Virus record (IMG/VR): IMGVR_UViG_3300026512_000008
Location: 3,494 to 67,493 of that record
Length of the DNA stretch: 64,000 bases
Source of the DNA: a virus
Reading direction: 5' to 3' (one strand)
This document shows, one piece after another, positions 1-64,000 of the stretch. Each line of letters begins with the position of its first letter. Positions within the stretch are counted from its first letter, which is position 1. The notes under the pieces were generated by a model that saw only the letters and a program-made list of their open reading frames with translations, searched no databases and was not told the origin of the DNA. The position numbers and the translations under genes were made by a program.

Positions 1-43
1 TTTTAGTTAAAACATACAAAAAACAAGTATAAAAGGAATATAA

Positions 44-751
44 ATGATAAGAACAAATGATGACTTAGTTGATTACATTAAAAGACAGTTAGGATATCCG
101 TCAGTTGAAGTAGAATTAACATCAGATCAGATACAAGATTGTATTGATTATAGCATTAAAGAGTTCTCATCATTTGCATGGGATGGTGAACTTGAAGAGT
201 CAGTTATATTAACTGTAGACGGAAGAGGTACATATCAATTACCTGATTTTATTACAAATATTATAGCATTAAAGTCTATCCAAGGGTTCCAAAATTACGG
301 TCAAAATTATATTCCTGACAGATGGTCCGAAGAGTTTTTTAGAGCATTTGAGTCAAATAGCACTGGTATAGATGCAGTTATTTCAATTTCAAATACTTTC
401 ACTATGTATGAAAAATATATGCAGAAAGAAATAAATTATTATTTTAATCCTTATAAAAATACAATACAAATTATGGAAGAATTTAGTGGTAATGTAGTAA
501 TACATTACACATATGAATACACACCGGATAAAAGGGATAAAATTTATGATCATCAGTGGGTTAAAGATATGAGTGTAGCTAAATCAAGATATACTCAATC
601 AACAGTTACTGGTAAATACTCGCAAACATTAATTGGTGGTGCTACTATTAATTATGATGATATGAGAAGTAAAGCGGAAACTGAAATAGAGGATCTTAAA
701 GAACAACTATTTAGTAAATATGGTGGCCCAGCACCTATTTTAATAATGTAA
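44..751 (+). CDS. gp13: Neck protein, T4 gp13-like
   Basis: N-terminal DYIKRQLGYPSVEVELTSDQIQDCID and C-terminal LIGGATINY..EIEDLKEQL match the gp13 family pattern; AAGGA RBS. Confidence 0.85.
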   Translation: MIRTNDDLVDYIKRQLGYPSVEVELTSDQIQDCIDYSIKEFSSFAWDGELEESVILTVDGRGTYQLPDFITNIIALKSIQGFQNYGQNYIPDRWSEEFFRAFESNSTGIDAVISISNTFTMYEKYMQKEINYYFNPYKNTIQIMEEFSGNVVIHYTYEYTPDKRDKIYDHQWVKDMSVAKSRYTQSTVTGKYSQTLIGGATINYDDMRSKAETEIEDLKEQLFSKYGGPAPILIM

Positions 752-761
752 GGAAAAATAA

Positions 762-1220
762 ATGAAATTTACGCAATTATTTGAAAGTCCAGTAGGACAA
801 AGAGGCAGAACAAGTGTAAAAGATGCACATGCACATATAACACCTGAACTAGAAAAAGAGTTTTTTAAGATTATTAAGAAACTAGGTGGTATTCAAGTTG
901 CTAAAGTGATGTTAAATAAAATATCAGTAGCACCTATTAGTACTAGCGATTCTGTTCTTAAAAGATATCAAGACAGTAATTATATACAAGCAGATAAACT
1001 TAAAAAATCTAATAAAACATTAAAAGAAGAATTTGAACTCAACGAAAATGAGTATGAAGATATTCTTATTAAAAATAACATTAAAATTAAGTCAAAGTTT
1101 GAAACAAAGTTTGGTACAGAATTTCAACTTGCTAAAAAATATGATAAAGAAGATATTAAAAAAGCGTTAAAAGGGTTTAAAGTAACATTTGACGGAAATT
1201 CAATTTTCGTAACTAAATAA
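762..1220 (+). CDS. Hypothetical, probable internal head protein
   Basis: ORF with RBS; N-terminus MKFTQLFES resembles a T4 capsid-targeting/gp21 cleavage leader. Confidence 0.5.
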   Translation: MKFTQLFESPVGQRGRTSVKDAHAHITPELEKEFFKIIKKLGGIQVAKVMLNKISVAPISTSDSVLKRYQDSNYIQADKLKKSNKTLKEEFELNENEYEDILIKNNIKIKSKFETKFGTEFQLAKKYDKEDIKKALKGFKVTFDGNSIFVTK

Positions 1221-1231
1221 GGATTTTTTTT

Positions 1232-1447
1232 ATGACATTTAGAGAATATTTAACAGAAGGAAGCATTATATTTGATGCTAAAAACACAAAAGCAGTACAA
1301 AAATTTTTAAAAAAATACAAAACATCGATAGAAGATAATGGAAAATTGTCGGTTGAGATAGACGGTAAAGATGTTACTATTTTTAAGGGCGATGTAGTAA
1401 GTATTAACAACGGAAAAGTGGTTGTTAAAAAACCTTTCGATAAATAA
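1232..1447 (+). CDS. Small probable internal head protein
   Basis: N-terminus MTFREYLTEG resembles the T4 internal-protein leader MKTYQEFIAE. Confidence 0.55.
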   Translation: MTFREYLTEGSIIFDAKNTKAVQKFLKKYKTSIEDNGKLSVEIDGKDVTIFKGDVVSINNGKVVVKKPFDK

Positions 1448-1473
1448 ACAACACATTTTAAGTATTAAATTAA

Positions 1474-1481
1474 TATAAATA
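1474..1481 (+). promoter_or_regulatory. T4-type late promoter TATAAATA
   Basis: Exact motif in the intergenic gap before the tail tube gene. Confidence 0.65.
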
Positions 1482-1506
1482 CTTAAAATGATATTAGGAG
1501 ATATAT

Positions 1507-2082
1507 ATGGCTAACATAGCAAATTTAAAACAAGCACTTGGTGCTGGTGGTAGAGTAAATAAGTACAGAGTTAATTTCTCTATACCAAGCACGGTACCAA
1601 TTTCGTCAGATTTACAAAATGCAGATGTATTGTGTAAAGCGGCTCAGTTCCCAGGTGTTACAATTACACCTATTGAAGTATTTAATCAAGGAAGAAAATT
1701 AGTTATTCCTGGTGATACAGTATATGAAAATACATGGGCACTAACTTTTTACAATACTGCAGACCATGCTTTAAGAAGAGATTTAATTTCTTGGATGAGA
1801 AGTGCAGACGATTTTCAAAAAAATACACACAGTGGTAATCCTAATGATGTTCTTGGTGAGTTAAGTGTAACTCAATTAGATTCATTAGGTAAACCAACTG
1901 TTACATATACATTTCATAATGTATGGGTAAGTGGTGTTGACGCGGTTGAATTAACTGATGATGCTGATGGTGGTATTCAAGAATTTGCTGTTACATTCAG
2001 TTTTAGTGATTGGGTAGTAGGTGACGGTGAATTTTCCGAACCAGCAACAGCAAACGCGGCAAGTACAAATAGTATAGCATAA
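1507..2082 (+). CDS. gp19: Tail tube protein, T4 gp19-like
   Basis: GGRVNKYRV, CKAAQFPG, GRKLVIPGD..YENTW.LTFYN and IQEFAVTFSF motifs. Confidence 0.9.
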   Translation: MANIANLKQALGAGGRVNKYRVNFSIPSTVPISSDLQNADVLCKAAQFPGVTITPIEVFNQGRKLVIPGDTVYENTWALTFYNTADHALRRDLISWMRSADDFQKNTHSGNPNDVLGELSVTQLDSLGKPTVTYTFHNVWVSGVDAVELTDDADGGIQEFAVTFSFSDWVVGDGEFSEPATANAASTNSIA

Positions 2083-2114
2083 TAACTATACTATTTTAAA
2101 AAGGAAATATATAA

Positions 2115-2309
2115 ATGAAATTTATAGATTTATTTGAAAATACAAAATTAGATGATATTTACAACGAACTTAAAAAGGATTATGGTAATAAAAGTGATGT
2201 TATACACGCACAATTAAAATCAAAATTTGAAAATAAATATGTCAGATGGTCTAATAAGGAAATGGAATACTTATGGGCGTTATACAAAAAAGACAAATCG
2301 TTAAAATAA
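2115..2309 (+). CDS. Small probable internal head protein
   Basis: AAGGA RBS; leader MKFIDLFEN. Confidence 0.5.
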   Translation: MKFIDLFENTKLDDIYNELKKDYGNKSDVIHAQLKSKFENKYVRWSNKEMEYLWALYKKDKSLK

Positions 2310-2318
2310 AGGGATTTT

Positions 2319-2891
2319 ATGAACATTCTTAAAGGTGCAATTAATAAGATTAAAAATTTAGGTGCTAAGGAATTAACACCTAAAGAATCTATGGAAATGT
2401 TAAAAAATCTTATTAAAAAAGACAAAGTACCTATACAAAAACACTTAAAGCCTGGTGCTTTAGTAACATTTGTATATAATGCTAAAGATAAAACTCAAGA
2501 TTTTGATAGAACACCTTTAGTTATGGTATTAAGTACTACTTCAAAATATATGCTCGGATGTAACTTTCACTGGTTACCAACATCAAAAAGACAAGTATTA
2601 GTGCAATACATTCTTGACAAAAATAAAAATCGTATTCGTAAAAAATTACCCATTATTATCTCATATAAATCAATAAGAGCAGCAATGAAAAGTATTGGGG
2701 CATTTCCAGTAATTAGATTATATATTCGTGGTAGAATGAGTACAACTGGTGTAAGAATTCCGGATGAATTACTTATGCAAGCATCTAAAATGAAAACTGA
2801 AACATTTACTAAAGGTAAAGCAAATAGTACAACACTTTGGACTAGAGCAAAACAAAAAGCATTAAGTGCAAAACGAAAATTACTTAGATAA
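2319..2891 (+). CDS. gp2: DNA end protector protein, T4 gp2-like
   Basis: FVYNAKDK...DRTPLVMVL...LGCNFHWLP motif. Confidence 0.8.
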   Translation: MNILKGAINKIKNLGAKELTPKESMEMLKNLIKKDKVPIQKHLKPGALVTFVYNAKDKTQDFDRTPLVMVLSTTSKYMLGCNFHWLPTSKRQVLVQYILDKNKNRIRKKLPIIISYKSIRAAMKSIGAFPVIRLYIRGRMSTTGVRIPDELLMQASKMKTETFTKGKANSTTLWTRAKQKALSAKRKLLR

Positions 2892-2949
2892 TATCTATAT
2901 TAAAAGTGTTATATACTTAAAAATACTTAAAAAAATACTTTAATGTAAA

Positions 2950-2957
2950 TATAAATA
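2950..2957 (+). promoter_or_regulatory. Late promoter TATAAATA
   Basis: Exact motif upstream of the prohead genes. Confidence 0.6.
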
Positions 2958-2985
2958 TAGTGTAAATAAACAAAAAAGGACAAAT

Positions 2986-3183
2986 ATGTCGTTAGAACAA
3001 GAAACATTAGACTCTGTGAAAACTAAAAAGTTTACAGAATTTAGTGATGCAGTTAAACAAGAGTTGAAAAATAAATTAAGTAATCATCCAAAAACTAAAG
3101 ATTATGTATCAAATTTTGATAAAATACAGCAAATGAAAGATTCGTTTGCTAAAATTGCTAACATAAATAGTACGGAAGATTAG
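2986..3183 (+). CDS. Small helical prohead core protein (gp67-like position)
   Basis: Size and position immediately before the prohead protease; good RBS. Confidence 0.45.
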   Translation: MSLEQETLDSVKTKKFTEFSDAVKQELKNKLSNHPKTKDYVSNFDKIQQMKDSFAKIANINSTED

Positions 3184-3211
3184 TAATTTTTAAATTACAT
3201 AGGAGGTGTAT

Positions 3212-4111
3212 ATGAAATTAATATACGAAGTAGCAGAAGATAAAGTAATTACGGAACAAGTAATTAATGAGGCTAACGGATCTAAAAAATATCTTATTAA
3301 AGGTATATTTTCAAGTCCTGGAATTAAAAATAAAAATGGTAGAATTTATCCTAAATCAATTTGGGAAAGAGAAGTTACAAAATACCAAGATGTTTTAAAA
3401 TCAGGAAGTTCGAATACTTTACTTGAGTTAAACCATCCGCCAAGACAAGATGTTGATATGATGGAAGCAGTTGCTAAAATGACTAAACTATATATTGATG
3501 GTGATTATGTTATGGGTGAAGCAGTTTTACTAGATAACCCAAAAGCAAACCAACTTAAAACTTTAATTGATAATGGTATTAAAATGTCAGTATCGTCAAG
3601 AGGTGTTGGTAGTGTTAAAAATGGTTTAGTTGAAGATTTTAAACTAATTACATTTGATATAATTCCTAATCAACAACAATCTGACTTAAACGCATCAATG
3701 ATGGGTATTGTAGAAGGTGTTCTTGAAGGTAAAGAATTTGAAATGAATGAGTCAGGATTAATTACTGAAGTTGAAATGTGTACTAAAGATGAATGTACTC
3801 TTTATAATAAAGAAGATATTGTTGAAGCAACTAAACAAAAGTTCAAAGAATTAATGGATAACATGTCTATAAATGAAGCTAAATTACATGATATTATTAG
3901 CTCTTTTGCAGACGAAAACAAAAAAGAAGGTAAAGCAATTATAAAATTAGCACCTTATTTAAAAGATTTTGTTTATGGTAAAGATGTTGCAGATGTAATT
4001 ATTACTGGTAAATTAAATAATACAGAACTTGAAATGTTAGTAAAAACATTTAGAAAAGTTGTAATTATTCCGGATGGTGGTAACACTTTAAGAGTTAAAC
4101 TTTATTTTTAA
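3212..4111 (+). CDS. gp21: Prohead core protease, T4 gp21-like, with C-terminal extension
   Basis: NKNGRIYP, ELNHP and SVSSRGVGS catalytic motifs; start moved to ATG 3212 behind AGGAGG at 3201-3206. Confidence 0.92.
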   Translation: MKLIYEVAEDKVITEQVINEANGSKKYLIKGIFSSPGIKNKNGRIYPKSIWEREVTKYQDVLKSGSSNTLLELNHPPRQDVDMMEAVAKMTKLYIDGDYVMGEAVLLDNPKANQLKTLIDNGIKMSVSSRGVGSVKNGLVEDFKLITFDIIPNQQQSDLNASMMGIVEGVLEGKEFEMNESGLITEVEMCTKDECTLYNKEDIVEATKQKFKELMDNMSINEAKLHDIISSFADENKKEGKAIIKLAPYLKDFVYGKDVADVIITGKLNNTELEMLVKTFRKVVIIPDGGNTLRVKLYF

Positions 4112-4215
4112 CTTACTTAAAACTTATAAATAGAGTATAACATAAAAAAATTAGTATAAATATTAAAAAATCAGTTGAAATAGTTCGAATAGATGGTTTT
4201 TTGTATTTTTAGAAA

Positions 4216-4223
4216 TATAAATA
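4216..4223 (+). promoter_or_regulatory. Late promoter TATAAATA (further copies at 4125 and 4155)
   Basis: Three exact motifs in the gap before scaffold/capsid genes. Confidence 0.65.
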
Positions 4224-4283
4224 AATAAGTATTATATACTTATTACTTGTTAATATAACAAGAAAAATTAAAAGGAGACATAA

Positions 4284-5084
4284 ATGAAGTTAGAAAAATT
4301 ATTTGAATCTTTAGATGAAAAAGTTTTTACTGAAGAACTAAAAAGTAATTTGCAAGAAACATTTGACGCAGCAGTAGCTGAAGCGGCAAAAGTATCTGAT
4401 GAAGAACTTACAGAAAAAGTAGAAACACTTGCTGAAATCAAAGCTGTTGAAATGATTGCTGAAAAAGTCGAAGACAAAATTTCAGAATTAGAAGAAAAAG
4501 CAGAAGAATTTCAAAAAGTACTTGAAGAAGAAGCAAAAGAAAAAGAAGACACATTACTTGACCAAGTAGATTTATACTTAGAAAAAGTAGTAGAAGATTT
4601 TATCGCTGAAGCACAAGAAACTCTTGATGAGTCACTTAAAGCAGAAAAAGCAGATATGATTATCGAAGCAATGGATGCAATGATCGTTGCAACAGGTACA
4701 GACATTCTTAAAATTTCAGAAGCAAAAGATTCTTCGGATGCAGAACTTAAATTAGCAGAATCAATTGAAAAATATGATGAACTAATGGAAGAACACTTAG
4801 CATTAGAAAAAGAAAAATCAGCAATGATGAAAATGGGTATTATAGCAGAAATGAAAGCGGATCTTAATGTTGTTGAAGCAGATAAGTTTGAAAAATTAGC
4901 AGAATTAGTTGATTTTAGTTATGATCCAAGTTATGTTACAAAACTTGAAACATTAAAAGAAAGTTTAGGTGCTTCAAAAATCGTTGAGAAAGTTGAAGAT
5001 AAAAAAGAAGATAAACAAGAACAAATTGTTGAGAAAGTTGAGAAGAAAGTTTCTTTAACTACAGCATTTAGTCACTTAGTTTAA
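4284..5084 (+). CDS. gp22: Prohead core scaffold protein, T4 gp22-like
   Basis: Glu/Lys-rich coiled coil, VDLYLEKVVEDF motif, position between protease and capsid. Confidence 0.85.
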   Translation: MKLEKLFESLDEKVFTEELKSNLQETFDAAVAEAAKVSDEELTEKVETLAEIKAVEMIAEKVEDKISELEEKAEEFQKVLEEEAKEKEDTLLDQVDLYLEKVVEDFIAEAQETLDESLKAEKADMIIEAMDAMIVATGTDILKISEAKDSSDAELKLAESIEKYDELMEEHLALEKEKSAMMKMGIIAEMKADLNVVEADKFEKLAELVDFSYDPSYVTKLETLKESLGASKIVEKVEDKKEDKQEQIVEKVEKKVSLTTAFSHLV

Positions 5085-5104
5085 TTTAAAAAAGGAGAAT
5101 TAAA

Positions 5105-6433
5105 ATGAAAGAAATGAACGAACAAATTTTAGAATTAGTTGAGTCAGAAAAATACGCAGCATTGACTGAAGGTGCAGAAGCATCTTATATGGGTATGATG
5201 TTAGAAAACGCAATGGACGAAGCTGAAAAAGTACTTGCAGAAGGTACAGTTGCATCAGATGTAGCTACATTCACTCCAATCATTATGCCACTTGTAAGAA
5301 GAGTTTATCCAAACCTTATTGCTAATGAACTTTTAGGTGTTCAGCCAATGGCTTTACCAACTGGTTTTATTTACGCACTTACAAACAGATACTTAGGTAA
5401 CAAAAAAGATGGTTCAGTTAGCCCAACTACAAAAGGTCAAATTCTTGTATTTAGCGCAAACACTCCATCAGTAGGTGATACAGTTACAGGTGTTGACGCA
5501 GCAGGCGACGAAGCAACTGCATTAGTAGCTTATGTTGAAGGTAACAAAGTATTAGTTGAAGCAGCAGGTAACTTTTTAGTACCAGCAGGTGATATTTCAG
5601 CAGTATTTACAAATGAATTAGCATTTGGTCAAGTTCTTGTTAATTACACAGGTCCAATGACAACAGCAGAAGCAGAAGTTATCGGCGAAGGTATGAATGA
5701 AGTTGGTTTTGAAATTGCTCGTAAATCAGTTGAAGCAAAATCAAGAGCTCTTAAAGGTAGATATTCAGTAGAAATGTACCAAGATTTAAAATCACAACAC
5801 GGTTTAGCTGCTGATGATGAAATTATGTCATTAATTTCTTACGAAGTACAAGCAGAACTAGATAGAGAAATTGTAAACTTTGTTAACACAAACGCAACTC
5901 CAGTTGCTAACTCTTTTGCACCACAAAATGCAGATGGTAGATGGGAAATTGAAAAATATAGAACAGAAGTTATTAAAATGAAAAAAGAGTCTACTCAAAT
6001 CGGTCTTGATACAAAAAGAGGTCAAGGTAACATTGTTGTTGTTTCTCCAAATGTTGTTACAATGATGGAAGAAGTTGGTTCATTTAAAACTGCTACAAAA
6101 GACAATGGAACTACTCAACCAGTATCTGGTGGTGTTGCAGGAATCTTTGATAACAAATTCAAAGTAGTAGTTGATCAATTCGCTACAACAGACTATGCAA
6201 CAGTTATGTACAAAGGTGCTGATAGAAGAGATTCAATGGGATTCTTTGCTCCATATGTTCCACTTAGTTTCACAAAAGTTACAAACTTTGAAACTGGACA
6301 ACCAGCAATAATTGCTAAAACTAGATACGCTCTAGAAACTATTCCAGGTGTTGAAACTCCTATCAGTAATGATAGAGCAGCTAAATACGCTAGAAACTTT
6401 GGTATTGATTTTACAGGAACTGCACTTCAGTAA
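5105..6433 (+). CDS. gp23: Major capsid protein, T4 gp23-like
   Basis: PLVRRVYPNLIA, GVQPM, AKSRALKG.YSVE..QDLKSQHGL and FFAPYVPL motifs. Confidence 0.97.
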   Translation: MKEMNEQILELVESEKYAALTEGAEASYMGMMLENAMDEAEKVLAEGTVASDVATFTPIIMPLVRRVYPNLIANELLGVQPMALPTGFIYALTNRYLGNKKDGSVSPTTKGQILVFSANTPSVGDTVTGVDAAGDEATALVAYVEGNKVLVEAAGNFLVPAGDISAVFTNELAFGQVLVNYTGPMTTAEAEVIGEGMNEVGFEIARKSVEAKSRALKGRYSVEMYQDLKSQHGLAADDEIMSLISYEVQAELDREIVNFVNTNATPVANSFAPQNADGRWEIEKYRTEVIKMKKESTQIGLDTKRGQGNIVVVSPNVVTMMEEVGSFKTATKDNGTTQPVSGGVAGIFDNKFKVVVDQFATTDYATVMYKGADRRDSMGFFAPYVPLSFTKVTNFETGQPAIIAKTRYALETIPGVETPISNDRAAKYARNFGIDFTGTALQ

Positions 6434-6440
6434 CCAAAAT

Positions 6441-6466
6441 TAATTAAGATCTTCGGATCTTAATTA
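6441..6466 (+). terminator. Hairpin with cUUCGg tetraloop after the capsid gene
   Basis: TAATTAAGATC-TTCG-GATCTTAATTA, perfect 11-bp stem. Confidence 0.75.
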
Positions 6467-6470
6467 TATA

Positions 6471-6492
6471 TTAAGTAAACAAATGTTATAAT
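6471..6492 (+). promoter_or_regulatory. Host-RNAP-type promoter TTAAGTA-N7-GTTATAAT
   Basis: Same motif and spacing recur at 27559, 61965 and 63723. Confidence 0.7.
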
Positions 6493-6496
6493 ATAT

Positions 6497-6578
6497 TTAA
6501 TTATTTAATTGTAGATAGATGAATTCCGACCTCACTATCTATAATTAAATAATTAAAATAATTAAAAAAGAGGTCGGA
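6497..6578 (+). promoter_or_regulatory. 5' leader hairpin/pseudoknot that can occlude the endonuclease RBS
   Basis: 22-bp stem 6497-6518/6535-6556; loop TCCGACCTC (6525-6533) is complementary to GAGGTCGGA (6570-6578), which contains the SD. Confidence 0.65.
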
Positions 6579-6582
6579 CTCA

Positions 6583-8169
6583 ATGAAACACAAAATAAAT
6601 TACAGATTATTAAAATATCCTCAAACATTCTTTAATACACAAAAATACAAAATATCTGATTATAAAAGATATAAACACCGCTTAATAGCATGGTACTTAT
6701 TACATGAATATTCAAAAGACCATTGTATTCAACATCTTGCTAAATATACTGATTTTCGTAGAGTTATTAATAACGAATTTAATTTTATTAAACAATATAT
6801 TACAAAAATATATAATCTTGATATAAACAATTATACAAAACACAATATTATTAATTGTAAAATATGTAAAGTATGTGCTAAACAATGTAAAACAAATAGA
6901 GATACTTGTTCTAATAAATGTGCAAATACATTAAAAAACACTAAAAATATATCAGATGGTCTTAAGAAATATTACAAAACAGCAGATTGCACGGAAAGAC
7001 ACTCAAAAATTAAAGACTCTATAATTACAATGTACGATAATATGACTCCAGATGAAATTAAGGAAAAATGTGTTAATAAAGAATTAAGATATACTTCTTT
7101 TGATAATTTTGAAAAAAGATTTATTACATTAAAATTAAAATGCAATAAAGACTTTTATTACAATAATAATATTATACCAATAGAATGTGAATGTGGTAAC
7201 AAATTTACAGCACTAAAATCTACTGGTTTTATACCTATATGTAGAGTTTGCACACCAACAGTTAAACATAAAACACAAAACGACATATATACATTTATTA
7301 GAAATATAAGTACAAAACAAATACAAACTGATAATAAAACATTAATAAAACCATTAGAAATTGATATTGTATCAAGTAATTTTGGAATAGAGTATAATGG
7401 TATTTTAACACATTCGTTTGGCAAAACAGATAAAATAAAATGGGCAGATAATTGGGAAAATAAAGATTATAATATACATCTCAGAAAAACTGAAATGTGT
7501 GAATCTATAAATATTCACTTATTTCATATAAACGAATATGAATGGTTAAATCCCATTAAACAAAATATCTGGAAATCTATAATTGCTAATAAAGTAGGTA
7601 TAAATGATAAAATATACGCTAGAAAATGTATAATTAAAGAAATATCGTCGAGTGAGGCTAATAATTTTATAGAAAATAATCATTTACAAGGTATAAGAAA
7701 TGCTAGTATTAAATTAGGATTGTTTTATAATAATGAACTAGTTCAAGTAATGACATTAGGAGTTCCTATGCAACTTAAATATAAAGGGGCGAATCATTAT
7801 GAACTTATTAGATTATGTTCAAAAATAAATACCACAGTTATAGGTGGAGCATCTAAACTTCTTAAGTATTTTGAGAGAAATTATAATCCAAAATTAATTA
7901 TTAGCTATGCTAATCGTAGATGGGCTTACAGTAAAAGTACAGTATATAATAAATTAGGGTTTAAATATATAGGAAAATCAAAACCAAATTATGTAATATG
8001 TCGTCTTAATAATACAAATGTATATTCAAGACAAAAGTTTCAAAAACATAAACTTAAAAATATAATACCAAATTTTAACCCTACTATTTCTGCAATTAAT
8101 AATATTGTAAATAATGGATACAGAATATTTCCAGATTCTGGTAATCTTATATTTACAAAAACTTATTGA
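6583..8169 (+). mobile_element. Free-standing Hef-like homing endonuclease with N-terminal Zn-binding Cys motifs
   Basis: FGIEYNG..THS, HLFHINEYEW, IYARKC.IKEI and FIENNHLQG motifs; CxxC pairs; sits directly after gp23; distinct AT-rich codon usage. Confidence 0.85.
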
Positions 8170-8292
8170 TTATAAATACACTATAAACAGATTTTTGCGG
8201 AATCTATTAATTTAAGCTTACATACATTAATCGTTAGACTAAACTAAGTTTAACAACAATATACTCACTCAAACACTCACTCAAACTAATTA

Positions 8293-8300
8293 TATAAATA
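8293..8300 (+). promoter_or_regulatory. Late promoter TATAAATA (second copy at 8171)
   Basis: Exact motif before the baseplate operon. Confidence 0.65.
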
Positions 8301-8319
8301 CTAAAAAGTAGGATTATAT

Positions 8320-8739
8320 ATGCCGAATTACATACCAGAAGCAGATTATGATAATTATGCTGGGTCAGCAACACATAATGATAAACTTACATATTTCGAC
8401 TATAATAGTCCGACGGATGTAGTTACAAATATTGATGCTATTAATAATGCTATTCGTAACATATTAATGACAAGATTAGGTTCACTACCAGGTAAACCAG
8501 ATTTTGGATCAAATGTTATAAATGTAGTTTTTGAACTTATGGATAATACAAGTACAACAGACATATTAAGAAATAGTATTATTCAAGCATTAATAAAATG
8601 GGAACCTAGAATATTAATAAATGATGTTGTTATAAAAGAAATTCCAGAATATAACAAACTTATAGCAAACATATCGTACACTTATACTATGATGGGCGGG
8701 AATATAGATGCATCAACATCAATTTTATTACATGATTAA
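8320..8739 (+). CDS. gp25: Baseplate wedge subunit, T4 gp25-like
   Basis: AINNAIRNILMTRLGSLPGKPDFGS and KWEPRI (GPW/gp25 family). Confidence 0.9.
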   Translation: MPNYIPEADYDNYAGSATHNDKLTYFDYNSPTDVVTNIDAINNAIRNILMTRLGSLPGKPDFGSNVINVVFELMDNTSTTDILRNSIIQALIKWEPRILINDVVIKEIPEYNKLIANISYTYTMMGGNIDASTSILLHD

Positions 8740-8763
8740 AAAAATACAATTAAGGATTATTAA

Positions 8764-10764
8764 ATGGCAGTAGAAGAAGAAATTAAGGAAACCGTACCGT
8801 TTTCGTTTGACGAAATATACGATGGTATAGCAGAATTATTTGAAGAAAAAGGATATGATAGTCCTTATGACGGCTCAAATTTAGCACAACTAATTACATC
8901 AATGGCATATACTACATCTATGCTAAATGCTAATACTGCTATAAACATTAACGAAACTATTTTATCTCTTGCTCAAAAAAGACCAAATATTATTCAAGAT
9001 GCTAGGTTATTAGGGTACGAAGCAACACAAAGAATATCATATGTATATGAAATAGAATTAACATTTACAGAAACAAAAACATATAATATACCTCATAATA
9101 CTAAATTTTTAAGTGGTAGTAATACATATTATTACACAGGTGATGATTTTGATTTTAATGCTAGTGCGGGAGATACTAAAAAGATTTTTGTTAAAGAAGG
9201 CAAACTAACTACTTATATCGAAGAACCAGAAAATCTTAGACAAGTAATTGCTAATCAACAATATTTAGATATTCCTTATGAAAATGTTGAATCTGATGGT
9301 ATCGAAGTATATATTACATATTATCAAGATGATGGTATTTTATCAAACAAAGAAAGATTTTTTAAATCACCAACATTGCTTATTGATGTGGATGATAATC
9401 TTTCGAAGAAATTTGTTAGACTAGAAAATATCGATATGGGTACTCCACGAATACATTTTGTAATTAGTAATGTTGGTAATGAAGTTCCAACAGGCGCAGT
9501 TGTTGAAATGAATGTATTACAATCAAAAGGTCCGGATGGTAGTACAAAAGATGATTTTAGTACAGATATCGAAGGTGTAGAAATTCATAATTATGAGTTA
9601 AGTATTCGTGGTAATAATGTTGAAAGCAACCAATCTATAAAAGATAATGCACCTGTATTACATAATACAGCGTCTAGATGTATTACAGGTAATGATTATG
9701 AAGTTATTTCAAAAAAACATAGTGCGTGTCAAGAAGCATTTGTATTTGGTGGTGAAGACGAGCACCCAATGAAACTAGGTAATATATTTTTAAGTTTAAC
9801 ACCAGAAAAAGCGGATAGATCATTTACACAAAATAATGAAAATACATCATGGTATTTAAATGATTTAGAATTGACAGAAAATAATTACCTATTGAATAGC
9901 GAATGGGAATCTACTGTTATTGATGTAAACGGAAACATTAAAAATCCAGGAGTTTTAGATAATATTAAAGCGTTAAATTTGCCAGCACTTAGATATAATA
10001 GAAGGGACCCTTTGTATATTTTAATAGATTTTAACATATCTATTGTTAAATATGCTTTAAGTTCAGTACATACAGAAGTAAGACAAACTATTTTTAATAT
10101 TTTAAGTGATTATATGAAAAGTTTGGAAACATTTGAAACTGAATTTTTTAAATCAAATGTTATTAAAAAATTAGATTCTTATCTTACAGATATTACAGGG
10201 CTTGAAATGGATGTAAATTTTAGAGTTATGATTGATAAAAATTCTATTAGTAAAGAAACAACACAAGCAATTCAAGGTACAAATATTGTAGATGTTGAGG
10301 AAAATTCAATAGTATTGTATTTAGATACACCATACGAAAACATATATGACGACAATGGTAATATGATTATAGATAATTTACCACAAATTAATACAGAAAA
10401 TTTTATTCCAGGAAAAAATTTAACTGTAGATTTTAGCAATCCATCTGTATTACCGGATACTATTGAAGGAAATACTTTAACAAAAGACAAAGATAGTATA
10501 GAATTTCCTGTTTATTTAGGACCTATCTCGTCTAGAGACAATACTATAAATAAAATAGGAATATATACTATTTTTAATGACAGAACAACTTATATTAGAG
10601 TTAAACTAAATTCGGATAGTTTTGAGAATGAGTTAATAACTGCTAAATTTATAACATTAAAATATCCTAGTCAAAATATGAAAACATTAAGAAGTAGTAT
10701 ATTTAAATTGAATAGTGTGAAAATTGATAATAAAGAAACAAGTCCAGAATATGAGGAAATGTGA
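8764..10764 (+). CDS. gp6: Baseplate wedge subunit, T4 gp6-like
   Basis: YDGSNLAQLI..MAY, ARLLGY and ESNQSIKDNAP...RCITGNDYE motifs. Confidence 0.88.
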   Translation: MAVEEEIKETVPFSFDEIYDGIAELFEEKGYDSPYDGSNLAQLITSMAYTTSMLNANTAININETILSLAQKRPNIIQDARLLGYEATQRISYVYEIELTFTETKTYNIPHNTKFLSGSNTYYYTGDDFDFNASAGDTKKIFVKEGKLTTYIEEPENLRQVIANQQYLDIPYENVESDGIEVYITYYQDDGILSNKERFFKSPTLLIDVDDNLSKKFVRLENIDMGTPRIHFVISNVGNEVPTGAVVEMNVLQSKGPDGSTKDDFSTDIEGVEIHNYELSIRGNNVESNQSIKDNAPVLHNTASRCITGNDYEVISKKHSACQEAFVFGGEDEHPMKLGNIFLSLTPEKADRSFTQNNENTSWYLNDLELTENNYLLNSEWESTVIDVNGNIKNPGVLDNIKALNLPALRYNRRDPLYILIDFNISIVKYALSSVHTEVRQTIFNILSDYMKSLETFETEFFKSNVIKKLDSYLTDITGLEMDVNFRVMIDKNSISKETTQAIQGTNIVDVEENSIVLYLDTPYENIYDDNGNMIIDNLPQINTENFIPGKNLTVDFSNPSVLPDTIEGNTLTKDKDSIEFPVYLGPISSRDNTINKIGIYTIFNDRTTYIRVKLNSDSFENELITAKFITLKYPSQNMKTLRSSIFKLNSVKIDNKETSPEYEEM

Positions 10765-12359
10765 TGATTAAAGAAATAATACCCGCTATAACTCCTGATA
10801 ATATAAAGGATATTCAGTTATTAAAAGATTCTATGGATATTTTTCTTGATTATCTTACTGAACATTCGGATATTTCTATTAATATTAAAAATATACTTGA
10901 CCAAGATAAAGAACCTATATACGAGGAATTTGTAAAAATTTACTTGAATGGTATATATAATGTTCTTACAAAATCAGAGCATAATGAAGCACTTTATGAT
11001 AAATTAAAAACTTCATATCGTGCTGCAGGTTTAAATATCGAAGACATAGATCTTAGTGTGGATATAGTCAATTTACTTACTGAAGAATATATACTTACTA
11101 ATAAAGCATATAAAGAATCAAAAGGTACACCAACAGCAATGGAGTACATTTTCAATATTATTATTAATTCAGGTGTTCAAAACGACTTCCTTGGAGATAA
11201 TATTGGTAGATTTAAATATTTTGAGGGTGAAAACTTATTTGAGTATCATATTGAAGGTACTATGATTGAGGAAGTTTATAATCACTTCGTTAAACCTTTG
11301 GTACATCCGGTTGGATGGGCATATTTTTATCAACGAGTTTTTTATCAATCATTTACAGATTATTTTGACTTAAAATTTGAATACACATTTGGTTATAATG
11401 GGCTAGAAGTTCGTTGTATGAATGGTGATATACTTTCAAAAGACAACTACTTAACAAACGAATCGCATCATACACCGCCACAACAATTAGTTGATGATAA
11501 TAAAGTAGTTTTTATTAATGTAGATCATTTAGGAAGGGGCGACAATTCAACAAAAAGAACGAGAGTTTATTTTGCAAGTGGAGAGTATTTAGAATCAAAT
11601 AATAACCCTAGAAGTTTAAAATTATTTAATAAACCTAATGAAGACGACAACCCAAATTATAACGAAATTAAAATAAATTATGATGAATTTGATGGTAACT
11701 GTGGTTTGTACATAAACTACACAGTTAAAGTAGTTTCGACAGTAGAAGAACAACTAGAATTTCAAGATATATCACATATAGCAAGTACAACAGGTAAAAA
11801 AAATGTTGTTGGTGCTGGAAATGTTTATATTGGTGCATCAATATGTGGAGAAGAACTTGTTAATAAAAATGTAAGTGTTACTTATAAATCATACACTGGT
11901 GTACACGACGGTGCTGATTATAATAGGTCTTTTAGTGCTGGTGGTATAGATGAAGTTGATGCTAGATTTGGTACATATTGGGATAAAGAACATTTAAGAT
12001 TTGACGAGTTTAAATTTGACGCTTATTCCAAAAATCCTGTATTAAAAAGCCTTAGTGGTAAAACTGCTAGTGACGAATATGAATGGTATCAAGAATTACA
12101 ATATTGTAGTATAAATCCAACTACACCATTATTACCCGACGGTAGGGAAAATCACCAATGTAATATGCCATTAGAAGATACATTTCAATATGACCAAAAT
12201 TGGGATCAACACAAATTAAAATGGGATAATTTTAATTATGATGGGGAGTATGTTACTGAAGAATTTGTTATACACTATGATAAAAATGTTTGGGATACAG
12301 ATTTATACTTTGATTACTTTCAATTTGATGGTGATTATATTGGAGGAGGCTTCTTTTAA
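10761..12359 (+). CDS. Baseplate wedge initiator, gp7-like
   Basis: YKESKGT...EYIF and VKPLVHPVGW motifs; follows gp6. Confidence 0.65.
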   Translation: MMIKEIIPAITPDNIKDIQLLKDSMDIFLDYLTEHSDISINIKNILDQDKEPIYEEFVKIYLNGIYNVLTKSEHNEALYDKLKTSYRAAGLNIEDIDLSVDIVNLLTEEYILTNKAYKESKGTPTAMEYIFNIIINSGVQNDFLGDNIGRFKYFEGENLFEYHIEGTMIEEVYNHFVKPLVHPVGWAYFYQRVFYQSFTDYFDLKFEYTFGYNGLEVRCMNGDILSKDNYLTNESHHTPPQQLVDDNKVVFINVDHLGRGDNSTKRTRVYFASGEYLESNNNPRSLKLFNKPNEDDNPNYNEIKINYDEFDGNCGLYINYTVKVVSTVEEQLEFQDISHIASTTGKKNVVGAGNVYIGASICGEELVNKNVSVTYKSYTGVHDGADYNRSFSAGGIDEVDARFGTYWDKEHLRFDEFKFDAYSKNPVLKSLSGKTASDEYEWYQELQYCSINPTTPLLPDGRENHQCNMPLEDTFQYDQNWDQHKLKWDNFNYDGEYVTEEFVIHYDKNVWDTDLYFDYFQFDGDYIGGGFF

Positions 12360-12384
12360 AAAAATATTAAGTGTTTTAAAATTG

Positions 12385-12401
12385 TATAAATAATATAAAT
12401 A
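12385..12401 (+). promoter_or_regulatory. Tandem late promoters TATAAATA x2
   Basis: Exact motifs at 12385 and 12394. Confidence 0.6.
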
Positions 12402-12418
12402 ATGAAAAGGTATAATTA

Positions 12419-12994
12419 ATGACTGAAAAATTTAATGGAGTGCACGGTTACTTTAAAATTGAAGCAATTAAAGATGGAAAAGTAATTGATACTTTTGAAC
12501 AAAAAAATCTTATCATGGATGAAGCTAGAAAAACATTTGCTAAATATTTAGCAAACATAAACGCAACACCAGTGATTGACAGATTTGTTCTTGGTACAGA
12601 AGGACATATTGGCGCGGAAGACGCAGATGGTGGGGATTTATTAGCACCTAAAACAGAAGCAAATGGTTTTACTGCTGACAGAGATATGTTGTTTTCAGAA
12701 AGCACAGGTGCAAACGGAACTAATTATGAAGACATTAGATTTACTGTAACAGGTGTATCTGGTGATACAGTAACAGCAGATGATGAAAAAAGTACTGTTA
12801 AAACAACTGTAACAGGTACTGATGTAACATACGAAATAATGATTCATAATGATGCATGTAATGGAACAGGGACAATTATTTTTACAGAATGTGCTTTTTA
12901 CACTGGTACAGAAATTTTTAGTATGAGAACTTTTAAAGGTAAAATTAAAGACGATACTGTATCTTTAAGAATTACTTGGCGGATAATGTTTTGA
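12419..12994 (+). CDS. Baseplate/tail-fibre attachment protein
   Basis: C-terminal FTECAF..IFSMRTF..KIKD...LRITWRI pattern of tail-collar/baseplate proteins; context. Confidence 0.5.
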   Translation: MTEKFNGVHGYFKIEAIKDGKVIDTFEQKNLIMDEARKTFAKYLANINATPVIDRFVLGTEGHIGAEDADGGDLLAPKTEANGFTADRDMLFSESTGANGTNYEDIRFTVTGVSGDTVTADDEKSTVKTTVTGTDVTYEIMIHNDACNGTGTIIFTECAFYTGTEIFSMRTFKGKIKDDTVSLRITWRIMF

Positions 12995-13038
12995 TTAATA
13001 TGATGAAAGTATATAAAGTAAGTAAATAGGAGACGAAA

Positions 13039-14151
13039 ATGAAAGAATTAATGCCACTTGAACAATTCAAGCAAACACAAACAATAAAATATGGTACAGC
13101 AGCAACATCTGCTAGTGCTAACCACGCACCTATTTTTATAAAAGAAGAACTAAATAGTTTATATAATTATACAAAGATGAAATTTAGTGAATTACCATTA
13201 GAATGGGATCCGGAAGCGACATACAAAATAGGCGATGTTGTAGCACATAACGGCGATGTATATGAAGCTATTGCAGATAATGGTAATCAAGAACCACCAG
13301 GAGTTGCATGGGCACTTTTTGATACTGCGTCTTTAGATTTGGAATTAAAATATGTTCAAATTCATACAGATAAATATATTAACTTATATAATAGAAACTC
13401 ATATAAAATGATGAGGGCAAACGAAAATAGTACTACTGCTATTATGAGTCCAAAAAATGGTTTAGTTCCTTGGGATGATGGGACAAGTTCTGATCTCGGC
13501 ACATCTAACCTTAGATGGAATGATATTTATTGTGTAAATGGACATTATAGTAGTATTAATACTGGTTCTATTACAGCAACAACTGGTTCTATTGGTGATT
13601 TATCTGGTACTTCGTTGGATTATAATTCAGGTGATATAGGGTCATTAAGTGGTAATGTACTAAATTACAATACAGGAACTATAGATTCAATAACAGCAAC
13701 ATCAATATCTGTAAATTCTATAACAGCATCTGGTAAAATAACAGCAGATACAATGGAAGCAACAACTTTTGATGGTACTTCTACTAGAGCAAAATACGCC
13801 GATTTAGCAGAAAAATATGAGTCAGATGTAGAATATGCGCCAGGATCAGTTTTAGGTTTTGGTGGAGACAAAGAAATTACTATTTACAATAAAGGTTTAA
13901 CATTAGCTGGTGTTGTTTCTACTCAACCAGGATATATGTTAAATAGTGAATTAAGTAATGGTGTTTATATAGCGTTAAAAGGAAGAGTACCTTGTAAAAT
14001 TATTGGTGATGCTAAAGCAGGAATGTATATTTTAGCAAGTAACGATGGATTAGGTATAGCAGTTGATAATTACTCATTTGAGGAAAGTAAAATATTACTA
14101 GGTGTAGCTATTTCAAACTCAAAAGATGGTATTGTGGAAATTAAAGTTTAA
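13039..14151 (+). CDS. Tail fibre/spike with CBM5/12-like module and C-terminal autocleaving chaperone
   Basis: EWDPEATYKIGDVVAHNG; AKYADLAEKY...GVVSTQPG...ALKGRVPCK (peptidase G2/IMC-like). Confidence 0.7.
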   Translation: MKELMPLEQFKQTQTIKYGTAATSASANHAPIFIKEELNSLYNYTKMKFSELPLEWDPEATYKIGDVVAHNGDVYEAIADNGNQEPPGVAWALFDTASLDLELKYVQIHTDKYINLYNRNSYKMMRANENSTTAIMSPKNGLVPWDDGTSSDLGTSNLRWNDIYCVNGHYSSINTGSITATTGSIGDLSGTSLDYNSGDIGSLSGNVLNYNTGTIDSITATSISVNSITASGKITADTMEATTFDGTSTRAKYADLAEKYESDVEYAPGSVLGFGGDKEITIYNKGLTLAGVVSTQPGYMLNSELSNGVYIALKGRVPCKIIGDAKAGMYILASNDGLGIAVDNYSFEESKILLGVAISNSKDGIVEIKV

Positions 14152-14162
14152 GGATATAATAA

Positions 14163-16079
14163 ATGACAAAATTTAATCAAATAGATTTTACAAAATTCGT
14201 AGCAGATTACTCAGTAATTAATGGAGAATTGGTGGACGAATTTGCATTAAATTTATCTCCACAACGACTTAAAAAAGAAGTTAATAATATTTTTAATATT
14301 GTTAATATTCTTAACGGTAATAGAATATTAAATTGGAATCCAGTAGAATATTATGTGGTAGGAGAATTAGTACAAAATGACTCCGCTGATGATAAATATT
14401 ATAGAGCGAGAAAAGTGTCTGAAAACAAAAGACCTGATTTATTTCCTGATTTTTGGGAAGAAGCATCAAATAAAGATTATACAGAATATGGTGATTTTAC
14501 TAATTTCCTTGCTAAAGATAACACAGAACCTTATAGTCCTGCTGGACAATATAATCCAGCAACAAAAGGTTATATTGATTTTGCATTAACTAAAAAATTA
14601 GATTTGGAAGCAACAGCACAAGACAGTTATAAATTAAATGGAGAAGTTGTTACAAATGTATTAGGGGATTCATTAACTAAACCAGCATCACAAAAATTAG
14701 TCCAGCAAGTAGATAATAAATGTAATACGAAATTAGATGCTGACGAATTTAATGCAACAAATGTTATGGCAATGGTACAAAATGTAGATGGTGCAGGAAG
14801 TGGTTTAAATGCAGATTATTTAGACGGACAAAGCTCAGAATATTTTATGAAAGTCGGCACTACTACTAATTTTGATACTATGAAAACTCCAGGGTCATAT
14901 TTAATTTCGCCTGGTGGAACTGGTGCTCCTGATAGTGTTGGTACATATGCATTAGTTGTTACGGGTACAAATACTTATTTTTCACAAATTGCAACAAGTG
15001 TGACAGAAAATAAACTTTATTACAGAAGTTATGTTACTTCATGGAGTGCTTGGAAGGAATTTGCAAGTTCAACTGGTTCAGTTGCAACGGCAGATAAATT
15101 AACTTCACCTGTAACTATTGCTTTAGACGGTGATGCAAGCGGTTCTGTTAGTTTCGACGGATCACAAAATGTTACTATTAACACAACTGTTATAAACGAT
15201 TCACATACACATGACGAAAGATATTACACAGAAGGTGAATCTGACGCTAGATTTTTACCATTACACGCTAAAGCGGACAATTCGGACAAATTAGATAACT
15301 TAAACAGTTCACAATTTTTAAGATCTGACATTGGTGGTGTTGTTTCTGGCAATGTTACAATTAATGCTAACCTTTTAGTGTCGGGAAATACAACTTTTAA
15401 GACTGGTAGTACTAATATAGAATCTGGATCATTAAAAGTTTCTGACAATAATGTTGAAATAGGTGTATGTGATAATCCTACAGATGACACAGCAAATGGT
15501 GGTGGTTTCACTTTATATGGTGCTTCAAATAAATCATTTACATATGATAAAGACGAAAATGCTTGGGAGTCGTCAATAAATATATCAGCAGATTATTTTT
15601 TAGGTATTGCTGAAAATGCTGAGTTATTAAATGGGTACGATAGTTCAAAAAATGCAGATGCTAATACAGTAGTTGTAAGAGATAGTAATGGTAATATAAA
15701 TGGTACTTCTAGTTCAGCAAAATACGCCGATTTAGCGGAATTGTATCCTTCAAAAGAAAAATATATAGCAGGTACATTAGTACAAATTAGTACAAGTGAT
15801 GATTATGACATTGAAGAAAATGTTGATAATGTGTTTGGTGTTATTTCTGATAAGCCCGGTTTTATTCTTGACGATGGTATTGACGGGTTACCAGTAGCAA
15901 TGGTTGGTAAAACACCAGTTAGAATAATTGGTAAAATTAATAAAGGTGATAAAATTACTCAAAATGGTAGCGTTGCTATTAAAGCACAACCAAGTGATAT
16001 TAAAATAGGTATTGCTTTAGAAAATAAATATACTGAAGAGGAATCATTAATCAAATGTTTCGTTCAAGTTCAGTTATAA
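14163..16079 (+). CDS. Tail fibre with C-terminal autocleaving chaperone
   Basis: DGAGSGLNADYLDG, LDGDASGSVSFDGS, SHTHDERYY and AKYADLAELY motifs. Confidence 0.75.
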   Translation: MTKFNQIDFTKFVADYSVINGELVDEFALNLSPQRLKKEVNNIFNIVNILNGNRILNWNPVEYYVVGELVQNDSADDKYYRARKVSENKRPDLFPDFWEEASNKDYTEYGDFTNFLAKDNTEPYSPAGQYNPATKGYIDFALTKKLDLEATAQDSYKLNGEVVTNVLGDSLTKPASQKLVQQVDNKCNTKLDADEFNATNVMAMVQNVDGAGSGLNADYLDGQSSEYFMKVGTTTNFDTMKTPGSYLISPGGTGAPDSVGTYALVVTGTNTYFSQIATSVTENKLYYRSYVTSWSAWKEFASSTGSVATADKLTSPVTIALDGDASGSVSFDGSQNVTINTTVINDSHTHDERYYTEGESDARFLPLHAKADNSDKLDNLNSSQFLRSDIGGVVSGNVTINANLLVSGNTTFKTGSTNIESGSLKVSDNNVEIGVCDNPTDDTANGGGFTLYGASNKSFTYDKDENAWESSINISADYFLGIAENAELLNGYDSSKNADANTVVVRDSNGNINGTSSSAKYADLAELYPSKEKYIAGTLVQISTSDDYDIEENVDNVFGVISDKPGFILDDGIDGLPVAMVGKTPVRIIGKINKGDKITQNGSVAIKAQPSDIKIGIALENKYTEEESLIKCFVQVQL

Positions 16080-16089
16080 GGAATATAAA

Positions 16090-18768
16090 ATGGCATTAAC
16101 GGGTGTAATTCAAAGAAGAGATAATAAAAGTGTTATAACACAAAATCCTCCAAGAGTTGGTGAAATTGTGTATGCTCTTGATACTGAAGAATATGGTTCT
16201 TTACAAAATGGCACTCTTATATGGAAAAAATTTGACGATATTGTTAAAAGTGTTTCTGGTAAAATAGGTAATGTAACATTAAATAAATCTGATGTAGGAC
16301 TTGATAGAGTAAATAACACAAATGATTTAGAAAAACCAATAAACACAGCAACTCAAGAAGCATTAAATAATCATAGTATGTTAATTAACCCACATGGTGT
16401 TACTGCTGAATTATTAGGCTTAGGAAATGTGGATAATACATCCGATATGAATAAACCAGTTTCTATAGCAACACAAGAAGCAATTGATAATGGTATTAGT
16501 AGTATTACGGATGTAGAAAATGCACTTAAATTAGGTGGTATTGATGCTGATAAATATGCATTAATTGAAAATTATTTTAATAAAACAGAAACACAAGATT
16601 TATTAAATCAAAAAGCAGATATTGGCGTAAGTTATACTAAAGATGAAACAGATTCATTAATTGATGAAAAAGCAAGTGCACATGACTTAATGCTAACAGA
16701 TCAAAAAGTACAAACATTAGAAATATCAAATGCTGGTAAAGCAGATAAAACTTATGTTGATGACCAAGATGATGCATTACAATCTAATATAGATTTAAAA
16801 GCAGATCAAACAGATTTAAACACATTAAATGCAACAGTATCAGACAATATAACAAATATTAATTCAAATAGCACTAAAATTAACACTAATATAGATGATA
16901 TAAATTCATTGAAATTAGGTAAAGCAGATAAAACTTATGTTGATTCACAAGATGCTAATATACAAGACCAAGTTAATACAAACACTAATGATATTGCAAA
17001 TCTTACTAGCGGAGGTACCACTAAATCATATGTAGATGACCAAGATGACGCATTAGGTGTTAGAATAGACAATTTAGATTCTAAAAAAGCAGATAAAACT
17101 TATGTAGATAATCAAGATAATACATTACAAACTAATATAGACAATTTAGATTCTAAAAAAGCAGATAAAACTTATGTTGATTCTGAAATTGATGCTATTG
17201 ATACTGTTTCGCAGGATTATGTAGACACAAAAGTAGATGCATTACAAAATTCAAAAGCAGATAAAACTTATGTAGATGATCAAGATAATACATTACAAAC
17301 TAATATAGATTTAAAAGCAGATAAAACTTATGTAGATGATCAAGATAATACATTACAATCGAATATTAATAATAAAGCAGATAAAACTTATGTAGATGAC
17401 AATGTTTTGAATTTGCAATCAGATATAGACAATTTAGATACAAAAAAAGCAGATAAAACTTATGTAGATAATCAAGATAATACATTACAAACTAATATAG
17501 ATTTAAAAGCAGATAAAACTTATGTAGATTCTGAAATTGATGATCTAACAGACAATGTGGACGAATTATATGATACTAAAGCAGATATAACTTATGTAGA
17601 TTCTGCTATTTCTGGTTTAGACGCTAAGGAAGCTGTTTTAGTTGCAACAGATTCTAATATCACATTAAATGGATTACAAACTATTGATGGTATAGAATTA
17701 AGTGAAAACGACAGAATTCTTGTTAAAAATCAAACAAATGCTGCGGAAAATGGTATATATTCTGTTAAAAGTGATGATTGGATACGAACAGAAGATGCAG
17801 ACAATAATCCAGGGTCTGAAGTTAATAATGGTATGTATTGTTTTGTTACAAACGGAACAAATAATGCAAATACTGGTTGGATTTTAAGTGCTACTGATCC
17901 TGTTGAATTAGGAACAACAGAATTATATTTTAATATTTTTTCGAATGTAATTATAAATGCTAATGATATATTAACTAAATTAAAAACAGTAGATGGTTCG
18001 GGTAGTGGATTAGATGCTGATTTATTGGATGGTCACGATACTGTATATTTTGCACCACAATCAGATACATATACTAAATCAGAAGTGGATGATAGAGTTG
18101 CTGATGCTACAATGTCAGATGATGGTATTTTAGATGCTGTAAAAAGAGTTGATGGATCTGGCTCAGGTATTGATGCTGATTTATTAGACGGTCATGATAG
18201 TTCATATTTTGTTGCTAAATCAGGCGGAACAATGTCTGGAGATATTACATTTGTGGAAGACCAGCAAGGAATTGTTTGGACCAGAAATACAGACGGTGCT
18301 AGTATTAAATTTTATAATACAGCAGATGATGATACTAATAGTAGATTAGAATTCTCAGTAAGAGACAACGGTGACGAATTTTTTAGATGGGTTAATGATG
18401 GTGTTGAAAAAATGACACTTAAAGGCGATTTACTAGAAGTACCTAATGCTACTATTTCCGGGGATTTGAAAGCAGGAACTATAACAGAAACATCTGCTAG
18501 AAAATTTAAAAAGAATATTACACCTATTGTAAATGCTATGGATATTATAAATAAAATGACAGGTGTTCAATACCAATGGAAAAAAGATTCTAGTAATGAT
18601 ATTGGTTTTATAGCAGACGATGTTGAAAAAGTGTTACCAGAGTTAATTTCGTATGATAACGAAGGTGAAATTCAAGGTATGAATTACTCAAAAATAACAG
18701 CAGTGTTGGTTAATGCTTTAAAAGAACAACAAAAACAAATAGACGAACTTAAAAAACTTATTAAATAA
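16090..18768 (+). CDS. Long tail fibre with KADKTYVD repeats and peptidase S74 chaperone
   Basis: Mtd_N-like N-terminus; coiled-coil repeats; DGSGSGLDADLLDG x2; SARKFKKNI...GFIADDVEKVLPELI. Confidence 0.8.
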   Translation: MALTGVIQRRDNKSVITQNPPRVGEIVYALDTEEYGSLQNGTLIWKKFDDIVKSVSGKIGNVTLNKSDVGLDRVNNTNDLEKPINTATQEALNNHSMLINPHGVTAELLGLGNVDNTSDMNKPVSIATQEAIDNGISSITDVENALKLGGIDADKYALIENYFNKTETQDLLNQKADIGVSYTKDETDSLIDEKASAHDLMLTDQKVQTLEISNAGKADKTYVDDQDDALQSNIDLKADQTDLNTLNATVSDNITNINSNSTKINTNIDDINSLKLGKADKTYVDSQDANIQDQVNTNTNDIANLTSGGTTKSYVDDQDDALGVRIDNLDSKKADKTYVDNQDNTLQTNIDNLDSKKADKTYVDSEIDAIDTVSQDYVDTKVDALQNSKADKTYVDDQDNTLQTNIDLKADKTYVDDQDNTLQSNINNKADKTYVDDNVLNLQSDIDNLDTKKADKTYVDNQDNTLQTNIDLKADKTYVDSEIDDLTDNVDELYDTKADITYVDSAISGLDAKEAVLVATDSNITLNGLQTIDGIELSENDRILVKNQTNAAENGIYSVKSDDWIRTEDADNNPGSEVNNGMYCFVTNGTNNANTGWILSATDPVELGTTELYFNIFSNVIINANDILTKLKTVDGSGSGLDADLLDGHDTVYFAPQSDTYTKSEVDDRVADATMSDDGILDAVKRVDGSGSGIDADLLDGHDSSYFVAKSGGTMSGDITFVEDQQGIVWTRNTDGASIKFYNTADDDTNSRLEFSVRDNGDEFFRWVNDGVEKMTLKGDLLEVPNATISGDLKAGTITETSARKFKKNITPIVNAMDIINKMTGVQYQWKKDSSNDIGFIADDVEKVLPELISYDNEGEIQGMNYSKITAVLVNALKEQQKQIDELKKLIK
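16738..17600 (+). repeat. Intragenic repeats encoding KADKTYVD (9 exact plus 1 variant)
   Basis: AAAGCAGATAAAACTTATGT recurs, often at 60/72-nt spacing. Confidence 0.9.
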
Positions 18769-18787
18769 TACTTATTAAAGGACTTTA

Positions 18788-19813
18788 ATGGAAAGCTTAA
18801 AATTTTCATTACCTATATACCCAGATTTATCCGCAGATTATATTGAAAAGGAATTTATTCCTTTTCTTATTCAAAATAAAAACAGCATTTATGATTTATA
18901 TTTTACCACTAGAATGGCTCCGTTTAACCAAGATGCTATGGGCACAATATTTTCTAATGAAGATATTATGAGTATGATTACAAATGCTATTATTATACAA
19001 CAAAAAACAGGTATTACAGTATCTGCAGTTTTTAACAATAAATTTATATCGCCTAAAAAAGAAAATTTAGATTTATGGGTCAAAAATTTTCGTATGTTAT
19101 ACAAAATGGGTATTAGATCTTGTACTTTACCATTTACTTCATGGATGATGTTTGGTATTATCCAAAAAGAATTTCCAGAGTTAATAGTTAAAAATACTAT
19201 TTTAGATTCTCTTGATGAACCAAGACAAGTGTATGATGCTTTTATAGCAGGATATAATTATGTAAATCTTGACAGAAATTTAATGAGAAACCAAAATAAA
19301 TTAAAAATTATTGACGAAGCAAGAAAAACAGCTGAAAAGAAACTCGGTAAAAAATTGTATTTAAGTTTATTATGGAATGAAAATTGTATAGGAAATTGCC
19401 CAATACAAGAAGAACATTATTTGTACAATTCACATAATAACATAAATACTCAAAAAGATGTTTTCTTTAAAAGTTCATTAGCTTGTATTAGTTGTTCTGA
19501 GTGGGAAAAAACTGATAAAGCATACAAATTTAAAAAAAGTAATATTATACCTAATAAAGATTTTATTTCTGGATTAGATATGATTGATGTATTTAAATTA
19601 CACGGTAGAGAATCACATAATGTATTTTTAAATAGTATAGGAATTATTGATAGTATTACAAACAACAAACCTATATATGATGAATTTTTTATGCTTAAAG
19701 ATAAATTAAATATAACAGATGAAAAATTTGACAGATGGGTAGACATCACTAAAAATTGTAATTTTGATTGTTGGAAATGTAACGAATGTTCGCAATTATT
19801 GGAAAATAAATGA
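18788..19813 (+). CDS. Peptidase U32-family-like Fe-S protein
   Basis: NENCIGNCP...HY, FKLHGRE and C-terminal CNFDCWKCNEC. Confidence 0.7.
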   Translation: MESLKFSLPIYPDLSADYIEKEFIPFLIQNKNSIYDLYFTTRMAPFNQDAMGTIFSNEDIMSMITNAIIIQQKTGITVSAVFNNKFISPKKENLDLWVKNFRMLYKMGIRSCTLPFTSWMMFGIIQKEFPELIVKNTILDSLDEPRQVYDAFIAGYNYVNLDRNLMRNQNKLKIIDEARKTAEKKLGKKLYLSLLWNENCIGNCPIQEEHYLYNSHNNINTQKDVFFKSSLACISCSEWEKTDKAYKFKKSNIIPNKDFISGLDMIDVFKLHGRESHNVFLNSIGIIDSITNNKPIYDEFFMLKDKLNITDEKFDRWVDITKNCNFDCWKCNECSQLLENK

Positions 19814-20414
19814 TAGAAGATATATTACAACAAACAAATAACCAAATATATAAAAAATGGAATATTTGTGGTCTTACTTCTCCAAAATCTCAACATTTTT
19901 TAAGTTTAATATGTAAAAATAAAAATGTATTAGAAGTAGGATATTATAAAGGCGCTAGCACTATTCCAATAGCATCAACAGCTAAATATGTTCTTACAGT
20001 AGATGATTTGTCTTTTATAGAAAGTGTGCCAGTAAAAATATTAATATTGGTAATACTAATCAAACATTAGAATATAATCTATTGACAAGAAATATAACAA
20101 ATGTTGATATAATTAATGACAATATTTTTTCCGAAAACACATTTAATAAAATTAATAAAATGAATTTTGATATAATTTTTTATGATGCTTCGCATAAAAT
20201 AGAAGATGTTTTTAAATTTTTAATGTTATATGAGAAAACTCTAAATAATAAAATACTTATTTTAGACGATTATAATTTTGAAAGTGTAAGAGAAGCAGTA
20301 AATTTTTTTATAAATACTAAAAGTAAAGTAATAAAATATAAAAAAGAAATAATAACCAACTCAGAATCATTAAATGACTTTTGGAATGGTATAGGTATTT
20401 TTGTATTTGTATAA
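19810..20414 (+). pseudogene. Class I SAM methyltransferase (Methyltransf_24-like) split by a 1-nt frameshift
   Basis: VLEVGYYKGAST in 19810-20070; IIFYDASH and ILILDDY in 20082-20414; one extra A in the A5 run at 20034-20038 joins the frames. Confidence 0.7.
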
Positions 20415-20423
20415 GGAGTATTA

Positions 20424-21503
20424 ATGGCAAATTTTGTTAATTTTGAAAATAATGCTGGAGAAGAAATTATATCTCCAAACAATAAAATAAATTACAATAA
20501 AATAAAGGGAATACCATCCAATTTAGTAGATGCTGCTAATCATAATCACGACGATTTATATACAAGTAAAAATACTATAGAATCTGAGTTTGGTGCTATT
20601 ATGGATACGGTTGCTTCTTTAACAAAAGCATTAACTATTCGTCCATTAAAAACTAAAGGGTTTTTAAATGGTGGATATAAAAGTTCTTATGTATATGCAC
20701 AAAGAGTACAAAGATTCAACACAGTAACAGAAACTGGTGTTGAAATTGGACAGATAGGAACTGTTACATCATATTATACTCCTGGTGGGTCATCAGAGTT
20801 AAAAGGATATTTCTTTGGATCAAATACATCAAGTACTAGCAATAAGGCTGAAGATGGTAATGACAGAAAAGGTAAGCATGTTGATAATATAGTTTATCTT
20901 ACTGAAGTTGAAACATATTTAGGTAACATTATGTCACACAATGTTAGGTCTACATTATATAATATATATTCTCAATCTCAATTATATGTATGTGATAGTT
21001 CCTCTAATTGGAGTAGTATTTCTGTTGTTTCTGATGCTGTGACAGTATTATCATCTGCAGCATCGCAAAGTACAACAAGGCAAGGACTATCTTCCGAAGA
21101 TTTTGGATATGTAGTTCAAAATGCAAGCTCAGCGGACAAAACTTCTACAAAATACACATATTTAACGGGTGTGTCTAGTACAGGTACTACACAGCAGATT
21201 AGACAAATACCTACAGGATTGTCAAAAGATAAAGATAAAGGGTATTGGATTGATTACGGAACAGCCAATAATTGGCGCATTAATATGGTTAATAATAGTG
21301 TTTCTAATGTTGTTTGTTTTACTGAAGGATTTGGGGAAAGTAACTCTCTTGGTTCTGAAAAAGTAGGTTTTATGATGGGTGGTTACGATGGTAAACAACA
21401 TGGTAAAGTTCAAAAAATGGTATGGGCAACCGAAGCTGCTAGTAATGTTCTTGGTGGATCTTTAGCAATACCACAAAGTTCTGCTGGTATGGCAGAATCA
21501 TAG
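20424..21503 (+). CDS. Putative virion/fibre-associated beta-propeller-like protein
   Basis: HNHDDLY motif; Ser/Gly-rich repeats (KGFLNGG, KGYFFG, KGYW, GFMMGG). Confidence 0.5.
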   Translation: MANFVNFENNAGEEIISPNNKINYNKIKGIPSNLVDAANHNHDDLYTSKNTIESEFGAIMDTVASLTKALTIRPLKTKGFLNGGYKSSYVYAQRVQRFNTVTETGVEIGQIGTVTSYYTPGGSSELKGYFFGSNTSSTSNKAEDGNDRKGKHVDNIVYLTEVETYLGNIMSHNVRSTLYNIYSQSQLYVCDSSSNWSSISVVSDAVTVLSSAASQSTTRQGLSSEDFGYVVQNASSADKTSTKYTYLTGVSSTGTTQQIRQIPTGLSKDKDKGYWIDYGTANNWRINMVNNSVSNVVCFTEGFGESNSLGSEKVGFMMGGYDGKQHGKVQKMVWATEAASNVLGGSLAIPQSSAGMAES

Positions 21504-21512
21504 GAGAATAAT

Positions 21513-22511
21513 ATGGCAAAGTCGGATACATTAATTGTAGCTCTTAAGGACAAAGATGTAACATTATATGATGTAACAAATAATATAAATTTTAATTTAT
21601 TTGTAAATGTACCAGGTTCATTAGTTTCTGGTCAAGGGCATAATCACGATAATTTATATATGAGAACACCGGAAGTTGATTTTTTATTTAAATACGAAAA
21701 AGATAAAGTTGATGTTTTATCAACAAAAATTGAAGTCTTAGGGTATAAAACAGATGTATTAATGAATGGTGGTGGTGATAATAATGACAATAAATTAAGA
21801 AATTATAACATTAACACAGAAACCGGAAGTGTTGTAAATGCTACTACACCATTTAATACTGTTGAAGGTACTGGTATTAGTTTTCAAAGATTTGGTTTTT
21901 TTACAAATGAATCATCAAAAATAAGTAAATATGATCATTTTACTGTTACACTAACTAATATTAATGATACTAATTTTAATGTTAAAGCATCATTAATAGA
22001 CTTTGCTGTACAGTCAAAAGGGTTTATATTTGATGGAAATAATCAAATAAATTCATTAAATATTTTACTTAATACATTTAGTGTTAAACCAAATGCTGCT
22101 CATAAAGGTAATTTTCGTTCAGGTTTGAGTTCGTTTACTTTTGGATATTTGAAAGGAGTATCTGGTAGTGATGCAGATAAGTTAAAAATTTATAAATATA
22201 GTTCGAGTACAATGAGTGGTGTTACTAATTTTAATATAAATAGTGAAGTATCTGGTTTACAAAAAAATAGTAAAACAGGATATTGGATAGGGTCTAATTG
22301 TTATAAACACCAATATACTACAGATTCTGTTTCACAATTATTTGGTACAACACAAATAAAATCCAATAATACAGCTAATGACATATTTGGTGTTCTTGTT
22401 TCTGGTAGTGATTCTGTTACTTCAAATAAACTGACTTTTAGTACAGATACTTTTAGTACAATGACAGATAATATAACAAATACAACTTCCGCAAGTTATA
22501 TAGAGGTTTAA
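21513..22511 (+). CDS. Paralogue of the preceding propeller-like protein
   Basis: HNHDNLY; similar repeat units (FGFF, KGFIF, FGYL, TGYW). Confidence 0.5.
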   Translation: MAKSDTLIVALKDKDVTLYDVTNNINFNLFVNVPGSLVSGQGHNHDNLYMRTPEVDFLFKYEKDKVDVLSTKIEVLGYKTDVLMNGGGDNNDNKLRNYNINTETGSVVNATTPFNTVEGTGISFQRFGFFTNESSKISKYDHFTVTLTNINDTNFNVKASLIDFAVQSKGFIFDGNNQINSLNILLNTFSVKPNAAHKGNFRSGLSSFTFGYLKGVSGSDADKLKIYKYSSSTMSGVTNFNINSEVSGLQKNSKTGYWIGSNCYKHQYTTDSVSQLFGTTQIKSNNTANDIFGVLVSGSDSVTSNKLTFSTDTFSTMTDNITNTTSASYIEV

Positions 22512-22512
22512 T

Positions 22513-23409
22513 ATGAAAGTACAACAATTAAAAATAAATAATAAAAATTTACTAAGAGAGGATGGTACCATTGATTGGTTTGATGTTTATAATGTTCCTA
22601 TTGTAAGTATTACCAATAATAATCATACCCATGATGACAGATATTACAGAATATCAGAAGTAAATAGTAGAATATCATCTGCTACAACTGCTATTGAAGA
22701 TTTAATAGAAAAAGTAGATTTACTTAACGAAACTACTGGAATATCATTAAATAGCAATGATGCTAGTATTTCTATTCCCGCTTCAAATACATCATTTTCT
22801 ACAGCGTTTACTATTTCTGTAGGAGTAATTACTCCTGAACCAGAAAATGCTTCTATAATTTTTAATAAAGAAGACTCATATGAACTGCAAATAAGTACTT
22901 CTGGTTATCTATCGTATGCTATGCATGATGATTCATCATGGGCATGGATTTACACGGGTATAAAAATTTCATTTAATAAAAGACATATAATCACATTTGT
23001 ATATGATGGTAACAATAATAAAGTATTAATATATATAAATGGTGGACTAATATACGATTCTACTATAAACGGGTCATATTTAACCAATTCACCTTATGAC
23101 ACACCTACATCAACAGTTATAAATATACCTAGCACTTTAGCTATAAACAATAATCCGTTATTGTTTGGATTAAGAAGTAATAATGCTGAACCGTTAATAA
23201 ATGGAAAATTTGATACTATTTTAATATATAATAAAGCTCTTTCTAGTAGTGAAGTTAAAACTATTTTAACAGTTAGAGAAAATAATATTAGCAATATTAG
23301 TAATTTAATAGCATATTATAATTTTGAAGGCACATCACCACTTACAGATAAATCTGGAAATAACATAACAGCATCTACTACCGGTTCGGTTAGTTATGTT
23401 GTACTTTAA
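22513..23409 (+). CDS. LamG/concanavalin-like lectin domain virion protein
   Basis: HTHDDRYY; HIITFVYDG..LIYING, IYNKALSSSEV, LIAYYNFEG. Confidence 0.7.
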   Translation: MKVQQLKINNKNLLREDGTIDWFDVYNVPIVSITNNNHTHDDRYYRISEVNSRISSATTAIEDLIEKVDLLNETTGISLNSNDASISIPASNTSFSTAFTISVGVITPEPENASIIFNKEDSYELQISTSGYLSYAMHDDSSWAWIYTGIKISFNKRHIITFVYDGNNNKVLIYINGGLIYDSTINGSYLTNSPYDTPTSTVINIPSTLAINNNPLLFGLRSNNAEPLINGKFDTILIYNKALSSSEVKTILTVRENNISNISNLIAYYNFEGTSPLTDKSGNNITASTTGSVSYVVL

Positions 23410-23425
23410 TTAAAAAGGAATAAAA

Positions 23426-24112
23426 ATGATAGCACACATAGACGAAGGATTAACAGACTTAATTCAAGATAAAAAAACAGTATTATACACACCTAACAAT
23501 AAAGGCCAAATGCCTTCTTCCTATAATAAAGGATTGATTCCTAGTTCAATACCAATAGATATGAATTGGTATATAGGATACACTAATTTTATTATGGAAG
23601 GTTTTAATATGTTTGAAATTTCTGACGAAATTGCCGAAGGATTACAATTTTTTAACACTATTGACGGAGCTAATAAAAGATATGACAAATTTTTTGTTCC
23701 TAATGAAAATAATGAAAAATTAACAATTACACTTGATGATGATGAGTTATTTAAACAATTAACATCAAAAAAATATTTAATGGTAGCAGAAGTAAATCGC
23801 ATATACGATATCAAATTTAAGCAACTTATACAAAAATACGGTGCGGAAAGCAACACATGGAGGATGCAACTTTCGGAAGCAGAAGCTTACATTAAAGATA
23901 ATAATTCAAATTGTCCAATAATAAAAGCAATTAGCGAATCAAGAAATATAGATATAGTTGATGTTGCTAATGATATTATTTTAAACAACAATAAATATAT
24001 TACAGCAATAGGAAGTTTACTTGGATCTAAATATTCCATAAAAGATTCGATAAATGGTTGTAGTACTAATGCAGACCTTATAAATATTTTAGATACACTA
24101 AATACAATATAA
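23426..24112 (+). CDS. Tail fibre assembly chaperone-like protein
   Basis: ESNTWRMQLSEAEAY...PIIKAISESRNI pattern. Confidence 0.5.
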   Translation: MIAHIDEGLTDLIQDKKTVLYTPNNKGQMPSSYNKGLIPSSIPIDMNWYIGYTNFIMEGFNMFEISDEIAEGLQFFNTIDGANKRYDKFFVPNENNEKLTITLDDDELFKQLTSKKYLMVAEVNRIYDIKFKQLIQKYGAESNTWRMQLSEAEAYIKDNNSNCPIIKAISESRNIDIVDVANDIILNNNKYITAIGSLLGSKYSIKDSINGCSTNADLINILDTLNTI

Positions 24113-24126
24113 ATTAAAGGCAAATA

Positions 24127-24792
24127 ATGAAAAACGAAATAGAAAAACTAATTAAAAAACAAAGTACAACAATGTCTAAATATCAAATTGACAATTTTGT
24201 TATTAATGATAAAATGACATCATATAAAATACTAAAACAAATATTATTAGAACTAGGTACTAGATATTCTGGTTTAGAAGATTTAGAGTTAGATATTGAA
24301 AGTGCTGATTTAGAATTAGAACTTCTGGAGTCTGAATTAACAGATATAACAAAAGATTCCATTGAATATAAACTAAAAAAAATAGAAATTAAAAAACAAT
24401 TAAAAGCTATTAAAACATTGTCTAAAACATTATCTAATTATATGTATGAAATTAAAATTTTAGAAGATAATTTTGCTAAAATTAAGGAAATAGGAGACCC
24501 GGAAACAATTCTTAATGATGAAAAGGGTGAGGAAATTTATTGGGTTAATAAATTCGTAAAAGAAGCACAAATAGATATTATGACTTCAGGAAGAATAGGT
24601 AAAGGCATTTTAGATGCTATTCTTATGTTAGACGAAAAATTACAAAAAACAATTATAGATAATGCTATATCACAAGCAACTTTATCAAACTTATATTTGA
24701 GTAGTGTTGAAAATGAAGTTATCTCTAATATAAAAGAAATAAACAAACCGTCTCTTATGTTAAATCAGTTGGTAGAAGAAACTAAAGTATAA
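24127..24792 (+). CDS. Coiled-coil hypothetical protein
   Basis: ORF with RBS; heptad-rich. Confidence 0.5.
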   Translation: MKNEIEKLIKKQSTTMSKYQIDNFVINDKMTSYKILKQILLELGTRYSGLEDLELDIESADLELELLESELTDITKDSIEYKLKKIEIKKQLKAIKTLSKTLSNYMYEIKILEDNFAKIKEIGDPETILNDEKGEEIYWVNKFVKEAQIDIMTSGRIGKGILDAILMLDEKLQKTIIDNAISQATLSNLYLSSVENEVISNIKEINKPSLMLNQLVEETKV

Positions 24793-25805
24793 TGTCACTC
24801 ATACTGTTAAATCAGTCTTATGTATTATACATTTTTTTCATAATGGTTATAAGTGCTGTTATAAAACATAATGGTGTTTTTGATGATTTGTTTTATATTA
24901 TATCTAAATACATAAAAAGTAAGAGAGTTGTTATTTTTTTAATAAGTTTAGTTTCTGGAGTATTGCCCGTTCCTGGTAGAGTTACTGTTACAGCAGGAAT
25001 TTTAGATACAATAGCTCCTTCAGATAAAAAGAAACGGGCTAAGTTTGGAATTATAGATTATCTTAGTACACATCATTATTATTTGTGGTCGCCTTTAGAA
25101 AAAACGATAATAATACCAATGGCTATGTTAGGATTGAGTTATGCTGGTGTTATTACTTTACTTGCACCCTTGCTTATTTTTAGTTTATTATTAAGTTTTT
25201 GGTATATATTTGTTACTACAAAAGAAGAAGACATTGTACTAAATATTAAAAAAACATCAAATAAAGGTATATATAACATAGTACCATTTATTTTAGGTAT
25301 TATAACAATAGCATTTGGAGTAAATCCTGCACTTGTTTTTAGTATTATTTCAATAACATATTATATTTGGTTTCCAACACCAATAAATGTTATTTGGAAA
25401 AATATAAATGTTAAGTTATTGATTTTTGTATTTTGTATTTTAGTTTTCGGAAATTATGTACACTTACATACTGACGAAATTAATACTTTTATTTCTACAT
25501 TACCATATTCTATAAACACATTAATAGGGTTTATATCTGTGAGCATATTATCTTTTGGTAGTTCATTTTTGTTAGGAAGTAGTGCAAGATTTACCGGGTT
25601 AGTTTCTATATTATCACTTGCATTTGGTGTACAATATTTTGTGTACTTTTTTGCATTAGAATTTAGTGCTTATTTATTATCGCCCGCTCACAAATGTGTT
25701 ATTATAGGTAATATGTATTTTGGTACAAAAATTAAGGATTACTACAAAGTTTTAATATTTTGGAGTTTTGGATTAATATTATTAGGGTTAATAACTTTAA
25801 TTTAA
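24792..25805 (+). CDS. Multi-pass membrane transporter, DUF401/ion-transporter superfamily-like
   Basis: About 9-10 hydrophobic segments; GVLPVPGR and LLSPAHKC motifs. Confidence 0.65.
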   Translation: MSLILLNQSYVLYIFFIMVISAVIKHNGVFDDLFYIISKYIKSKRVVIFLISLVSGVLPVPGRVTVTAGILDTIAPSDKKKRAKFGIIDYLSTHHYYLWSPLEKTIIIPMAMLGLSYAGVITLLAPLLIFSLLLSFWYIFVTTKEEDIVLNIKKTSNKGIYNIVPFILGIITIAFGVNPALVFSIISITYYIWFPTPINVIWKNINVKLLIFVFCILVFGNYVHLHTDEINTFISTLPYSINTLIGFISVSILSFGSSFLLGSSARFTGLVSILSLAFGVQYFVYFFALEFSAYLLSPAHKCVIIGNMYFGTKIKDYYKVLIFWSFGLILLGLITLI

Positions 25806-25820
25806 AAAAAAAGGAATAAA

Positions 25821-27551
25821 ATGAAAATTTTAATGTTGATGTTGCTATCAATATCTATTTATGCAAAAGATTACACGCTACCTCTTTTAAACATAACTTC
25901 TTCTGCTTTTAAGAGAAACACATTATTTTATAATAAGTTAAAACAAACAGATAATAATGAACATGCTGAAAGAGTTGTCCAAATACAAGAAACAGCAGTT
26001 GGTTTTAGACAACCAATTTTTAGAGGTTTGCAAGGCGATCAAATACATTTAACAGTCGATAGTATGGATTTTACTAACTCTATGTTTAGATCTGGACCTA
26101 ATCAGTATTATTCCTTTATTCCAAATGAGTTTGTTTATCAAATCACACTAAACAAGGATATAGATGATTTAGGTAATAACTCATTTGGTGGCACAATAAA
26201 CAGAGATTTAGGGTTTTTGAGTACAAATACTAACATAATCCGGGTAGAGAACTACATTTCTGGTGGTAAAGTGTTTAGTTCTTACCAAAATAAAGATTTA
26301 AAAATAGGTGCTTTATACAAAAAGATTAATTATATTGAAACACCGAATGGTAAACAAGACCATACTAACTACAATCAAAAAGGGATTTATATTGAGAAAA
26401 ATAAGTATAAATTAATATATACTAGAAGTGATAATATTAACCGTACAGATAAGTTTTTAAAAGGCAAACCTAGAATTTATGATAAACAATATTACCTTGG
26501 TATATTTAAAGATTTTAAAGTAAACTATGATTATACAATTAAAGTTTCTTACCAAAACTTTTATGAAAATATTAATAACCCTAAAAAAGATAACAAAAGA
26601 CTTGATAAATCTAATACAAATGTGTATCAACTTCATAATGAGTATTACATTTCTGATAATTTAATTTTAACAACTAAACATAAATGGGAAAATATAGACT
26701 ATAAAAAATATGGTACTACTGAAAAGAATTATAATGTATATGATAATAGTGTTGGATTAAATTATTTTCAAAATTACGCAGACTTTAAATATAGTGTTAG
26801 TGTTAATGCTGATTATGCTACAATAGCAAATAAAGATTTTTGGAATGTTGGTGCTGGTGTAAAAGCAGAATATAATAATGTTTATATAAGTGTATCACAA
26901 GGTTACAAATATCCAACTATTTACAATCTTAATGAAGCAATTTCCGATAGTTTATATGAAATACCAAATCCAGATCTTAAAAAAGAAACAAGTATTAAAA
27001 CAGAACTAGGTTATTCAAATTCAATACAATATTTAGAATATCGTAGTACTGTTTTTTACAATCGTTTAAGTAATATGATTGTAAGAGAGAAAACAAACCA
27101 ATTATCACCAGACGGTTCCAATATGTTTAAAATAACAAATGCAAATAATGGAAACATATATGGTGTTAATACAAACTTGGTTTTTGATTATAATAATTTT
27201 ATTATAGACTTTTTTGCAGAGTACACATACGGCAAAACAAATGTTGATTATATTTCAAAATTAACTCCGTTTCGCACAGATACAAGAATAGAATATAAAT
27301 CGTTTAGTATAACACATAAATATGCAAAAAAATCTAACACTTTATCTAATGCGGATAAAAAAGACATTCGTATTAAAAATCATAATTATGGATATAACCA
27401 ATTTGATGTAAATTACATTTACTGTTTTGAAAATAAAAATACCTTAAAATTTTCTGTTAAAAATATTTTCAATAATACAGGTCGTGTTATTGGTAGTAGT
27501 AATGATTTTGAAAAAAGATATTTATATTTAACTCTAACAATTAAACTTTAA
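25821..27551 (+). CDS. TonB-dependent outer-membrane receptor
   Basis: Signal peptide; plug motif PIFRGLQG..IHLTVD..FRSGPNQY..GGTIN; PNPDLKKETS..ELG; C-terminal KNIFN...RYLYLTLTIKL. Confidence 0.85.
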   Translation: MKILMLMLLSISIYAKDYTLPLLNITSSAFKRNTLFYNKLKQTDNNEHAERVVQIQETAVGFRQPIFRGLQGDQIHLTVDSMDFTNSMFRSGPNQYYSFIPNEFVYQITLNKDIDDLGNNSFGGTINRDLGFLSTNTNIIRVENYISGGKVFSSYQNKDLKIGALYKKINYIETPNGKQDHTNYNQKGIYIEKNKYKLIYTRSDNINRTDKFLKGKPRIYDKQYYLGIFKDFKVNYDYTIKVSYQNFYENINNPKKDNKRLDKSNTNVYQLHNEYYISDNLILTTKHKWENIDYKKYGTTEKNYNVYDNSVGLNYFQNYADFKYSVSVNADYATIANKDFWNVGAGVKAEYNNVYISVSQGYKYPTIYNLNEAISDSLYEIPNPDLKKETSIKTELGYSNSIQYLEYRSTVFYNRLSNMIVREKTNQLSPDGSNMFKITNANNGNIYGVNTNLVFDYNNFIIDFFAEYTYGKTNVDYISKLTPFRTDTRIEYKSFSITHKYAKKSNTLSNADKKDIRIKNHNYGYNQFDVNYIYCFENKNTLKFSVKNIFNNTGRVIGSSNDFEKRYLYLTLTIKL

Positions 27552-27558
27552 TCAAATT

Positions 27559-27580
27559 TTAAGTATTAATTTGTTATAAT
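27559..27580 (+). promoter_or_regulatory. Promoter TTAAGTA-N7-GTTATAAT
   Basis: Recurrent motif, upstream of the radical SAM island. Confidence 0.7.
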
Positions 27581-27609
27581 ATATCATAAAAAGGATAATA
27601 AGGATAATA

Positions 27610-27672
27610 ATGTACAAACAAATTACCTACAAATATAATCAAAAACTACAAACACTTGAAGAAAAATTTTGA
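27610..27672 (+). CDS. 20-aa upstream ORF MYKQITYKYNQKLQTLEEKF, coupled to the next gene
   Basis: Duplicated AAGGATAAT RBS; its TGA overlaps the TTG start at 27669. Confidence 0.5.
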   Translation: MYKQITYKYNQKLQTLEEKF

Positions 27673-28622
27673 AATTTATATCTTTAATATTATCAGAAGC
27701 TTGTAATCTAAATTGTTCATATTGTTATATAGCAGATAAACAATCAAAAAAGAAAATATCATTTGATTTATTTGTTGAAGAATTTGAAAAAATTTATGAT
27801 GAAACTGAAGATTATACATTTGATATTATGGGTGGTGAACCTTTATTACAAATGGGTTTAGTAAAACAATTTATAGAGTATGGTAATTTTAGACATTTTG
27901 ACATAAAAATAATGACAAATGGTTTTTTACTTACTCCTGATATTGTTAATTATTTAAACGAAAATAAAGTTACAGTTTCAGTTTCATATGATGGTATGTG
28001 GCAATGTGATAGAGGTAAAGATTTTTCGAACAATTTAATAAAAATAATCAAATCTATAGATAACTTAAAAATACATTCAATGTGGAGTGGTAAATATTTT
28101 GGTCTTACTGCAAACCACAAAATATTAGAAAAAATGTTTGGTGTTAATCCTAAAATTACTATGGTAAGAGATATAGGTACTTGGCATGAAGAAAATATCA
28201 AACAAGCAAAACAAGATATTACAGAATTAATGAATTATGCTATAGAATCTAATACAATTCCTGGGTTTTTTGAACACTTTTTAACTCATATATTAAGATA
28301 TCATAAGAAAGGATATATACCTAAAGATTGTGGTGCTGGTAATACTATATTAGCATTTCATAATAATAAATTTTTTAGTTGTTATAGATATTTTGATAAA
28401 GAAGATATCTTTAGTGGTATTGGTACAGAAGAAATACAAGAATTTTGTAAAACTTGTGAAGTAAACCAATATTGTGAAAAAGGTTGTTTAATTCAACAAT
28501 TAGAAAACCAAAAACCTATAGAACACTTATGTGAGTTATACAAACACATATATTGGCTTATTATAGAAAATATAAATACACTAAATAAAGAAAAAGTATT
28601 TGAAATTACAAATTATGTTTAA
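27669..28622 (+). CDS. Radical SAM/SPASM protein
   Basis: CNLNCSYC, GGEPLL; SPASM CGAG...C...CKTC.....C..GC. Confidence 0.9.
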   Translation: MKFISLILSEACNLNCSYCYIADKQSKKKISFDLFVEEFEKIYDETEDYTFDIMGGEPLLQMGLVKQFIEYGNFRHFDIKIMTNGFLLTPDIVNYLNENKVTVSVSYDGMWQCDRGKDFSNNLIKIIKSIDNLKIHSMWSGKYFGLTANHKILEKMFGVNPKITMVRDIGTWHEENIKQAKQDITELMNYAIESNTIPGFFEHFLTHILRYHKKGYIPKDCGAGNTILAFHNNKFFSCYRYFDKEDIFSGIGTEEIQEFCKTCEVNQYCEKGCLIQQLENQKPIEHLCELYKHIYWLIIENINTLNKEKVFEITNYV

Positions 28623-28631
28623 AGGACAATA

Positions 28632-28910
28632 ATGATTAATAAAACACTAAATAACAATTCTGCTAATAGAGTAGATAAAGTAGAAGGATTTTTATCCAAA
28701 TCAGAAAAAAATAGCACATTATTTCGTGCTTCACAAAAAATAATGGAAGCAGGAGTAGAAATGATGAAAATATCATCAAAAATGAGCGCAATTTTATTTG
28801 AAATGGGTGATCAGATGCTTAAAGAAATTGATTTAAGAGATGATAAAATGACTGATGATGATATACAAAATATAATAGATGATATTTTGTCTATTAAAAA
28901 AGGTTTATAA
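28632..28910 (+). CDS. Hypothetical helical protein
   Basis: RBS; translationally coupled to the next rSAM gene. Confidence 0.55.
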   Translation: MINKTLNNNSANRVDKVEGFLSKSEKNSTLFRASQKIMEAGVEMMKISSKMSAILFEMGDQMLKEIDLRDDKMTDDDIQNIIDDILSIKKGL

Positions 28911-30031
28911 TGAGTCAAAAAATACAAGCAAAAGGTTCATTCAATTTTGAAATTACAACTGTTACATCATGTGATATGGCTTGTACATATTGTTTTGAGG
29001 GGGAAAAAGCAGTAGATAATAAGAAAGTAAATCAACGAATACCACAATATATTAAAAAAATTAAAGAGACTTTGGAATCAGATTGGTTTAAAAAAGATTA
29101 TGAATTTTTATCTCTTGATTTTTGGGGTGGCGAACCCACTTTAAATAATTATGTTATGACTGTTTTAATTAACGAATTTAAAGATTATGATAATGTTGAT
29201 TTTCATTTATATACAAATGCTTTTAATGAAGTAACTATGCGTAAATTTATTTCTTCTATAGATCCTAGTAAATTAAGAATTCAAGTTTCATATGATGGTA
29301 GAGTTATTAATGATAAATTTAGAATAGATCATGCAGGAAAATCGACATCAGAAAAAGTATTAAGTACTTTTGATTATTTAAGTACTGTTGGGTTAAAACA
29401 TTTATCAATGAAAAGTACATTACCTCTTTCCGAGTGTCATCATATGGTAGAAGTATGGAAAGAGTTCCGTGAGTTAAATAAAAAATATAATAGTAATAAT
29501 GTACTTATTAGATACGCACCAACACTGGATTATCATACAAAATTACAAGATCCAAATACATACTTACCATATTTTGAACAAGCAATTAAAGAAATTAGTG
29601 CTATGGAAATTGATTTTTTTAGAGAAAAAGGTTATTTTCTTTTTACTTGGTACAGAGGGTCTGATAAAAGATTTACTTGTACTGCAGGTAAAAATATGAC
29701 TATTCTTGACACAGACGGGAATTTTTATCCTTGTCATGGAGCATTATATTTAGAAGACAAAGAAGAAGCACATAAACTTTTATCACTTAATGATAATATA
29801 AATAACTTAAATAGAGATAAGTTTATTAATATGATTAGTAAAACAAACGAAATATGTGAAAGTTGTGTAGCAACTACTTGTTTTGTTTGTCCAACATCAT
29901 CTTATGCAGCATCACAAAAAGAATCTTATGAAGATAGATGGTTAGATAATCAAGTTCACGGATTATGTGGATATTATCAAGCATTTGGTAAGGTTGATAG
30001 AGCATTCTCAAAACTTTTAGGAGGTAACTAA
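28910..30031 (+). CDS. Radical SAM/SPASM protein
   Basis: CDMACTYC, FWGGEPTL; CTAG...YPCHG...CESC....C..CP. Confidence 0.9.
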   Translation: MSQKIQAKGSFNFEITTVTSCDMACTYCFEGEKAVDNKKVNQRIPQYIKKIKETLESDWFKKDYEFLSLDFWGGEPTLNNYVMTVLINEFKDYDNVDFHLYTNAFNEVTMRKFISSIDPSKLRIQVSYDGRVINDKFRIDHAGKSTSEKVLSTFDYLSTVGLKHLSMKSTLPLSECHHMVEVWKEFRELNKKYNSNNVLIRYAPTLDYHTKLQDPNTYLPYFEQAIKEISAMEIDFFREKGYFLFTWYRGSDKRFTCTAGKNMTILDTDGNFYPCHGALYLEDKEEAHKLLSLNDNINNLNRDKFINMISKTNEICESCVATTCFVCPTSSYAASQKESYEDRWLDNQVHGLCGYYQAFGKVDRAFSKLLGGN

Positions 30032-30032
30032 T

Positions 30033-30527
30033 ATGGGATCAGGAACATCCACTTCAGACACAGGATATTGCACATCTGATAATTGTCATAATAACTGTTA
30101 TTCAAATAGTTGTACAAATCACAGAGCAAGTTGCTCATCAAATAGAGTAGTAACATTATCAAATGTTAGTGTAGGACATACAATTAAAGCATCTGATTTA
30201 GAATTATTAAGATCAAATACTATAAACGAAATTAATAGATGGAATCAAAATCACAAATATAATTTTAGTAAAACAGCAACATCGGGAATTAGTTCAGGTG
30301 CAATTATTAAAGCAAATGATTTTAATAAACTAATTAACGATTTAAGTGGTACAGGTCACGGTTCTACTAGTAATGTGTCTGCAGGTTCTATTATATATGC
30401 TAGTAAATTAGCATCTAATATGTTATCATTATATGACTCACTAAGAACAGATTGTGTATGTAACTCTGATTGTGGTAATCATAGTGTGTGTAGTTGTCAC
30501 GGTGATTGTGGTTGTAATTATAGTTAA
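30033..30527 (+). CDS. Cys-rich protein (12 Cys at the termini), candidate rSAM substrate/virion protein
   Basis: 5 N-terminal Cys, 7 C-terminal Cys, three central G-x-x-I-x-A repeats; GGAGG RBS. Confidence 0.7.
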   Translation: MGSGTSTSDTGYCTSDNCHNNCYSNSCTNHRASCSSNRVVTLSNVSVGHTIKASDLELLRSNTINEINRWNQNHKYNFSKTATSGISSGAIIKANDFNKLINDLSGTGHGSTSNVSAGSIIYASKLASNMLSLYDSLRTDCVCNSDCGNHSVCSCHGDCGCNYS

Positions 30528-30556
30528 AAATAAAATTAAAAATAAAGGAAAAGTAA

Positions 30557-31165
30557 ATGATATTTGAATTAGCAATAGTAGAGGATAGAGGAACACATTA
30601 TTTAGTAACAGGTGTAACTAAAAGTTCATTTGACGGATTAGCAAATAGAGAAGACAAAGTATTAAAATTGTCATATAATAGTTATCAAAAATGTAGTGAC
30701 GGATTAGCAGAAGGTAAAACTGTTACTATTAATAAAGAATTAACTACAGATGAAGTTCTGCCAGGTGATGTAAATGTTTCTGATGAAGCAATAAGTGAAT
30801 TAGAAACATATAAAAAAGTAGCAATGCAGAAAATTAATAAAAAAATGACATATAATACTGCAACAATTTCTGCTTTAGAAATATTGTCTTTTACAGTTAT
30901 AAACTCTGAATTAGCATCATTAGGGTACTTTATTACAGAAAAAAATAGAGAAGATAAGTATATAGAAATTATAGAAGCAGAAGACGAAGAATTAATTGAA
31001 AAATTAGAAGAGTATTTAATTTTATTAGATTTAGTTCAAAACTCTCTTAAATTTAGTAATATGTGTAAAAAGTATAATAATCAAATTTTATTAGCAGAAG
31101 ATCAAAACGCAGTAGATGATATTTTGTCAAACTTTTATAAAGAGTATGACGCATATAGTTCGTAA
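30557..31165 (+). CDS. Hypothetical acidic protein (possible chaperone)
   Basis: ORF with RBS after the Cys-rich gene. Confidence 0.5.
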   Translation: MIFELAIVEDRGTHYLVTGVTKSSFDGLANREDKVLKLSYNSYQKCSDGLAEGKTVTINKELTTDEVLPGDVNVSDEAISELETYKKVAMQKINKKMTYNTATISALEILSFTVINSELASLGYFITEKNREDKYIEIIEAEDEELIEKLEEYLILLDLVQNSLKFSNMCKKYNNQILLAEDQNAVDDILSNFYKEYDAYSS

Positions 31166-31173
31166 GTATAGAT

Positions 31174-31884
31174 GTGAAATCGGTTCTTTATTATGTAATG
31201 CCACAAAAAATAATTAATGGTACTCTATTTTATGTAATAGAGTACTTTTTAGTTCTTAATGAAATAGAACCCACTCTTCTTATTCTTAAGTGTGATAAAA
31301 AAATATTTGATTATATAATAACTATAATTAAAATAAAATATAAGTATAATAAATTACTTGATAATTTAATTAAAAATACTAAGTACACAGAATTACCTAA
31401 ATTAATTCAAAATAGTGTACTTATATTAGATACAAACACTTATTATAAATGTAAACCATTAATTAAACAAAAAATATTTTTATACTCACAAAACGGTAAA
31501 AATTCTTTAGTAGAAAATACATATGGTTTTTATAATTATCAAGTATTTAAACATAAAGTAAGACTTAAATTAGCATTATCATATCATAAAGAATATAACG
31601 AAATTTATAACACATTTAATAGTAGTCCTAAAATGAATATTACTAAAGATTCTAAAAACCCAAATAAATTTCAAAATATTATGGAATATAAACATTGGCA
31701 TTATATACATAATGGTTTTGATACTAATAATAGATTTATTCCTGAAGCAAGGTATTTTAACAAACAATTATCACACACTAAAATTATATTTAATGATAGT
31801 ATTAATGATAGATTAATAACACCTATAGAAAATTTAATTTTAACAAAATATGATAGATTAATAAAGGATTTTATTAATGAATAA
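31174..31884 (+). CDS. Divergent GT-B glycosyltransferase-like protein (paralogue 1)
   Basis: IINGTLFY.IEYF and DTNNRFIPEARYFNK motifs shared with three neighbours. Confidence 0.5.
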   Translation: MKSVLYYVMPQKIINGTLFYVIEYFLVLNEIEPTLLILKCDKKIFDYIITIIKIKYKYNKLLDNLIKNTKYTELPKLIQNSVLILDTNTYYKCKPLIKQKIFLYSQNGKNSLVENTYGFYNYQVFKHKVRLKLALSYHKEYNEIYNTFNSSPKMNITKDSKNPNKFQNIMEYKHWHYIHNGFDTNNRFIPEARYFNKQLSHTKIIFNDSINDRLITPIENLILTKYDRLIKDFINE

Positions 31885-32653
31885 GATAATTTTAGATGTA
31901 AATGAACACAATATTATAAATGGTACTTTGTTTTACTGCGTTGAACATTTTTTATATCTTTCAAAATATACAAATATCAATCTTTGTATTATTTTTAATA
32001 ATAACATAAATATTATTAAGAATATTATTAAAGAAAAGTATTTTATAACAAACGACGAGTTAGATAACATAATACAAATTAAATCTTTAGATTTATTAAA
32101 AACAAATACAAATAAAGCAATGATATTAGATTCAAGAACATATAACATTATATTACCATTTGCTAGTAAAATTAATAAAATATTTTTATACTCTAATGAC
32201 AATAATCATAATGCTCGTAATAAGGATAATATATACGGTTTTTATAAGTATCAAAAGTTTAATATTAAAGAACGACTTAAATTAGGGTTTCAATTTATGA
32301 AACCTAAAATACCTCATATTAATAAAACATTTTGTTCACATTTATTAAAAGGAAGTATAGACAAAAAGTTAATAGAAAATACTGCTACCTATAATGTGTC
32401 TTATAAAAACTTTAGTAAAGATCTTGATATTTTTAAATGTAAAGAAATAATTTACTATCATACTAAAGAACTTGACCGCAATAATCGTATTATACCAGAA
32501 GCATTTTATTTTGGTAATAAATTAACTTTAATAAATAATACATATACAAAAGACTCCATAAATGAAAGATATTATATTTGTTTACATCAAGGGTATAAAG
32601 TATTTCAAATAAATGAAGATTACAAATTAACAAAAGATTTTTTAGTGTTTTAA
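31877..32653 (+). CDS. Divergent GT-B glycosyltransferase-like protein (paralogue 2)
   Basis: IINGTLFYCVEHF; DRNNRIIPEAFYFGNK. Confidence 0.5.
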   Translation: MNKIILDVNEHNIINGTLFYCVEHFLYLSKYTNINLCIIFNNNINIIKNIIKEKYFITNDELDNIIQIKSLDLLKTNTNKAMILDSRTYNIILPFASKINKIFLYSNDNNHNARNKDNIYGFYKYQKFNIKERLKLGFQFMKPKIPHINKTFCSHLLKGSIDKKLIENTATYNVSYKNFSKDLDIFKCKEIIYYHTKELDRNNRIIPEAFYFGNKLTLINNTYTKDSINERYYICLHQGYKVFQINEDYKLTKDFLVF

Positions 32654-32662
32654 AGGAAATAT

Positions 32663-33550
32663 ATGTCAAGAATAGTGAATCTTAAAAACTATGATTTAGT
32701 AATAACATATAGTTGGCACACAAATGACCAAGGAATATGTGGTCATACTTTTGAAGTTATTGAGTATTTTTGGATACTTAAAGATTATTTTAATGTTTGT
32801 ATTCTTATGGCAGAAAATACTACTATTGACGATTTTATTGTTGCTATTAAATCAAAATATAATTTTACAGAAGATGAAATAAAAATAATAACAAATAAAA
32901 TAGAGTTTCATTACAAACCTCTTCTTTTAATGTGTAATAATATATTATTTACTGATGGCGCTTATGAACGAATTAAATTAAGTAATATTTATTACAAAAA
33001 AATGTTTTTATTTAGTTGTGGATATATGCCTATAACAAGTGACAAAAATATATATATACTTCAAGATCATAGAATTTATAAAAAAGCAAAAGTAAACTCT
33101 ATAGAATATGTTAAAAAGATATTGTTTTCTAGGTTTAAAGAAGTTAATACACATAAAAACCAAACTTTAATATACGCTACCAAAAATTGTAGAAAATTAA
33201 GTGTTAAATACTACCAAAACTTATTAAACAATACTAATGATAATTATATAGTTATAACAAATGAAGAAAATAAACTTACATTTACATCACCTAGAATAAC
33301 ACAAATTATGATGCCTGTAAAGGATATTTTTGAACACTTTAATAAATATCTCTATACACCTATAGACAGACAATTTGATTGTAGTCCAAGGTTTATAGCA
33401 GAGTGTAAATATTATAATATAGAAGTTCAGTACGACATAACTTATACAGATAAAGGATTAGAAGCAAGGCAGTCTGACCTCGAAGATTTATCAAAAATAT
33501 CATTAACAAAAAATGATAATATAATAAAAATTATTAGTGATATTATATGA
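32663..33550 (+). CDS. Divergent GT-B glycosyltransferase-like protein (paralogue 3)
   Basis: GICGHTFEVIEYF; FDCSPRFIAECKYY. Confidence 0.5.
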   Translation: MSRIVNLKNYDLVITYSWHTNDQGICGHTFEVIEYFWILKDYFNVCILMAENTTIDDFIVAIKSKYNFTEDEIKIITNKIEFHYKPLLLMCNNILFTDGAYERIKLSNIYYKKMFLFSCGYMPITSDKNIYILQDHRIYKKAKVNSIEYVKKILFSRFKEVNTHKNQTLIYATKNCRKLSVKYYQNLLNNTNDNYIVITNEENKLTFTSPRITQIMMPVKDIFEHFNKYLYTPIDRQFDCSPRFIAECKYYNIEVQYDITYTDKGLEARQSDLEDLSKISLTKNDNIIKIISDII

Positions 33551-34164
33551 CACATACTTTATTTGTAACTTATAAATGTAATTGGAATTGTTCATATTGT
33601 ATAACAGACACTCATAATCAAAAAGAAGTTAGTTTTCAAAAAATATTAAATCAACTTGTTAATATAGAAGATAACTCTATAATATATTTAAGTGGAGGAG
33701 AACCAGGGTTATTATCATATAAAAAATTAGAGACTATTTTTAATATTGTAAAATCAAAACATTGTACACTAAATGTATTTACCAATGGCAGTATTTTTAA
33801 ATACAAAACATTAATAAAATATATAGATTATATTTCGTATCATTGTTCTGAAAACTTGGATAATTTTGTAGAAAAAGTTGATATAAAAAATGTAACATAT
33901 AATATAGTAGTGTCTAACACAAATAAAGACAATTTAGATTCATTTTTAGAAATAAACAAACATATAAAATTTTTAGTTGCGGGTGCGGATGATAAAGATT
34001 GTTTAAGTAAAATAGACGGAATTAAAATTTGGATGAAATATAAAAATATAATTCACGAATATAGTAAAGAAAAATTAATGTGTCATTATAAATTTTACAA
34101 AAATAATATAAAACAAAATAATACAATGCAAGAGTATAGTTTTAAGGAGCAATATAAATGTTAA
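33547..34164 (+). CDS. Radical SAM protein (short)
   Basis: CNWNCSYC, SGGEPG, FTNG. Confidence 0.88.
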   Translation: MTHTLFVTYKCNWNCSYCITDTHNQKEVSFQKILNQLVNIEDNSIIYLSGGEPGLLSYKKLETIFNIVKSKHCTLNVFTNGSIFKYKTLIKYIDYISYHCSENLDNFVEKVDIKNVTYNIVVSNTNKDNLDSFLEINKHIKFLVAGADDKDCLSKIDGIKIWMKYKNIIHEYSKEKLMCHYKFYKNNIKQNNTMQEYSFKEQYKC

Positions 34165-35021
34165 ATTTACTAAAATACGATTTAATAGTATCTATTTCTA
34201 CAGAACTAAATGGTGTTTGTGGGCACACTTATGAAATCATAGATTATTTTTATGTATTATCTAATCATTTTAAATGCTGTATTCTTCTTCCTGAAAAAGA
34301 TATATTTGATAAATTTGATAGTATTATTAGATTAAAATACAATTTTACAGAAAATGAAATATCATATATACTAAAACACACTTATTCTAGAAGTTTTCAT
34401 ACTAAAGTTTTAGGTAATAATATATTACTTACAGATGGTGTTATAGATTATAGTATAAACAAACATTATGTTGTTAAAAAAATGTTACTGTTCAGTTGTC
34501 AAACTAAAATACCATATAAAAATAATAATATAATATACTTAGCGGATAATAGAATATATAACAATGGTGTGCATTATGTTAAAAAAATATTATTTGATAA
34601 AATTAAAAAACCTAAATTGCAAAGCAATAATATGTTAATATATGCTACTCAAGATTGTAGAAATCTTGATGAAAATTATTATGATATTATAGAACAAAAA
34701 TACCCAAATTTTAATTTTACATTATTGACAAATATAGAAAATAAACCAAAAACTCGTTCTAAATTTATGTGGTTAGATATGCCTGTTGATAATATATTTG
34801 AACACTTTAGTACTTATCTTTATACTAAAACTAGTACTCGATTTGATTGTAGTCCTAGATTTATAGCTGAGTGTAAATACTTTAGTAAAAAAGTTATATA
34901 TGATATTGATTATGAAGATTTAGGGTTGAAAACAAGAATAGATGATATAGAAAATAATTTTAAATCCTTATACTTAACTGATAATGATGAAATTATAAAT
35001 ATTATAAAAGAACATATATGA
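34158..35021 (+). CDS. Divergent GT-B glycosyltransferase-like protein (paralogue 4)
   Basis: GVCGHTYEIIDYF; FDCSPRFIAECKYF. Confidence 0.5.
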   Translation: MLNLLKYDLIVSISTELNGVCGHTYEIIDYFYVLSNHFKCCILLPEKDIFDKFDSIIRLKYNFTENEISYILKHTYSRSFHTKVLGNNILLTDGVIDYSINKHYVVKKMLLFSCQTKIPYKNNNIIYLADNRIYNNGVHYVKKILFDKIKKPKLQSNNMLIYATQDCRNLDENYYDIIEQKYPNFNFTLLTNIENKPKTRSKFMWLDMPVDNIFEHFSTYLYTKTSTRFDCSPRFIAECKYFSKKVIYDIDYEDLGLKTRIDDIENNFKSLYLTDNDEIINIIKEHI

Positions 35022-35593
35022 GTGATGTAAAACTAAGTATTTTAATTTTAACACATAATAGACCAGAACTATTTAAAAGATGTATTAATTCAGTACTTAA
35101 AAATATTCCTGATAATGTTGAAATTATTGTAAATAATGATAGTAATGATATTACAGAAATAGATGGTGCTACATATTTTTATGAAAAACATGATGATTTA
35201 TCGGATACCTATAAAATGTTATTTGATAAAGCAAAAGGAGAATATATTTATTTTCTTGAAGATGATGATTACATAACTAAAAATTTCTTCAAACATTTAG
35301 ATTTTTCATATGATATTATGTATATGAATTTTATTAGATTTGACGAAATAATACAAGATTATGATTTTATAATGGAAGAGGAGAATAATGAATTTCAACT
35401 GTCTCAAATACTATTTAAAAAAAATTTAGTATCAGAATTTCCAAAAGGTAATTTATTACATAATGATTGGTTTTTATTTCAACATATAAAATATAAAACA
35501 GATAATATTAAATTAATTAAAAATAAAATGTTTGTTCAAACAACACATGGTAATGATAATATAAGTATGACTAAAAATGAAAGGTTTAAATAA
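35018..35593 (+). CDS. Glycosyltransferase family 2
   Basis: LSILILTHNRP..CINSVL, EIIVNND, AKGEYIYFLEDDD. Confidence 0.9.
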   Translation: MSDVKLSILILTHNRPELFKRCINSVLKNIPDNVEIIVNNDSNDITEIDGATYFYEKHDDLSDTYKMLFDKAKGEYIYFLEDDDYITKNFFKHLDFSYDIMYMNFIRFDEIIQDYDFIMEEENNEFQLSQILFKKNLVSEFPKGNLLHNDWFLFQHIKYKTDNIKLIKNKMFVQTTHGNDNISMTKNERFK

Positions 35594-36531
35594 TGATAGT
35601 ACAACAAGGAAAGAATCATATGATTCAAAGATTATATGTTCATTGGGATGTAAGTACACAATGTAATTTTGCGTGTTCATACTGCTATGCTATAAAACAA
35701 TATGGGGATCAATGGGGTAAAATACTGGATTTTAATAAACAAAAGTTAATTATAAAATCAATCAGTCTTAGTACATTACCAGTGTTTTTAGGATTTTTGG
35801 GTGGAGAACCAACCATACACCCTAGATTTTATGAACTATACGAATTAACAGTTCAAGCAATATCAAAACATAAAAAAGGTAGATTATATATAACTACTAA
35901 TGGGTCAAAAAATTTAGATTTTTTTAAAAAGATTAAATATTACAATAATGTGTACTTTTTATGGAGTTTCCATCCGGAATATGTTCATAATTACACTAAT
36001 TCTAAGTCAAAGTATGGTATTATACTAGATAATATACGATTAATGCAAAAGCGTGGATTTAAAAATAAAGTAAATATTATGTTATCTAATGAAGAAAAAT
36101 ATTGGGACGACCTTATTAATTTCTCAAATGAAGTAGAAAAAATTGAAGGTGTTGAATTACACGCTCACTTTTTATATACAGAAAGTAAAGATCAGTCACA
36201 AATATTTCCTTACACAGATGTGTTTTATGAAAAATTTAAAAAGTTTAAAAATTATAATAGAGAGTTTATTTATGATGGTAAAGAATATAATGATTATGAA
36301 ATGTTTACTCAAGGACTAAATCAATTCAAAGGGTGGAAATGTTGGAATAATAATTGGGAAATCACATATGATGGTAAAATAGAACGATTTTGTTTTAATG
36401 AAAAAACTGATTTACTAAAAGATATTATGTTTTTTAAAAATTTAAAAGAAGTAACTCCAAAACCTTGTCCATATAATGTTTGTGAGTGTGATGGGTTACT
36501 TAAAATATATAAAGAAAAACCTTATGACTAA
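35593..36531 (+). CDS. Radical SAM protein with C-terminal Cys domain
   Basis: CNFACSYC, GGEPTIHP, FKGWKC...CPYNVCEC. Confidence 0.9.
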   Translation: MIVQQGKNHMIQRLYVHWDVSTQCNFACSYCYAIKQYGDQWGKILDFNKQKLIIKSISLSTLPVFLGFLGGEPTIHPRFYELYELTVQAISKHKKGRLYITTNGSKNLDFFKKIKYYNNVYFLWSFHPEYVHNYTNSKSKYGIILDNIRLMQKRGFKNKVNIMLSNEEKYWDDLINFSNEVEKIEGVELHAHFLYTESKDQSQIFPYTDVFYEKFKKFKNYNREFIYDGKEYNDYEMFTQGLNQFKGWKCWNNNWEITYDGKIERFCFNEKTDLLKDIMFFKNLKEVTPKPCPYNVCECDGLLKIYKEKPYD

Positions 36532-37402
36532 AATTAAAAATATAAAAGAAATAGGTACTTATTCTGATATATTATTGTTTTCTTGGGAACTAACAGATTA
36601 TTGTAATTATAATTGTTCATATTGTTATGCTAAGGATTTTAACAAACAATCATTTACTTCGGAAAATAAATCTTGGAAAATGGTTTTAGCTAGACTTAAA
36701 ACATTAGATACAAAATTTAAAATAGAATTACTTGGTGGAGAACCAACATTACATCCTGAAATATTTGCAATTATAAAAAAATTAAATTGTATTAAAAATT
36801 GTATAGATATACAATTAATAACAAATTTAAGTAAATCTATACAATTTTTTAAAAAATTAGATATATTAGAAAATAACAAATTAACAATAAATGCTTCATA
36901 TCATTATGAATATGATGGATTTTACGAAAAGTGTTTAAAGTTTAACAATTTTAAATATATTAAATTTAGAGTTACTGTTAATGTAGGGTCTGACGAATCT
37001 TATTGGAATAAAATATTAAAAATATTAAATAATAAAAATATTCACACTACCATTAATATTTTATATAGTACACCTGATAATAATATAAAATATAATAAAA
37101 ATATATATACATACTTTAGTGATTATTTACATTATGATAATTTAGTACCTGTTACATATATAGATAATAAAGAATCTAAAATTGAAATATATGATGTGTT
37201 TCAAGATAGTGCGAATTTTACAGAGTTTAAATGTACGCCTTTAGAATATACAATCACAATGTATGGTGAAATATTAAATGCATGTACAAGAGTAAAAACT
37301 TCACTAAAATTAACTAAAGAAAATATGATAAAAAGTGTAATTTGTCCTTTAAACAAATGTAAATGTAATGATTATATTGAATTTAAAAAGGTAAGAATAT
37401 GA
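36524..37402 (+). CDS. Radical SAM protein with C-terminal Cys domain
   Basis: CNYNCSYC, GGEPTLHP, CPLNKCKC; start moved to the overlapping ATG at 36524. Confidence 0.88.
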   Translation: MTKIKNIKEIGTYSDILLFSWELTDYCNYNCSYCYAKDFNKQSFTSENKSWKMVLARLKTLDTKFKIELLGGEPTLHPEIFAIIKKLNCIKNCIDIQLITNLSKSIQFFKKLDILENNKLTINASYHYEYDGFYEKCLKFNNFKYIKFRVTVNVGSDESYWNKILKILNNKNIHTTINILYSTPDNNIKYNKNIYTYFSDYLHYDNLVPVTYIDNKESKIEIYDVFQDSANFTEFKCTPLEYTITMYGEILNACTRVKTSLKLTKENMIKSVICPLNKCKCNDYIEFKKVRI

Positions 37403-38157
37403 TGGTAGAATGGGAAATTACTTTAAAATGTAATTATAGTTGTAATTATTGTGGATTATTAAGACCTATAAAAGAACAAACAAATGAAAAAATTTTATAT
37501 GATTTTATAAAAAAACTTAATGAAAAATATAGTACAACGGAAATATTTTTATTTGGCGGTGAACCATTTTTACACCCTAAAATCGAGTTTATCATTAAAA
37601 CTTTACAATCGTTTAATCAACCATTTATGATACAGTCAAATTTATCAAATACTTCAACTAAAGTAATACAAAATTTAAATGTAGAACCTTTTAAGTTATG
37701 TATAAGTGTTCATGTGTCTCAAACATCTTTAACGGACATTTGTAAAAATATAATAAAAGTAAAACCACAAGAAGCTCACTTAATGTACACAGAAACTTCA
37801 GGTAAAGTTGAAAAATATTATAAACGCATAAATATTATTAAAGGATATACAAAATTAATTCTTACACCTGTAAGTAATCTTGCTTGTGAAGGATATGATG
37901 ATGTGTTAATAAAGTATAATAAAATAAAAGAAAATTATGTGTATGATCAAAACAAAGTTACATACAATGGTGTAAAAATGTTAAGAAGTGATATTTGGAT
38001 GATGCAAAATAAATTAGAATATTCATTAACAAAAGGTAAAACCTGTCAATACTTAAATAAATATATTTTATTTACACCGGAATTAAAACCTATGAATTGT
38101 TGTTATCGTAAAAGTACAAATGGTATATGCGACGAACAAAATTGTTTTTTTATGTAA
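37399..38157 (+). CDS. Radical SAM protein
   Basis: CNYSCNYC, GGEPFLHP, C-terminal Cys cluster. Confidence 0.88.
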   Translation: MMVEWEITLKCNYSCNYCGLLRPIKEQTNEKILYDFIKKLNEKYSTTEIFLFGGEPFLHPKIEFIIKTLQSFNQPFMIQSNLSNTSTKVIQNLNVEPFKLCISVHVSQTSLTDICKNIIKVKPQEAHLMYTETSGKVEKYYKRINIIKGYTKLILTPVSNLACEGYDDVLIKYNKIKENYVYDQNKVTYNGVKMLRSDIWMMQNKLEYSLTKGKTCQYLNKYILFTPELKPMNCCYRKSTNGICDEQNCFFM

Positions 38158-38169
38158 ATTGTAATATTA

Positions 38170-38177
38170 TATAAATA
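38170..38177 (+). promoter_or_regulatory. Late promoter TATAAATA inside the modification island
   Basis: Exact motif in a 37-nt intergenic gap. Confidence 0.55.
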
Positions 38178-38194
38178 TAATATAAAGGATATAT

Positions 38195-39028
38195 ATGTAT
38201 AATGTAGCAGGTGCATTTAGTAAATTTAAAGTATTATCATTGTTTATACTTAAAAATCATATCAAAAATATTACAGTTTATGATGGTATTAATATGTGTA
38301 AATGGAACGGTGGTAGAATTAACACAGAAAACTTTTATAAAGATTCACAAATAGATTTTTATTACAAACGAAATATTAATATAGCTTTAACATTTAGTAA
38401 TCATATTATAGATATTAATGATAAAGTAGGTAATGAATTACTTCAAAAGTTTCATAAAAATGGTAATAAAATTATATTAGTAAACGAAGAACTTCGTAAA
38501 CATATTCGTAAAAACTTTCCTAAATATAAGTTAGTACATAGTATTACAGACACAGGTAAATTATCTGTAATATATAAAGATTGTATAAATTATTATAAAA
38601 ATTTAGAAACAAAATACGATTATATTGTACCCAAAATGGAACATGCAATGTATTTAGATAATAATTTAAATTTAAGTAAGTACGAAATTATGTTAAATGA
38701 TTCGTGTGTATTTAATTGTTCACTTTATAATGAACATTTTAAAAAAATTAATGAACAAAATTTACTAGATAACCCACAAAAAGAATTAAGTAAAAACGAA
38801 CGATATTGTATAGAAGAATGCTGGATTAAAAACTTTAATCCTGATATTGGAGATACTAAATATTATGTAGAACAAGGCGATATGAAAGGTATGGATTTAA
38901 CATATAAACAAATACAAATACTTATAAATAAAGGCATTAAACACTTTAAAATATCAGGAAGAGAAATGACAGATAAAATGTTTGCTACGCAATTAGAAGT
39001 ATTATTGGAATTTAATGAATATTTATGA
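38195..39028 (+). CDS. Second peptidase U32-family-like Fe-S protein
   Basis: WNGGR, NDSCVFNC....EH and FKISGRE motifs. Confidence 0.7.
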   Translation: MYNVAGAFSKFKVLSLFILKNHIKNITVYDGINMCKWNGGRINTENFYKDSQIDFYYKRNINIALTFSNHIIDINDKVGNELLQKFHKNGNKIILVNEELRKHIRKNFPKYKLVHSITDTGKLSVIYKDCINYYKNLETKYDYIVPKMEHAMYLDNNLNLSKYEIMLNDSCVFNCSLYNEHFKKINEQNLLDNPQKELSKNERYCIEECWIKNFNPDIGDTKYYVEQGDMKGMDLTYKQIQILINKGIKHFKISGREMTDKMFATQLEVLLEFNEYL

Positions 39029-39938
39029 TATTGACAATTTACCATTAGCAAATGTTAATACTGTAAATATTAAGGATATTACTACAGATATAATTGAATA
39101 TCAAGGATTTAAGGAATTTAAAGCAGTAAATGTTGATTGGACTATTAATAACGAATGTCAATTAAATTGTAAATATTGTTGTGCTAAAAAAGATATGTTT
39201 GTTACTAAAACAAATTCTAATTATGAAAAAGTTATTAAAAAACTTCAATTAATTTTAGTACCTTTTACTATATGCCTTCTTGGCGGCGAACCTACTTTAC
39301 ATCCGGATATATTTAAAATTATTGAGGAATTAACTAAACTTAAATATTGTAAAGGTGTTAATCTTATTACAAATTTACATAAACCATTAGAATTCTGGAA
39401 AGAGTTAGCTGGTTACAATTTTAACAAATTTAGTATTGATGCTTCATTACACCCAGAATATTATAATGATAAATTCTTAGAAAAAGTGAATTACTTAAAA
39501 AGTACAGAAACGGAAATAAATGTGTTACTTAATGTATTTCCTGAAAAAAAATATTATGATAAAATGAATCATGCTATTAATAATATAGATGATTTGACTA
39601 TTGTAAACATTTTTGAAACGGAAGATTATAAACCTAAAATAACTGATGAATTTTTAGAAATGTTTTTTGAAAAAGATGTGATGTTTAATTATCATATAAA
39701 TAATGTAAATAACAGTTACAAATACACTGAGTTACAAAAATATAATTTAGTAAATTTTAAAGGTTGGAAATGTACCGCTCAAGATTTAATTATTACTCAG
39801 GAAGGTGATATTAAAAATGCTTGCACTAACAAAAAGGTAATAATGTACACACATAAACATAGGGATGAAATGATAATTTGTCCATTAGACAGTTGTCCGT
39901 GTGATACATTTATGCACTTTTACAAATATAAAGGATAA
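39015..39938 (+). CDS. Radical SAM protein with C-terminal Cys domain
   Basis: CQLNCKYC, GGEPTLHP, FKGWKC...CPLDSCPC. Confidence 0.9.
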   Translation: MNIYDIDNLPLANVNTVNIKDITTDIIEYQGFKEFKAVNVDWTINNECQLNCKYCCAKKDMFVTKTNSNYEKVIKKLQLILVPFTICLLGGEPTLHPDIFKIIEELTKLKYCKGVNLITNLHKPLEFWKELAGYNFNKFSIDASLHPEYYNDKFLEKVNYLKSTETEINVLLNVFPEKKYYDKMNHAINNIDDLTIVNIFETEDYKPKITDEFLEMFFEKDVMFNYHINNVNNSYKYTELQKYNLVNFKGWKCTAQDLIITQEGDIKNACTNKKVIMYTHKHRDEMIICPLDSCPCDTFMHFYKYKG

Positions 39939-39940
39939 AA

Positions 39941-40894
39941 ATGAATTTAAAATACCCAGTTGAAGACCCTAGAAATTATGTTAAACAGTTTCATCATAAA
40001 GTTCAATACGATATTCATCCAAAAGATGTTGATATGAATAATGTAAATTTTCAAGGATATAATGAATATAAAGGTGTTTCTATAAATTGGACTATTAATA
40101 ACGAATGTCAATATGATTGTGTTTATTGTTATGCTAAAAGAGATATGATAGTGAAGCGTGCTAATTGTGATTATAAATCAGTAATTAAAAAATTAAAATT
40201 GATAGCTGTTCCTTTTGATATTTGTTTAGTAGGTGGTGAACCTACTTTACATCCGGATATATTTGAAATTATTGAAGAATTGGCAAAATTAAAACATTGT
40301 AATGATATAGCTTTAACAACAAACTTATATGGTACTCAAGAATTTTGGAAAAAGTTTGACGATTTAGACCATAAAGGTAAATTACTTATCAATGTATCAT
40401 TACATATACAATATTATAATGATAATTTTTTAAAAAATATTGATGTGTTAAAATCATATAAAAACACAGGTTTTGAGTGTACTTTAAATGTGTTTGCTGA
40501 AAAGAAATACTACCAAAAAATGGAACACGCTATTAAACATATCGAAAACCTATATGTTGTTAGTATGTATGAAACTCCTGATTTTACTCCTAATATAAAT
40601 GACGATTTTATTAAACAATTTTCCGAAAAAGAAATAGGGTTTAAAATGATTGTAGACGGAAAACCTCAATATTATCCGTTTTCTATGATGCAAAAATATG
40701 AGTTGAATAAATTTAAAGGTTGGAAATGTACCGCTCAAGATTTAATTATTACTCAGGAAGGTGATATTAAAAATATGTGTACAGATAAAAAAATACTATT
40801 ATACAGAGAAAAAGATAGGGATGAAATGATAATTTGTCCATTAGACAGTTGTCCGTGTGACCCATTATTATTATTTAGAAAGGAACGAGTATGA
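39941..40894 (+). CDS. Radical SAM protein, recent paralogue of 39015-39938
   Basis: CQYDCVYC; identical DNA blocks shared with the preceding gene. Confidence 0.9.
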   Translation: MNLKYPVEDPRNYVKQFHHKVQYDIHPKDVDMNNVNFQGYNEYKGVSINWTINNECQYDCVYCYAKRDMIVKRANCDYKSVIKKLKLIAVPFDICLVGGEPTLHPDIFEIIEELAKLKHCNDIALTTNLYGTQEFWKKFDDLDHKGKLLINVSLHIQYYNDNFLKNIDVLKSYKNTGFECTLNVFAEKKYYQKMEHAIKHIENLYVVSMYETPDFTPNINDDFIKQFSEKEIGFKMIVDGKPQYYPFSMMQKYELNKFKGWKCTAQDLIITQEGDIKNMCTDKKILLYREKDRDEMIICPLDSCPCDPLLLFRKERV

Positions 40895-41811
40895 TATATC
40901 CACAAACATATGAAGTTCTTAAAATACAAGGTACAGAAGCTGAAGAAGAATATTATGATTATACTATTCAATTAAGACTTAATCAAAATTGTAATTTAAA
41001 TTGTTCATATTGTCATTGGAAAGATGGAAAATTATGGAACTTTGAAGATATTATAAAAATTATAGATAATATTAAAGTTCTTTTTGATTATATGAATTTT
41101 AAAAGTACAAAAATATTTATTCACGGTGGTGAAAGTACAATACATCCTAAATTTATGGATATATTGAAATACATAAAGGATACTTTAGGAAGTGTTATTG
41201 AATTACAAACTAATTTAACTATGGATATTTCTAAATGGGATGAATATATTGATCAATATTCTGTTAGTTTACATTATGGTGAATTATTAAGAACTGGTAA
41301 AATGAAGATGTTTACACAAAACTTAGATAAAATTAAAGAATTATATCACTTTGATATTATGTTAGAAAAAGTTGATGATAAAGAGAAATACTATAATTTT
41401 ATTTTAAAGTATTTAAATAAAGCTGTCGAAAGTGAGTTTATATATAATTATATGGGCGGATATAATTGCTATGAAGATCATAAAGATTTTATAGACAAAT
41501 ACAATAAAACAACACAAGAATATCTTATAAATAACAAAATTTATAACACAAATGACTTATTTGAAAATGTAAATTTTAAAGGTATGACTTGTTTTGAAAC
41601 ATCCCAACAAACTTTTATAAATGGTGACGGAAATGTTTCAATATGTCCTAGTGGTGTTCCGTCAGGTATAACAGAGGGGGATGTATGGTTTAATATTTTA
41701 ACAGATAAACACTTTTTAATAAAGTTTAAAGTTATATATACTCAAGGGTTTAAATGTAAATGGAATCAATGTTTAGGTTGTTTTTATAGTGATAAAATAA
41801 GGAAAGATTAA
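40891..41811 (+). CDS. Radical SAM protein
   Basis: CNLNCSYC, HGGESTIHP, FKGMTC...CKWNQCLGC. Confidence 0.88.
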   Translation: MIYPQTYEVLKIQGTEAEEEYYDYTIQLRLNQNCNLNCSYCHWKDGKLWNFEDIIKIIDNIKVLFDYMNFKSTKIFIHGGESTIHPKFMDILKYIKDTLGSVIELQTNLTMDISKWDEYIDQYSVSLHYGELLRTGKMKMFTQNLDKIKELYHFDIMLEKVDDKEKYYNFILKYLNKAVESEFIYNYMGGYNCYEDHKDFIDKYNKTTQEYLINNKIYNTNDLFENVNFKGMTCFETSQQTFINGDGNVSICPSGVPSGITEGDVWFNILTDKHFLIKFKVIYTQGFKCKWNQCLGCFYSDKIRKD

Positions 41812-42503
41812 TGGTAAATATGTTACAATATAGTATAGATAATAACCTTAGACATATACCAAGTGCTTTATCACAGTATTCATATCTAAAATATTTATTA
41901 CCAAAATTGGATTATAATAATACAAATATTGTAATAGGCAAACCTTTTGGTTCTCAAGCATATTATTGTGTTTGGGAAAAAATGGGATTAGTAAAACAAC
42001 CTTTGAGTTATGGTGTTAAGCATGATGAAATAAATTTTATTAAATACTCTGAAGAAACATTAGGTAATGCTCTCGGTATTGCTAGTGGTTTAGCTTTTAA
42101 TGGTAAGAAAACATACTGTAATATAAGTGATGGTGCTTTACAAATGGGTCCTACATTAGAAGCTATTCAATTTATTGGTAAACATAAACAAAATATTTTA
42201 CTAACTGTAGATTTTAATAGTATGCAATTAACAGGAGATACTCAAAGTATTATGGGTATTAATATGTTTAATATAGAAAGTATGTTTAGAATACACGGAT
42301 GGCAAACTATTATGATAGATACTAGATATGTTAACAAATCGCGTATTAAAATGTCTATTGATCGTGCATTAAGTACTAATAAACCAGTAACATTGATTTT
42401 TAAAACATCTAAAGGACAAGGTGTTATGGAAATGGAAAAAGACCCAGTCGGTTGGCATTATAAAGAACTAAAGAATATCAATGACATTACAATATACTCC
42501 TAA
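41811..42503 (+). CDS. Transketolase-like, N-terminal TPP-binding subunit
   Basis: HIPSALS, TLGNALGIASGLA, SDGALQMG...EA, TSKGQGV..ME...WHY. Confidence 0.85.
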   Translation: MVNMLQYSIDNNLRHIPSALSQYSYLKYLLPKLDYNNTNIVIGKPFGSQAYYCVWEKMGLVKQPLSYGVKHDEINFIKYSEETLGNALGIASGLAFNGKKTYCNISDGALQMGPTLEAIQFIGKHKQNILLTVDFNSMQLTGDTQSIMGINMFNIESMFRIHGWQTIMIDTRYVNKSRIKMSIDRALSTNKPVTLIFKTSKGQGVMEMEKDPVGWHYKELKNINDITIYS

Positions 42504-43410
42504 AACTAAACAAGAATTAATTCAATTAATAGATAATAATATTAATTTAAAATTAATAAATACTGTTAATATCACAGATATGTGTGGGTTGTTTTCTTGT
42601 AAATCTGTTATTTATGATATAACTAATTGGAATGTATCTAATGTAATATATATGGACGAAATGTTTGAAAGTGCAGAATTTAATCAAGATATATCTAATT
42701 GGAATGTTGAAAATGTACTTAGTATGAGATTAATGTTTCACAATTCTACATTTAATCAGGATATATCTAATTGGAATGTAGAAAAAGTCGAAAATATTTT
42801 TGATATATTTGTTTTATCTTCATATACCTACGATATAGCTAATTGGAAATTAAATTGTAATTGTATTATTAATGATATTTTTAATGATATTTCTAAATTA
42901 AATAAATCACAATATAAACAATTTTTGAATACTAAAAATGAATTTAAAAAATATATAACATATAATACTATATCAACAAATGTATTTTCCGAAATTAAAA
43001 AGTTTAAAATTAATAATTGTTCTGCTATTAAAAAACAAATAACTATTTTTAATTGGTTATATGACATTAAATTGTCAGAGGATATTTTACAAAAAATAAA
43101 TAATATGCCGGAAATAATAAATTATTTGTATGAAGATAAAGAATATTATTATTTTGAATATATAGAATCAAATAATATTGATATCACTAAATCAGAAGTA
43201 ATTATGTTTAATACACTTTTTAAATTAAAATATCCTTTAAATGACATTGATAATGATGAAATATATTACGATATAATACCTAGAAATTTAGTAAAATCTA
43301 AAAAAACAAATAAAATTATTATGATAGATATTAAATTTATATTATCATATTTTATAAAATTACAATATTTAAAGGATATTTATGAGAATACAATTAGCGA
43401 AAACACTTAA
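42481..43410 (+). CDS. DUF285/BspA-type repeat protein fused to a kinase-like C-terminal region
   Basis: WNVSNV..M..MF....FNQDISNW repeats; C-terminal FEYIE...DIIPRN...IIMID. Confidence 0.65.
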   Translation: MTLQYTPKTKQELIQLIDNNINLKLINTVNITDMCGLFSCKSVIYDITNWNVSNVIYMDEMFESAEFNQDISNWNVENVLSMRLMFHNSTFNQDISNWNVEKVENIFDIFVLSSYTYDIANWKLNCNCIINDIFNDISKLNKSQYKQFLNTKNEFKKYITYNTISTNVFSEIKKFKINNCSAIKKQITIFNWLYDIKLSEDILQKINNMPEIINYLYEDKEYYYFEYIESNNIDITKSEVIMFNTLFKLKYPLNDIDNDEIYYDIIPRNLVKSKKTNKIIMIDIKFILSYFIKLQYLKDIYENTISENT

Positions 43411-43837
43411 AAAAACAGATTATTTGTTACATGCAGATATGTGGAACACTAAAAGATTTCTTACAAAAGGTAAAGTAATTAATGTAGGTCTAGGGGAATC
43501 TAATTTATTAAATATTGCAGGTGGTCTTGCTTCTGAAGGCAATACTGTTTATATATATGGTGTATCAGGGTTTATTATTCATAGATTGGAACAACTTAAA
43601 TTTTCTTGTAAACATTTTGGTGCAAAGTCAGGTAAAATAATTATATGTAATGCAGGGAAGTATGGATACGAAAAATTTGGTATAGGACATTTATTAAATG
43701 ATGATAAGCAAATAATGAATATGTTAGATATTCCATTTTATTCTCCAAGTAATATTAATAGTTTTGAAAATATTATGAAAAAAATAAATAATTATGATTT
43801 TGGTATATGGTATATTCAATTAGGAAAAGATAGATGA
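43382..43837 (+). CDS. Transketolase-like pyrimidine-binding subunit
   Basis: INVGLGESNLLNIAGGLASEG, FIIHRLEQLK, GIGH. Confidence 0.8.
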   Translation: MRIQLAKTLKKTDYLLHADMWNTKRFLTKGKVINVGLGESNLLNIAGGLASEGNTVYIYGVSGFIIHRLEQLKFSCKHFGAKSGKIIICNAGKYGYEKFGIGHLLNDDKQIMNMLDIPFYSPSNINSFENIMKKINNYDFGIWYIQLGKDR

Positions 43838-44424
43838 ATATTTTAGTAACAGGACAAAATGGATTTTTATTAAAACCATTAATTGAAATGATAAAGGAAC
43901 AATATAATGCTAATATAATTGAGTATCAAGATGTTAGATTTTATAATAAAGTAAAAAATATTGATATTGTTATACACTTTGCTGGTCCTATTGATGCTGA
44001 AAATGATGTAAGTACTATATTATTAGGAACTATGAATATGGTTAAAATTGCTAATGAAAATAATGCACATTTTGTATTTAGTTCATCACAAGCAGTTTTA
44101 AATTTAGTAGACAAATATGGTATATGTAAAAAAGCAATGGAAATATATATACAAGAAAATGTAAAAAATTATACTATTCTTAGGATACCAAGAGTTTATG
44201 ATATCTCAAGAAAAAAAGGGTTGATTGCTAAATTACATACTATTAATGATAAAAAATCTCTTAATAAAGTAATAACATATATAACTTTAAAACAGTTTTT
44301 AAAGTACACTATAAAACGAATATTAAAAAAAGGTTTTGTAAATTATAAATCAGTAAAATATAAACATAATACAATACAAGAGTTAAAGCACAAATATAAA
44401 GGAGTAGTACACAATGATATCTAA
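43834..44424 (+). CDS. NAD-dependent sugar epimerase/dehydratase/reductase (SDR)
   Basis: ILVTGQNGFL, VIHFAG, FVFSSS, YGICK. Confidence 0.85.
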   Translation: MNILVTGQNGFLLKPLIEMIKEQYNANIIEYQDVRFYNKVKNIDIVIHFAGPIDAENDVSTILLGTMNMVKIANENNAHFVFSSSQAVLNLVDKYGICKKAMEIYIQENVKNYTILRIPRVYDISRKKGLIAKLHTINDKKSLNKVITYITLKQFLKYTIKRILKKGFVNYKSVKYKHNTIQELKHKYKGVVHNDI

Positions 44425-45292
44425 TACAAAAGGTAAAATAACAGAGTTGGGGTCAAATGATAATAATATTCTTTTTACTTGGGATATTATAGGTAAATGT
44501 AACTTTAATTGTTCATATTGTTATAGTAAAGAATTAAATAAAACAAATAAAATAGGTGAATGGAAATTAGTATTATCAAGACTTAAAACATTAAAACAAC
44601 CTTTTAATGTAGAATTAGCTGGTGGCGAACCAACATTACATCCTGAATTAGATAAAATAATTAATGAATTACATAAAAATAAAATGTGTAAAATTATAGA
44701 ATTAGACACAAATACTACAGCATCACCTGAATTGTATAAAAAATTATTTAAAATTTCAAATAAATTAAATATATCTTGTTCATATCATCATGAATTTAAT
44801 AGTAAATTTGTAAAAATATACAAACAAATAATGAATGATAAAACATTTATTATTTTTAACTTACCTTTAAAACTTAAAGATGTTGAAGATGCTTTGAAAA
44901 TACTAGAACCTGTAAAACAAGATATTTTCTTTAATAAATTAGATACTAACAAATTTTTTAAAGCTGATTATGATAATGATATATTTAACAAAATCAAATT
45001 TGAAAATGAAGAATATTTTGATTGTGTTATTGATGGTAAAAAAACAACAATATGTGAGCAAGATATATTTATAAACAATAATGCTAATTTTAAAGGGTGG
45101 GTTTGTGCAACAAAGGGTTATTCTATAAGTATAGATGGTATAATAACATCAGAACGAGATCATCAAATATTACCATTATCACTTAGTAATTGGAATTTTA
45201 ATCGCACAATTATATGTCCTATTGAAAGATGTAAATGCGGTGATGGGTTTAAATTTAAAAAATATAACCCTTGTGCGTTTATAAATACATAA
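44414..45292 (+). CDS. Radical SAM protein with C-terminal Cys domain
   Basis: CNFNCSYC, GGEPTLHP, FKGWVC...CPIERCKC. Confidence 0.9.
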   Translation: MISNTKGKITELGSNDNNILFTWDIIGKCNFNCSYCYSKELNKTNKIGEWKLVLSRLKTLKQPFNVELAGGEPTLHPELDKIINELHKNKMCKIIELDTNTTASPELYKKLFKISNKLNISCSYHHEFNSKFVKIYKQIMNDKTFIIFNLPLKLKDVEDALKILEPVKQDIFFNKLDTNKFFKADYDNDIFNKIKFENEEYFDCVIDGKKTTICEQDIFINNNANFKGWVCATKGYSISIDGIITSERDHQILPLSLSNWNFNRTIICPIERCKCGDGFKFKKYNPCAFINT

Positions 45293-45303
45293 AAGGAGTA
45301 TAA

Positions 45304-46050
45304 ATGATTTATTTTTTATTTTGTAACGACGAAAAAGCAGGATTAAGATTAATAACTAAAATAAGTAATCAAACAGAATCTAAAGGGGATTATAAAATAT
45401 TGAACTTGGATGAAAATACTTATGTAGAAGCAATAGACAAATTAAAGAAATTTTCTGATAAAGATAATATTTTTGTATCAATAAATTCTAATATTTTATT
45501 AGATTTTTTTAAAATTATAGATTATGTTGGTTCTGATATGTGTGAAGTATATATAATTAAAAGAGATTTGAAATATATTTTACAATTTATGGACAAATTT
45601 AATATAGATACGCCTAAATTATTAGACATAATTGATAGAAATCACAACACGGAGTTAGCATCATACGAATATCCAGATAATGTTATAGATTTTAATGATA
45701 TGTGTAATAATGGGTCATTTAGTATAAATAAAAATACAATATCTCTTTCTGACGAATTTAACCTAACTAATAATATTACTCAATATGAAAAAAATATTAC
45801 AGTATTTGATAATTTTACGGATAATGATATTAATTTAATAAAAGGATTAAATTTTATTCCGAGAGATGATGGTGATGAAATTATTACATGGTATTTAAAT
45901 TTGTTTATAGCAGCAGTAGAAAATACAGAAAATTATGCTATTAAAGATGGTGATAAAGAGTTATCATTAAAAGAAGTTTTAGATATGTATAAATCAAATG
46001 GCGAATTATCTGATAATGAACAAGATATGTTATCTAAATTAGAATATTAG
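45304..46050 (+). CDS. Hypothetical protein
   Basis: AAGGAG RBS; TATAAATA at 45280. Confidence 0.55.
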   Translation: MIYFLFCNDEKAGLRLITKISNQTESKGDYKILNLDENTYVEAIDKLKKFSDKDNIFVSINSNILLDFFKIIDYVGSDMCEVYIIKRDLKYILQFMDKFNIDTPKLLDIIDRNHNTELASYEYPDNVIDFNDMCNNGSFSINKNTISLSDEFNLTNNITQYEKNITVFDNFTDNDINLIKGLNFIPRDDGDEIITWYLNLFIAAVENTENYAIKDGDKELSLKEVLDMYKSNGELSDNEQDMLSKLEY

Positions 46051-46073
46051 AATATTTTTAATAAAGGAAGTTA

Positions 46074-46676
46074 ATGAATTTAGGTAAAGTATTGATTATA
46101 GGAGCTCATCTAGATGATATTGAAGTTGGTATAGGTGGGTTTTTATCTAGATTAAGTAAAAAAGTAACAAATAATATATTTACTTATACTGCTTGTAATG
46201 GTCTTATTACAAAGGATAATAATAGATTAGAAGTATTTTATGAAAATATGAATACATTAAATATATATAATAACATAGTTGATAATTATAGTGATACTAA
46301 ACTAACATTAGAAAATATGAATATAATTAAACAAAAAATACTTGAAATTATAATGTATAATAATATTGAATCTATTTATGTTATAAATGGTGATAACCAC
46401 AATGATCATAAACTATTATATGAAGCAGTTAAAATTTGCGCAAGACAATCAAGAACTAATGTTAAAAGATTATATGCTTATCAAGTGTACACAGATTTTA
46501 ATCTTAATAATTTTAATTGTTCATTACCATTTTACACTTATAAAAAATATGAAATGATAAAGAAATATAACCAAAATATAAATGTAGAAGCTATTAAAAA
46601 TCAAGATAAAGTGTTTGGTAGTTCTGTACAAAAAAATTTAGCAGAAAAAGTTAAAATAGTGTTTGACACTATATAA
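46074..46676 (+). CDS. PIG-L/LmbE-family N-acetyl-sugar deacetylase
   Basis: IGAHLDDIEVGIGG and HNDH metal-binding motifs. Confidence 0.88.
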   Translation: MNLGKVLIIGAHLDDIEVGIGGFLSRLSKKVTNNIFTYTACNGLITKDNNRLEVFYENMNTLNIYNNIVDNYSDTKLTLENMNIIKQKILEIIMYNNIESIYVINGDNHNDHKLLYEAVKICARQSRTNVKRLYAYQVYTDFNLNNFNCSLPFYTYKKYEMIKKYNQNINVEAIKNQDKVFGSSVQKNLAEKVKIVFDTI

Positions 46677-46685
46677 AGGATAACT

Positions 46686-47705
46686 ATGATAAATTATAAT
46701 GTGATGAGTACATCACAAATAACACACAATACTTCAAATAAAATATGTAATCGAGCAAAATTAGATACAGGTACACATTGTAATTATAAGTGTAAGTTTT
46801 GTTACTATATAGATCATCTTAATGATGTTACACCTTTTGAAGTAATTAAAAAACGCATAGATTATTTTTATGATTGTGGAATACAGGAACTAGATCTTAG
46901 TGGTGGCGAAAGTTCTATACATAAAGATTGGTTTAAGATACTTGATTATTGTAATGAAAGATTTAAAAGTGTAACTACACTTTCAAACGGTTTTATGTTT
47001 GCAAATAAAGAGTTTGCACAAAAATCTAAAGATCACGGTCTTAAAGAAATATTATTTTCGTTACACGGTTCTAGTGAAGAGTTACACGATAATTTAGTAC
47101 AAAAAAAGGGTGGTTTTAAACGAATGTTAGAAGCTATACAAAACGCTAATGATGTTGGTATTATTGTAAGAATTAATTGTACTGTTACTCAAGACAATTA
47201 CTTGCACTTAAAAAAGTTTGTTAACATTGTTAAAAATTTTAATGTATTTGAAGTAAACTTCTTAACTTTAAATTATTGGAACGACGCTGGAAAACAAGTT
47301 CCTATAGATTATAACGAAGTAACGCCTAAAATTCACGAAGCTATTGATTTATTAAAGGATTTTTGTGTAGTAAATGTAAGATATACACCATATTGTTATA
47401 TGAAAGGATATGAAAAATATGTATGTAATTATTATCAACATATATACGATATATACGACTGGAATATTGCAGTATATGATATGACAATAAAACCGGACGA
47501 ATATAAAAAAGACCCTGTTAACGCATTATTTAATGAAGCCAAAGAAAATCGTAATTTATTTTATTATAAACCAAAAGAGTGTATGATGTGTAAGCATTTT
47601 TATATTTGTGATGGTATAGAAAATAAAATGAATATTAATGTAATACCAGAATCTGGTGTAAAAATTACTAATCCTGTATTTTATAGGAATAAGTATTATG
47701 AATAA
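46686..47705 (+). CDS. Radical SAM protein
   Basis: CNYKCKFC, SGGESS; PYC and C-terminal CMMCKHFYICDG. Confidence 0.9.
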   Translation: MINYNVMSTSQITHNTSNKICNRAKLDTGTHCNYKCKFCYYIDHLNDVTPFEVIKKRIDYFYDCGIQELDLSGGESSIHKDWFKILDYCNERFKSVTTLSNGFMFANKEFAQKSKDHGLKEILFSLHGSSEELHDNLVQKKGGFKRMLEAIQNANDVGIIVRINCTVTQDNYLHLKKFVNIVKNFNVFEVNFLTLNYWNDAGKQVPIDYNEVTPKIHEAIDLLKDFCVVNVRYTPYCYMKGYEKYVCNYYQHIYDIYDWNIAVYDMTIKPDEYKKDPVNALFNEAKENRNLFYYKPKECMMCKHFYICDGIENKMNINVIPESGVKITNPVFYRNKYYE

Positions 47706-48225
47706 AAAAAATGTAATGATACACGAAGTAAATGAGAATGTATTGAGTAAAGATTTAAGTAATTTTGACATAATAACATTTGATGATGGTTTATATTCTC
47801 AATACTTAAATTTAGAACATTATAAAAAGTTGCCCCAACCAAAAATATTTTTTATAAGTACAAACATAGTATGTCCTGAAGATACAAAACAAAGTATAGA
47901 ACCTTTATATTGTGCAGATGCACATAAAAAAGCATTTGAAGGTAATTTTGAAAATTATATGAAATGGAGTCAAATAATTGAAATTTATAATACTCCAAAT
48001 TGTTTTATAGGCGGACACTCCCATAATCACACAAAATTACACACACTTAAAGAAAATATAGAGGATACTAAAATAATGATAAAAGTTTTTAAAAGTAAAA
48101 ATATTAGTATAGAAAATTATTGTTACCCTTATAATTTTGCACAATCTTTAAGAAAATTATCTGTTAATAGATATGGTATAACTAATATATTTGGTGGTGA
48201 AAGAATAGCCGTTGAAAGTTTATAA
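47698..48225 (+). CDS. Polysaccharide deacetylase (NodB-like)
   Basis: ITFDDG, GGHSHNH, YCYPYN. Confidence 0.85.
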   Translation: MNKKNVMIHEVNENVLSKDLSNFDIITFDDGLYSQYLNLEHYKKLPQPKIFFISTNIVCPEDTKQSIEPLYCADAHKKAFEGNFENYMKWSQIIEIYNTPNCFIGGHSHNHTKLHTLKENIEDTKIMIKVFKSKNISIENYCYPYNFAQSLRKLSVNRYGITNIFGGERIAVESL

Positions 48226-48248
48226 ATACTTAAAAAAGGTAGGTATGT

Positions 48249-49532
48249 ATGCTACACGAATTATTCAAAGACTTTGTATTTAAATTTAACATAAGAAATG
48301 GTGAACTTGCATCACAAAAAAAATTAAATGAAAGTGTTAATATTCTTAAAAAAGAAACTGATGATTTATATAATAGAAGTGAAATTATTAGGGGTGAATT
48401 AGCTTTTCCTTGGAATGCTCAAACATATTACAAAGCAGGCGAAATAGCTTCATACCATTCTAAAAATTACATGGTAATACCCGGTCAGGAATCTATAAAT
48501 GAATTACCATCCGAATCATATAAATGGGAAGAAACAGTAAGAGCAGATTGGACAATGGAACTTGATCCTAATGGATATATTCACAAAGATAATGAAGACC
48601 CTTATGTGCCAAGTAACGATTTTAATCCTGCTACTAAGAAATATGTAGATGATGTTCATAGAGAATTTTCTGTAAATCTAAATATTAATGATGGTATAAA
48701 TTTTTTACCACTTAACGACAATATGTTAGTAGGAATAGAACATATAACAGGTAATGGATTAGATGAAGGAGATACTGGATACATTCCTATATATACACCA
48801 ACAGCAGAAGCACATCCTGCTAATAAAAAATATGTAGATGATCAAATAGAAGAATTAGCCGAGGGTGGAAGTATTGTAGTAGGACATACTTTAAATTCTG
48901 AAAGATTAGGTGGTAGAACACCGGACCAATATATGTCATTAGAAAGTGATACAATATCACAATATCCTTTTATGGCTATTAAAAACAATGACAATCCTGC
49001 AAGTACTACTATGGGTGACTGGATGAGAACTCCTTCTGGTGGTTTATTACCGTATAATAACAATATAGGTAGTAATATAGGAAGCGAAAATTGGAAATTT
49101 AAGGATATATGGGTTAAAACACTTCATGCAGATACAGTTATATCAGATGCTCATGTTATTGTCGAAACTCATTTTATAGATAAATATGAATCAGATGATA
49201 ATTACGAACCTGGCACAATCCTTAGAATAGGGGATGCTACAGAAGTGTCTATTTTTAATGATGTAAATACGGATAAAGTAGCAGGTATTATAGCTAAAGA
49301 AATCGATACAACTGAATTTCAAACAAATAATAAAGTATATTCCGCATTAAAAGGTAAGTTTGCTGTTAGAATTAAAGGTCCTGCAAATAGAGGTGATTAC
49401 ATTAACGCAAGTTATAATGGTGTTGGTGTTGCAAGTTTAGAAAAAAGTGATATAACAGTTGGTATATGTATTAATGCAGGAGATTATCCTGGTAATGATT
49501 ATACTGAATATAAAGTAGAAGTAAAAATATAA
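48249..49532 (+). CDS. Third tail fibre/spike paralogue, with degenerate chaperone motif
   Basis: WNAQTYYKAGE module, NPATKKYVD, C-terminus homologous to 13039; TATAAATA at 48221. Confidence 0.7.
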   Translation: MLHELFKDFVFKFNIRNGELASQKKLNESVNILKKETDDLYNRSEIIRGELAFPWNAQTYYKAGEIASYHSKNYMVIPGQESINELPSESYKWEETVRADWTMELDPNGYIHKDNEDPYVPSNDFNPATKKYVDDVHREFSVNLNINDGINFLPLNDNMLVGIEHITGNGLDEGDTGYIPIYTPTAEAHPANKKYVDDQIEELAEGGSIVVGHTLNSERLGGRTPDQYMSLESDTISQYPFMAIKNNDNPASTTMGDWMRTPSGGLLPYNNNIGSNIGSENWKFKDIWVKTLHADTVISDAHVIVETHFIDKYESDDNYEPGTILRIGDATEVSIFNDVNTDKVAGIIAKEIDTTEFQTNNKVYSALKGKFAVRIKGPANRGDYINASYNGVGVASLEKSDITVGICINAGDYPGNDYTEYKVEVKI

Positions 49533-49570
49533 TACTAAATATTTAGTATAAATAACTAAAAGGATATAAT

Positions 49571-50182
49571 ATGACAAGTGGATTGGTATTAAGATCAGAG
49601 AAAGGTTCTGAGTTAACACATAATGAAGTAGATGGAAATTTTATTTATCTTAAAAATATAGAAGAAGGGGATTTTTCTTCCTTAAATAATAGAATATCTG
49701 AATTAGAGCATCCAAATACAATAGCGTCAAGACACAATACTTTTAAATTAATAGAAAACGGTGTTTGTGAAGGATTTTCTAGTATTATAGTATTATTTAC
49801 TGGTACAGTTCCTTCTGGAATTTTCCCAGATTCATCAATTAATTCCAATATTCATATTAGAGGTTTTTTATTTAATGATTCTAATGAAAAAATGTATTCT
49901 GTAGATATTTATATTATTGCATATTGGGATATTGAAGATGAAGAATTGCGTTTTAGAGGACCAAATGTAAATAACTATAAAGTTTATAATACTCAAGAAG
50001 GGTTTGTAGTTGATATACAATCTTTCATAGCAGATAATGATGAAAGTATATCTTTTAATACAGATGATTTTTGGGCTGGTGATTTGGAAATAACTATTAT
50101 TAATCATGTAGACAGTAATGTACCAACTACTTTAGGTTCATATTTTACACCAACTTTAAAAACAGAATTACAAGAAGCTTAA
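49571..50182 (+). CDS. Putative virion protein
   Basis: LRSEKGSELTHNEVDGNF N-terminal anchor motif; TATAAATA at 49547. Confidence 0.55.
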   Translation: MTSGLVLRSEKGSELTHNEVDGNFIYLKNIEEGDFSSLNNRISELEHPNTIASRHNTFKLIENGVCEGFSSIIVLFTGTVPSGIFPDSSINSNIHIRGFLFNDSNEKMYSVDIYIIAYWDIEDEELRFRGPNVNNYKVYNTQEGFVVDIQSFIADNDESISFNTDDFWAGDLEITIINHVDSNVPTTLGSYFTPTLKTELQEA

Positions 50183-50195
50183 AAAAGGAAAATAT

Positions 50196-51740
50196 ATGTC
50201 AATAACAGATAATGGATGTTACACAATATCAGGGTATGTTCAACCAGGATACGCGGAGTGTTCAAATGTACCCAACTCATCATCTGATTGTTATGTATAT
50301 CCAGGGTATGCTGTAGACGGGTATTTTGTATGTACAGTAGAAACAGAAACTACTCCTAGTACTACTAATAATAGTAATAAACCAGTATTTAAAGAAGATT
50401 ATAAAAAATCTTTTAGGGGTGCTCCTAGTGTAAAATTAGGACATACTGTGCAACAAAAAACACCAGATAAATATGATTTTGTTACTTCTATAATTATAAA
50501 TTCGGAACAAGGAGAACCTAATAAACCTACATTTATAAACACTCCAAAAGAATTATTAGAAACTTTTGGTACATATATTAATAAAGATATGAAGTATTGT
50601 TTGTCATTTTTAGCATATTCACCTTCTTTATTAGTCACTAGAAGTATGGGTATAGAATCATATAATAGTAGTACATATGATTTTCCTTTAATTAAAATTA
50701 ATAATTTTGAAGAGTTTACGGAATATCCAGAAGAAGATTTTTTACAAGAAGCAACGGTAAGATTTATAGCACAAACTCCTGGTACAGAAGGTAATTTATT
50801 AAAAGTGTCATTATTTACAAAAGAAGAACTTGATAATAATGAAAACATTTATAAACAATACAATGCTAAAGATATATTAAACGGTATGGATTCTGTATGC
50901 TATTGTGTTGCAATATTTAAAGATTTAGATGACGGTACGGCAGAACTTAAAGAAATGTTTGTAGTACCATTTAATGACCTTGAAAGTATTAATACACAAT
51001 CAAAATTAGTATATTGTAGATTAAATGCTTATAATGATTTTCTTGATGGTTTTTATGATGGTAATGATTACAAATACACCGGTAACCTAGTGTTTGCTGA
51101 TGGCGATGCTGGTAGATATTATTATGGATATGATGGTAATCTAGAATTGTTAGACGGTAATATTGGATTTTATGACGGCGAAGAATTTAACGAAATTACT
51201 TACATAGTTAAATTTTACGGTGGTAATATTATGAAATTAGGTGACGGAAGCACTCAAATTCCTACAATGTATGATTTAGAAGAAACAGCAGAAGAACTAG
51301 ATAATAAAACAAATTATAATATTGATTTACATATTGGTAATAATATTACATTATTTAGAGATGATGTTGTTAATATTGTAGGTACTCCGAAAGGTGTTGA
51401 ACAAGCAATAGATTTCAAGTTAATTTTTGATGCTAGAAGAAGCACATATCAAAGAGAAAAAACTAAAAATACATTCTTTATATATGGTGTAAAATTACTA
51501 GATAAAGAAGAAATTAATTGTAGCGCAGATTATGCCGGATTAAGAAGTAGAGATATATTATCGCATGGATTAGGAAGAAGTACTTCAAAAATTACAACAC
51601 CTTTAAAAATAAATAGACTTAAAACAAACCCATCGCTCCCCGAAATGGACAATTTATATCAAAATGGTATAAACATAGTTAATAAAAGTAGAAATGTTGT
51701 TTATTGTAACGGTGAAATTATACATGAGGATAATTTATAA
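50196..51740 (+). CDS. Divergent tail-sheath (gp18)-like protein, N-terminal part
   Basis: GEPNKPTFI...ELLETFG, FLAYS..LLVTR, AQTPGTEGN.LKVS, DNLYQNGIN. Confidence 0.65.
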   Translation: MSITDNGCYTISGYVQPGYAECSNVPNSSSDCYVYPGYAVDGYFVCTVETETTPSTTNNSNKPVFKEDYKKSFRGAPSVKLGHTVQQKTPDKYDFVTSIIINSEQGEPNKPTFINTPKELLETFGTYINKDMKYCLSFLAYSPSLLVTRSMGIESYNSSTYDFPLIKINNFEEFTEYPEEDFLQEATVRFIAQTPGTEGNLLKVSLFTKEELDNNENIYKQYNAKDILNGMDSVCYCVAIFKDLDDGTAELKEMFVVPFNDLESINTQSKLVYCRLNAYNDFLDGFYDGNDYKYTGNLVFADGDAGRYYYGYDGNLELLDGNIGFYDGEEFNEITYIVKFYGGNIMKLGDGSTQIPTMYDLEETAEELDNKTNYNIDLHIGNNITLFRDDVVNIVGTPKGVEQAIDFKLIFDARRSTYQREKTKNTFFIYGVKLLDKEEINCSADYAGLRSRDILSHGLGRSTSKITTPLKINRLKTNPSLPEMDNLYQNGINIVNKSRNVVYCNGEIIHEDNL

Positions 51741-52051
51741 TGAAAAATGTAAAAAATACAACTATAAAATCATTAACAAATCAAATAACATATAATAGAT
51801 TATTAAGGGCGACTAGAAAAATACTTATGGAAACAGTATTTGAATTTAATGATGATTACACAAGAAATTTAGTTGGACAAAAACTTAGAACATTATACAA
51901 TAAAGCAAAAGAATTTGCAATAAATGATTATCGTATATATATTCGTGATTTTGATCCTGCTAAACCACATTATATGGAAGTAAATATTCAAATACAACTA
52001 AAATCGATGATACATTATGTTCACTTAAATGTAAATAATGTAGATGAATAA
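51740..52051 (+). CDS. Tail-sheath C-terminal domain as a separate protein
   Basis: ITYNRLL...VFEFNDDYTR...AINDYRI; TAATG overlap with the previous gene. Confidence 0.65.
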   Translation: MKNVKNTTIKSLTNQITYNRLLRATRKILMETVFEFNDDYTRNLVGQKLRTLYNKAKEFAINDYRIYIRDFDPAKPHYMEVNIQIQLKSMIHYVHLNVNNVDE

Positions 52052-52117
52052 TATGAAACATTTTATTTAAGATACTTGTTATACTTATATAAATACTTAA
52101 AAAGTACGGAGTAATTT

Positions 52118-54358
52118 ATGGCAAGTACAGGTATTATACAAAGAAGATACGCTAAACATGAACTTATTGCTAATCCACCGCTTGTTGGTGAAGTAGTATT
52201 TGCATTAGATACAGAAGAATTTGGAACGCTTATAAACGGTGATATCGTTTGGAAAGCGTTTGAAGATATTATTAAATCTGTTAATGGAAAAGTTGGTCAT
52301 GTTGTTATCACAAAAGAAGAATTAGGTTTAGGTGATGTAGATAATACATCCGATATGGATAAACCAGTTTCTACAGCAACACAATCATTATTTAACACAC
52401 ATACATCAAACACTGATAACCCTCATAATGTAACAAAAGAAACATTAAATTTAGAAAATGTAGATAATACATCTGATATGGATAAACCAGTTTCTACAGC
52501 AACAAATGAAGAGTTGCTTAAAAAACTAGATAAAATAAGTACAGCAGTGAATTCTGAAAGATTGGGTGGTTTTTTACCAGAATATTTTATTAAAGACGGA
52601 ACTGTTTATAGTAAAAGTGAAACAGACGATATGCTAGCAACTAAAGTAAATTTAGGTGATGTTTACACAAAATTAGTTCTGGATGCTATGTTAGAAGACA
52701 AAGCAGATAAAGACGATACATACACTAAAATAGATTCTGACAATAAATTTGAAGTAAAAACTAATAAAGGAGTTGCTTCTGGTTATGCTTCTTTAGACGG
52801 TGCAGGTAAAGTTCCAACTTCTCAATTACCATCAAGTGTAACAGGTAAATCTGTACAAACATACACTGACGAATTATCATTACCACAGCCAGGAGAAGCA
52901 GACACAATTTATATTACTGAAGATACAAATTCTATGTTTAGTTATAATGTAGACAATAATACATACGAAAATATTAGTACATCTTTAGGCGAAACTGAAA
53001 ATACTGCATATCGTGGAGACTATGGTAAAATTGCGTACGAACATACACTTAACAAAAACAATCCTCATGAAGTTAGTGCAAGTGATGTTAATGCTTACAA
53101 TAAAAGTGAAATAGATAGTAAAATATTAAATCACTTAAATGCACATAATCCACACGAAATTGATGCAGTAGATGTAGGTGCTTATACTACAGAAGATGTC
53201 GATAATTTAATAAATAATCATACATCAAACACAAACAATCCTCATAATGTTACTCCAGAGCAATTAAATGTTTATGAAAAACCTGTTTTAGATGCGCATA
53301 AAAATAATATGAATAATCCTCATAATGTTACTCCAGAGCAATTAAATGTTTATACTAAAAATGAAGTTGATTTAAAATCAGAATATATAAGAACGGAACC
53401 AACTACTGTAACAGTTGGTGGTATTAAAAAGGGAGAAACTTTTGACGGAACTTTAGCAGATGTATTTGATAGATTATTTTATCCATTAACAACTAAAGAA
53501 GATACTCCTATCGATATTAATTTAGCAGACGAGGGTGCAAGCATTCCTGTTTCATCAATAACACAACCGTCAAACGGTACAGCATCATTAAATAATGACG
53601 GGACAATAGTAACATATACACCAAATCAAGACTTTAACGGAGTAGACTCGTTTACATATACATCAGAAAACGGAAGTACTGGTACAATCTCTTTAACAGT
53701 TACTGCAGTAAATGATATTACTATAATACACAATGATACAGCTGTAATGGACCAAGATACTTCTATAAACATTGATGTATTAGCAAATGATACAGATGTT
53801 GATGGAACAAAAAGTTCAGTAGAATCTGTGACTAATGGTTCACACGGTACAACAAGTATTAATTCAGACAATACAATTACATATACACCGGATACAGGAT
53901 ATTATGGAACAGATTCGTTTACATATACAAATGTTGAAGGAAATTCTGGTGTTGTTGATATTACAATTAACGAAGTTATTAAAGAATCTATGTATTACGG
54001 AGTTTGGGAATATAATACACCACCATTAACTATAGATGAGTTAAATAGTGTTGATTTCACTAAAGACGATACTAAATCTAGTTTAGATGGTACTTATACA
54101 TTTAATGCTAAAGCATATGACAGTGAAGATCCTGATTATGTAGAAGGATCTAATAATGGTAATGGTGCTTATCATACATTTGTTTATCCAAAAACTTGGA
54201 CACAAATAGATGCGTCTACCGGTATAGTAGATAACTCTAATAATCAATCTGGTGGTTGGGAATACGACGCTGATATTACGATTGATGGTGTAGATTATTA
54301 TGTTCTTAGAACATCGAACGAACAATACGCAGGTGATTATACTTATACAGTATCTTAA
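52118..54358 (+). CDS. Virion fibre protein with NPHxV repeats and Ig-like (Big_9/cadherin-like) domains
   Basis: N-terminus paralogous to 16090; VDNTSDMDKPVS x2; TYTP..DFNG.DSFTYT x2; TATAAATA at 52088. Confidence 0.75.
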   Translation: MASTGIIQRRYAKHELIANPPLVGEVVFALDTEEFGTLINGDIVWKAFEDIIKSVNGKVGHVVITKEELGLGDVDNTSDMDKPVSTATQSLFNTHTSNTDNPHNVTKETLNLENVDNTSDMDKPVSTATNEELLKKLDKISTAVNSERLGGFLPEYFIKDGTVYSKSETDDMLATKVNLGDVYTKLVLDAMLEDKADKDDTYTKIDSDNKFEVKTNKGVASGYASLDGAGKVPTSQLPSSVTGKSVQTYTDELSLPQPGEADTIYITEDTNSMFSYNVDNNTYENISTSLGETENTAYRGDYGKIAYEHTLNKNNPHEVSASDVNAYNKSEIDSKILNHLNAHNPHEIDAVDVGAYTTEDVDNLINNHTSNTNNPHNVTPEQLNVYEKPVLDAHKNNMNNPHNVTPEQLNVYTKNEVDLKSEYIRTEPTTVTVGGIKKGETFDGTLADVFDRLFYPLTTKEDTPIDINLADEGASIPVSSITQPSNGTASLNNDGTIVTYTPNQDFNGVDSFTYTSENGSTGTISLTVTAVNDITIIHNDTAVMDQDTSINIDVLANDTDVDGTKSSVESVTNGSHGTTSINSDNTITYTPDTGYYGTDSFTYTNVEGNSGVVDITINEVIKESMYYGVWEYNTPPLTIDELNSVDFTKDDTKSSLDGTYTFNAKAYDSEDPDYVEGSNNGNGAYHTFVYPKTWTQIDASTGIVDNSNNQSGGWEYDADITIDGVDYYVLRTSNEQYAGDYTYTVS

Positions 54359-54385
54359 TCTTTATAAATAAATAAAAGGTTACAA

Positions 54386-55105
54386 ATGGCAGCATATACA
54401 GGTACAATACCAATAACAGCACCAATATCTCCAAGAGATACAAGACACAAATACCCTACACACTTTGACCAATTTGGTAAAGGTGGGTATCAGTCTGTTT
54501 TATCAATATCTGAAAGAGACACAATTACTACAGACCGTAAAAAAAATGGTATGCTTGTTTATGTTATTGAAGAAGATAAAACTTATATTCTTAAAGAGAA
54601 TAATTGGGAAGAAGTTAAAGTACAAATAACTGTACAGTCTTTAGATAATAGTGTTATATTTAATGATGTGGAAAATATTAAAGTTGATACAGATTCTGGT
54701 TTAGGATTAAACCGAAATGTTAATGAAGCAGGAACTGTTATACTTACAGCACAAAAACCTTTTTGCGAATTTTCAGATTCGGCTGATAATAAAATTAGTG
54801 CTAACAATACAGATACAGTTAAATTTGAAGAAACAAATACAATTATTCCTAAAATCCAAGGAAATTCTATAGCATTTAACACTAAAACATTTAATTATAA
54901 AAGTACTACACCGTCCGTGCAACATATAGTAGAACATAATTTAAATACTGATTTAATTATTGTGAATGTATATGAAGTAAATGACAACAATACAAAAGAT
55001 TACACAGTTATACCATATACTATATTGGATTTAAATACTATTGAGTTAACTTTAAGTGTTGCTAAAAATATTATGGTTAATATTATACCATTAGAACCTA
55101 TATAA
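54386..55105 (+). CDS. Putative virion protein
   Basis: ERDTI...RKKNGMLVYV and C-terminal HIVEHNLNT domain; TATAAATA at 54363. Confidence 0.6.
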   Translation: MAAYTGTIPITAPISPRDTRHKYPTHFDQFGKGGYQSVLSISERDTITTDRKKNGMLVYVIEEDKTYILKENNWEEVKVQITVQSLDNSVIFNDVENIKVDTDSGLGLNRNVNEAGTVILTAQKPFCEFSDSADNKISANNTDTVKFEETNTIIPKIQGNSIAFNTKTFNYKSTTPSVQHIVEHNLNTDLIIVNVYEVNDNNTKDYTVIPYTILDLNTIELTLSVAKNIMVNIIPLEPI

Positions 55106-55168
55106 AATTATATACCAATTAATATTTTTCAAATGTATAAATAAAACATATTAAAAAGGAGAATATTG

Positions 55169-57157
55169 ATGTCAACATTTACAGAAATACATGGTATATC
55201 ACTAGCAGAAAATTCATACATTGAAAATATGCATGTGGAAATTTTAGAAACAGATCCAACAGCAACAGCAGCGGGACAGATTTGGTATAATTCAACAGAA
55301 AAAACATACAAAGCAACATCATATGATGAAGGCGGAGCAGTTGTAACAATCGTTCTTGGTGGTAAAGAAGAACTAGACGCATTTATTGCGGATTTAGCAA
55401 CATCAACAGGTGCATCAAAAATTGGTTATGATGGTGAAACAGGAACAAATAGCAAATTTTCAGTTCAAGCAGGAACATTAGACACATCATTAGACTCATT
55501 GGTACAAGGTGTTGATGCTAACGCTCAAGCACTTGCAGATTTAGGTGACGGTTCACTTACAGATATGCAAAATGAAATTGATGCAATTGAAACAGGTACA
55601 GGTTTAGAATCAGATGGTACATTTGTATCTTCAGTAGGAACAAACTACACAAACACTTCAGCATCATTAAAAGCAGCAACTGAAGATTTAGATGCTCAAG
55701 TAAAAGTAAATGCAGATGCAATTACACAAGAACAAGCAGACAGAGCGGCGGAAGATATTTTAAAACTTACTAAGTCTGGTGACGCAATGACTGGCGAATT
55801 ATCACTTGGTGATAACAGAATTACAAATGTTGGTACACCAGTTGATGATACTGATGCAACTAATAAAGTTTATGTTGATAGTGCTATTGCAGGTATTTCA
55901 TGGAAACAACCAGTACAAGCAGCAACAGAAGCAAATATTACTTTAGAAGATTTACAAACTATTGATGGTGTTGTTTTAGCAGTAGGCGATAGAGTTCTTG
56001 TTAAAGATCAAACTAATCTTGTCGAAAATGGTATTTACGATGTAGTAGACGGCGGTGCTTGGACTCGTTCAGCAGACTTTGATGATAGTCCAGACACAGA
56101 AGTTGAAGAAGGCGCAGCAGTATTTGTTGAAGGCGGTACTACAAACGCAGATAACGGTTTCACATTACTTGGTAATGATACAGATGGTACAGATGGAATT
56201 CAAGTTGGTTCAGACGAATTAGTATTTATTCAATTTTCTGGTGCTGGACAAGTTATTGCAGGTGCAGGTCTTTCAAAAACAGGTAACGAATTATTTATTA
56301 ACATGGGTGCTGGTATTGTCGAACTTCCTTCTGATGAAGTAGGTATAGATGTTTCACCAACTGGTTCATTATTTAATACTTTAGACGGTTCTACTTCAAG
56401 TACTGATACAGATGCTCAATTAGCAGTAAAACTAGATGGTGCTACACTTACAAGTTCAGCAAATGGTCTTAAAATTACTGATTCTGTTCTTTCTGATATA
56501 GAAGACGAAATTCAATTAGTTCAAAATGAATTAGATGCTACACAAACAGGCGCAGGTTTAGATAGTGACGGTAGTTATACAGCAACTACATCAGCAAATT
56601 ATGTTTCTTCAGCAGCATCGCTAGATGCAGGTATCCAATCACTCGATACTCAAGTTAAAACAAACGAAGATGCTATTTCACAAGAAGTAACTGATAGAAC
56701 AAATGCTGATACTGCATTACAAAATGAATTAGATGCTACACAAACAGGCGCAGGTTTAGATGGTGACGGTAGTTATACAGCACCAGCAAGTGCTACTTAT
56801 ATTAATTCTGCAAGTTCATTATTCAATGCAACAGTTTTATTAGACACACAACTTAATACAAACACTGATGCTATTTCACAAGAAGTAACTGATAGAACAA
56901 CAGCAGTAGCGGCACTAAACAATGCTATAAATGCAGGAAACTTCACTTATGAGTCAAGTGCACCAGCAACATCACACACAATAACTCACAATTTAGGCGA
57001 TGCATTTGTAACAGTTGCATTATGGATTAAACAAGATGACAATTCATTTAAAAATGATATTGGTCAAATTACACTTAATACTAATGATAAATTAACAGTA
57101 GATCTTACTGTTGCAAAAGATATTAGAGTAGTTGTAACAGCATCTAAAGACATATAG
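55169..57157 (+). CDS. Highly expressed head/tail fibre or decoration protein
   Basis: Capsid-like codon bias; QTIDG..L..GDRVLVKDQT...ENGIY domain; 198-nt internal duplication; HTITHNLG C-terminus; ATG 55169 behind AAGGAG; TATAAATA at 55136. Confidence 0.7.
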   Translation: MSTFTEIHGISLAENSYIENMHVEILETDPTATAAGQIWYNSTEKTYKATSYDEGGAVVTIVLGGKEELDAFIADLATSTGASKIGYDGETGTNSKFSVQAGTLDTSLDSLVQGVDANAQALADLGDGSLTDMQNEIDAIETGTGLESDGTFVSSVGTNYTNTSASLKAATEDLDAQVKVNADAITQEQADRAAEDILKLTKSGDAMTGELSLGDNRITNVGTPVDDTDATNKVYVDSAIAGISWKQPVQAATEANITLEDLQTIDGVVLAVGDRVLVKDQTNLVENGIYDVVDGGAWTRSADFDDSPDTEVEEGAAVFVEGGTTNADNGFTLLGNDTDGTDGIQVGSDELVFIQFSGAGQVIAGAGLSKTGNELFINMGAGIVELPSDEVGIDVSPTGSLFNTLDGSTSSTDTDAQLAVKLDGATLTSSANGLKITDSVLSDIEDEIQLVQNELDATQTGAGLDSDGSYTATTSANYVSSAASLDAGIQSLDTQVKTNEDAISQEVTDRTNADTALQNELDATQTGAGLDGDGSYTAPASATYINSASSLFNATVLLDTQLNTNTDAISQEVTDRTTAVAALNNAINAGNFTYESSAPATSHTITHNLGDAFVTVALWIKQDDNSFKNDIGQITLNTNDKLTVDLTVAKDIRVVVTASKDI

Positions 57158-57166
57158 TCTTTAGAT
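57142..57166 (+). terminator. Hairpin over the stop codon
   Basis: ATCTAAAGAC-ATATA-GTCTTTAGAT, perfect 10-bp stem. Confidence 0.5.
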
Positions 57167-57169
57167 TCT

Positions 57170-57200
57170 ACTTAAACACTTAAACACTTAAACACTTAAA
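57170..57200. repeat. 8-bp tandem repeat (ACTTAAAC) x about 4
   Basis: Direct reading; inverted copy TTTAAGTGTTT at 57221-57231. Confidence 0.85.
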
Positions 57201-57330
57201 TAAAGGCTTATAGGTTATATTTTAAGTGTTTTTGCTTATTTTTATACAAAAAAACACCTTCTCTAAAAAAACTACTTCTCTAAAAAAATTTACATTAAAA
57301 TAATTTTATAAATAATTAAAAAGGACATTT

Positions 57331-57546
57331 ATGGCATTAACTTATGCGGATAAACTTAAATACTCAAAAATTATTAGAACAAAATTTGATGAAATTAAAC
57401 TGCTTAAAGATGATTTAATAGCGGCGTTAATAATAGATTCAAAAGAAGACTACGATTTTACAGTAAATATTATATTTTCAAAAATATCAGTAATAGAAAC
57501 AAATATAGTAAACTTAAGAAAAGAATTTTTTGGAGAGGTATCCTAA
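57331..57546 (+). CDS. Small helical protein, paralogue A
   Basis: AAGGA RBS; TATAAATA at 57307; I.NLRK.F shared with the next ORF. Confidence 0.6.
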   Translation: MALTYADKLKYSKIIRTKFDEIKLLKDDLIAALIIDSKEDYDFTVNIIFSKISVIETNIVNLRKEFFGEVS

Positions 57547-57770
57547 TGTTATCAAAACAACAACAGCAAGTAAAATGGATTGATATTGTATTTGATAATC
57601 TTGAAAGATTAGAACTTAATATTATTCGTGGTATAGAAAATCAATCGTTTACCGAAGATTCATTATTTAAACTTCAAAATGATTTACAACATCATTATGG
57701 TGCAATTACAAATCTCAGAAAATCATTCGATAAAAATACTTTTTTTACCGGTTATTTTACTGAAAATTAA
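57546..57770 (+). CDS. Small helical protein, paralogue B
   Basis: GGAGAGG RBS; TAATG coupling. Confidence 0.6.
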   Translation: MLSKQQQQVKWIDIVFDNLERLELNIIRGIENQSFTEDSLFKLQNDLQHHYGAITNLRKSFDKNTFFTGYFTEN

Positions 57771-57780
57771 AGGAAATACA

Positions 57781-58371
57781 ATGAAACTTAAATCAATTAG
57801 TCAATGGAATTTAAAAAATAAAGACGGAATAATAGTTGACAGCACAAACAATTTTAATATTCAAGAATTAGGTAATGTAGATTTTTCTAAACCGGGTATT
57901 TTAATTATCGACGATAATGAAGGTATTTGCTCTTTTATTGAGGATGACTTTGAGGAACTAGATGTGAATGGTAAGATTAATTTAAATAATTATAATGTAT
58001 TTGTTTTTTATGGAATTATGTGTGCGTATGATCTTATAGCAACTATTCAAAAATATCCTAATATGAATATACAAAAAGCAATCATAGATATTACATACTC
58101 AGGAACAGTAGAAACAAATAAAGGTAATATAAAATTAAATGGTGTAGATATTTTTGAAATACTTTATGAAATAAATCCTAATCTTGATTATTTATTTTAC
58201 ACAGGTAATCAAATGAATAATCATATTAAAATTATTAGTGAAATTATGAGAAAATACACAAAATTAACTAATAAAAAAATAACAGACGATATATTATTTA
58301 AAACTCAATTTAGTATGAATGACCGTAGAAAATATATAGCAGAACACTTATTTAATATAACAGTACAATAA
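57781..58371 (+). CDS. Single-domain response regulator (receiver)
   Basis: ILIIDD, AIID phosphoacceptor, NGVDI, FYTG, ILFK; start moved to ATG 57781 behind AAGGA. Confidence 0.8.
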   Translation: MKLKSISQWNLKNKDGIIVDSTNNFNIQELGNVDFSKPGILIIDDNEGICSFIEDDFEELDVNGKINLNNYNVFVFYGIMCAYDLIATIQKYPNMNIQKAIIDITYSGTVETNKGNIKLNGVDIFEILYEINPNLDYLFYTGNQMNNHIKIISEIMRKYTKLTNKKITDDILFKTQFSMNDRRKYIAEHLFNITVQ

Positions 58372-58375
58372 AAAT

Positions 58376-59749
58376 ATGAATTTAATTTTAAATAACAATA
58401 TTGTTGAATTTACTAAAAAATATTTTTGGTATTTTATTACGGTTACTTTATTATTAATATTTGTGTTAGGAACTTCTGTTATAACAAGTGTAGATTCACA
58501 TATAAATTATATCAATCATCAAATTAAGCAAAATATTATGGAATATGATGAAATAGATTTATCTCATATTTGTAATTTAAGTGAGTGTACTAAAATATAC
58601 ACGCCTACAGAAACATTTGTTAAAAAAGATTATCTTACTGAAATTAATTACGAAAAACCTAATTTTTTAAAAATAAGTAAAACAGTATATTTAAATAATT
58701 ATCATCTTGTTTTTTATAATGAAGAAGCTAATGTTTACATAGAGAAAATATTTGGTCATCATATATATGATATTATTGTAAATTTAAGTATAATTTTTAT
58801 AATTTTCATTAACATATTTTCTTGGTTTATGTATAAAGCATATAAGCGAGAAAGAAACGAAGCTATGATTACTAATATTGGTAACGAAGCTATTCTTGCT
58901 AATAAATCTATGATTATGATTACAGAAAATGTACACCATGAATTAAATACCCCTATAGATGTAATTGAAAATAAGATTGAAAAAGTACATCGTACCTTAA
59001 ATCAATATATTGTGTCACAAACAGAATGGGCAGAAAAACATAATATGGATAAAAGAGAAACCGTTGAAAGCAGAAAATGGAACCAAAAAATAATTAAATT
59101 AGAAAAGGATTTTGATTTTATTCATACCAGTATAGAACAAATATTATCAGTCCTTAGTAAAATGAAAAACTTTAAAAATCTTAGATATTCAAATGGTGAT
59201 AAATCTGTTTATAATGTTATTGAAGGAGCGTTTCGTATTATATCTGTATCATATTCTAATGTATCATATTATATAGATGATGAATTTAAAAAATATAAAA
59301 TGGGCAAAGACACACTTAAAAATATAGATTTATTAAATGTACTTATTAATCATATTAAAAATTCGTTAGAAGCACAAGCTAGTGAAATTAAAGTTAATAT
59401 GAATCCTAATATTAAAAAGAATATGATGAAATTAGTAATTACTGATAACGGTTCAGGAATTTCAGAAGAAATTAAAAAAAATGTTTTCAATCCTAATTTT
59501 TCTTCAAAACAAATAGGTGATAGTATTCGTGGAAATGGTATGTATTTAAATAAACATATAGTAAAAGAGTTTGGTGGTGATATAAAAATATTACAAACTA
59601 GCACCAAAGGTACGAGTGTTGAAATATCATTTAGGGTTAACATAAAGGAAGATAATAATATTGCTCATAAAATCAATAATAATGAAATTGAAAATGAAAT
59701 TGATAAAATTAGAATCAAAAGTGCTAAAAATAAACAATATAAATACTAA
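58376..59749 (+). CDS. Membrane sensor histidine kinase
   Basis: Two TM segments flanking a periplasmic domain; H-box VHHELNTP, N-box NHIKNSLEA, DNGSGI, FNPNFSSK, RGNGMY. Confidence 0.92.
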   Translation: MNLILNNNIVEFTKKYFWYFITVTLLLIFVLGTSVITSVDSHINYINHQIKQNIMEYDEIDLSHICNLSECTKIYTPTETFVKKDYLTEINYEKPNFLKISKTVYLNNYHLVFYNEEANVYIEKIFGHHIYDIIVNLSIIFIIFINIFSWFMYKAYKRERNEAMITNIGNEAILANKSMIMITENVHHELNTPIDVIENKIEKVHRTLNQYIVSQTEWAEKHNMDKRETVESRKWNQKIIKLEKDFDFIHTSIEQILSVLSKMKNFKNLRYSNGDKSVYNVIEGAFRIISVSYSNVSYYIDDEFKKYKMGKDTLKNIDLLNVLINHIKNSLEAQASEIKVNMNPNIKKNMMKLVITDNGSGISEEIKKNVFNPNFSSKQIGDSIRGNGMYLNKHIVKEFGGDIKILQTSTKGTSVEISFRVNIKEDNNIAHKINNNEIENEIDKIRIKSAKNKQYKY

Positions 59750-59764
59750 AAAGAGAAATTATGT

Positions 59765-60049
59765 ATGAAAAAGGTGTTTTTAACTTTACTATTTGTTGCA
59801 ATAATTATATTACCTGTAGATGCGAAAACATCAGAAATACGCACATATAACTATATGGAAACTTATTTTCACGATAATAATATAAATATTAAAACCAAAA
59901 CTTATAAAGGTTGGATTAGAGTTTTATTGTCTGGTACTAAAAGAAAACAATATCATTTAAATTTGTCAAAAAAACAAATTAATATATATACACACAAATT
60001 AAAAATACTACAAAATAAAAAAATAATATATAAAAATAATAATATATAA
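59765..60049 (+). CDS. Small secreted basic protein
   Basis: Sec signal MKKVFLTLLFVAIIILPVDA; TATAAATA at 59738. Confidence 0.65.
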   Translation: MKKVFLTLLFVAIIILPVDAKTSEIRTYNYMETYFHDNNINIKTKTYKGWIRVLLSGTKRKQYHLNLSKKQINIYTHKLKILQNKKIIYKNNNI

Positions 60050-60107
60050 TATTTTTTAATTAAAAAGTATTTAAGTACAGTTTGTGTAAAATTTTACAAG
60101 TAATTAA

Positions 60108-60304
60108 AATTAAAAATTAATAAAGTTTGTGTTATAATAACAGTAATTAAAAATTAATACTTAAATAATTTTACAATTAATTAAAAATTAATAAAGTTTG
60201 TGTTATAATAACAGTAATTAAAAATTAATACTTAAATAATTTTACAATTAATTAAAAATTAATAAAGTTTGTGTTATAATAACAGTAATTAAAAATTAAT
60301 ACTT
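60108..60304. repeat. 71-bp tandem repeat x about 2.8, each unit with GTGTTATAAT
   Basis: GTTATAAT at 60131, 60202 and 60273. Confidence 0.9.
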
Positions 60305-60334
60305 TGTTTTTAGCTAAGTGTTACAATTTGTTAC

Positions 60335-60510
60335 AAAATAAAAAGAATTTGTAAATTTATACTATTTTAAGTAAAAATTAACACTTTTTTAGTTATAATA
60401 ATATAAATAAAACAATAAAAATAAAAATAAAAAGAATTTGTAAATTTATACTATTTTAAGTAAAAATTAACACTTTTTTAGTTATAATAATATAAATAAA
60501 ACAATAAAAA
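60335..60510. repeat. 89-bp tandem repeat x2 with TTAAG-N6-TTAAC-N11-TATAAT and TATAAATA
   Basis: GTTATAAT at 60392 and 60481. Confidence 0.9.
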
Positions 60511-60525
60511 CAAAAGGAATTTAAA

Positions 60526-60651
60526 ATGTTTACATTAAATATAAAACATATTATTGTTACAAATACGAATAAACAGATTAGTATTCCAACAACTGAACAT
60601 AATGAGAATTATGAACAGTATCAAAATCAAAGAGATACCTTAAAGATTTAA
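60526..60651 (+). CDS. 41-aa leader peptide of tRNA array 1
   Basis: AAGGA RBS; MFTLNIKHIIVTNTNKQISIPTTEHNENYEQYQNQRDTLKI. Confidence 0.7.
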   Translation: MFTLNIKHIIVTNTNKQISIPTTEHNENYEQYQNQRDTLKI

Positions 60652-60691
60652 TTAAAGCGCTTTTAAAAGAGAGTTTTAATTAACTCTTTTT
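60642..60691 (+). promoter_or_regulatory. Attenuator-like alternative hairpins
   Basis: 60648-60658 pairs with 60673-60683 (covers the stop codon), versus 60667-60675 with 60682-60690 ending in a U-run. Confidence 0.6.
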
Positions 60692-60808
60692 GTCTAGCGA
60701 AATTCCTCTAGAACTTGTTCAAGTTCTAAAATTTCCTAAAAACAAAATTAGTTATAATGTTAAAATATACAGAAATGTATAATGTGGTTACTAAGTTATC
60801 CACCATAT

Positions 60809-60883
60809 TGTCTTGTAGCTCAAAGGAAGAGCATTCGGCTGATAACCGGAAGGTTGAGATTTCAAAATTCTCCAAGACAACCA
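60809..60883 (+). tRNA. tRNA-Ile(GAT)
   Basis: Cloverleaf; loop CT-GAT-AA; CCA. Confidence 0.9.
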
Positions 60884-60898
60884 AAAAAAAAAATAAAT

Positions 60899-60975
60899 GC
60901 CGGTTTAGCTCAGATGGTTAGAGCGACTGCCTTGTAAGCAGTAGGCCTGGGGTTCGAATCCTCAAACCGGCACCA
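60899..60975 (+). tRNA. tRNA-Thr(TGT)
   Basis: ACTGC-CTTGTAA-GCAGT; CCA. Confidence 0.95.
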
Positions 60976-60976
60976 T

Positions 60977-61050
60977 GACGCTATAGATTATTGGTAGATC
61001 ACCGTACTTTCAATTCGGTAGGCCGGGGTCAGTACCCGGTAGCGTCACCA
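60977..61050 (+). tRNA. tRNA-Glu(TTC)
   Basis: GACGCTA/TAGCGTC acceptor; loop CT-TTC-AA; atypical T loop. Confidence 0.8.
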
Positions 61051-61053
61051 TTT

Positions 61054-61141
61054 GGATAAGAGGCAACTATTGGTTGGTTGCACCAGACTGTAAATCTGTT
61101 CTCAAAAAGCGTTCGCGGTTCGATTCCGTGCTTATCCACCA
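61054..61141 (+). tRNA. tRNA-Tyr(GTA)
   Basis: Loop CT-GTA-AA; long variable region; CCA. Confidence 0.85.
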
Positions 61142-61146
61142 TATAT

Positions 61147-61220
61147 TGAGGTATAGTATAATGGCATTACATCCGACTTTGACTCGGATAACGGGGGATC
61201 GTTACCTCCTACCTCAACCA
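61147..61220 (+). tRNA. tRNA-Gln(TTG)
   Basis: U1:A72; TCCGA-CTTTGAC-TCGGA; CCA. Confidence 0.9.
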
Positions 61221-61242
61221 TAATAAATGTTAAATATTTTGC

Positions 61243-61315
61243 TCTGCTATAACACAACTGGTAGTGTATCGAGCTGTTAACTCGAAGGTTCCTGGATCGT
61301 ACCCAGGTAGCAGAG
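61243..61315 (+). tRNA. tRNA-Asn(GTT), CCA not encoded
   Basis: TCGAG-CTGTTAA-CTCGA; ends G then CAA. Confidence 0.85.
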
Positions 61316-61364
61316 CAAAGTATTTTCGTAAATATTAAAAATACTAAAAACAAAAGGAAACACT

Positions 61365-61409
61365 ATGAAGAGTGAAAAAATTATAGTCGTTGCTTGGGAG
61401 TTTGATTAA
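61365..61409 (+). CDS. 14-aa leader peptide MKSEKIIVVAWEFD upstream of tRNA-Lys
   Basis: CAAAAGGAAA RBS like the other leaders; 3' half lies within an alternative hairpin. Confidence 0.65.
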   Translation: MKSEKIIVVAWEFD

Positions 61410-61454
61410 CTCTTAGGATGCGACTTAAAATAAAGAACAAATAATTTTTAAGTT

Positions 61455-61532
61455 GCATCCGTGAGTAGAATTGGTTAGTACACTCCGCTTTTAACGGAGA
61501 CTATGTGGGTTCGAGTCCCACCGGATGCACCA
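61455..61532 (+). tRNA. tRNA-Lys(TTT)
   Basis: GCATCCG/CGGATGC; CTCCG-CTTTTAA-CGGAG; CCA. Confidence 0.9.
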
Positions 61533-61536
61533 ATAA

Positions 61537-61629
61537 GCAGGTGTTACTCTAGTTGGTCGACGAGACCGGACTTTTAATCCGGCGTGGATAATATCCCCAT
61601 CGTAGGTTCAAATCCTACCATCTGTACCA
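61537..61629 (+). tRNA. tRNA with TTT (Lys) anticodon and Leu-like long variable arm
   Basis: CCGGA-CTTTTAA-TCCGG; 93 nt; CCA. Confidence 0.8.
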
Positions 61630-61696
61630 AAAAAAAATATATCTAGCATAAAATGTAAGTGAACTTAATAACAGTCACCTATCACTTACATTTTAT

Positions 61697-61771
61697 GGTG
61701 AATATAGTCTAATGGTAAGACGCCAGTCTGTGAAACTGGTTATTCCGGATCATTACCGGATATTCACACCA
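61697..61771 (+). tRNA. tRNA-His(GTG) with G-1 and A73
   Basis: CCAGT-CTGTGAA-ACTGG; CCA. Confidence 0.85.
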
Positions 61772-61777
61772 AAAAAT

Positions 61778-61864
61778 AGTAGCGTGCCTGAGTGGTCCAA
61801 AGGAGCCGGCTGATAACCGGTGACATTTATTGTCTCGTCAGTTCGAATCTGACCGTTACTACCA
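61778..61864 (+). tRNA. tRNA with GAT (Ile) anticodon and long variable arm
   Basis: GCCGG-CTGATAA-CCGGT; GACA/TGTC variable stem; CCA. Confidence 0.8.
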
Positions 61865-61872
61865 AAAAATAT

Positions 61873-61946
61873 GCCGAATTAGTATAATAGAATTATTCTG
61901 CTTTTGTAATGCAGAGACAGGGGAGCGTAACCTCTATTCGGCACCA
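61873..61946 (+). tRNA. tRNA-Thr(TGT), divergent second copy
   Basis: Loop TT-TGT-AA; atypical D and T loops; CCA. Confidence 0.75.
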
Positions 61947-61964
61947 TAAAATTTATAAAAAAAT

Positions 61965-61986
61965 TTAAGTAAATGTTTGTTATAAT
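61965..61986 (+). promoter_or_regulatory. Promoter TTAAGTA-N7-GTTATAAT for tRNA array 2
   Basis: Recurrent motif. Confidence 0.7.
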
Positions 61987-62108
61987 ACAACATAAACAAA
62001 AAAAGGTTAAAAAGAATATACAAATTCTTTTAAGAATATAGTGTTTTTAACACTTTTTATATTTCAAAAATATAAATAAAACAATAAATAAACAAAAAGG
62101 AAATACAG

Positions 62109-62252
62109 ATGTCAAACATATTAAACAACTCATTATCAGTTATGTTACCTGTCGGATCGTTTAGACCTATGGCATCTGTGGCCTTTATACCTGCTATATC
62201 TAGTCTGGATTGTGATTTGGGTATATGGGGAAACTTACCAAGCATTAATTAA
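62109..62252 (+). CDS. 47-aa leader peptide of tRNA array 2
   Basis: AAGGA RBS; MSNILNNSLSVMLPVGSFRPMASVAFIPAISSLDCDLGIWGNLPSIN. Confidence 0.7.
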   Translation: MSNILNNSLSVMLPVGSFRPMASVAFIPAISSLDCDLGIWGNLPSIN

Positions 62253-62300
62253 AACTTTTAAATTCATTTTTAAGAGCTTTAATTAGTTCTTAAAATGTTT
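62246..62300 (+). promoter_or_regulatory. Attenuator-like alternative hairpins
   Basis: 62246-62262 pairs with 62269-62285 (covers the stop codon), versus 62268-62278 with 62285-62295 (TTAATT loop). Confidence 0.6.
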
Positions 62301-62408
62301 CAAAAAGAGTTTTAACTTCGTTTACTTCTTAGAAAGTACAACAAAAACAAAACTTCAAAAACTTTTTACTAACTATAATTTTTATAGAATACTAATGTAT
62401 TCTTAAAT

Positions 62409-62483
62409 GGTCCTATAGCTCAGAGGCAGAGCGTTCCGTTGTCTGCGGAAATGTCGAGATTTCAAAATTCTCTAGGATCGCCA
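62409..62483 (+). tRNA. tRNA-Asp(GTC)
   Basis: TTCCG-TTGTCTG-CGGAA; G73; CCA. Confidence 0.85.
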
Positions 62484-62488
62484 AAAAT

Positions 62489-62584
62489 GGAGACATCAAC
62501 CGAAATTGGTATCGGCCTGGTCTTGAAAACCAGTCATCGGATGAGTAATTCGATGTGTCGGTTCGACCCCGACTGTCTCCTCCA
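62489..62584 (+). tRNA. tRNA-Ser(TGA)
   Basis: CTGGT-CTTGAAA-ACCAG; long variable arm. Confidence 0.9.
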
Positions 62585-62616
62585 GATTTTTGTCAATGAA
62601 GACATAAAAATAATAT

Positions 62617-62691
62617 ATGGGTGTAGGAAAATGGAAATCCGCTACTTTTGGGAAGTAGAGATAGTGAGATCGATACTCACCACCCGTACCA
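62617..62691 (+). tRNA. tRNA-Pro(TGG)
   Basis: CTACT-TTTGGGA-AGTAG; CCA. Confidence 0.85.
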
Positions 62692-62696
62692 TTAAT

Positions 62697-62772
62697 GGAC
62701 AAGTAGCACAATTGGTAGTGCCATCCGCTCATAACGGATAGGTTGCTGGTTCAAATCCAGTCTTGTCCACCA
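62697..62772 (+). tRNA. tRNA-CAT (Ile2 or elongator Met)
   Basis: ATCCG-CTCATAA-CGGAT; paired G1:C72 so not an initiator; C4:G69 favours Ile2. Confidence 0.85.
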
Positions 62773-62787
62773 TTAAGTAAAAATTAT

Positions 62788-62864
62788 GGGGTATAGCTGT
62801 GGGCAGCAGATTTCTTTTGCAAGGAGATTGTTTTAAGTCGGTTCGATTCCGATGTACTCCACCA
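62788..62864 (+). tRNA. tRNA-Ala(TGC), atypical
   Basis: G3:U70; loop TT-TGC-AA; irregular D arm. Confidence 0.7.
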
Positions 62865-62880
62865 TAAAATGTCAAAAAAT

Positions 62881-62955
62881 GGGCTTATAGTATAATTGGG
62901 AATACGCTACCCTTGCAAGGTAGTATTCGGGGTTCAAGTCCCCGTAGGTCCACCA
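62881..62955 (+). tRNA. tRNA-Ala(TGC)
   Basis: G3:U70; CTACC-CTTGCAA-GGTAG. Confidence 0.92.
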
Positions 62956-62974
62956 TAAAGTAAAAAAAATATAT

Positions 62975-63048
62975 GCCCGATTAGTTCAATGGCAGAACAC
63001 TTCGCTTACATCGAAGAGACGAATGATCGATACATTCATTGGGTACCA
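62975..63048 (+). tRNA. tRNA-Val(TAC)
   Basis: CTTCG-CTTACAT-CGAAG; CCA. Confidence 0.88.
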
Positions 63049-63057
63049 AAAATAAAT

Positions 63058-63133
63058 GTTCACTTAGCTAAGATGGTCTAAGCGTCCGGTTGAAGCCCGG
63101 AAGATCCAGGATCGTTACCTGGAGTGAACACCA
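63058..63133 (+). tRNA. tRNA-Phe(GAA)
   Basis: TCCGG-TTGAAGC-CCGGA; CCA. Confidence 0.88.
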
Positions 63134-63155
63134 TTATTACAAATGTTAAAAATAC

Positions 63156-63231
63156 GCGGGTATGACAGAATGACATTATGTGCTAGTCTTCCAAACTAGA
63201 TACCCCGGTTTGATTCCGGGTACCCGCTCCA
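63156..63231 (+). tRNA. tRNA-Gly(TCC)
   Basis: GCGGGTA acceptor, U73; CTAGT-CTTCCAA-ACTAG. Confidence 0.9.
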
Positions 63232-63246
63232 AATAAAGGTAATAAA

Positions 63247-63426
63247 ATGAAAGATGAAATGAACAGGCCAAAAGGTAAGTACACTGAAACTTTTACAAAA
63301 GTTTATAAAGGTGTAACATACACAATGACAGAAACAACTGTTATCGGAAGAGATTCAGAAATTATGAATTTTCAAAGAGAATATAGTCCAGGCATTAAAT
63401 ACCCAATAACATTTGAAGAAATGTAA
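63247..63426 (+). CDS. 59-aa hypothetical protein within the tRNA array
   Basis: AAGGT RBS; MKDEMNRPKGKYTETF...FEEM. Confidence 0.55.
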   Translation: MKDEMNRPKGKYTETFTKVYKGVTYTMTETTVIGRDSEIMNFQREYSPGIKYPITFEEM

Positions 63427-63444
63427 AACACTTAAAAAAAGTAC

Positions 63445-63521
63445 GCTCCTATATGCCAATCGGTAGAGCAGTCCGGCTTAGACCCGGTGCAGTCTCAGTT
63501 CGACTCTGAGTGGGAGTACCA
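63445..63521 (+). tRNA. tRNA-Leu(TAG) with short variable loop
   Basis: CCGG-CTTAGAC-CCGG; 77 nt; CCA. Confidence 0.8.
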
Positions 63522-63534
63522 AAAAATTATAAAA

Positions 63535-63626
63535 GCGGACATGGCGAAGCTGGTTGAAACGCAACGGACTTAAAATCCGTCACAGATAAGTTCACATCGT
63601 AGGTTCAACTCCTACTGTCCGCACCA
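63535..63626 (+). tRNA. tRNA-Leu(TAA)
   Basis: ACGGA-CTTAAAA-TCCGT; long variable region. Confidence 0.9.
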
Positions 63627-63631
63627 AATAT

Positions 63632-63707
63632 AGGTCGTTGGTGTAATTGGTAACATTACGGATTCCAAATCCGTCAGATGCAAGTTCAAATCTTGTGCGA
63701 CCTGCCA
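63632..63707 (+). tRNA. tRNA-Trp(CCA)
   Basis: ACGGA-TTCCAAA-TCCGT; G73. Confidence 0.9.
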
Positions 63708-63722
63708 AAAGTTAATAAGTTT

Positions 63723-63744
63723 TTAAGTAAACTTTAGTTATAAT
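63723..63744 (+). promoter_or_regulatory. Promoter TTAAGTA-N7-GTTATAAT
   Basis: Recurrent motif. Confidence 0.7.
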
Positions 63745-63793
63745 AGTAACATAACAAAAGACACTTTATAAATAAGTGTAATTTTAATAAATA

Positions 63794-63878
63794 TGCCGTC
63801 GTGTATCAACTGGATGATAAACGGTCTTCTAAACCGTAGCGTAAGCTTATGTGGGTTCGAGTCCCTCCGGCGGTACCA
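63794..63878 (+). tRNA. tRNA-Arg(TCT) with extended variable arm
   Basis: ACGGT-CTTCTAA-ACCGT; AGC-GTAA-GCT variable hairpin. Confidence 0.85.
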
Positions 63879-63879
63879 T

Positions 63880-63964
63880 GGAGACGACACCTAAGGTAGG
63901 TAAAGTGATTGCTAATCACTGGCTGGTAACACAGTAGTGGGTTCGATTCTCACCGTCTCCTCCA
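63880..63964 (+). tRNA. tRNA-Ser(GCT)
   Basis: AGTGA-TTGCTAA-TCACT; long variable arm. Confidence 0.88.
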
Positions 63965-64000
63965 TTTGTATATTATAAGGCTACTTTCAACAGCAAAGTA

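What the first reader, a model, noticed from the sequence alone, without database searches (positions are those of the whole stretch)
60526..63964. Leader peptides that mirror their tRNA arrays: candidate attenuation-controlled, tRNA-depletion-sensing phage tRNA operons
Seen: the 25 tRNAs split into array 1 (Ile-GAT, Thr, Glu, Tyr, Gln, Asn, Lys, His) and array 2 (Asp, Ser, Pro, CAT, Ala, Val, Phe, Gly, Leu, Trp, Arg), with no shared anticodon. Each array is preceded by a promoter, an AAGGA RBS and a short ORF missed by the ORF track. Leader 1 (60526-60651): 32 of 41 residues are array-1 amino acids (I6 T6 N6 Q4 E3 K3 Y2 H2), all eight are represented, there is an unbroken run TTEHNENYEQYQNQ, and A/G/W/C are absent. 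Leader 62109-62252: 36 of 47 residues are array-2 amino acids (S8 L6 P4 M3 A3 V3 G3 F2 D2 W1 R1), all are represented, and K, E, Q, Y, T and H are entirely absent, which is striking in this Lys/Tyr-rich proteome. Ile codons also split: 5 of 6 are ATT in leader 1 (array 1 has GAU tRNAs), 4 of 5 are ATA in the second leader (array 2 has the CAU, probably Ile2, tRNA). Established: trp/his/ilv/pheST attenuators sense charged tRNA through leader-peptide stalling, and host anticodon nucleases (PrrC, PARIS AriB, VapC, colicins D/E5) deplete tRNAs. Inference: each leader acts as an OR-sensor that switches on the matching tRNA array when any of its tRNAs runs short. I know of no description of this for phage tRNA arrays. 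Caveats: I/N/K/Y are common by default in AT-rich ORFs, so leader 1 alone is weaker evidence, and Arg/Ser(GCT) lie behind a further promoter at 63723.
Basis: partly seen in the sequence, partly recalled or inferred. Interest (0 to 1): 0.95.

Follow-up and report, generated by a model that had tools for sequence, protein, structure and literature searches.

The report
Codon-matched leader ORFs before phage tRNA arrays
In this uncultured T4-like phage each block of tRNA genes follows a tiny translated gene spelled mostly in the amino acids those tRNAs carry, and relatives change the tiny gene when the tRNA block changes, so it probably works as a ribosome-based gauge of tRNA supply.

Summary
There are 25 tRNAs in two arrays with no shared anticodon. 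L1 (60526-60651) has 32 of 41 array-1 residues and L2 (62109-62252) has 36 of 47 array-2 residues. The array split is the single best of 75,582 possible amino-acid splits for telling the two peptides apart.

In two related IMG/VR contigs, small ORFs in the same positions match their own different arrays: 41/41, 32/35 and 43/51 residues. Each of five leaders scores best against its own array.

A blind screen of unrelated phage contigs found independent cases with canonical terminators.

What is not shown is the output. In this window the hairpins are AU-rich, the terminator and antiterminator assignment is ambiguous, promoter-like boxes lie between leaders and tRNAs, and no RNA data exist.

Best reading: leader-peptide attenuation-like control of tRNA arrays, with confidence about 0.6.

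Seven literature searches found no published account. The scan's own notes report the same design on other DNA (91 notes, at least 86 genomes). These are AI notes that I did not check.

The parts
60108..60320 (+). Three tandem 71-nt repeats, each with an extended -10-like TGTTATAAT (boxes at 60131, 60202, 60273)
   Evidence: the repeat finder family D1; GTTATAAT matches; promoter scan rows with TG before the -10
60335..60512 (+). Two tandem 89-nt promoter modules, each with GTTATAAT (60392, 60481) and the T4-type late motif TATAAATA (60402, 60491). The second runs into the L1 ribosome-binding site.
   Evidence: the repeat finder D2, 99% identical copies; a third copy lies at 62004-62092 before L2
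60526..60651 (+). Leader ORF L1, 41 aa, AAGGA 7 nt upstream. 32 of 41 residues are array-1 amino acids and all 8 kinds are present.
   Evidence: Called as a gene, with two 44-aa variants that keep the frame. The only change in runs X2, X4 and X5 is synonymous, at 60591.
60642..60691 (+). AU-rich hairpin of about 20 bp whose 5' arm holds the last L1 codons and the stop. Inside it lies a shorter alternative hairpin, followed by a run of five T.
   Evidence: fold; folds with ribosome masks; stop-in-5'-arm count. No differences listed in the relatives laid.
60709..60728 (+). Second hairpin, 9 bp
   Evidence: sequence. In run X2, 60711 G>A and 60726 C>T change both sides of one pair, a compensatory change read by eye.
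60751..60783 (+). Two -10-like boxes (GTTATAAT at 60751, TGTATAAT at 60776) between L1 and the first tRNA. Possible leader-independent promoters.
   Evidence: A GTTATAAT sits at the same place after the L1 counterpart of G006.
60809..61316 (+). Array 1a: tRNA Ile-GAT, Thr-TGT, Glu-TTC, Tyr-GTA, Gln-TTG, Asn-GTT
   Evidence: ARAGORN; Rfam
61365..61409 (+). Micro-ORF L3 (14 aa) between tRNA-Asn and the two tRNA-Lys. Conserved in both relatives at the same place. Its composition is not array-matched.
61455..61943 (+). Array 1b: tRNA Lys x2, His, Ile-GAT (long arm), and a tRNA with a 9-nt anticodon loop
61979..62108 (+). Promoter module before L2: TGTTATAAT at 61979, module copy 62004-62092 with TATAAATA at 62071, then AAGGA
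62109..62252 (+). Leader ORF L2, 47 aa. 36 of 47 residues are array-2 amino acids and all 11 kinds are present.
   Evidence: No sequence homologue but itself in two protein searches. Weak similarity to the G001 in-array leader: 53% over 17 aa, E 0.014 in a 10-sequence database.
62240..62342 (+). AU-rich hairpin over the L2 stop codon (about 62240-62291) and a second hairpin (62320-62342). No clear T run follows either.
62374..62379 (+). TATAAT box 29 nt before tRNA-Asp
62409..63228 (+). Array 2a: tRNA Asp, Ser-TGA, Pro, CAT (Met or Ile2, not resolved), Ala x2, Val, Phe, Gly-TCC
63247..63426 (+). 59-aa gene inside array 2. It belongs to a conserved small-protein family and is not a leader (0 of 58 residues are Leu or Trp).
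63445..63964 (+). Array 2b and 2c: tRNA Leu-TAG, Leu-TAA, Trp; then GTTATAAT at 63737 and TATAAATA at 63767; then Arg-TCT and Ser-GCT. The contig ends at 64000.

Best explanation
L1 and L2 are translated leader ORFs that gauge the supply of the tRNA species encoded behind them.

Transcripts start at the tandem sigma-70-like promoters and at a T4-type late promoter, and begin with the leader. A ribosome reads a peptide written almost wholly in codons of the downstream tRNAs, with every kind represented. The stop codon lies in the 5' arm of a hairpin. A ribosome that reaches the stop therefore melts that hairpin and lets an alternative downstream hairpin form. A ribosome held up earlier, at a codon whose tRNA is scarce, leaves the hairpin intact. 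Which structure forms sets how much upstream transcription continues into the array.

The most likely sign is the classical one: slow decoding gives more read-through, which is negative feedback on tRNA supply.

Shown: the ORFs, their composition, the covariation with array content in relatives, the stop-in-hairpin layout, and the promoters.

Inferred: translation, termination as the output, the sign, and any tie to host tRNA-cleaving defences.
For: (1) Composition. L1 has 32/40 and L2 35/46 residues (Met1 excluded) from their own arrays, with 8/8 and 11/11 kinds present. These counts are rare in proteome windows (11/16,538 and 90/16,190). The array split is the best of 75,582 splits.

(2) Covariation.
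- G001 (portal 42% identical) has a 42-aa ORF before its array with 41/41 residues in the array set (11/11 kinds). It also has a 36-aa ORF inside the array with 32/35 residues in the six kinds that follow. 0 of 18,338 and 0 of 18,788 proteome windows reach these counts.
- G006 has a 52-aa ORF with 43/51 in-set residues and 10/10 kinds, against 0/6,580 windows.
- Each of the 5 leaders has its highest z-score with its own array.
- For amino acids present in one array but not the other, leader counts shift the expected way in 35 of 37 comparisons over four leader pairs. The pairs share members, so the comparisons are not independent.

(3) Codon level.
- All 16 Ile codons of the two G001 leaders are ATY, while ATA is 33% of Ile codons genome-wide and the array holds only Ile-GAT.
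- The G006 leader uses CTN for 4 of 5 Leu, and its array holds only Leu-TAG.
- The window's L2 uses ATA for 4 of 5 Ile, and its array holds the CAT tRNA.

(4) Layout. At least 7 of the 9 nt around the stop lie in a 5' hairpin arm in 8 of 9 leaders of the clade, against 15 of 61 ordinary genes of the window. GTTATAAT, plus TATAAATA 29-40 nt before the ATG, precedes 5 of 6 long leaders.

(5) L1 is kept as an ORF. Two variants carry an in-frame 3-aa insertion, and the only change in X2, X4 and X5 is synonymous.

(6) Independent cases.
- In a blind screen of 120 unrelated IMG/VR tRNA loci plus the clade, 50 SD-preceded ORFs stood before runs of 3 or more tRNAs. The median p was 0.37, but 5 had p<0.001, among them a Thr/Lys-repeat leader before Thr x3 and Lys x2 tRNAs.
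- That leader has a sigma-70-type promoter, a GC-rich terminator with seven U, and an antiterminator inside the ORF end.
- In that 296-kb record and a 231-kb one, all 8 leaders examined are followed by a GC-stem, U-run hairpin.
Against: - -10-like boxes lie between leader and first tRNA for L1 (60751, 60776) and L2 (62374), and after the G006 L1 counterpart. Arrays may therefore be transcribed without passing the leader.
- The window's hairpins are AU-rich. L2 has no clear U run. For L1 both alternative structures end at the same 3' boundary, so no clean terminator/antiterminator pair can be named. The consensus terminator scan found none after either leader.
- MFE models give the opposite sign for the G001 leader: a hairpin plus U run forms when the ribosome is upstream.
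- In run X2 the second half of L2 and the spacer up to tRNA-Asp are replaced by 816 other letters, while array-2 tRNAs remain. Codon 5 of L2 reads Gln, an array-1 amino acid, in X2, X4 and X6.
- The G006 L1 counterpart does not match the three tRNAs directly behind it (6/39, p 0.36). L3 and the 59-aa ORF are not matched.
- Array-1 amino acids are those with A-rich codons, and L1 DNA is 48% A against 28% for L2. Part of the window's own match could therefore follow from base composition.
- Vibrio phage Va1 (portal 55%) and KVP40 show no such leaders.
- There is no expression or ribosome data.
Confidence: 0.58

Rival explanations
1. The leaders do sense decoding of array codons, but the output is not intrinsic termination. 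The alternative hairpins could instead control Rho access, RNase processing or stability of the precursor, or folding of the first tRNA.
For: The window's hairpins are AU-rich and L2 lacks a U run. Hairpin 60709-60728, kept by a compensatory change, has no U run after it. Around the conserved micro-ORF L3, a segment can pair either with the ORF end or with the 5' end of tRNA-Lys in all three genomes (and by eye).
Against: The independent cases in G007 and G008 all have canonical terminators. The G006 L1 counterpart has a 13-bp stem with nine U.
Confidence: 0.2
2. The sensor works with the opposite sign. A ribosome that reaches the stop codon blocks the hairpin next to it and lets polymerase through, so arrays are transcribed only while their tRNAs decode well. 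This would be feed-forward rather than homeostasis.
For: In G001 the hairpin plus U run starts right at the stop codon and forms only when the ribosome is upstream. A paper's abstract reports that a terminator placed a few bases after a gene is almost fully repressed (PMC4824070; seen only as a search listing and abstract).
Against: The G006 L1 counterpart and the G007 Thr/Lys leader have the classical arrangement, with the antiterminator covered by a ribosome at the stop. Positive feedback on a depleted tRNA would be self-defeating.
Confidence: 0.12
3. L1 and L2 are ordinary small ORFan genes carried in reusable promoter/stem-loop cassettes of a T4-like hyperplastic region (PeSL-like). Their match to the arrays is coincidence helped by base composition.
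For: The promoter module is repeated three times. Contigs in X2, X4 and X6 share the module and then run on into other sequence (loose ends at 60500-60528). X2 replaces the L2 3' half. A late promoter and SD are what any late gene has. The L1/L2 difference follows A content. PeSL cassettes are described in PMC2839356 (passages read) and PMC4122927 (abstract read).
Against: This cannot explain 41/41, 32/35 and 43/51 matches to different arrays in relatives, the own-array maxima in 5 of 5 leaders, the Ile and Leu codon choices, or the independent cases. The G001 in-array leader set (Glu, Ile, Ala, Pro, Phe, Thr) cuts across the A-rich/A-poor axis.
Confidence: 0.06
4. The peptides themselves are the functional product, for example small proteins acting on tRNA metabolism, and their odd compositions reflect that function.
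For: The first 12-13 residues of L1 are 75% identical to the G006 counterpart. Both ORFs have late promoters like structural genes.
Against: Composition changes wholesale with array content while sequence is barely conserved. L2 has no homologue in 5.8 billion proteins.
Confidence: 0.03

Closest known systems
Multivalent leader-peptide transcription attenuators of enterobacterial amino-acid operons (thr leader with Thr/Ile codons, ilvGMEDA leader with Ile/Leu/Val; also trpL, hisL, pheL). Recalled knowledge; general principle as in the abstract of PMC1183508 (listing).
   Same: A short SD-preceded ORF sits at the 5' end of the transcript. It is enriched in codons whose decoding reports on the product of the downstream genes. 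Its stop codon is embedded in alternative RNA hairpins, and several amino acids are sensed by one leader.
   Different: The regulated genes are the tRNAs themselves, not biosynthetic enzymes. The leaders are long (41-52 codons) and list 6-11 amino-acid kinds spread along the ORF, rather than holding a tight run. In this window no GC-rich terminator is evident and promoter-like boxes follow the leader.
pheST attenuation and T-box riboswitches (recalled)
   Same: Both tie expression of a translation component to the state of the cognate tRNA pool.
   Different: They control aminoacyl-tRNA synthetase genes. T-boxes bind uncharged tRNA directly, without a leader ORF. No T-box or other cis-regulatory Rfam family reached its threshold in 59700-64000.
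PeSL cassettes (promoter-early stem-loops) of T4-type phages: PMC2839356 (passages), PMC4122927 (abstract)
   Same: Repeated sigma-70-like promoter units with stem-loops flank small ORFs in a variable region of a T4-like genome. Relatives differ by replacements beside these units.
   Different: PeSLs are described as recombination and regulatory cassettes around ORFans, with GC-rich stem-loops and no link to tRNA content ('tRNA' occurs 0 times in the main text of PMC2839356). Here the ORFs co-vary with the tRNAs behind them.
The scan's own earlier notes on codon-matched leader attenuators before phage tRNA arrays (e1-5933058, e1-5378520, e1-5675529 and others). These are unpublished AI notes.
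   Same: The same design: a small leader written in the codons of the downstream tRNA block, plus a switchable hairpin.
   Different: Those notes concern other genomes (crAss-like, jumbo and huge phages). This case is an AT-rich T4-like clade. It has very long inventory leaders, both early-type and T4 late-type promoters, weak AU-rich hairpins, and direct covariation across three related genomes.

Membership tests
Ribosome-mediated leader-peptide transcription attenuator | Short ORF with a ribosome-binding site at the 5' end of the regulated transcript | tested here: met
   AAGGA lies 7 nt before both ATGs. Promoter-like boxes and TATAAATA lie upstream. Co-transcription with the tRNAs is itself not shown.
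Ribosome-mediated leader-peptide transcription attenuator | Regulatory codons cognate to what the downstream genes supply | tested here: met
   32/40 and 35/46 in-set residues with all kinds present. Counterparts in relatives reach 41/41, 32/35 and 43/51. Each leader matches its own array best in 5 of 5.
Ribosome-mediated leader-peptide transcription attenuator | Intrinsic terminator between the leader and the regulated genes | tested here: inconclusive
   L1 has a weak AU-rich hairpin plus five T. L2 has a hairpin without a clear T run. The consensus scan found none there. The feature is clear in the G006 L1 counterpart and in 8 of 8 leaders of G007 and G008.
Ribosome-mediated leader-peptide transcription attenuator | Mutually exclusive antiterminator whose formation depends on ribosome position | tested here: inconclusive
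   The stop codon lies in a 5' hairpin arm in 8 of 9 clade leaders against 15 of 61 control genes, and masked folds do switch. For L1 both structures share the same 3' end, for L2 the inner hairpin persists, and the sign differs between relatives. These are MFE models only.
Ribosome-mediated leader-peptide transcription attenuator | No independent promoter between the leader and the regulated genes | tested here: not met
   GTTATAAT at 60751 and TGTATAAT at 60776 follow L1, and TATAAT at 62374 follows L2. These are consensus matches only and their activity is unknown. No such box occurs in 3 of 6 spacers of the clade.
Ribosome-mediated leader-peptide transcription attenuator | Read-through responds to supply of the cognate charged tRNA | not testable with these tools
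   No RNA run holds the stretch. The phage is uncultured.
PeSL regulatory cassette (T4-type phages) | [quoted passage not shown] | tested here: met
   Repeat families D1 and D2 carry -10 boxes. Hairpins follow each small ORF.
PeSL regulatory cassette (T4-type phages) | Flanks ORFans and marks the breakpoints of indels or replacements between close relatives | tested here: inconclusive
   X2 shows replacements at 60764/60791 and 62179/62407, and the module is joined to other sequence in X2, X4 and X6. The contig sequences could not be read, so the breakpoints are approximate.
PeSL regulatory cassette (T4-type phages) | GC-rich (polyG...polyC) stem-loop acting as a terminator | tested here: not met
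   The stems here are AU-rich. The GC-rich motif is as described in PMC2839356 (passages).

The most novel reading that the evidence does not exclude
Some large phages autoregulate their tRNA genes with 'inventory' leader peptides, short ORFs that list the codons of every tRNA in the block behind them. A shortage of any one of those tRNAs, whether from codon-usage mismatch with the host or from host tRNA-cleaving defences, stalls the ribosome and opens transcription into the block. In this AT-rich T4-like clade the leaders are also driven by a late promoter, so tRNA supply would be demand-controlled late in infection. This would be a regulatory principle for tRNA genes that I could not find in print.
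Probability: 0.5. Interest if true: 0.9.

Novelty: new variant of a known kind. Interest (0 to 1): 0.82.

Why it matters
Control of tRNA genes is usually described in terms of promoter strength and growth rate. A leader peptide that reads out the very tRNAs encoded behind it would be a direct feedback loop on tRNA supply, and it would explain why phage tRNA genes are grouped as they are.

It gives a sequence-level rule (leader composition equals array content) that can be screened for across viromes. It also makes testable the question of what phage tRNA arrays are for: topping up scarce decoders, or replacing tRNAs lost to host defences.

The three-genome covariation found here is the kind of evidence that single examples lack.

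Tried and rejected
Searches for relatives that gave nothing useful
- GenBank phages, by DNA: only scattered single-tRNA matches.
- The search for related loci in IMG/VR with the kinase-like gene 58376-59749, with the 59-aa ORF, and with an alignment of that ORF's family: none.
- A tRNA T-arm 17-mer: 120 loci, all unrelated phages. These loci later served as the blind-screen set.
- A back-translated L1 pattern: 0 hits in viral and in metagenome contigs.
- Promoter-module patterns: 0 viral hits. There was 1 metagenome hit, L133, with no tRNA, taken as a chance match.
- The 18-mer around the L3 start in genome contigs: 73 loci, 0 of them with 3 or more tRNAs.
- L2 protein searches, near and longer lengths: only itself.
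- The four close portal relatives lie on contigs of 4-12 kb without tRNAs.

Expression
No RNA holder was listed among the sequencing runs, so nothing can be said about expression.

Cultured relatives
Vibrio phage Va1 and KVP40 were screened and no matched leader was found. This says only that the design is not universal.

Readings considered and set aside
- Chance ORFs in AT-rich spacer. Rejected.
- Base composition alone. It accounts for part of the L1/L2 contrast, but not for the relatives' sets.
- A PeSL cassette only. Kept as a minor rival.

Limits of what I could see
- I could not read the X2, X4, X5 or X6 contigs themselves. 85 substitutions and 51 indels were not shown, so how L2 varies in those runs is largely unknown.
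- Supplementary files of papers were not consulted.
- My first hand count for one G007 leader was wrong (Ala 7). The recount is Val 6, Ala 6, Ile 2, that is 14 of 27.

Full report
What the window is. The window is the last 64 kb of a 67.5-kb viral contig that ends just after the last tRNA. It is a T4-like myovirus fragment. The sheath end and portal lie in the first 3.5 kb, tail and fibre families hit in PHROGs, and GC is about 27%. DNA runs that hold the stretch are labelled hydrothermal vent and marine sediment metagenomes. Nearly all long ORFs are on the + strand.

The observation. ARAGORN finds 23 tRNAs. They fall into two arrays that share no anticodon. Both have AAGGA 7 nt before the ATG. 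That is the same distance at which the motif stands before structural genes of this phage (positions compared by eye). Of 13 + strand GTTATAAT boxes in 64 kb, 8 lie in 60131-63744, inside tandem 71-nt and 89-nt repeats. About 95 nt upstream of L1 and L2 are homologous.

Is it more than chance? Against this phage's proteome the binomial p-values are 9e-5 for L1 and 1.4e-4 for L2. Only 11 of 16,538 and 90 of 16,190 proteome windows reach the same counts. Among 136 small ATG ORFs in six frames, L1 is the single most array-1-rich, and L2 is one of two at its level. Of 75,582 ways to split 19 amino acids into 8 and 11, the genomic split of the tRNAs is the one that best separates the two peptides. 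One confound is real. Array-1 amino acids are largely those with A in codon position 1 or 2, and L1 DNA is 48% A against 28% for L2. The window alone therefore could not exclude base composition as a shared cause.

Relatives decide it. Close relatives exist only as short contigs. Protein look-ups gave two 44-aa variants of L1 that keep the frame through a 3-residue insertion. L2 has no homologue in two searches.

Laying contigs of four runs on the region showed the following:
- L1 differs only by one synonymous change in X2, X4 and X5.
- Hairpin 60709-60728 carries a compensatory pair change in X2.
- In X2 the second half of L2 and the spacer are replaced by 816 letters.
- Codon 5 of L2 reads Gln in three runs.

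A more distant relative, G001 (portal 42% identical, 79.7-kb IMG/VR contig), carries 17-20 tRNAs. Immediately before its main array is a 42-codon ORF behind the same kind of promoters, TATAAATA and SD. All 41 of its residues after Met1 are amino acids with a tRNA in that array. These include Asp, Phe, Ala and Pro, which L1 nearly lacks and the window's array 1 lacks. It has no His, and that array has no tRNA-His. Inside the array, a 36-codon ORF has 32 of 35 residues from exactly the six kinds that follow (Glu, Ile, Ala, Pro, Phe, Thr). No proteome window of G001 reaches either count (0/18,338 and 0/18,788).

An 18-mer shared by the window and G001 around the L3 start found a third member, G006. 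It has 26 tRNAs by ARAGORN and three further tRNA matches by Rfam. Its 52-codon ORF before Ser, Ile, His, Glu, Gln, Gly, Leu, Pro, Asn, Arg has 43 of 51 in-set residues and all 10 kinds (the Asn tRNA is Rfam-only and its anticodon was read by eye). Its L1 counterpart shares 9 of 12 N-terminal residues with L1, but it does not match the three tRNAs directly behind it (6/39). That array is broken up by inserted genes.

Across the five long leaders, each scores highest against its own array (z = 3.7 to 7.1). For amino acids present in only one of two arrays, the leader counts differ in the expected direction in 35 of 37 comparisons. The four pairs share members, so the comparisons are not independent.

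Codon choice follows too:
- 16 of 16 Ile codons in the G001 leaders are ATY, with ATA at 33% genome-wide and only Ile-GAT in the array.
- 4 of 5 Leu codons are CTN in G006, with only Leu-TAG in the array.
- 4 of 5 Ile codons are ATA in L2, with the CAT tRNA in the array.

The G001 and G006 sets cut across the A-rich/A-poor axis, so base composition cannot be the whole story.

Independent cases. The 120 unrelated IMG/VR loci served as a blind control. Together with the three clade sources (the window, L144, L154), 50 SD-preceded ORFs of 20-70 codons stood before runs of 3 or more tRNAs. The median p was 0.37, as a null should give, but five rows had p<0.001. Two of these are the same leader in two records. 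It consists of four Thr-Thr-Lys repeats before Thr-GGT, Thr-CGT, Thr-TGT, Lys-TTT and Lys-CTT, and it uses all four Thr and both Lys codons. It has a sigma-70-type promoter, a 9-bp GC-rich stem plus seven U just before the first tRNA, and a segment inside the ORF end that pairs with the terminator's 5' arm. Its neighbours are ORFans and a homing-endonuclease-like gene.

Scanning that 296-kb record and a 231-kb one found matched leaders before most tRNA clusters (counts beyond the script's run definition are by hand):
- a Val/Ala/Ile leader with 14/27;
- an Arg, Trp, Ile, Val, Asp, Met, His leader with 18/25 and all seven kinds;
- a Cys/Tyr/Leu/Ser leader with 15/24;
- a Glu/Pro run;
- a Phe leader with 3/13;
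- an Ala/Gly/Val leader with 23/41;
- a Tyr/Leu leader with 10/28.
All 8 leaders are followed by a GC-rich stem, U-run hairpin.

The scan's own notebook holds 91 notes of the same design in at least 86 other genomes. Several follow-ups reached the same reading. These are AI notes that I did not check.

How it probably works, and what is weak. In 8 of 9 leaders of the clade, at least 7 of the 9 nt around the stop codon lie in the 5' arm of a hairpin, against 15 of 61 ordinary genes. Folds with the ribosome footprint masked switch to a downstream alternative. For the G006 L1 counterpart this is textbook. The stop-codon segment pairs with the 5' arm of a 13-bp terminator with nine U, so a ribosome at the stop frees the terminator and a ribosome stalled 10 codons earlier does not.

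For the window's own leaders the picture is less clean. The L1 long hairpin and its short alternative end at the same 3' boundary before five T. The L2 inner hairpin persists in all states and has no clear U run. In G001 the model gives the opposite sign. These are MFE predictions on AU-rich RNA.

Promoter-like boxes lie between leader and first tRNA for L1 and L2 and for the G006 L1 counterpart, but not in the other three spacers. A plausible but untested reading is that the arrays have a leader-independent early promoter, while flux from the strong upstream promoters and the late promoter passes the leader.

Comparison with what is known. The logic is that of multivalent leader-peptide attenuators (thr, ilv; recalled). 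The target (tRNA genes) and the long inventory-type leaders are what is new. The repeated promoter and stem-loop units resemble PeSL cassettes (PMC2839356 passages; PMC4122927 abstract), and that may be how these units spread. PeSLs do not, however, explain the covariation.

Seven full-text searches found no account of leader-peptide control of tRNA genes in phages. The library lacks most subscription journals, so this is not proof of absence.

Verdict. The sensor reading is well supported by covariation. The attenuation output and its sign in this window are inferred. The link to anticodon nucleases is speculation.

Noticed in passing
window 61873-61943: This tRNA is missed by ARAGORN but scores 44 bits in Rfam. 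Its anticodon arm has a 5-bp stem and a 9-nt loop, read by eye. In run X2 three consecutive stem pairs are changed on both sides (61899-61901 with 61911-61913), so the stem is real. Its decoding identity is unknown.
   Followed up: partly
window 61365-61409; L144 11936-11968 (-); L154 3096-3131 (-): The 10-14-codon micro-ORF between tRNA-Asn and two tRNA-Lys is conserved in all three genomes (70-80% identity over 9-10 aa) and has Lys codons at positions 2 and 5. A downstream segment can pair either with the ORF end or with the 5' flank and start of tRNA-Lys. The paired letters differ between genomes while complementarity is kept (by eye).
   Followed up: partly
window 63247-63426: The 59-aa ORF inside array 2 belongs to a conserved small-protein family. 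There are 21 hits at E<=0.001, mostly 55-94 aa at 35-64% identity, with an invariant D3, R7, G10, G34, Y46 core. Function is unknown, and there is no PHROG hit.
   Followed up: partly
window 60444-60528 and 62020-62108: The promoter / late-promoter / SD module is reused. Contigs in runs X2, X4 and X6 match it and then continue into unrelated sequence right at or before the ATG, and depth over it is far above its neighbours. It looks like a mobile regulatory cassette (PeSL-like).
   Followed up: partly
window 61778-61864, 62489-62584, 63795-63878: In run X2 the long-arm tRNA-Ile is absent (94 nt skipped). The stretches holding tRNA-Ser-TGA and the long tRNA-Arg are replaced by 159 and 81 other letters. 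Array content therefore varies even among near-identical phages.
   Followed up: no
L154 2666-2750 (-); L174 and L175: There are suppressor-type tRNAs. One in G006 has anticodon TTA (reads UAA) and sits next to a CAT tRNA. The two huge-phage records G007 and G008 carry CTA anticodons (read UAG).
   Followed up: no
window 57679-59749: Directly upstream of the promoter cluster are a 230-aa ORF with no PHROG hit and a 457-aa ORF with a kinase-family hit in its C-terminal part (E 7e-13). I did not examine them further.
   Followed up: no
L154 (G006) 3540-6500 (-) and Va1 190125-190790: Endonuclease-like genes are interspersed among tRNAs. In G006 the ORFs are Cys/His-rich (by eye). In Vibrio phage Va1 an annotated SegB homing endonuclease sits there. 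This may explain why the G006 array is fragmented and why its L1 counterpart no longer matches the tRNAs next to it.
   Followed up: no

What the first reader, a model, noticed from the sequence alone, without database searches (positions are those of the whole stretch)
60642..62315. Homologous mutually exclusive hairpin pairs over both long-leader stop codons
Seen, leader 1: stem TTAATTAAAGC/GTTTTAATTAA (60648-60658/60673-60683, extendable to 60642-60689) contains the TAA stop and excludes the terminator-like AAGAGAGTT-TTAATT-AACTCTTTTT (60667-60691). Seen, leader 62109: TAATTAAAACTTTTAAA/TTTAAGAGCTTTAATTA (62246-62262/62269-62285) contains the stop and excludes TTTTAAGAGCT-TTAATT-AGTTCTTAAAA (62268-62295). 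Both downstream hairpins share the TTAATT loop and a GAGYT/ARYTC stem. Inference: classical 2:3 versus 3:4 logic, where a ribosome at the stop codon allows the downstream hairpin and upstream stalling allows the antiterminator. The second U-tract is poor (ATGTTT) and an extra outer stem is possible (62249-62259/62305-62315), so the output could be pausing or processing rather than intrinsic termination.
Basis: partly seen in the sequence, partly recalled or inferred. Interest (0 to 1): 0.8.

Follow-up and report, generated by a model that had tools for sequence, protein, structure and literature searches.

The report
Ribosome-sensing RNA switches before phage tRNA arrays
Two small translated genes that sit in front of this phage's tRNA gene arrays each end inside an RNA hairpin that competes with a second hairpin, a design kept in related phages and most simply read as a switch that lets ribosome progress decide how much transcription runs on toward the tRNA genes.

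Summary
Every stem lies at the stated coordinates. Both leader stop codons (60649-60651, 62250-62252) lie in the 5' arm of a hairpin that excludes a downstream hairpin with a TTAATT loop.

The design is not chance. Only 19 of 9,921 stop triplets in the window pass my switch test: 3 are these two sites and 8 lie in tRNAs. None of 58 long-ORF stops passes.

Footprint-constrained folding flips both units at the same point, between A-site positions 18 and 24 nt before the stop.

Two related T4-like phage contigs that hold the tRNA region (G006, L194) have the same design at four leader stops, with unrelated stem sequences. One of them, the ORF1 homologue in L194, is a textbook attenuator: a 13-bp terminator plus nine U.

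Leader composition mirrors the following tRNAs in 4 of 6 leaders.

The caveats are serious:
- Unit 2 has no U tract.
- In unit 1 both conformers abut the same U tract.
- A promoter-like site lies between each switch and its tRNAs.
- L194-L2 has a constitutive terminator after its switch.
- There are no RNA data.

This scan has flagged leader-peptide attenuators before phage tRNA arrays on other DNA. My four literature searches found no paper describing this.

Verdict: a real, conserved, translation-sensitive switch. Attenuation is the best reading (about 0.5).

The parts
60108..60320 (+). Three tandem 71-nt repeats, each with an extended -10 promoter-like site (second hexamers end at 60138, 60209, 60280)
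60335..60512 (+). Two tandem 89-nt repeats. Each holds GTTATAAT (60392, 60481) and a T4-type late-promoter-like TATAAATA (60402, 60491). The 3' half is shared with unit 2
60526..60651 (+). Leader ORF1, 41 codons, with a Shine-Dalgarno-like AAAGGAA at 60513. 32 of its 40 residues after Met are amino acids of the tRNAs between this leader and the next
   Evidence: strain variant P0001 keeps the frame
60642..60689 (+). Unit 1 long hairpin with the stop codon in its 5' arm (the 'antiterminator' in the classical reading)
60666..60691 (+). Unit 1 short hairpin with a TTAATT loop. Its 3' arm runs into the U run 60687-60691. It is one of only 3 terminator-like sites at gene ends found by a relaxed scan of the + strand
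60709..60728 (+). Third hairpin in the unit 1 spacer (8 bp, z -4.24). One strain carries G60711A together with C60726T, which keeps the pair
60751..60758 (+). Promoter-like GTTATAAT between the switch and the tRNAs. The same class of site lies at 6485, 27573, 61979 and 63737
60809..61943 (+). tRNA array 1: Ile, Thr, Glu, Tyr, Gln, Asn, then a 14-codon ORF, then Lys, a long-arm tRNA with UUU, His, a long-arm tRNA with GAU, and one more tRNA at 61873-61943
61964..61986 (+). Promoter-like TTTAAGTAAA, 5 nt, GTTATAAT upstream of unit 2
62071..62078 (+). Late-promoter-like TATAAATA of unit 2, inside the 19-nt motif shared with unit 1
62109..62252 (+). Leader ORF2, 47 codons, with a Shine-Dalgarno-like AAAGGAA at 62096. 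35 of its 46 residues after Met are amino acids of the tRNAs that follow
   Evidence: strain variant P0006 keeps the frame through four indels
62246..62285 (+). Unit 2 hairpin with the stop codon in its 5' arm
62268..62295 (+). Unit 2 downstream hairpin, 11 bp with a TTAATT loop and no U tract after it
62305..62315 (+). Second partner for 62249-62259 (the outer stem). It is compatible with the downstream hairpin and stabilises it in every ribosome state
62374..62379 (+). TATAAT between the unit 2 switch and tRNA-Asp, aligned with the unit 1 promoter-like site
62409..63964 (+). tRNA array 2: Asp, Ser, Pro, Met(CAU), Ala, Ala, Val, Phe, a tRNA at 63156-63228 (Gly UCC by my reading of the letters), then a 59-codon ORF, then Leu, Leu, Trp, Arg, Ser. 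The contig ends at 64000

Best explanation
The two hairpin pairs are the switch modules of two paralogous leader cassettes. Each cassette has promoter-like sites including a T4-type late promoter, a Shine-Dalgarno site and a 41- or 47-codon ORF, and each stands in front of one of this T4-like phage's tRNA arrays.

The position of the leading ribosome decides the RNA fold. A ribosome on the last roughly six codons or on the stop codon covers the 5' arm of the long hairpin, so the shorter downstream hairpin forms. A ribosome held up eight or more codons earlier, or no ribosome, lets the long stop-codon hairpin form, which consumes the downstream hairpin.

The most likely output is leader-peptide attenuation. 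With fast decoding the downstream hairpin ends or pauses transcripts coming from the upstream promoters (at the U run 60687-60691 in unit 1). With slow decoding transcription runs on toward the tRNA genes. The arrays would also have a basal supply from their own promoter-like sites.

Shown here: the structures, their exclusivity, their rarity in the window, the footprint dependence in folding, the open reading frames in strains, and the conservation of the design in relatives.

Inferred: that any of this changes transcription, the sign of the effect, and that the variable sensed is the supply of the tRNAs encoded downstream.
For: 1. The structures and their exclusivity are real and rare. 0 of 58 long-ORF stops pass the switch test. 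19 of 9,921 stop triplets pass, and 3 of those are these two sites.

2. Footprint scan. In unit 1 the P(short hairpin) is 0.97, 0.97, 0.95, 0.19, 0.00 and 0.00 for the A-site at stop 0, -6, -12, -18, -24 and -30 nt. In unit 2 (RNA to 62300) it is 0.85, 0.85, 0.85, 0.86, 0.07 and 0.02. Both units flip at the same distance.

3. Paralogues keep the design although the ORF bodies no longer align. The short stem has 4 of 11 pairs changed on both sides, and 21 of 22 cells pair.

4. Strain variants. G60669A (runs X4, X5) turns a G-U pair into A-U in both conformers. T62257C (X5, X6) turns U-G into C-G.

5. The leaders look translated. Shine-Dalgarno spacing is like that of the capsid gene. P0001 has an in-frame gain of 3 codons, and P0006 has four in-frame indels.

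6. Relatives. In G006 (capsid protein 51% identical) and L194 the four long-leader units have the stop codon paired in the free fold. 5 of the 6 units across the three phages pass the switch test with a 50-nt window, and the sixth passes with 70 nt. L194-L1 is the N-terminal homologue of ORF1. Its stop codon sits in a -21.2 kcal/mol hairpin (z -4.76). The alternative is a 13-bp terminator followed by nine U (-13.5 kcal/mol for the 36-nt piece, z -4.24).

7. Leader composition matches the following tRNAs in 4 of 6 leaders: 32/40, 35/46, 32/35 and 35/51 residues (P 1e-4, 1e-4, 1.5e-12, 1e-3). In the window's real proteins only 11 of 16,427 and 50 of 16,079 sliding windows are as extreme.

8. Independent canonical cases exist elsewhere. 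L100/L124 has a 25-codon leader with Thr-Thr-Lys repeats, then an antiterminator/terminator, then three tRNA-Thr and two tRNA-Lys. L091 has a Val/Ala/Gly-rich leader before tRNA-Val, Gly and Ala.

9. Five tandem promoter-like sites plus late-promoter motifs precede a 41-codon ORF.
Against: 1. Unit 2's downstream hairpin is followed by no U tract. The leader-2-type units of G006 and L194 also lack one.

2. In unit 1 the 3' arm of the long hairpin (60668-60689) covers both arms of the short hairpin and ends at the same U run. Both conformers therefore put a hairpin next to U-rich RNA and either could terminate (with my reading of the letters). The sign is taken from the homologue in L194, not shown here.

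3. The short stem of unit 1 has only 2 G-C pairs and fails the tool's terminator rule. One search found 2 sites, both inside tRNAs.

4. With 62305-62315 included, unit 2 keeps the downstream hairpin at P 0.83-0.85 in every state.

5. Promoter-like sites lie between switch and tRNAs here (60751, 62374) and in L194-L1, so the arrays need not depend on read-through.

6. In L194-L2 a separate terminator with eight U forms in all states (P 0.84-0.99), so that switch does not gate it.

7. The composition mirror fails in 2 of 6 leaders (G006-A P 0.22, L194-L1 P 0.48). ORF2 still has 10 Ile/Asn residues. The 59-codon ORF before tRNA-Leu, Leu and Trp has no Leu and no Trp.

8. TTAATTAA is a palindrome, so two copies pair with each other automatically. 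The capsid gene's 3' hairpin (6440-6466) uses the same motif.

9. No pause or 1:2 hairpin was found.
Confidence: 0.5

Rival explanations
1. Insulator cassettes of the PeSL kind. The hairpins are the ordinary 3'-end terminators or stabilisers of two small late genes, followed by a promoter that restarts transcription for the tRNAs. The alternative pairing would be a by-product of repeated palindromes, or a way to have a hairpin next to the U run whatever the ribosome does. Translation would not regulate anything.
For: The flanks of the two units are conserved while the ORF bodies are unrelated, as described for PeSL cassettes that flank ORFans in T4-type phages (PMC2839356, passages read; PMC4122927, abstract read). 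A terminator-then-promoter order is seen here and in L194-L1. In unit 1 both conformers end at the same U run. The capsid gene has a TTAATTAA-armed 3' hairpin without a U tract. L194-L2 has its own constitutive terminator. One strain shows replaced segments in this region, as in hyperplastic regions.
Against: None of the 58 other ORF stops has such a pair. The stop codon is paired in all 6 leader units of three phages, with unrelated stems. L194-L1 leaves region 4 and its nine U free in the alternative fold, which is the attenuator arrangement. Composition mirrors the arrays in 4 of 6 leaders. In PeSLs the stem-loop lies within the promoter, between -35 and -10 or over -10. Here it lies about 60 nt upstream.
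Confidence: 0.22
2. A processing or decay switch. The long stop-codon hairpin (about 18-20 bp in unit 1, unit 2, L194-L1 and L194-L2) is a double-strand RNase (RNase III type) site that forms only when no ribosome covers it. It would cut untranslated leader RNA away from the tRNA precursor. The short hairpin would be a 3' or 5' protective end.
For: Four of the six downstream hairpins lack a U tract. The nested two-stem fold of unit 2 with an internal loop resembles phage RNase III sites as I recall them (recalled, no call). tRNA arrays need processing in any case.
Against: No cleavage data exist and no model of such sites was tested. L194-L1 and unit 1 do have U runs after the short hairpin. 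Rfam gives no match except a below-threshold K10_TLS hit at 62242-62289 (26.7 bits, cut-off 43).
Confidence: 0.13
3. DNA-level sites. The paired palindromes (TTAATTAA twice per unit, 28 and about 33 bp apart) would be operators for a dimeric DNA-binding protein or recombination sites, and the RNA folds would be incidental.
For: TTAATTAA also lies just upstream of the tandem promoter repeats (60056, 60177, 60248). The motif matches its own reverse complement at both stop codons.
Against: TTAATTAA is not enriched in the window: 14 found, 20 expected. The stems tolerate G-U pairs, which strains convert to Watson-Crick pairs. Relatives keep the RNA design with quite different sequences and no TTAATTAA. 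The spacing differs between the units.
Confidence: 0.05

Closest known systems
Leader-peptide transcription attenuators of amino-acid operons (trp, his, leu, thr, ilvGMEDA of enterobacteria; textbook knowledge, recalled)
   Same: A short translated leader. A stop codon placed so that a terminating ribosome blocks one hairpin and allows the next. Mutually exclusive 2:3 and 3:4 pairings. Leaders enriched in the relevant codons, multivalent as in ilv and thr.
   Different: The genes downstream are tRNAs, not biosynthetic enzymes. The leaders are long (41-47 codons) and have no tandem runs. There is no 1:2 pause hairpin. The stems are AU-rich. Unit 2 has no U tract. In unit 1 the first hairpin covers both arms of the second. 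A promoter-like site lies between switch and genes.
Leader-peptide attenuators before phage tRNA arrays, as flagged repeatedly by this scan on other DNA and found independently here in L100/L124, L091 and L194-L1
   Same: Promoter, Shine-Dalgarno site, mini-ORF made of the amino acids of the next tRNAs, then a switchable hairpin, then the tRNA block. The free RNA folds into the form that removes the terminator.
   Different: Those cases have G+C-rich terminators with long U runs directly before the first tRNA (8 nt in L100). Here the stems are AU-rich palindromes, the spacer is about 115 nt with a promoter-like site, and the output of unit 2 is unclear.
PeSL (promoter-early stem-loop) cassettes of T4-type phages (PMC2839356; PMC4122927)
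   Same: The phage is T4-like. Conserved composite promoter and stem-loop cassettes flank small unrelated ORFs in a variable region, and the stem-loop acts as a terminator or attenuator for upstream transcription.
   Different: In PeSLs the stem-loop sits inside the promoter, is often polyG/polyC, and recurs many times per genome. No link to translation or to tRNA genes is described. Here there are two copies, the stop codon is embedded in the stem, and there is a second competing hairpin.
Stress-induced tRNA operon of Anabaena (PMC8421152; PMC10272220)
   Same: An extra tRNA array whose expression rises when translation is impaired (abstracts).
   Different: Control there is by a transcriptional repressor (abstract of PMC10272220). 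The words attenuat, leader and terminator do not occur in PMC8421152; attenuat, leader peptide, small ORF and ribosome stalling do not occur in PMC10272220.
T-box riboswitches (recalled)
   Same: They read tRNA status and choose between a terminator and an antiterminator.
   Different: T-boxes bind uncharged tRNA directly and control synthetase and amino-acid genes. No T-box or any other Rfam family except tRNA matches here.

Membership tests
Leader-peptide transcription attenuator | Short ORF with a ribosome-binding site in the 5' part of the transcript, kept open in relatives | tested here: met
   AAAGGAA lies 7 nt before each ATG. Strain variants P0001 and P0006 change length only in whole codons. 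Homologous ORFs exist in G006 and L194.
Leader-peptide transcription attenuator | Two mutually exclusive hairpins, the choice set by ribosome position at or before the stop codon | tested here: met
   Constrained folding flips both units between A-site positions -18 and -24 nt. The design is rare in the window and is kept in 6 of 6 leader units of three phages.
Leader-peptide transcription attenuator | The second hairpin is an intrinsic terminator (stable stem followed by a U tract) before the regulated genes | tested here: inconclusive
Unit 2 has no U tract. The homologue L194-L1 meets the feature fully.
Leader-peptide transcription attenuator | The first hairpin leaves the terminator's 3' arm and U tract unpaired (true antitermination) | tested here: not met
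   In unit 1 the long hairpin pairs 60668-60689, that is both arms of the short hairpin up to the U run. In unit 2 the extended form reaches 62291. The feature is met in L194-L1, L194-L2 and G006-B.
Leader-peptide transcription attenuator | Leader enriched in codons whose decoding is being sensed | tested here: met
   32 of 40 and 35 of 46 residues (P about 1e-4 each). Strict-wobble codon match is 29 of 40 and 25 of 46. There are no tandem runs. 2 of the 6 leaders in the clade show no enrichment.
Leader-peptide transcription attenuator | Regulated genes depend on read-through (no promoter in between) | tested here: inconclusive
   Promoter-like GTTATAAT at 60751 and TATAAT at 62374 lie in between. 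Their activity is unknown.
Leader-peptide transcription attenuator | Termination and read-through respond to translation in vivo or in vitro | not testable with these tools
   No listed run that holds the stretch is on record as RNA.
PeSL cassette (T4-type phages) | Composite of a sigma-70-type promoter with a stem-loop inside or over it, repeated in intergenic regions that flank ORFans | tested here: inconclusive
   Conserved flanks with unrelated ORFs and a terminator-then-promoter order fit. The hairpin pair lies about 60 nt upstream of the -10 site, not within the promoter, and the cassette occurs twice only. Definition taken.
Rfam cis-regulatory families | Score at or above the family's gathering threshold | tested here: not met
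   Only tRNA reaches its threshold. K10_TLS at 62242-62289 scores 26.7 bits against a cut-off of 43.

The most novel reading that the evidence does not exclude
The switches are the read-out of a two-channel tRNA-supply homeostat that a clade of AT-rich T4-like phages carries. The genetic code is split between two arrays. Each array is fronted by a late-promoter-driven leader written in its own amino acids, and perhaps in its own synonymous codons: leader 1 uses AAT 6 of 6 and ATT 5 of 6, leader 2 uses AAC 4 of 5 and ATA 4 of 5. Ribosome transit time through each leader would set how much late transcription runs on into that array. This would also make the phage compensate automatically when a host defence cuts particular tRNAs.
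Probability: 0.3. Interest if true: 0.85.

Novelty: new variant of a known kind. Interest (0 to 1): 0.62.

Why it matters
Why phages carry tRNA genes, and how they time and dose them, is still argued. Proposals include codon-usage matching, late-gene translation and escape from host tRNA-cutting defences. A ribosome-operated switch in front of each tRNA array would be a direct feedback from decoding speed to tRNA production. That logic is known for amino-acid operons. My searches found no paper describing it for tRNA genes.

This locus adds two things to the cases the scan already holds. First, the design is conserved across a clade of T4-like phages while the stem sequences turn over completely. 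Second, the clade spans a textbook form (L194-L1) and U-tract-less forms (unit 2, G006-B). That span makes the question of output (termination, pausing or processing) testable with a few constructs.

Tried and rejected
Leads that gave nothing:
- A search for close relatives of the leader DNA. blastn of 59700-63800 against GenBank phages hit only tRNAs.
- The histidine kinase next door has no relative in viral contigs.
- A pattern made from the two hairpin pairs hit one unrelated locus without tRNAs.
- blastn of the leader regions against 176 stored loci gave 5 low-complexity hits.
- Scans of metagenome contigs with the ORF1 and ORF2 alignments confirmed no relative.
- The ORF2 scan of viral contigs gave one locus (L158), where an 18-residue stretch at the end of a long protein resembles ORF2. 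I treat this as chance or a remnant.
- Of 28 capsid-related records I searched 5 with the region's DNA (only promoter and 5'-UTR motifs matched) and 15 for tRNAs. 2 of the 15 had any tRNA, and only G006 had arrays.
- ORF1 has no longer relatives. ORF2's long hits are repeat proteins.
- ORF1, ORF2 and the 59-codon ORF match no Pfam or PHROG family at a meaningful level.

RNA evidence: no RNA holder is listed. I laid 4 of the 9 listed runs, all of them contigs. 45 differences and 38 indels were not shown to me, so the strain comparison is partial.

Ideas rejected:
- A relay in L194-L2 in which the switch would free a partner for the downstream terminator. That terminator forms in every state.
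- My first reading of G006-A as a reversed switch. By homology its first hairpin is the 2:3 form, but it is followed by five U, so its logic stays open.

Error corrected: I mis-registered the pairs of the unit 1 short hairpin, which gave a false P of 0.00. One search corrects it.

Not seen: the supplements of the PeSL papers (figure S1, table S1) may bear on how PeSL stem-loops are defined. The papers were read as follows: PMC2839356 passages, PMC4122927 abstract and outline, PMC8421152 and PMC10272220 search listing plus word counts only.

Full report
**What is there.** The window is the last 64 kb of a 67.5-kb viral contig. The phage is T4-like: it has a gp23-type capsid protein at 5105-6433. 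G+C content is 22-37% across 2-kb windows.
- In unit 1 the stop codon 60649-60651 lies in the 5' arm of a long hairpin, 60642-60689 (-13.9 kcal/mol, z -3.85). That hairpin consumes a shorter hairpin, 60666-60691 (-7.6 kcal/mol for 60667-60695, z -2.56), whose 3' arm runs into five U.
- In unit 2 the stop codon 62250-62252 lies in hairpin 62246-62285 (-9.4 kcal/mol, z -5.24). That hairpin excludes 62268-62295 (-10.2 kcal/mol, z -5.28).
- The outer stem 62249-62259/62305-62315 is in the minimum-energy fold of the larger piece.
- Both short hairpins have the TTAATT loop. Aligned on it, 21 of 22 cells pair and 4 of 11 pairs differ on both sides between the units. With two sequences this control is weak (34 of 500 shuffles as high).

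**Context.** The two units are paralogous cassettes with 77% mean column identity over 494 columns, but the ORF bodies do not align.

Each cassette contains, in order:
- a 19-nt motif that holds the T4-type late-promoter word TATAAATA (3 copies in the window against 0.28 expected);
- a Shine-Dalgarno site placed as in the capsid gene;
- a 41- or 47-codon ORF;
- the hairpin pair;
- a spacer of about 115 nt with a promoter-like site (GTTATAAT at 60751; TATAAT at 62374);
- a tRNA array.

TATAAATA occurs 38 times on the coding strand and 3 times on the other. Unit 1 is also preceded by three 71-nt and two 89-nt tandem repeats, each with a promoter-like site.

**More than chance.** I scored every stop with one test. 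A site passes if at least 8 downstream bases pair into a 30-nt ribosome footprint in the free fold and pair downstream when the footprint is blocked, with free energy at most -9 and blocked energy at most -7.5 kcal/mol.
- None of the 58 stops of ORFs of at least 100 aa passes.
- Of all 9,921 stop triplets on both strands, 19 pass. Three are the two leader stops (62246 and 62250 both count), 8 lie in tRNA genes and 8 lie inside ORFs.
- Most gene ends in this phage have no strong hairpin at all.

With a footprint moved along the leader:
- Unit 1 gives P(short hairpin) 0.97, 0.97, 0.95, 0.19, 0.00 and 0.00 for the A-site at stop 0, -6, -12, -18, -24 and -30 nt. The long hairpin takes over at -24 nt (P 0.99).
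- Unit 2, with RNA ending at 62300, gives 0.85, 0.85, 0.85, 0.86, 0.07 and 0.02.
- Both units flip at the same distance from the stop.
- With 62305-62315 added, unit 2 keeps the short hairpin (0.83-0.85) in every state. Any switch there must act while the polymerase is still close.

**Are the leaders translated, and are they kept?**
- A JGI variant of ORF1 (P0001, 44 aa) differs by one substitution and an in-frame gain of three codons.
- A variant of ORF2 (P0006, 53 aa) comes from the 9,721-nt contig that read laying showed as the main strain of run X2. It differs by four indels, all in whole codons.
- Base changes seen in strains at the stems turn wobble pairs into Watson-Crick pairs: G60669A in X4 and X5, and T62257C in X5 and X6. 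Each change fits both alternative partners, so they support structure but do not choose between the folds.
- In X2 the stretch 62180-62406 did not align and 816 other letters stand there. Part of that is the diverged end of ORF2. I could not see the rest.

**Relatives.**
- Of 15 capsid-related records searched for tRNAs, only G006 (capsid protein 51% identical) has arrays.
- A 19-nt motif shared by the window and G006, in front of the small ORF that precedes tRNA-Lys, fished out a second relative, L194. It was 1 of 10 hits. Eight hits were unrelated and one was G006 again.
- Both relatives have the same promoter words, late-promoter words and long leaders before tRNA blocks.
- Their ORFs are homologous to ORF1 (L194-L1, 12 invariant columns; G006-A by eye) and, weakly, to ORF2 (L194-L2, G006-B).
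- In all four units the stop codon is paired in the free fold, and blocking the footprint gives another hairpin that reuses the 3' arm.
- Across the three phages 5 of 6 units pass my test with a 50-nt window. G006-A passes with 70 nt.
- The stem sequences are unrelated to those of the window.
- L194-L1 is a textbook attenuator. Its stop codon lies in a -21.2 kcal/mol hairpin (z -4.76) that uses only the 5' arm of a 13-bp terminator followed by nine U (the 36-nt piece folds at -13.5 kcal/mol, z -4.24).

**Mirror of the arrays.** Counted after the initiator Met, and against the tRNAs up to the next long leader:

| Leader | Matching residues | P |
|---|---|---|
| ORF1 | 32 of 40 | 1e-4 |
| ORF2 | 35 of 46 | 1e-4 |
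| G006-B | 32 of 35 | 1.5e-12 |
| L194-L2 | 35 of 51 | 1e-3 |
| G006-A | 19 of 41 | 0.22 |
| L194-L1 | 26 of 39 | 0.48 |

- In the window's real proteins, 11 of 16,427 and 50 of 16,079 sliding windows are as extreme as ORF1 and ORF2.
- At codon level ORF2 uses AAC for 4 of 5 Asn where the genome uses it 17% of the time (P 0.003), and ATA for 4 of 5 Ile. ORF1 uses AAT 6 of 6 and ATT 5 of 6.
- If the CAU tRNA of array 2 reads ATA, as I recall for T4, those Ile codons would belong to array 2 as well. I did not test this.
- Against the mirror: the 59-codon ORF before tRNA-Leu, Leu and Trp has no Leu and no Trp.

**The wider class.**
- A T-arm pattern taken from the first tRNA of each array hit 67 viral contigs. 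Together this gave 125 loci with tRNAs.
- A blind screen of these loci for ORFs with a Shine-Dalgarno site just upstream of tRNA blocks gave 33 distinct pairs. Their mean z for matching their own block was 0.95, against 0.16 (sd 0.23) when ORFs and blocks were re-paired. Only 1 of 2,000 re-pairings reached the observed value.
- The top cases are canonical. L100/L124 has a 25-codon leader with Thr-Thr-Lys repeats, an antiterminator and terminator with seven U, then three tRNA-Thr and two tRNA-Lys. L091 has a Val/Ala/Gly-rich leader before tRNA-Val, Gly and Ala.
- After I had these, the scan's notebook showed that the same class has been reported many times on other DNA.
- None of my searches for such control of tRNA genes turned up a paper describing it: searches returned 12 and 1 papers, none about tRNA-gene control by listing or abstract, and one search returned none. 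The nearest in print, the Anabaena tRNA operon, is controlled by a repressor (abstract of PMC10272220), and the two papers do not contain the attenuation and leader-ORF words I searched in each.

**What speaks against the attenuator reading here.**
- Unit 2 has no U tract, and neither do G006-A, G006-B and L194-L2.
- L194-L2 has a separate terminator with eight U that forms in every state.
- In unit 1 the 3' arm of the long hairpin covers both arms of the short one and ends at the same U run. Both folds therefore place a hairpin beside U-rich RNA, and the long one is the stronger. I take the sign of the switch from L194-L1, not from this sequence.
- The short stem has two G-C pairs and fails the standard rule. 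By a relaxed rule it is still one of only three terminator-like sites at gene ends on this strand.
- Promoter-like sites between switch and tRNAs are conserved.
- Two copies of a palindrome pair with each other automatically, and the capsid gene's own 3' hairpin is built on TTAATTAA.

**Rivals.**
- PeSL-type insulator cassettes (0.22).
- A double-strand RNase processing or decay switch (0.13).
- DNA-level palindromic sites (0.05).

The conservation of a stop-codon-embedded pair of competing hairpins in six units with unrelated stems is hard to explain by any reading in which translation plays no part.

**Verdict.** The pairs are real, rare, footprint-dependent and conserved in design across a clade of AT-rich T4-like phages. 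I commit to a translation-sensitive switch that gates or marks transcripts running from the leader promoters toward the tRNA arrays. Leader-peptide attenuation in the classical sense is the most likely mechanism (0.5), but the output of unit 2, and the sign in unit 1, remain to be shown.

Noticed in passing
L194 (stored strand -): 7690-7873, and 2219-2450: A related phage contig carries a textbook leader-peptide attenuator in front of its tRNAs. The stop codon lies in a -21 kcal/mol hairpin, and the alternative is a 13-bp terminator with nine U. It also carries a second ORF2-like leader with a switch, followed by a separate terminator.
   Followed up: yes
L187 = G006:C1:66000-79663 (stored strand -): 9554-9661: A 36-codon leader in which 32 of the 35 residues after Met are Thr, Ile, Glu, Ala, Phe or Pro. 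These are exactly the amino acids of the nine tRNAs that follow. Its switch has a 15-bp second hairpin without a U tract.
   Followed up: yes
L100 5150-5400 (-), L124, L091 7920-8200 (+), L098: Unrelated phage contigs with canonical leader-peptide attenuators directly before tRNA blocks of matching amino acids (Thr/Lys; Val/Gly/Ala).
   Followed up: partly
window 60857-60873 and 62457-62473; 67 viral contigs: The first tRNA of each array shares a D arm and an unusual T arm (a 4-bp stem plus a T-T mismatch by my reading). The same scaffold occurs in 67 viral contigs with many different anticodons, including Val, Lys, Ile, Gly, Asn, Met, Pro, Thr, His and Ala.
   Followed up: partly
window 61537-61629 and 61778-61864: Long-variable-arm tRNAs with Lys (UUU) and Ile (GAU) anticodons. 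The second is precisely absent from the main strain of run X2, which skips 94 bases between 61770 and 61865.
   Followed up: partly
window 61365-61460; also G006 and L194: A 14-codon ORF with a strongly conserved 5' region (a 19-nt identity across three phages), followed by a 15-bp hairpin whose 3' arm runs into the first bases of tRNA-Lys. Relatives keep an ORF of 10-11 codons and a 12-bp or longer hairpin there.
   Followed up: partly
window 61649-61699: A 16-bp perfect hairpin that ends at the 5' end of tRNA-His.
   Followed up: no
window 60709-60728: A hairpin in the spacer after unit 1, with a compensatory double change (G60711A with C60726T) in the main strain of run X2.
   Followed up: partly
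window 60795-60805: The letters just before tRNA-Ile look like the 3' end of a lost tRNA (they end in CCACCA, like the end of tRNA-Tyr at 61132-61141). In run X2, 182 other letters replace 60765-60790, perhaps an intact gene.
   Followed up: no
window 61873-61943 and 63156-63228: Two tRNAs found by Rfam (44 and 55.3 bits) but not by ARAGORN. The second reads as Gly (UCC).
   Followed up: partly
window 63247-63426: A 59-codon ORF between tRNA blocks has no Leu and no Trp, although tRNA-Leu, Leu and Trp follow it.
   Followed up: partly
window 6440-6466: The 3' hairpin of the capsid gene has 11-bp arms built on TTAATTAA and a TTCG loop, with no U tract. It is followed by a promoter-like site of the TTAAGTAAA/GTTATAAT class.
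   Followed up: no
window 58376-59749: A phage-encoded histidine kinase (HATPase_c, E 1e-13) just upstream of the tRNA region. It has no relative in viral contigs.
   Followed up: no
L158 9960-10060: The C-terminus of a long protein in an unrelated viral contig shares an 18-residue stretch (67% identity) with ORF2, followed by its own terminator.
   Followed up: no

What the first reader, a model, noticed from the sequence alone, without database searches (positions are those of the whole stretch)
61350..61532. Translation-coupled folding switch that can sequester the tRNA-Lys(UUU) acceptor stem
Seen: leader MKSEKIIVVAWEFD (61365-61409) has Lys codons at positions 2 (AAG) and 5 (AAA), then Ile-Ile; the tRNAs that follow are Lys, Lys, His, Ile, Thr. 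Segment B GGATGCGACTTAAAA (61416-61430) forms 15 bp (one G-U) with TTTTAAGTTGCATCC (61446-61460), which includes the first six nt of tRNA-Lys; ACTC/GAGT (61409-61412/61463-61466) can extend it. Alternatively the leader's coding 3' half AGTCGT-TG-CTTGGGAGTT (61385-61402) pairs with AACTCTTAGG-AT-GCGACT (61408-61425), capturing B and freeing the tRNA. Inference: full translation (Lys-tRNA plentiful) melts that hairpin so B misfolds the tRNA; stalling at Lys codons lets tRNA-Lys fold and mature. Established: tRNA-Lys(UUU) is the target of PrrC and PARIS. This would be an on-demand counter-defence acting at tRNA folding or processing. The GAGTT-TGATT-AACTCTT core resembles the hairpins of the two long leaders.
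Basis: partly seen in the sequence, partly recalled or inferred. Interest (0 to 1): 0.88.

Follow-up and report, generated by a model that had tools for sequence, protein, structure and literature searches.

The report
Mini-gene RNA switch clamping phage tRNA-Lys
Just before its lysine tRNA gene, this uncultured T4-like phage and at least nine related sequences keep a tiny reading frame wired to an RNA that can fold two ways, one of which ties up the tRNA's first bases, so tRNA maturation is probably linked to how ribosomes read the mini-gene.

Summary
The 14-codon frame (61365-61409), the 15-bp hairpin 61416-61430/61446-61460 covering tRNA-Lys nt 1-6, and the competing hairpin 61385-61425 are all there. 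The 15-bp hairpin is one of four uninterrupted hairpins of at least 15 bp in the window; 20 shuffles gave none.

Nine other uncultured-phage loci carry the same cassette before a tRNA(UUU). The leader-embedded helix pairs in 60 of 60 cells. The tRNA-clamping helix pairs in 89% of 146 cells, and 7 of its 15 pairs show compensatory changes. Both exceeded all 500 shuffles. Codon 8, clamp arm B and the tRNA leader co-vary three ways.

I found no terminator, no Rfam family and no paper describing this.

Best reading (0.45): a ribosome-responsive switch gates tRNA-Lys folding and RNase P cleavage. A ribosome waiting at the rare AAG codon 2 frees the tRNA; elongation re-clamps it. Translation, lysine sensing and any counter-defence role are inferred, not shown. 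Similar clamps without a frame precede tRNA-His, which keeps an RNA-only processing role alive.

This scan has noted the same kind of lysine mini-gene switch on other phage DNA (unchecked notes).

The parts
61352..61359 (+). Shine-Dalgarno-like AAAAGGAA, 6-7 nt before the ATG
   Evidence: Read. A purine-rich AGGA/GAGG/AGAG motif stands at similar spacing in all 10 loci. It was forced by the search pattern only.
61365..61409 (+). Mini-ORF of 14 codons (MKSEKIIVVAWEFD), Lys AAG at codon 2 and AAA at codon 5
   Evidence: Homologous frames of 10-15 codons occur in 9 other loci. Their stop always lies at +31 to +48, inside the inner hairpin.
61363..61386 (+). H0: weak start-codon hairpin, CTATGA (61363-61368) with TTATAG (61381-61386)
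   Evidence: RNAalifold consensus pairs cols 19-24 with cols 37-42, and 60 of 60 cells pair, one of them G-U. There is no covariation, and most of these positions were forced by my search patterns.
61385..61390 (+). Segment 1 (AGTCGT: last nt of codon 7, codon 8, first two nt of codon 9), the 5' strand of anti-clamp helix H1
   Evidence: It pairs with 61420-61425. 60 of 60 cells pair, 2 pairs have changes on both sides, and 0 of 500 shuffles reach the score.
61393..61417 (+). Hin: inner hairpin CTTGGGAGTT / loop TGATT / AACTCTTAGG, holding the stop codon
   Evidence: All 10 loci have a 7-10 bp stem here with a wholly different sequence. RNAalifold pairs cols 49-55 with cols 76-88, with many compensatory changes.
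61416..61430 (+). Segment B (GGATGCGACTTAAAA): the shared strand. 61420-61425 pairs with segment 1 (H1); all of B pairs with 61446-61460 (H2)
61431..61445 (+). Loop of the clamp hairpin H2, with the conserved TAAATAAAG-like start
   Evidence: Alignment A1. In a near relative (run X5), three substitutions and three 1-nt insertions fall in this loop.
61446..61460 (+). Segment 3: nine leader nt (-9 to -1) plus tRNA-Lys nt 1-6, the 3' strand of clamp H2. It spans the RNase P site
   Evidence: 89% of 146 cells pair, 7 of 15 pairs have changes on both sides, and 0 of 500 shuffles reach the score; slid controls pair at 31-52%.
61455..61532 (+). tRNA-Lys(UUU) with encoded CCA
   Evidence: ARAGORN; Rfam tRNA model at 57.7 bits.

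Best explanation
The stretch is a conserved, bistable cis-acting RNA placed in front of the phage's tRNA-Lys(UUU).

The two folds:
- Clamped: segment B pairs with the last 9 leader bases and the first 3-7 bases of the tRNA (helix H2). This buries the RNase P site and blocks the acceptor stem. A weak hairpin (H0) covers the AUG of the mini-ORF.
- Released: B is captured by a segment inside the mini-ORF (codons 7-9, helix H1, stacked on a constant inner hairpin). The leader is then single-stranded and the tRNA can fold.

Proposed control (inferred):
- A ribosome sitting at the start with the rare AAG Lys codon 2 in its A site opens H0, leaves segment 1 free, and so favours H1 and tRNA release.
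- A ribosome that elongates over codons 7-10 removes H1, and B re-clamps.
- Slow reading of Lys codons would therefore raise maturation of the phage tRNA-Lys, and fast reading would lower it.

Shown: the helices, their mutual exclusion, their conservation and their covariation.
Inferred: that the frame is translated, that RNase P is affected, the sign of the control, and that lysine tRNA supply is what is sensed.
For: Homologous loci:
- Nine other loci share the cassette directly before a tRNA(UUU). One came from synteny (Tyr-Gln-Asn-spacer-Lys-Lys in L039/L055).
- The others came from pattern scans: 2 of 16 hits, 4 of 13, and 7 of 24, two of them repeats of known contigs.

Covariation:
- H1: 60 of 60 cells pair. 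Codon 8 is GTC, GAT or GAC, and B carries its reverse complement GAC, ATC or GTC in 10 of 10 loci. This changes Val to Asp, so RNA pairing outranks the peptide.
- H2: 89% of 146 cells pair, 7 of 15 pairs are compensatory, and 0 of 500 shuffles reach the score. tRNA nt 1-3 pair in 30 of 30 cells.
- RNAalifold, given no structure, returns H0 + inner hairpin + H2, with 12 of 24 pairs compensatory.

Energies: H1 plus inner stem is -12.3 to -19.5 kcal/mol, and H2 is -10.6 to -21.4.

Cassette versus tRNA body:
- Cassettes are 61-86% identical, while the tRNA bodies behind them are 53-89% identical.
- The bodies include a class-II-like tRNA(UUU) in L088.

Specificity: among 117 tRNAs in the 10 loci, helices of at least 8 bp through position +1 occur at 10 tRNAs: seven first tRNA-Lys, two tRNA-His and one tRNA-Pro.

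Ribosome-mask model, 9 loci, mean acceptor-stem probability:
- no ribosome 0.26
- codon-2 stall 0.53 (acceptor beats clamp in 6 of 9 loci)
- codon-5 stall 0.25
- P site at codon 9, 0.15

Codon 2 is AAG in 10 of 10 loci, 7 of them found with patterns allowing AAA. AAG is 138 of 1587 Lys codons (8.7%) in the window's long ORFs.

Context: longer leaders in the same arrays are written in the amino acids of the tRNAs that follow. Counts are 32 of 40 and 35 of 46 in the window, and 32 of 35 in L055 (P about 1e-4, 1e-4 and 2e-12).

A review of bacterial RNase P (passages read) reports two things (PMC10731613):
- A stem-loop near the start of a leader slows RNase P about tenfold.
Against: - No direct evidence of translation. 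Two Lys in 13 residues is what a proteome with 8.6% Lys gives.
- ATG, codon 2 (AAR or AAG), codons 5-7 and GT of codon 9 were forced by my patterns in 8 of 10 loci. Their conservation is shown free of that bias only in L055, and partly in L054.
- The clamp state is predicted to win in all ribosome states in 3 of 9 loci (L095, L071, L092). It is favoured by up to 12 kcal/mol in whole-precursor folds. These models omit tRNA tertiary energy.
- A stall at Lys codon 5 does not release the tRNA in the model.
- H0 has no covariation.
- tRNA-His in the window, L054 and L071 has clamp-like hairpins of 16-19 bp without any frame. A clamp alone therefore needs no ribosome.
- The three codon-8 classes may reflect as few as two events.
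Confidence: 0.45

Rival explanations
1. RNA-only processing element. The hairpins set the order or rate of RNase P or other nuclease cuts in the polycistronic tRNA transcript, or insulate neighbouring tRNAs while they fold. The frame is incidental, or serves only to load a ribosome, and nothing senses lysine.
For: - tRNA-His has 16-19 bp hairpins reaching or crossing its 5' end, with no frame, in the window, L054 and L071.
- E. coli polycistronic pre-tRNAs use flanking stem-loops to slow RNase P and enforce 3'-to-5' processing (PMC10731613, passages read).
- The clamp is the predicted ground state without ribosomes.
- There is no Lys enrichment in the frame.
Against: - SD, ATG and the first 9 codons are kept at fixed spacing in 10 of 10 loci.
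- The anti-clamp strand lies inside the frame and co-varies with B.
- The stop always falls inside the inner hairpin and before B.
- The rare AAG is kept at codon 2.
- Codon-matched long leaders occur in the same arrays.
Confidence: 0.27
2. Translation-coupled, but with another logic. Either the sign is trp-like (a ribosome stalled at Lys5-Ile6-Ile7 masks segment 1, so stalling clamps the tRNA), or the switch reports general ribosome traffic or infection stage rather than lysine tRNA supply.
For: - Codons 5-7 lie just upstream of, and overlap, segment 1, as regulatory codons do in trpL (own knowledge).
- In the mask model a codon-5 stall gives acceptor probability 0.25 against 0.26 with no ribosome, and a ribosome at codon 9 gives 0.15.
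Against: - Clamping the tRNA when it is scarce makes no regulatory sense.
- The first Lys codon met is codon 2, where a stall releases the tRNA in 6 of 9 loci.
Confidence: 0.12
3. The frame encodes a functional micropeptide, and the downstream helices merely regulate or terminate its expression.
For: The SD and the MK..KII..V start are conserved.
Against: - Length varies from 10 to 15 residues and the C-terminal parts are unrelated.
- Codon 8 flips Val/Asp in step with RNA pairing.
- Codons 3-4 vary freely.
Confidence: 0.05
4. Classical transcription attenuator: one of the hairpins is an intrinsic terminator.
For: The long leaders of the same arrays do end in hairpin-plus-T-run signals (sequence read). 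The window's inner hairpin resembles the one after leader 1.
Against: - No terminator-like site was found between 61317 and 61460. The two sites found in 60000-64000 lie inside tRNAs.
- Neither H1 nor H2 is followed by a T run in any of the 10 loci.
Confidence: 0.03
5. Relic of a local inverted duplication or a decayed tRNA 3' end, without function.
For: B (GGATGC) equals the tRNA's own 3' acceptor strand in the window.
Against: - B tracks changes in the tRNA's 5' strand across loci, through G-U pairs or compensatory pairs. It is not a copy of the 3' strand in L055.
- The cassette is as conserved as the tRNAs.
- No tRNA model hit lies in the spacer at E up to 1.
Confidence: 0.03

Closest known systems
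Leader-peptide (ribosome-mediated) transcription attenuators: trpL, hisL, pheL, thrL, and pheM of pheST (own knowledge; pheL paper PMC3082878 seen only as a search listing)
   Same: A short SD-led frame, a chain of mutually exclusive helices whose first strand lies in the frame, and ribosome position deciding which helix forms.
   Different: The last helix is not a terminator but the acceptor stem of a tRNA. The output would be tRNA folding and processing rather than read-through. There are only two cognate codons and no U-tract.
Translational attenuation of ermC and cat leaders (own knowledge)
   Same: A ribosome paused in a short leader remodels a downstream hairpin after transcription.
   Different: Those expose a ribosome-binding site and sense a drug. 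Here the freed element is a tRNA 5' end.
Inhibitory 5'-leader stem-loops in E. coli polycistronic pre-tRNAs such as valV-valW (review PMC10731613, passages read)
   Same: Stable structure at or near the RNase P site that slows cleavage.
   Different: Those are static and not linked to a reading frame. Here an alternative, co-varying anti-clamp helix lies inside a frame.
Phage tRNA-Lys as counter-defence: the T5 tRNA-Lys variant against PARIS/AriB (PMC11464382, abstract read); phage tRNAs predicted insensitive to PrrC-type nucleases (PMC10264068, abstract read)
   Same: A phage-borne tRNA-Lys, the species attacked by known anticodon nucleases.
   Different: Those papers concern tRNA sequence variants, not control of maturation. 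No nuclease or host is known here.
T-box riboswitches (own knowledge)
   Same: A cis RNA that reports tRNA status.
   Different: T-boxes bind uncharged tRNA directly, lack a frame and control synthetase or transporter genes. No Rfam hit lies in the spacer.

Membership tests
Leader-peptide transcription attenuator (trpL type) | Short translated leader frame with a ribosome-binding site | tested here: inconclusive
   SD-like motif, ATG and a 10-15 codon frame occur in 10 of 10 loci. Translation itself is not shown.
Leader-peptide transcription attenuator (trpL type) | Regulatory codons cognate to the controlled product, enriched in the leader | tested here: inconclusive
   Lys sits at codons 2 and 5 in 10 of 10 loci, but those positions were largely forced by the search patterns. 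Two of 13 residues is not an enrichment over 8.6% Lys. The rare AAG at codon 2 is kept.
Leader-peptide transcription attenuator (trpL type) | Overlapping, mutually exclusive helices, the first strand lying in the frame | tested here: met
   H1 (61385-90 with 61420-25) and H2 (61416-30 with 61446-60) share 61420-25. Both co-vary.
Leader-peptide transcription attenuator (trpL type) | Final helix is an intrinsic terminator (G+C-rich stem followed by a U tract) | tested here: not met
   No terminator-like site lies in 61317-61460. No T run follows H1 or H2 in the 10 loci.
RNase P-inhibitory leader structure in pre-tRNA | Stable helix at or across the -1/+1 cleavage site | tested here: met
   H2 includes leader nt -1 to -9 and tRNA nt 1-3 in 30 of 30 cells, at -10.6 to -21.4 kcal/mol.
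RNase P-inhibitory leader structure in pre-tRNA | Measured reduction of the RNase P cleavage rate | not testable with these tools
   Needs an enzyme assay.
Any curated Rfam family (including T-box and known leaders) | Covariance-model match in the spacer 61317-61454 | tested here: not met
   cmscan of 60000-64000 at E up to 1 gave 31 matches, none in the spacer.

The most novel reading that the evidence does not exclude
The cassette is an on-demand counter-defence. When a host anticodon nuclease of the PrrC or PARIS kind destroys cellular tRNA-Lys(UUU), ribosomes park on the wobble-read AAG at codon 2 of the mini-gene. The anti-clamp helix then forms, and the phage's own tRNA-Lys, otherwise held as an uncleavable and unprocessed precursor, is released within seconds without new transcription. 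That would be a sensor-actuator built entirely of RNA plus the ribosome, acting at the level of tRNA folding.
Probability: 0.12. Interest if true: 0.92.

Novelty: new variant of a known kind. Interest (0 to 1): 0.78.

Why it matters
If the model holds, ribosome-mediated attenuation has a previously undescribed output: the folding and RNase P processing of a tRNA, rather than transcription termination or translation initiation. It would show that phages regulate their tRNA cargo according to decoding demand. It would also give a compact, testable RNA device (about 110 nt plus a tRNA) for studying co-transcriptional folding, ribosome helicase geometry and RNase P substrate choice. It bears on why phages carry tRNA-Lys, the species attacked by known anticodon nucleases. 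My four literature searches found no account of such control. The library lacks most subscription-journal papers, and supplements were closed.

Tried and rejected
Searches that led nowhere:
- Neighbour proteins as bait. window:58376-59749 gave 17 pattern hits and 0 relatives. window:55166-57157 gave one weak hit of 43% identity over 44 residues.
- An exact 26-nt tRNA-Lys 3' pattern gave 0 hits in viral contigs.
- blastn of the cassette against cultured phages gave no match. The wider array query matched only single tRNAs, at most 4% cover in the listed rows.
- A B-loop pattern free of any leader constraint gave 41 hits. Only the 4 cassettes already known had a tRNA-Lys; the other 37 had no tRNA within 110 nt.
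- A pattern leaving codons 2-5 free gave 84 hits. Only the 4 known loci lie near a tRNA; the other 80 do not. So I found no member lacking the Lys codons, but the patterns are narrow.
- Genome contigs gave 10 hits and 0 cassettes; all continue as open frames with no cassette features.

Other gaps and rejected readings:
- The about 90-110 nt gaps in L069 were checked for analogous mini-cassettes before other tRNAs. There are none. By eye most hold tRNA-like sequences ending in CCA that ARAGORN missed.
- Promoter reading. One sigma-70-like match lies at 61402-61431 (9 of 12). Its -35 part lies in a loop that is not conserved in the other loci, so I rejected it.

Reads:
- All four runs were Logan contigs, which cannot show RNA ends, strand or level.
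- A contig of the RNA-library run X7 (record 25, depth 2.1) bridges 61345-61534 with two differences (A61375G, T61382C). DNA may be present in such a library, so I do not count this as proof of transcription.
- Parts of the stretch without cover in X7 and X2 say nothing.
- Run X5 record 20 (61232-61631) differs by 12 letters, of which 11 are listed. None of the 11 lies in the H1, inner-hairpin or H2 stems; 3 substitutions and 3 insertions lie in the H2 loop. This is a single near relative and a weak hint only.

Not done: no covariance model was built, and no protein structure or complex job was relevant.

Full report
WHAT THE WINDOW IS. The window is most of a 67.5-kb IMG/VR virus record estimated 35% complete. 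It encodes a T4-type gp23 major capsid protein (Pfam E = 1.7e-97) and a tail sheath. G+C is 22-37%. From 60809 to the contig end it carries 23 ARAGORN tRNAs and further Rfam-only tRNAs. The finding lies in the 138-nt spacer between tRNA-Asn (ends 61316) and tRNA-Lys(UUU) (61455-61532).

OBSERVATION.
- An AAGGAA motif is followed by ATG at 61365.
- The 14-codon frame is MKSEKIIVVAWEFD, with AAG at codon 2 and AAA at codon 5.
- Segment B (61416-61430) forms 15 bp, one of them G-U, with 61446-61460. The last six bases of that arm are tRNA nt 1-6.
- The alternative hairpin 61385-61402/61408-61425 folds at -19.5 kcal/mol.

The region folds better than all 200 shuffles (z = -3.74). Uninterrupted hairpins of at least 15 bp occur at only four places in the 64 kb. 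This one alone has at least 5 G-C pairs, and 20 dinucleotide shuffles produced none. Looser inverted repeats are frequent in this AT-rich DNA (61 pairs), so the case rests on comparison.

RELATED LOCI. Capsid-based search gave 28 related records. One of them (G022 = L039/L055, capsid 51% identical) has the syntenic order Tyr-Gln-Asn-128 nt-Lys-Lys, with 66% DNA identity across the spacer.

Three pattern scans then added loci:
- 2 cassettes among 16 hits
- 4 among 13 hits
- 7 among 24 hits, two of them the same contigs as viral loci

In all there are 10 distinct loci: the window, L055, L054, L069, L071, L088, L092, L095, L080 (tRNA cut by the contig end) and L096. Every other hit was the 5' end of an ordinary gene. 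The patterns forced ATG, codon 2 (AAR or AAG), codons 5-7 and part of codons 8-9. Conservation at those positions is therefore largely by construction. Everything downstream of +27 and upstream of -3 was free.

ANATOMY SHARED BY ALL TEN:
- an SD-like motif
- ATG AAG nnn nnn AAA ATY ATA GNN GT.
- a frame of 10-15 codons whose stop (+31 to +48) always falls in the 5' arm or loop of an inner hairpin (Hin, 7-10 bp)
- a 2x2 internal loop
- a 6-bp outer helix H1 between A-GNN-GT (codons 7-9) and GC-NN-CT in segment B
- a conserved TAAATAAAG-like loop
- a 3' arm that pairs with B (helix H2) and runs 3-7 nt into a tRNA with anticodon UUU

H1 and H2 share six bases of B and cannot coexist. A weak hairpin H0 (CTATGA with TYATAG) covers the AUG and overlaps H1 by two bases.

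COVARIATION.
- H1: 60 of 60 cells pair, two pairs change on both sides (9 cells), and 0 of 500 shuffles reach the score. Slid registers pair at 17-65%. Codon 8 is GTC (4 loci), GAT (5) or GAC (1). B carries GAC, ATC or GTC accordingly. The tRNA leader carries GTT or GTC, GAT, or GAC. This is a three-way match in 10 of 10 loci that swaps Val for Asp, so pairing outranks peptide sequence.
- H2: 89% of 146 cells pair, 7 of 15 pairs change on both sides, and 0 of 500 shuffles reach the score. Slid registers pair at 31-52%. tRNA nt 1-3 pair in 30 of 30 cells, with a compensatory change at nt 3 in 2 loci. Nt 4, 5 and 6 pair in 8, 6 and 8 of 10.
- Hin has wholly different sequences in different loci, yet pairs in all ten.
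- RNAalifold, given only the MAFFT alignment, returns H0 + Hin + H2, with 12 of 24 pairs compensatory.

The cassette is as conserved as the tRNAs behind it: 61-86% against 53-89% identity. It precedes several unrelated tRNA(UUU) bodies, including a 95-nt class-II-like one in L088. L055 and L096 share an identical leader half but have different tRNAs, and both keep H2.

ENERGETICS AND THE RIBOSOME MODEL. H1 plus Hin is -12.3 to -19.5 kcal/mol and H2 is -10.6 to -21.4. In whole-precursor folds, the clamp state minus the folded-tRNA state ranges from +0.6 (window) to -12.3 kcal/mol. The nearest-neighbour model omits tRNA tertiary energy, so a near-balanced switch is plausible but not proven.

I then masked the bases a ribosome would occupy and computed pair probabilities for the 9 loci with a complete tRNA. 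Mean acceptor-stem probability was:
- no ribosome: 0.26
- P site on AUG with Lys codon 2 awaited: 0.53 (acceptor beats clamp in 6 of 9 loci)
- codon 5 awaited: 0.25
- P site on codon 9: 0.15
- at the stop: 0.27

In three loci (L095, L071, L092) the clamp wins in every state.

The design is therefore internally consistent with this logic: a ribosome waiting at codon 2 releases the tRNA, and elongation or absence of a ribosome clamps it. It is not consistent with codon 5 acting as a releasing sensor.

Codon 2 is AAG in 10 of 10 loci, 7 of them found with patterns that allowed AAA. AAG makes up only 138 of 1587 Lys codons in the window's 56 long ORFs. AAG is read by wobble by a UUU anticodon (own knowledge).

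CONTEXT.
- Longer leaders in the same arrays are written in the amino acids of the tRNAs that follow. Window leader 60526-60651 scores 32 of 40. Window leader 62109-62252 scores 35 of 46. The L055 leader scores 32 of 35 against Glu-Ile-Ala-Pro-Ile-Phe-Ala-Thr-Pro. Binomial P is about 1e-4, 1e-4 and 2e-12 against the window's proteome. This makes decoding-coupled control of these arrays credible in general.
- Against a lysine-specific reading, helices of at least 8 bp through position +1 occur at 10 of 117 tRNAs in the ten loci. Seven are the first tRNA-Lys. The others are tRNA-His in L054 and L071 (17-19 bp) and one tRNA-Pro.
- The window's tRNA-His has a 16-bp hairpin ending at -1. None of these His hairpins has a frame.
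- Clamps can therefore exist without ribosomes. An RNA-only processing role, as in E. coli polycistronic pre-tRNAs where leader stem-loops slow RNase P (PMC10731613, passages read), remains the main rival.

WHAT IT IS NOT.
- No terminator-like site lies in the spacer.
- No Rfam family matches it at E up to 1.
- No cultured-phage match was found.
- No member was found in 185,579 prokaryote species genomes with the leader pattern (0 of 10 hits).

READS. Runs labelled hydrothermal vent metagenome hold the stretch; one of them may be its source. A contig from an RNA library bridges leader, hairpins and tRNA (61345-61534). A near relative differs in the H2 loop but not in the stems. Both are weak hints only.

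LITERATURE AND EARLIER NOTES.
- Four full-text searches found no description of leader-frame control of tRNA genes or tRNA maturation. Supplements were closed, and most subscription journals are not in the library.
- By their abstracts, AriB of PARIS cleaves host tRNA-Lys and T5 escapes with a tRNA-Lys variant (PMC11464382).
- Also by abstract, phage tRNAs are proposed to evade PrrC-type nucleases (PMC10264068).
- That PrrC targets tRNA-Lys is recalled knowledge.
- This scan's notebook holds unchecked notes of the same kind of lysine mini-gene switch in other phage genomes, and of codon-matched leaders before phage tRNA arrays. I used them as leads only.

VERDICT. My estimates:
- a conserved, selected, bistable RNA element in front of phage tRNA-Lys: about 0.9
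- the two folds gate RNase P and tRNA folding: about 0.65
- ribosomes on the mini-frame decide between them: about 0.5-0.55
- lysine-tRNA supply is the signal, with release on a codon-2 stall: about 0.35-0.45
- it serves as counter-defence against anticodon nucleases: about 0.12

Noticed in passing
window 61646-61697; L054 (reverse-complement orientation) about 6476-6520; L071 (reverse-complement orientation) about 1266-1310: tRNA-His is preceded by a long hairpin. In the window it is 16 bp and ends at -1. In L054 and L071 it is 17-19 bp and runs 5-7 nt into the tRNA. None has a reading frame. This may be a second, ribosome-free kind of 5' clamp.
   Followed up: partly
window 61537-61629; L088 12986-13080: A 93-95 nt tRNA with a long variable arm (class-II-like body) carries anticodon UUU. 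In L088 the lysine cassette sits directly before it.
   Followed up: partly
window 61778-61864: An 87-nt tRNA with anticodon GAU (Ile). Its length suggests a long variable arm, though I did not inspect the fold.
   Followed up: no
window 60526-60651 and 62109-62252; L039 minus strand about 1280-1170: Longer leader frames are composed mostly of the amino acids whose tRNAs follow: 32 of 40, 35 of 46 and 32 of 35. The first is followed by a hairpin plus T run.
   Followed up: partly
window 60110-60280: Three tandem promoter-like sites (TTAAAA, 17 nt, TG-n-TATAAT; 10 of 12 each) recur every 71 bp upstream of the tRNA arrays.
   Followed up: no
L054 (reverse-complement orientation) 5711-5795: ARAGORN calls a tRNA with anticodon UUA (reads stop codon TAA), 129 nt after the two tRNA-Lys genes.
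   Followed up: no
L069 841-933, 1629-1728, 1885-1967, 2691-2784: Gaps of 83-100 nt in the tRNA array hold tRNA-like sequences ending in CCA that ARAGORN did not call.
   Followed up: no
window 25821-27551: A phage ORF matches the TonB-dependent receptor beta-barrel (Pfam E = 5.9e-10). A radical-SAM ORF lies at 28910-30031.
   Followed up: no
window 61403-61417 versus 60667-60691: By eye, the window's inner hairpin (GAGTT-TGATT-AACTCTT) closely resembles the terminator-like hairpin after leader 1. The other nine loci have different inner hairpins.
   Followed up: partly
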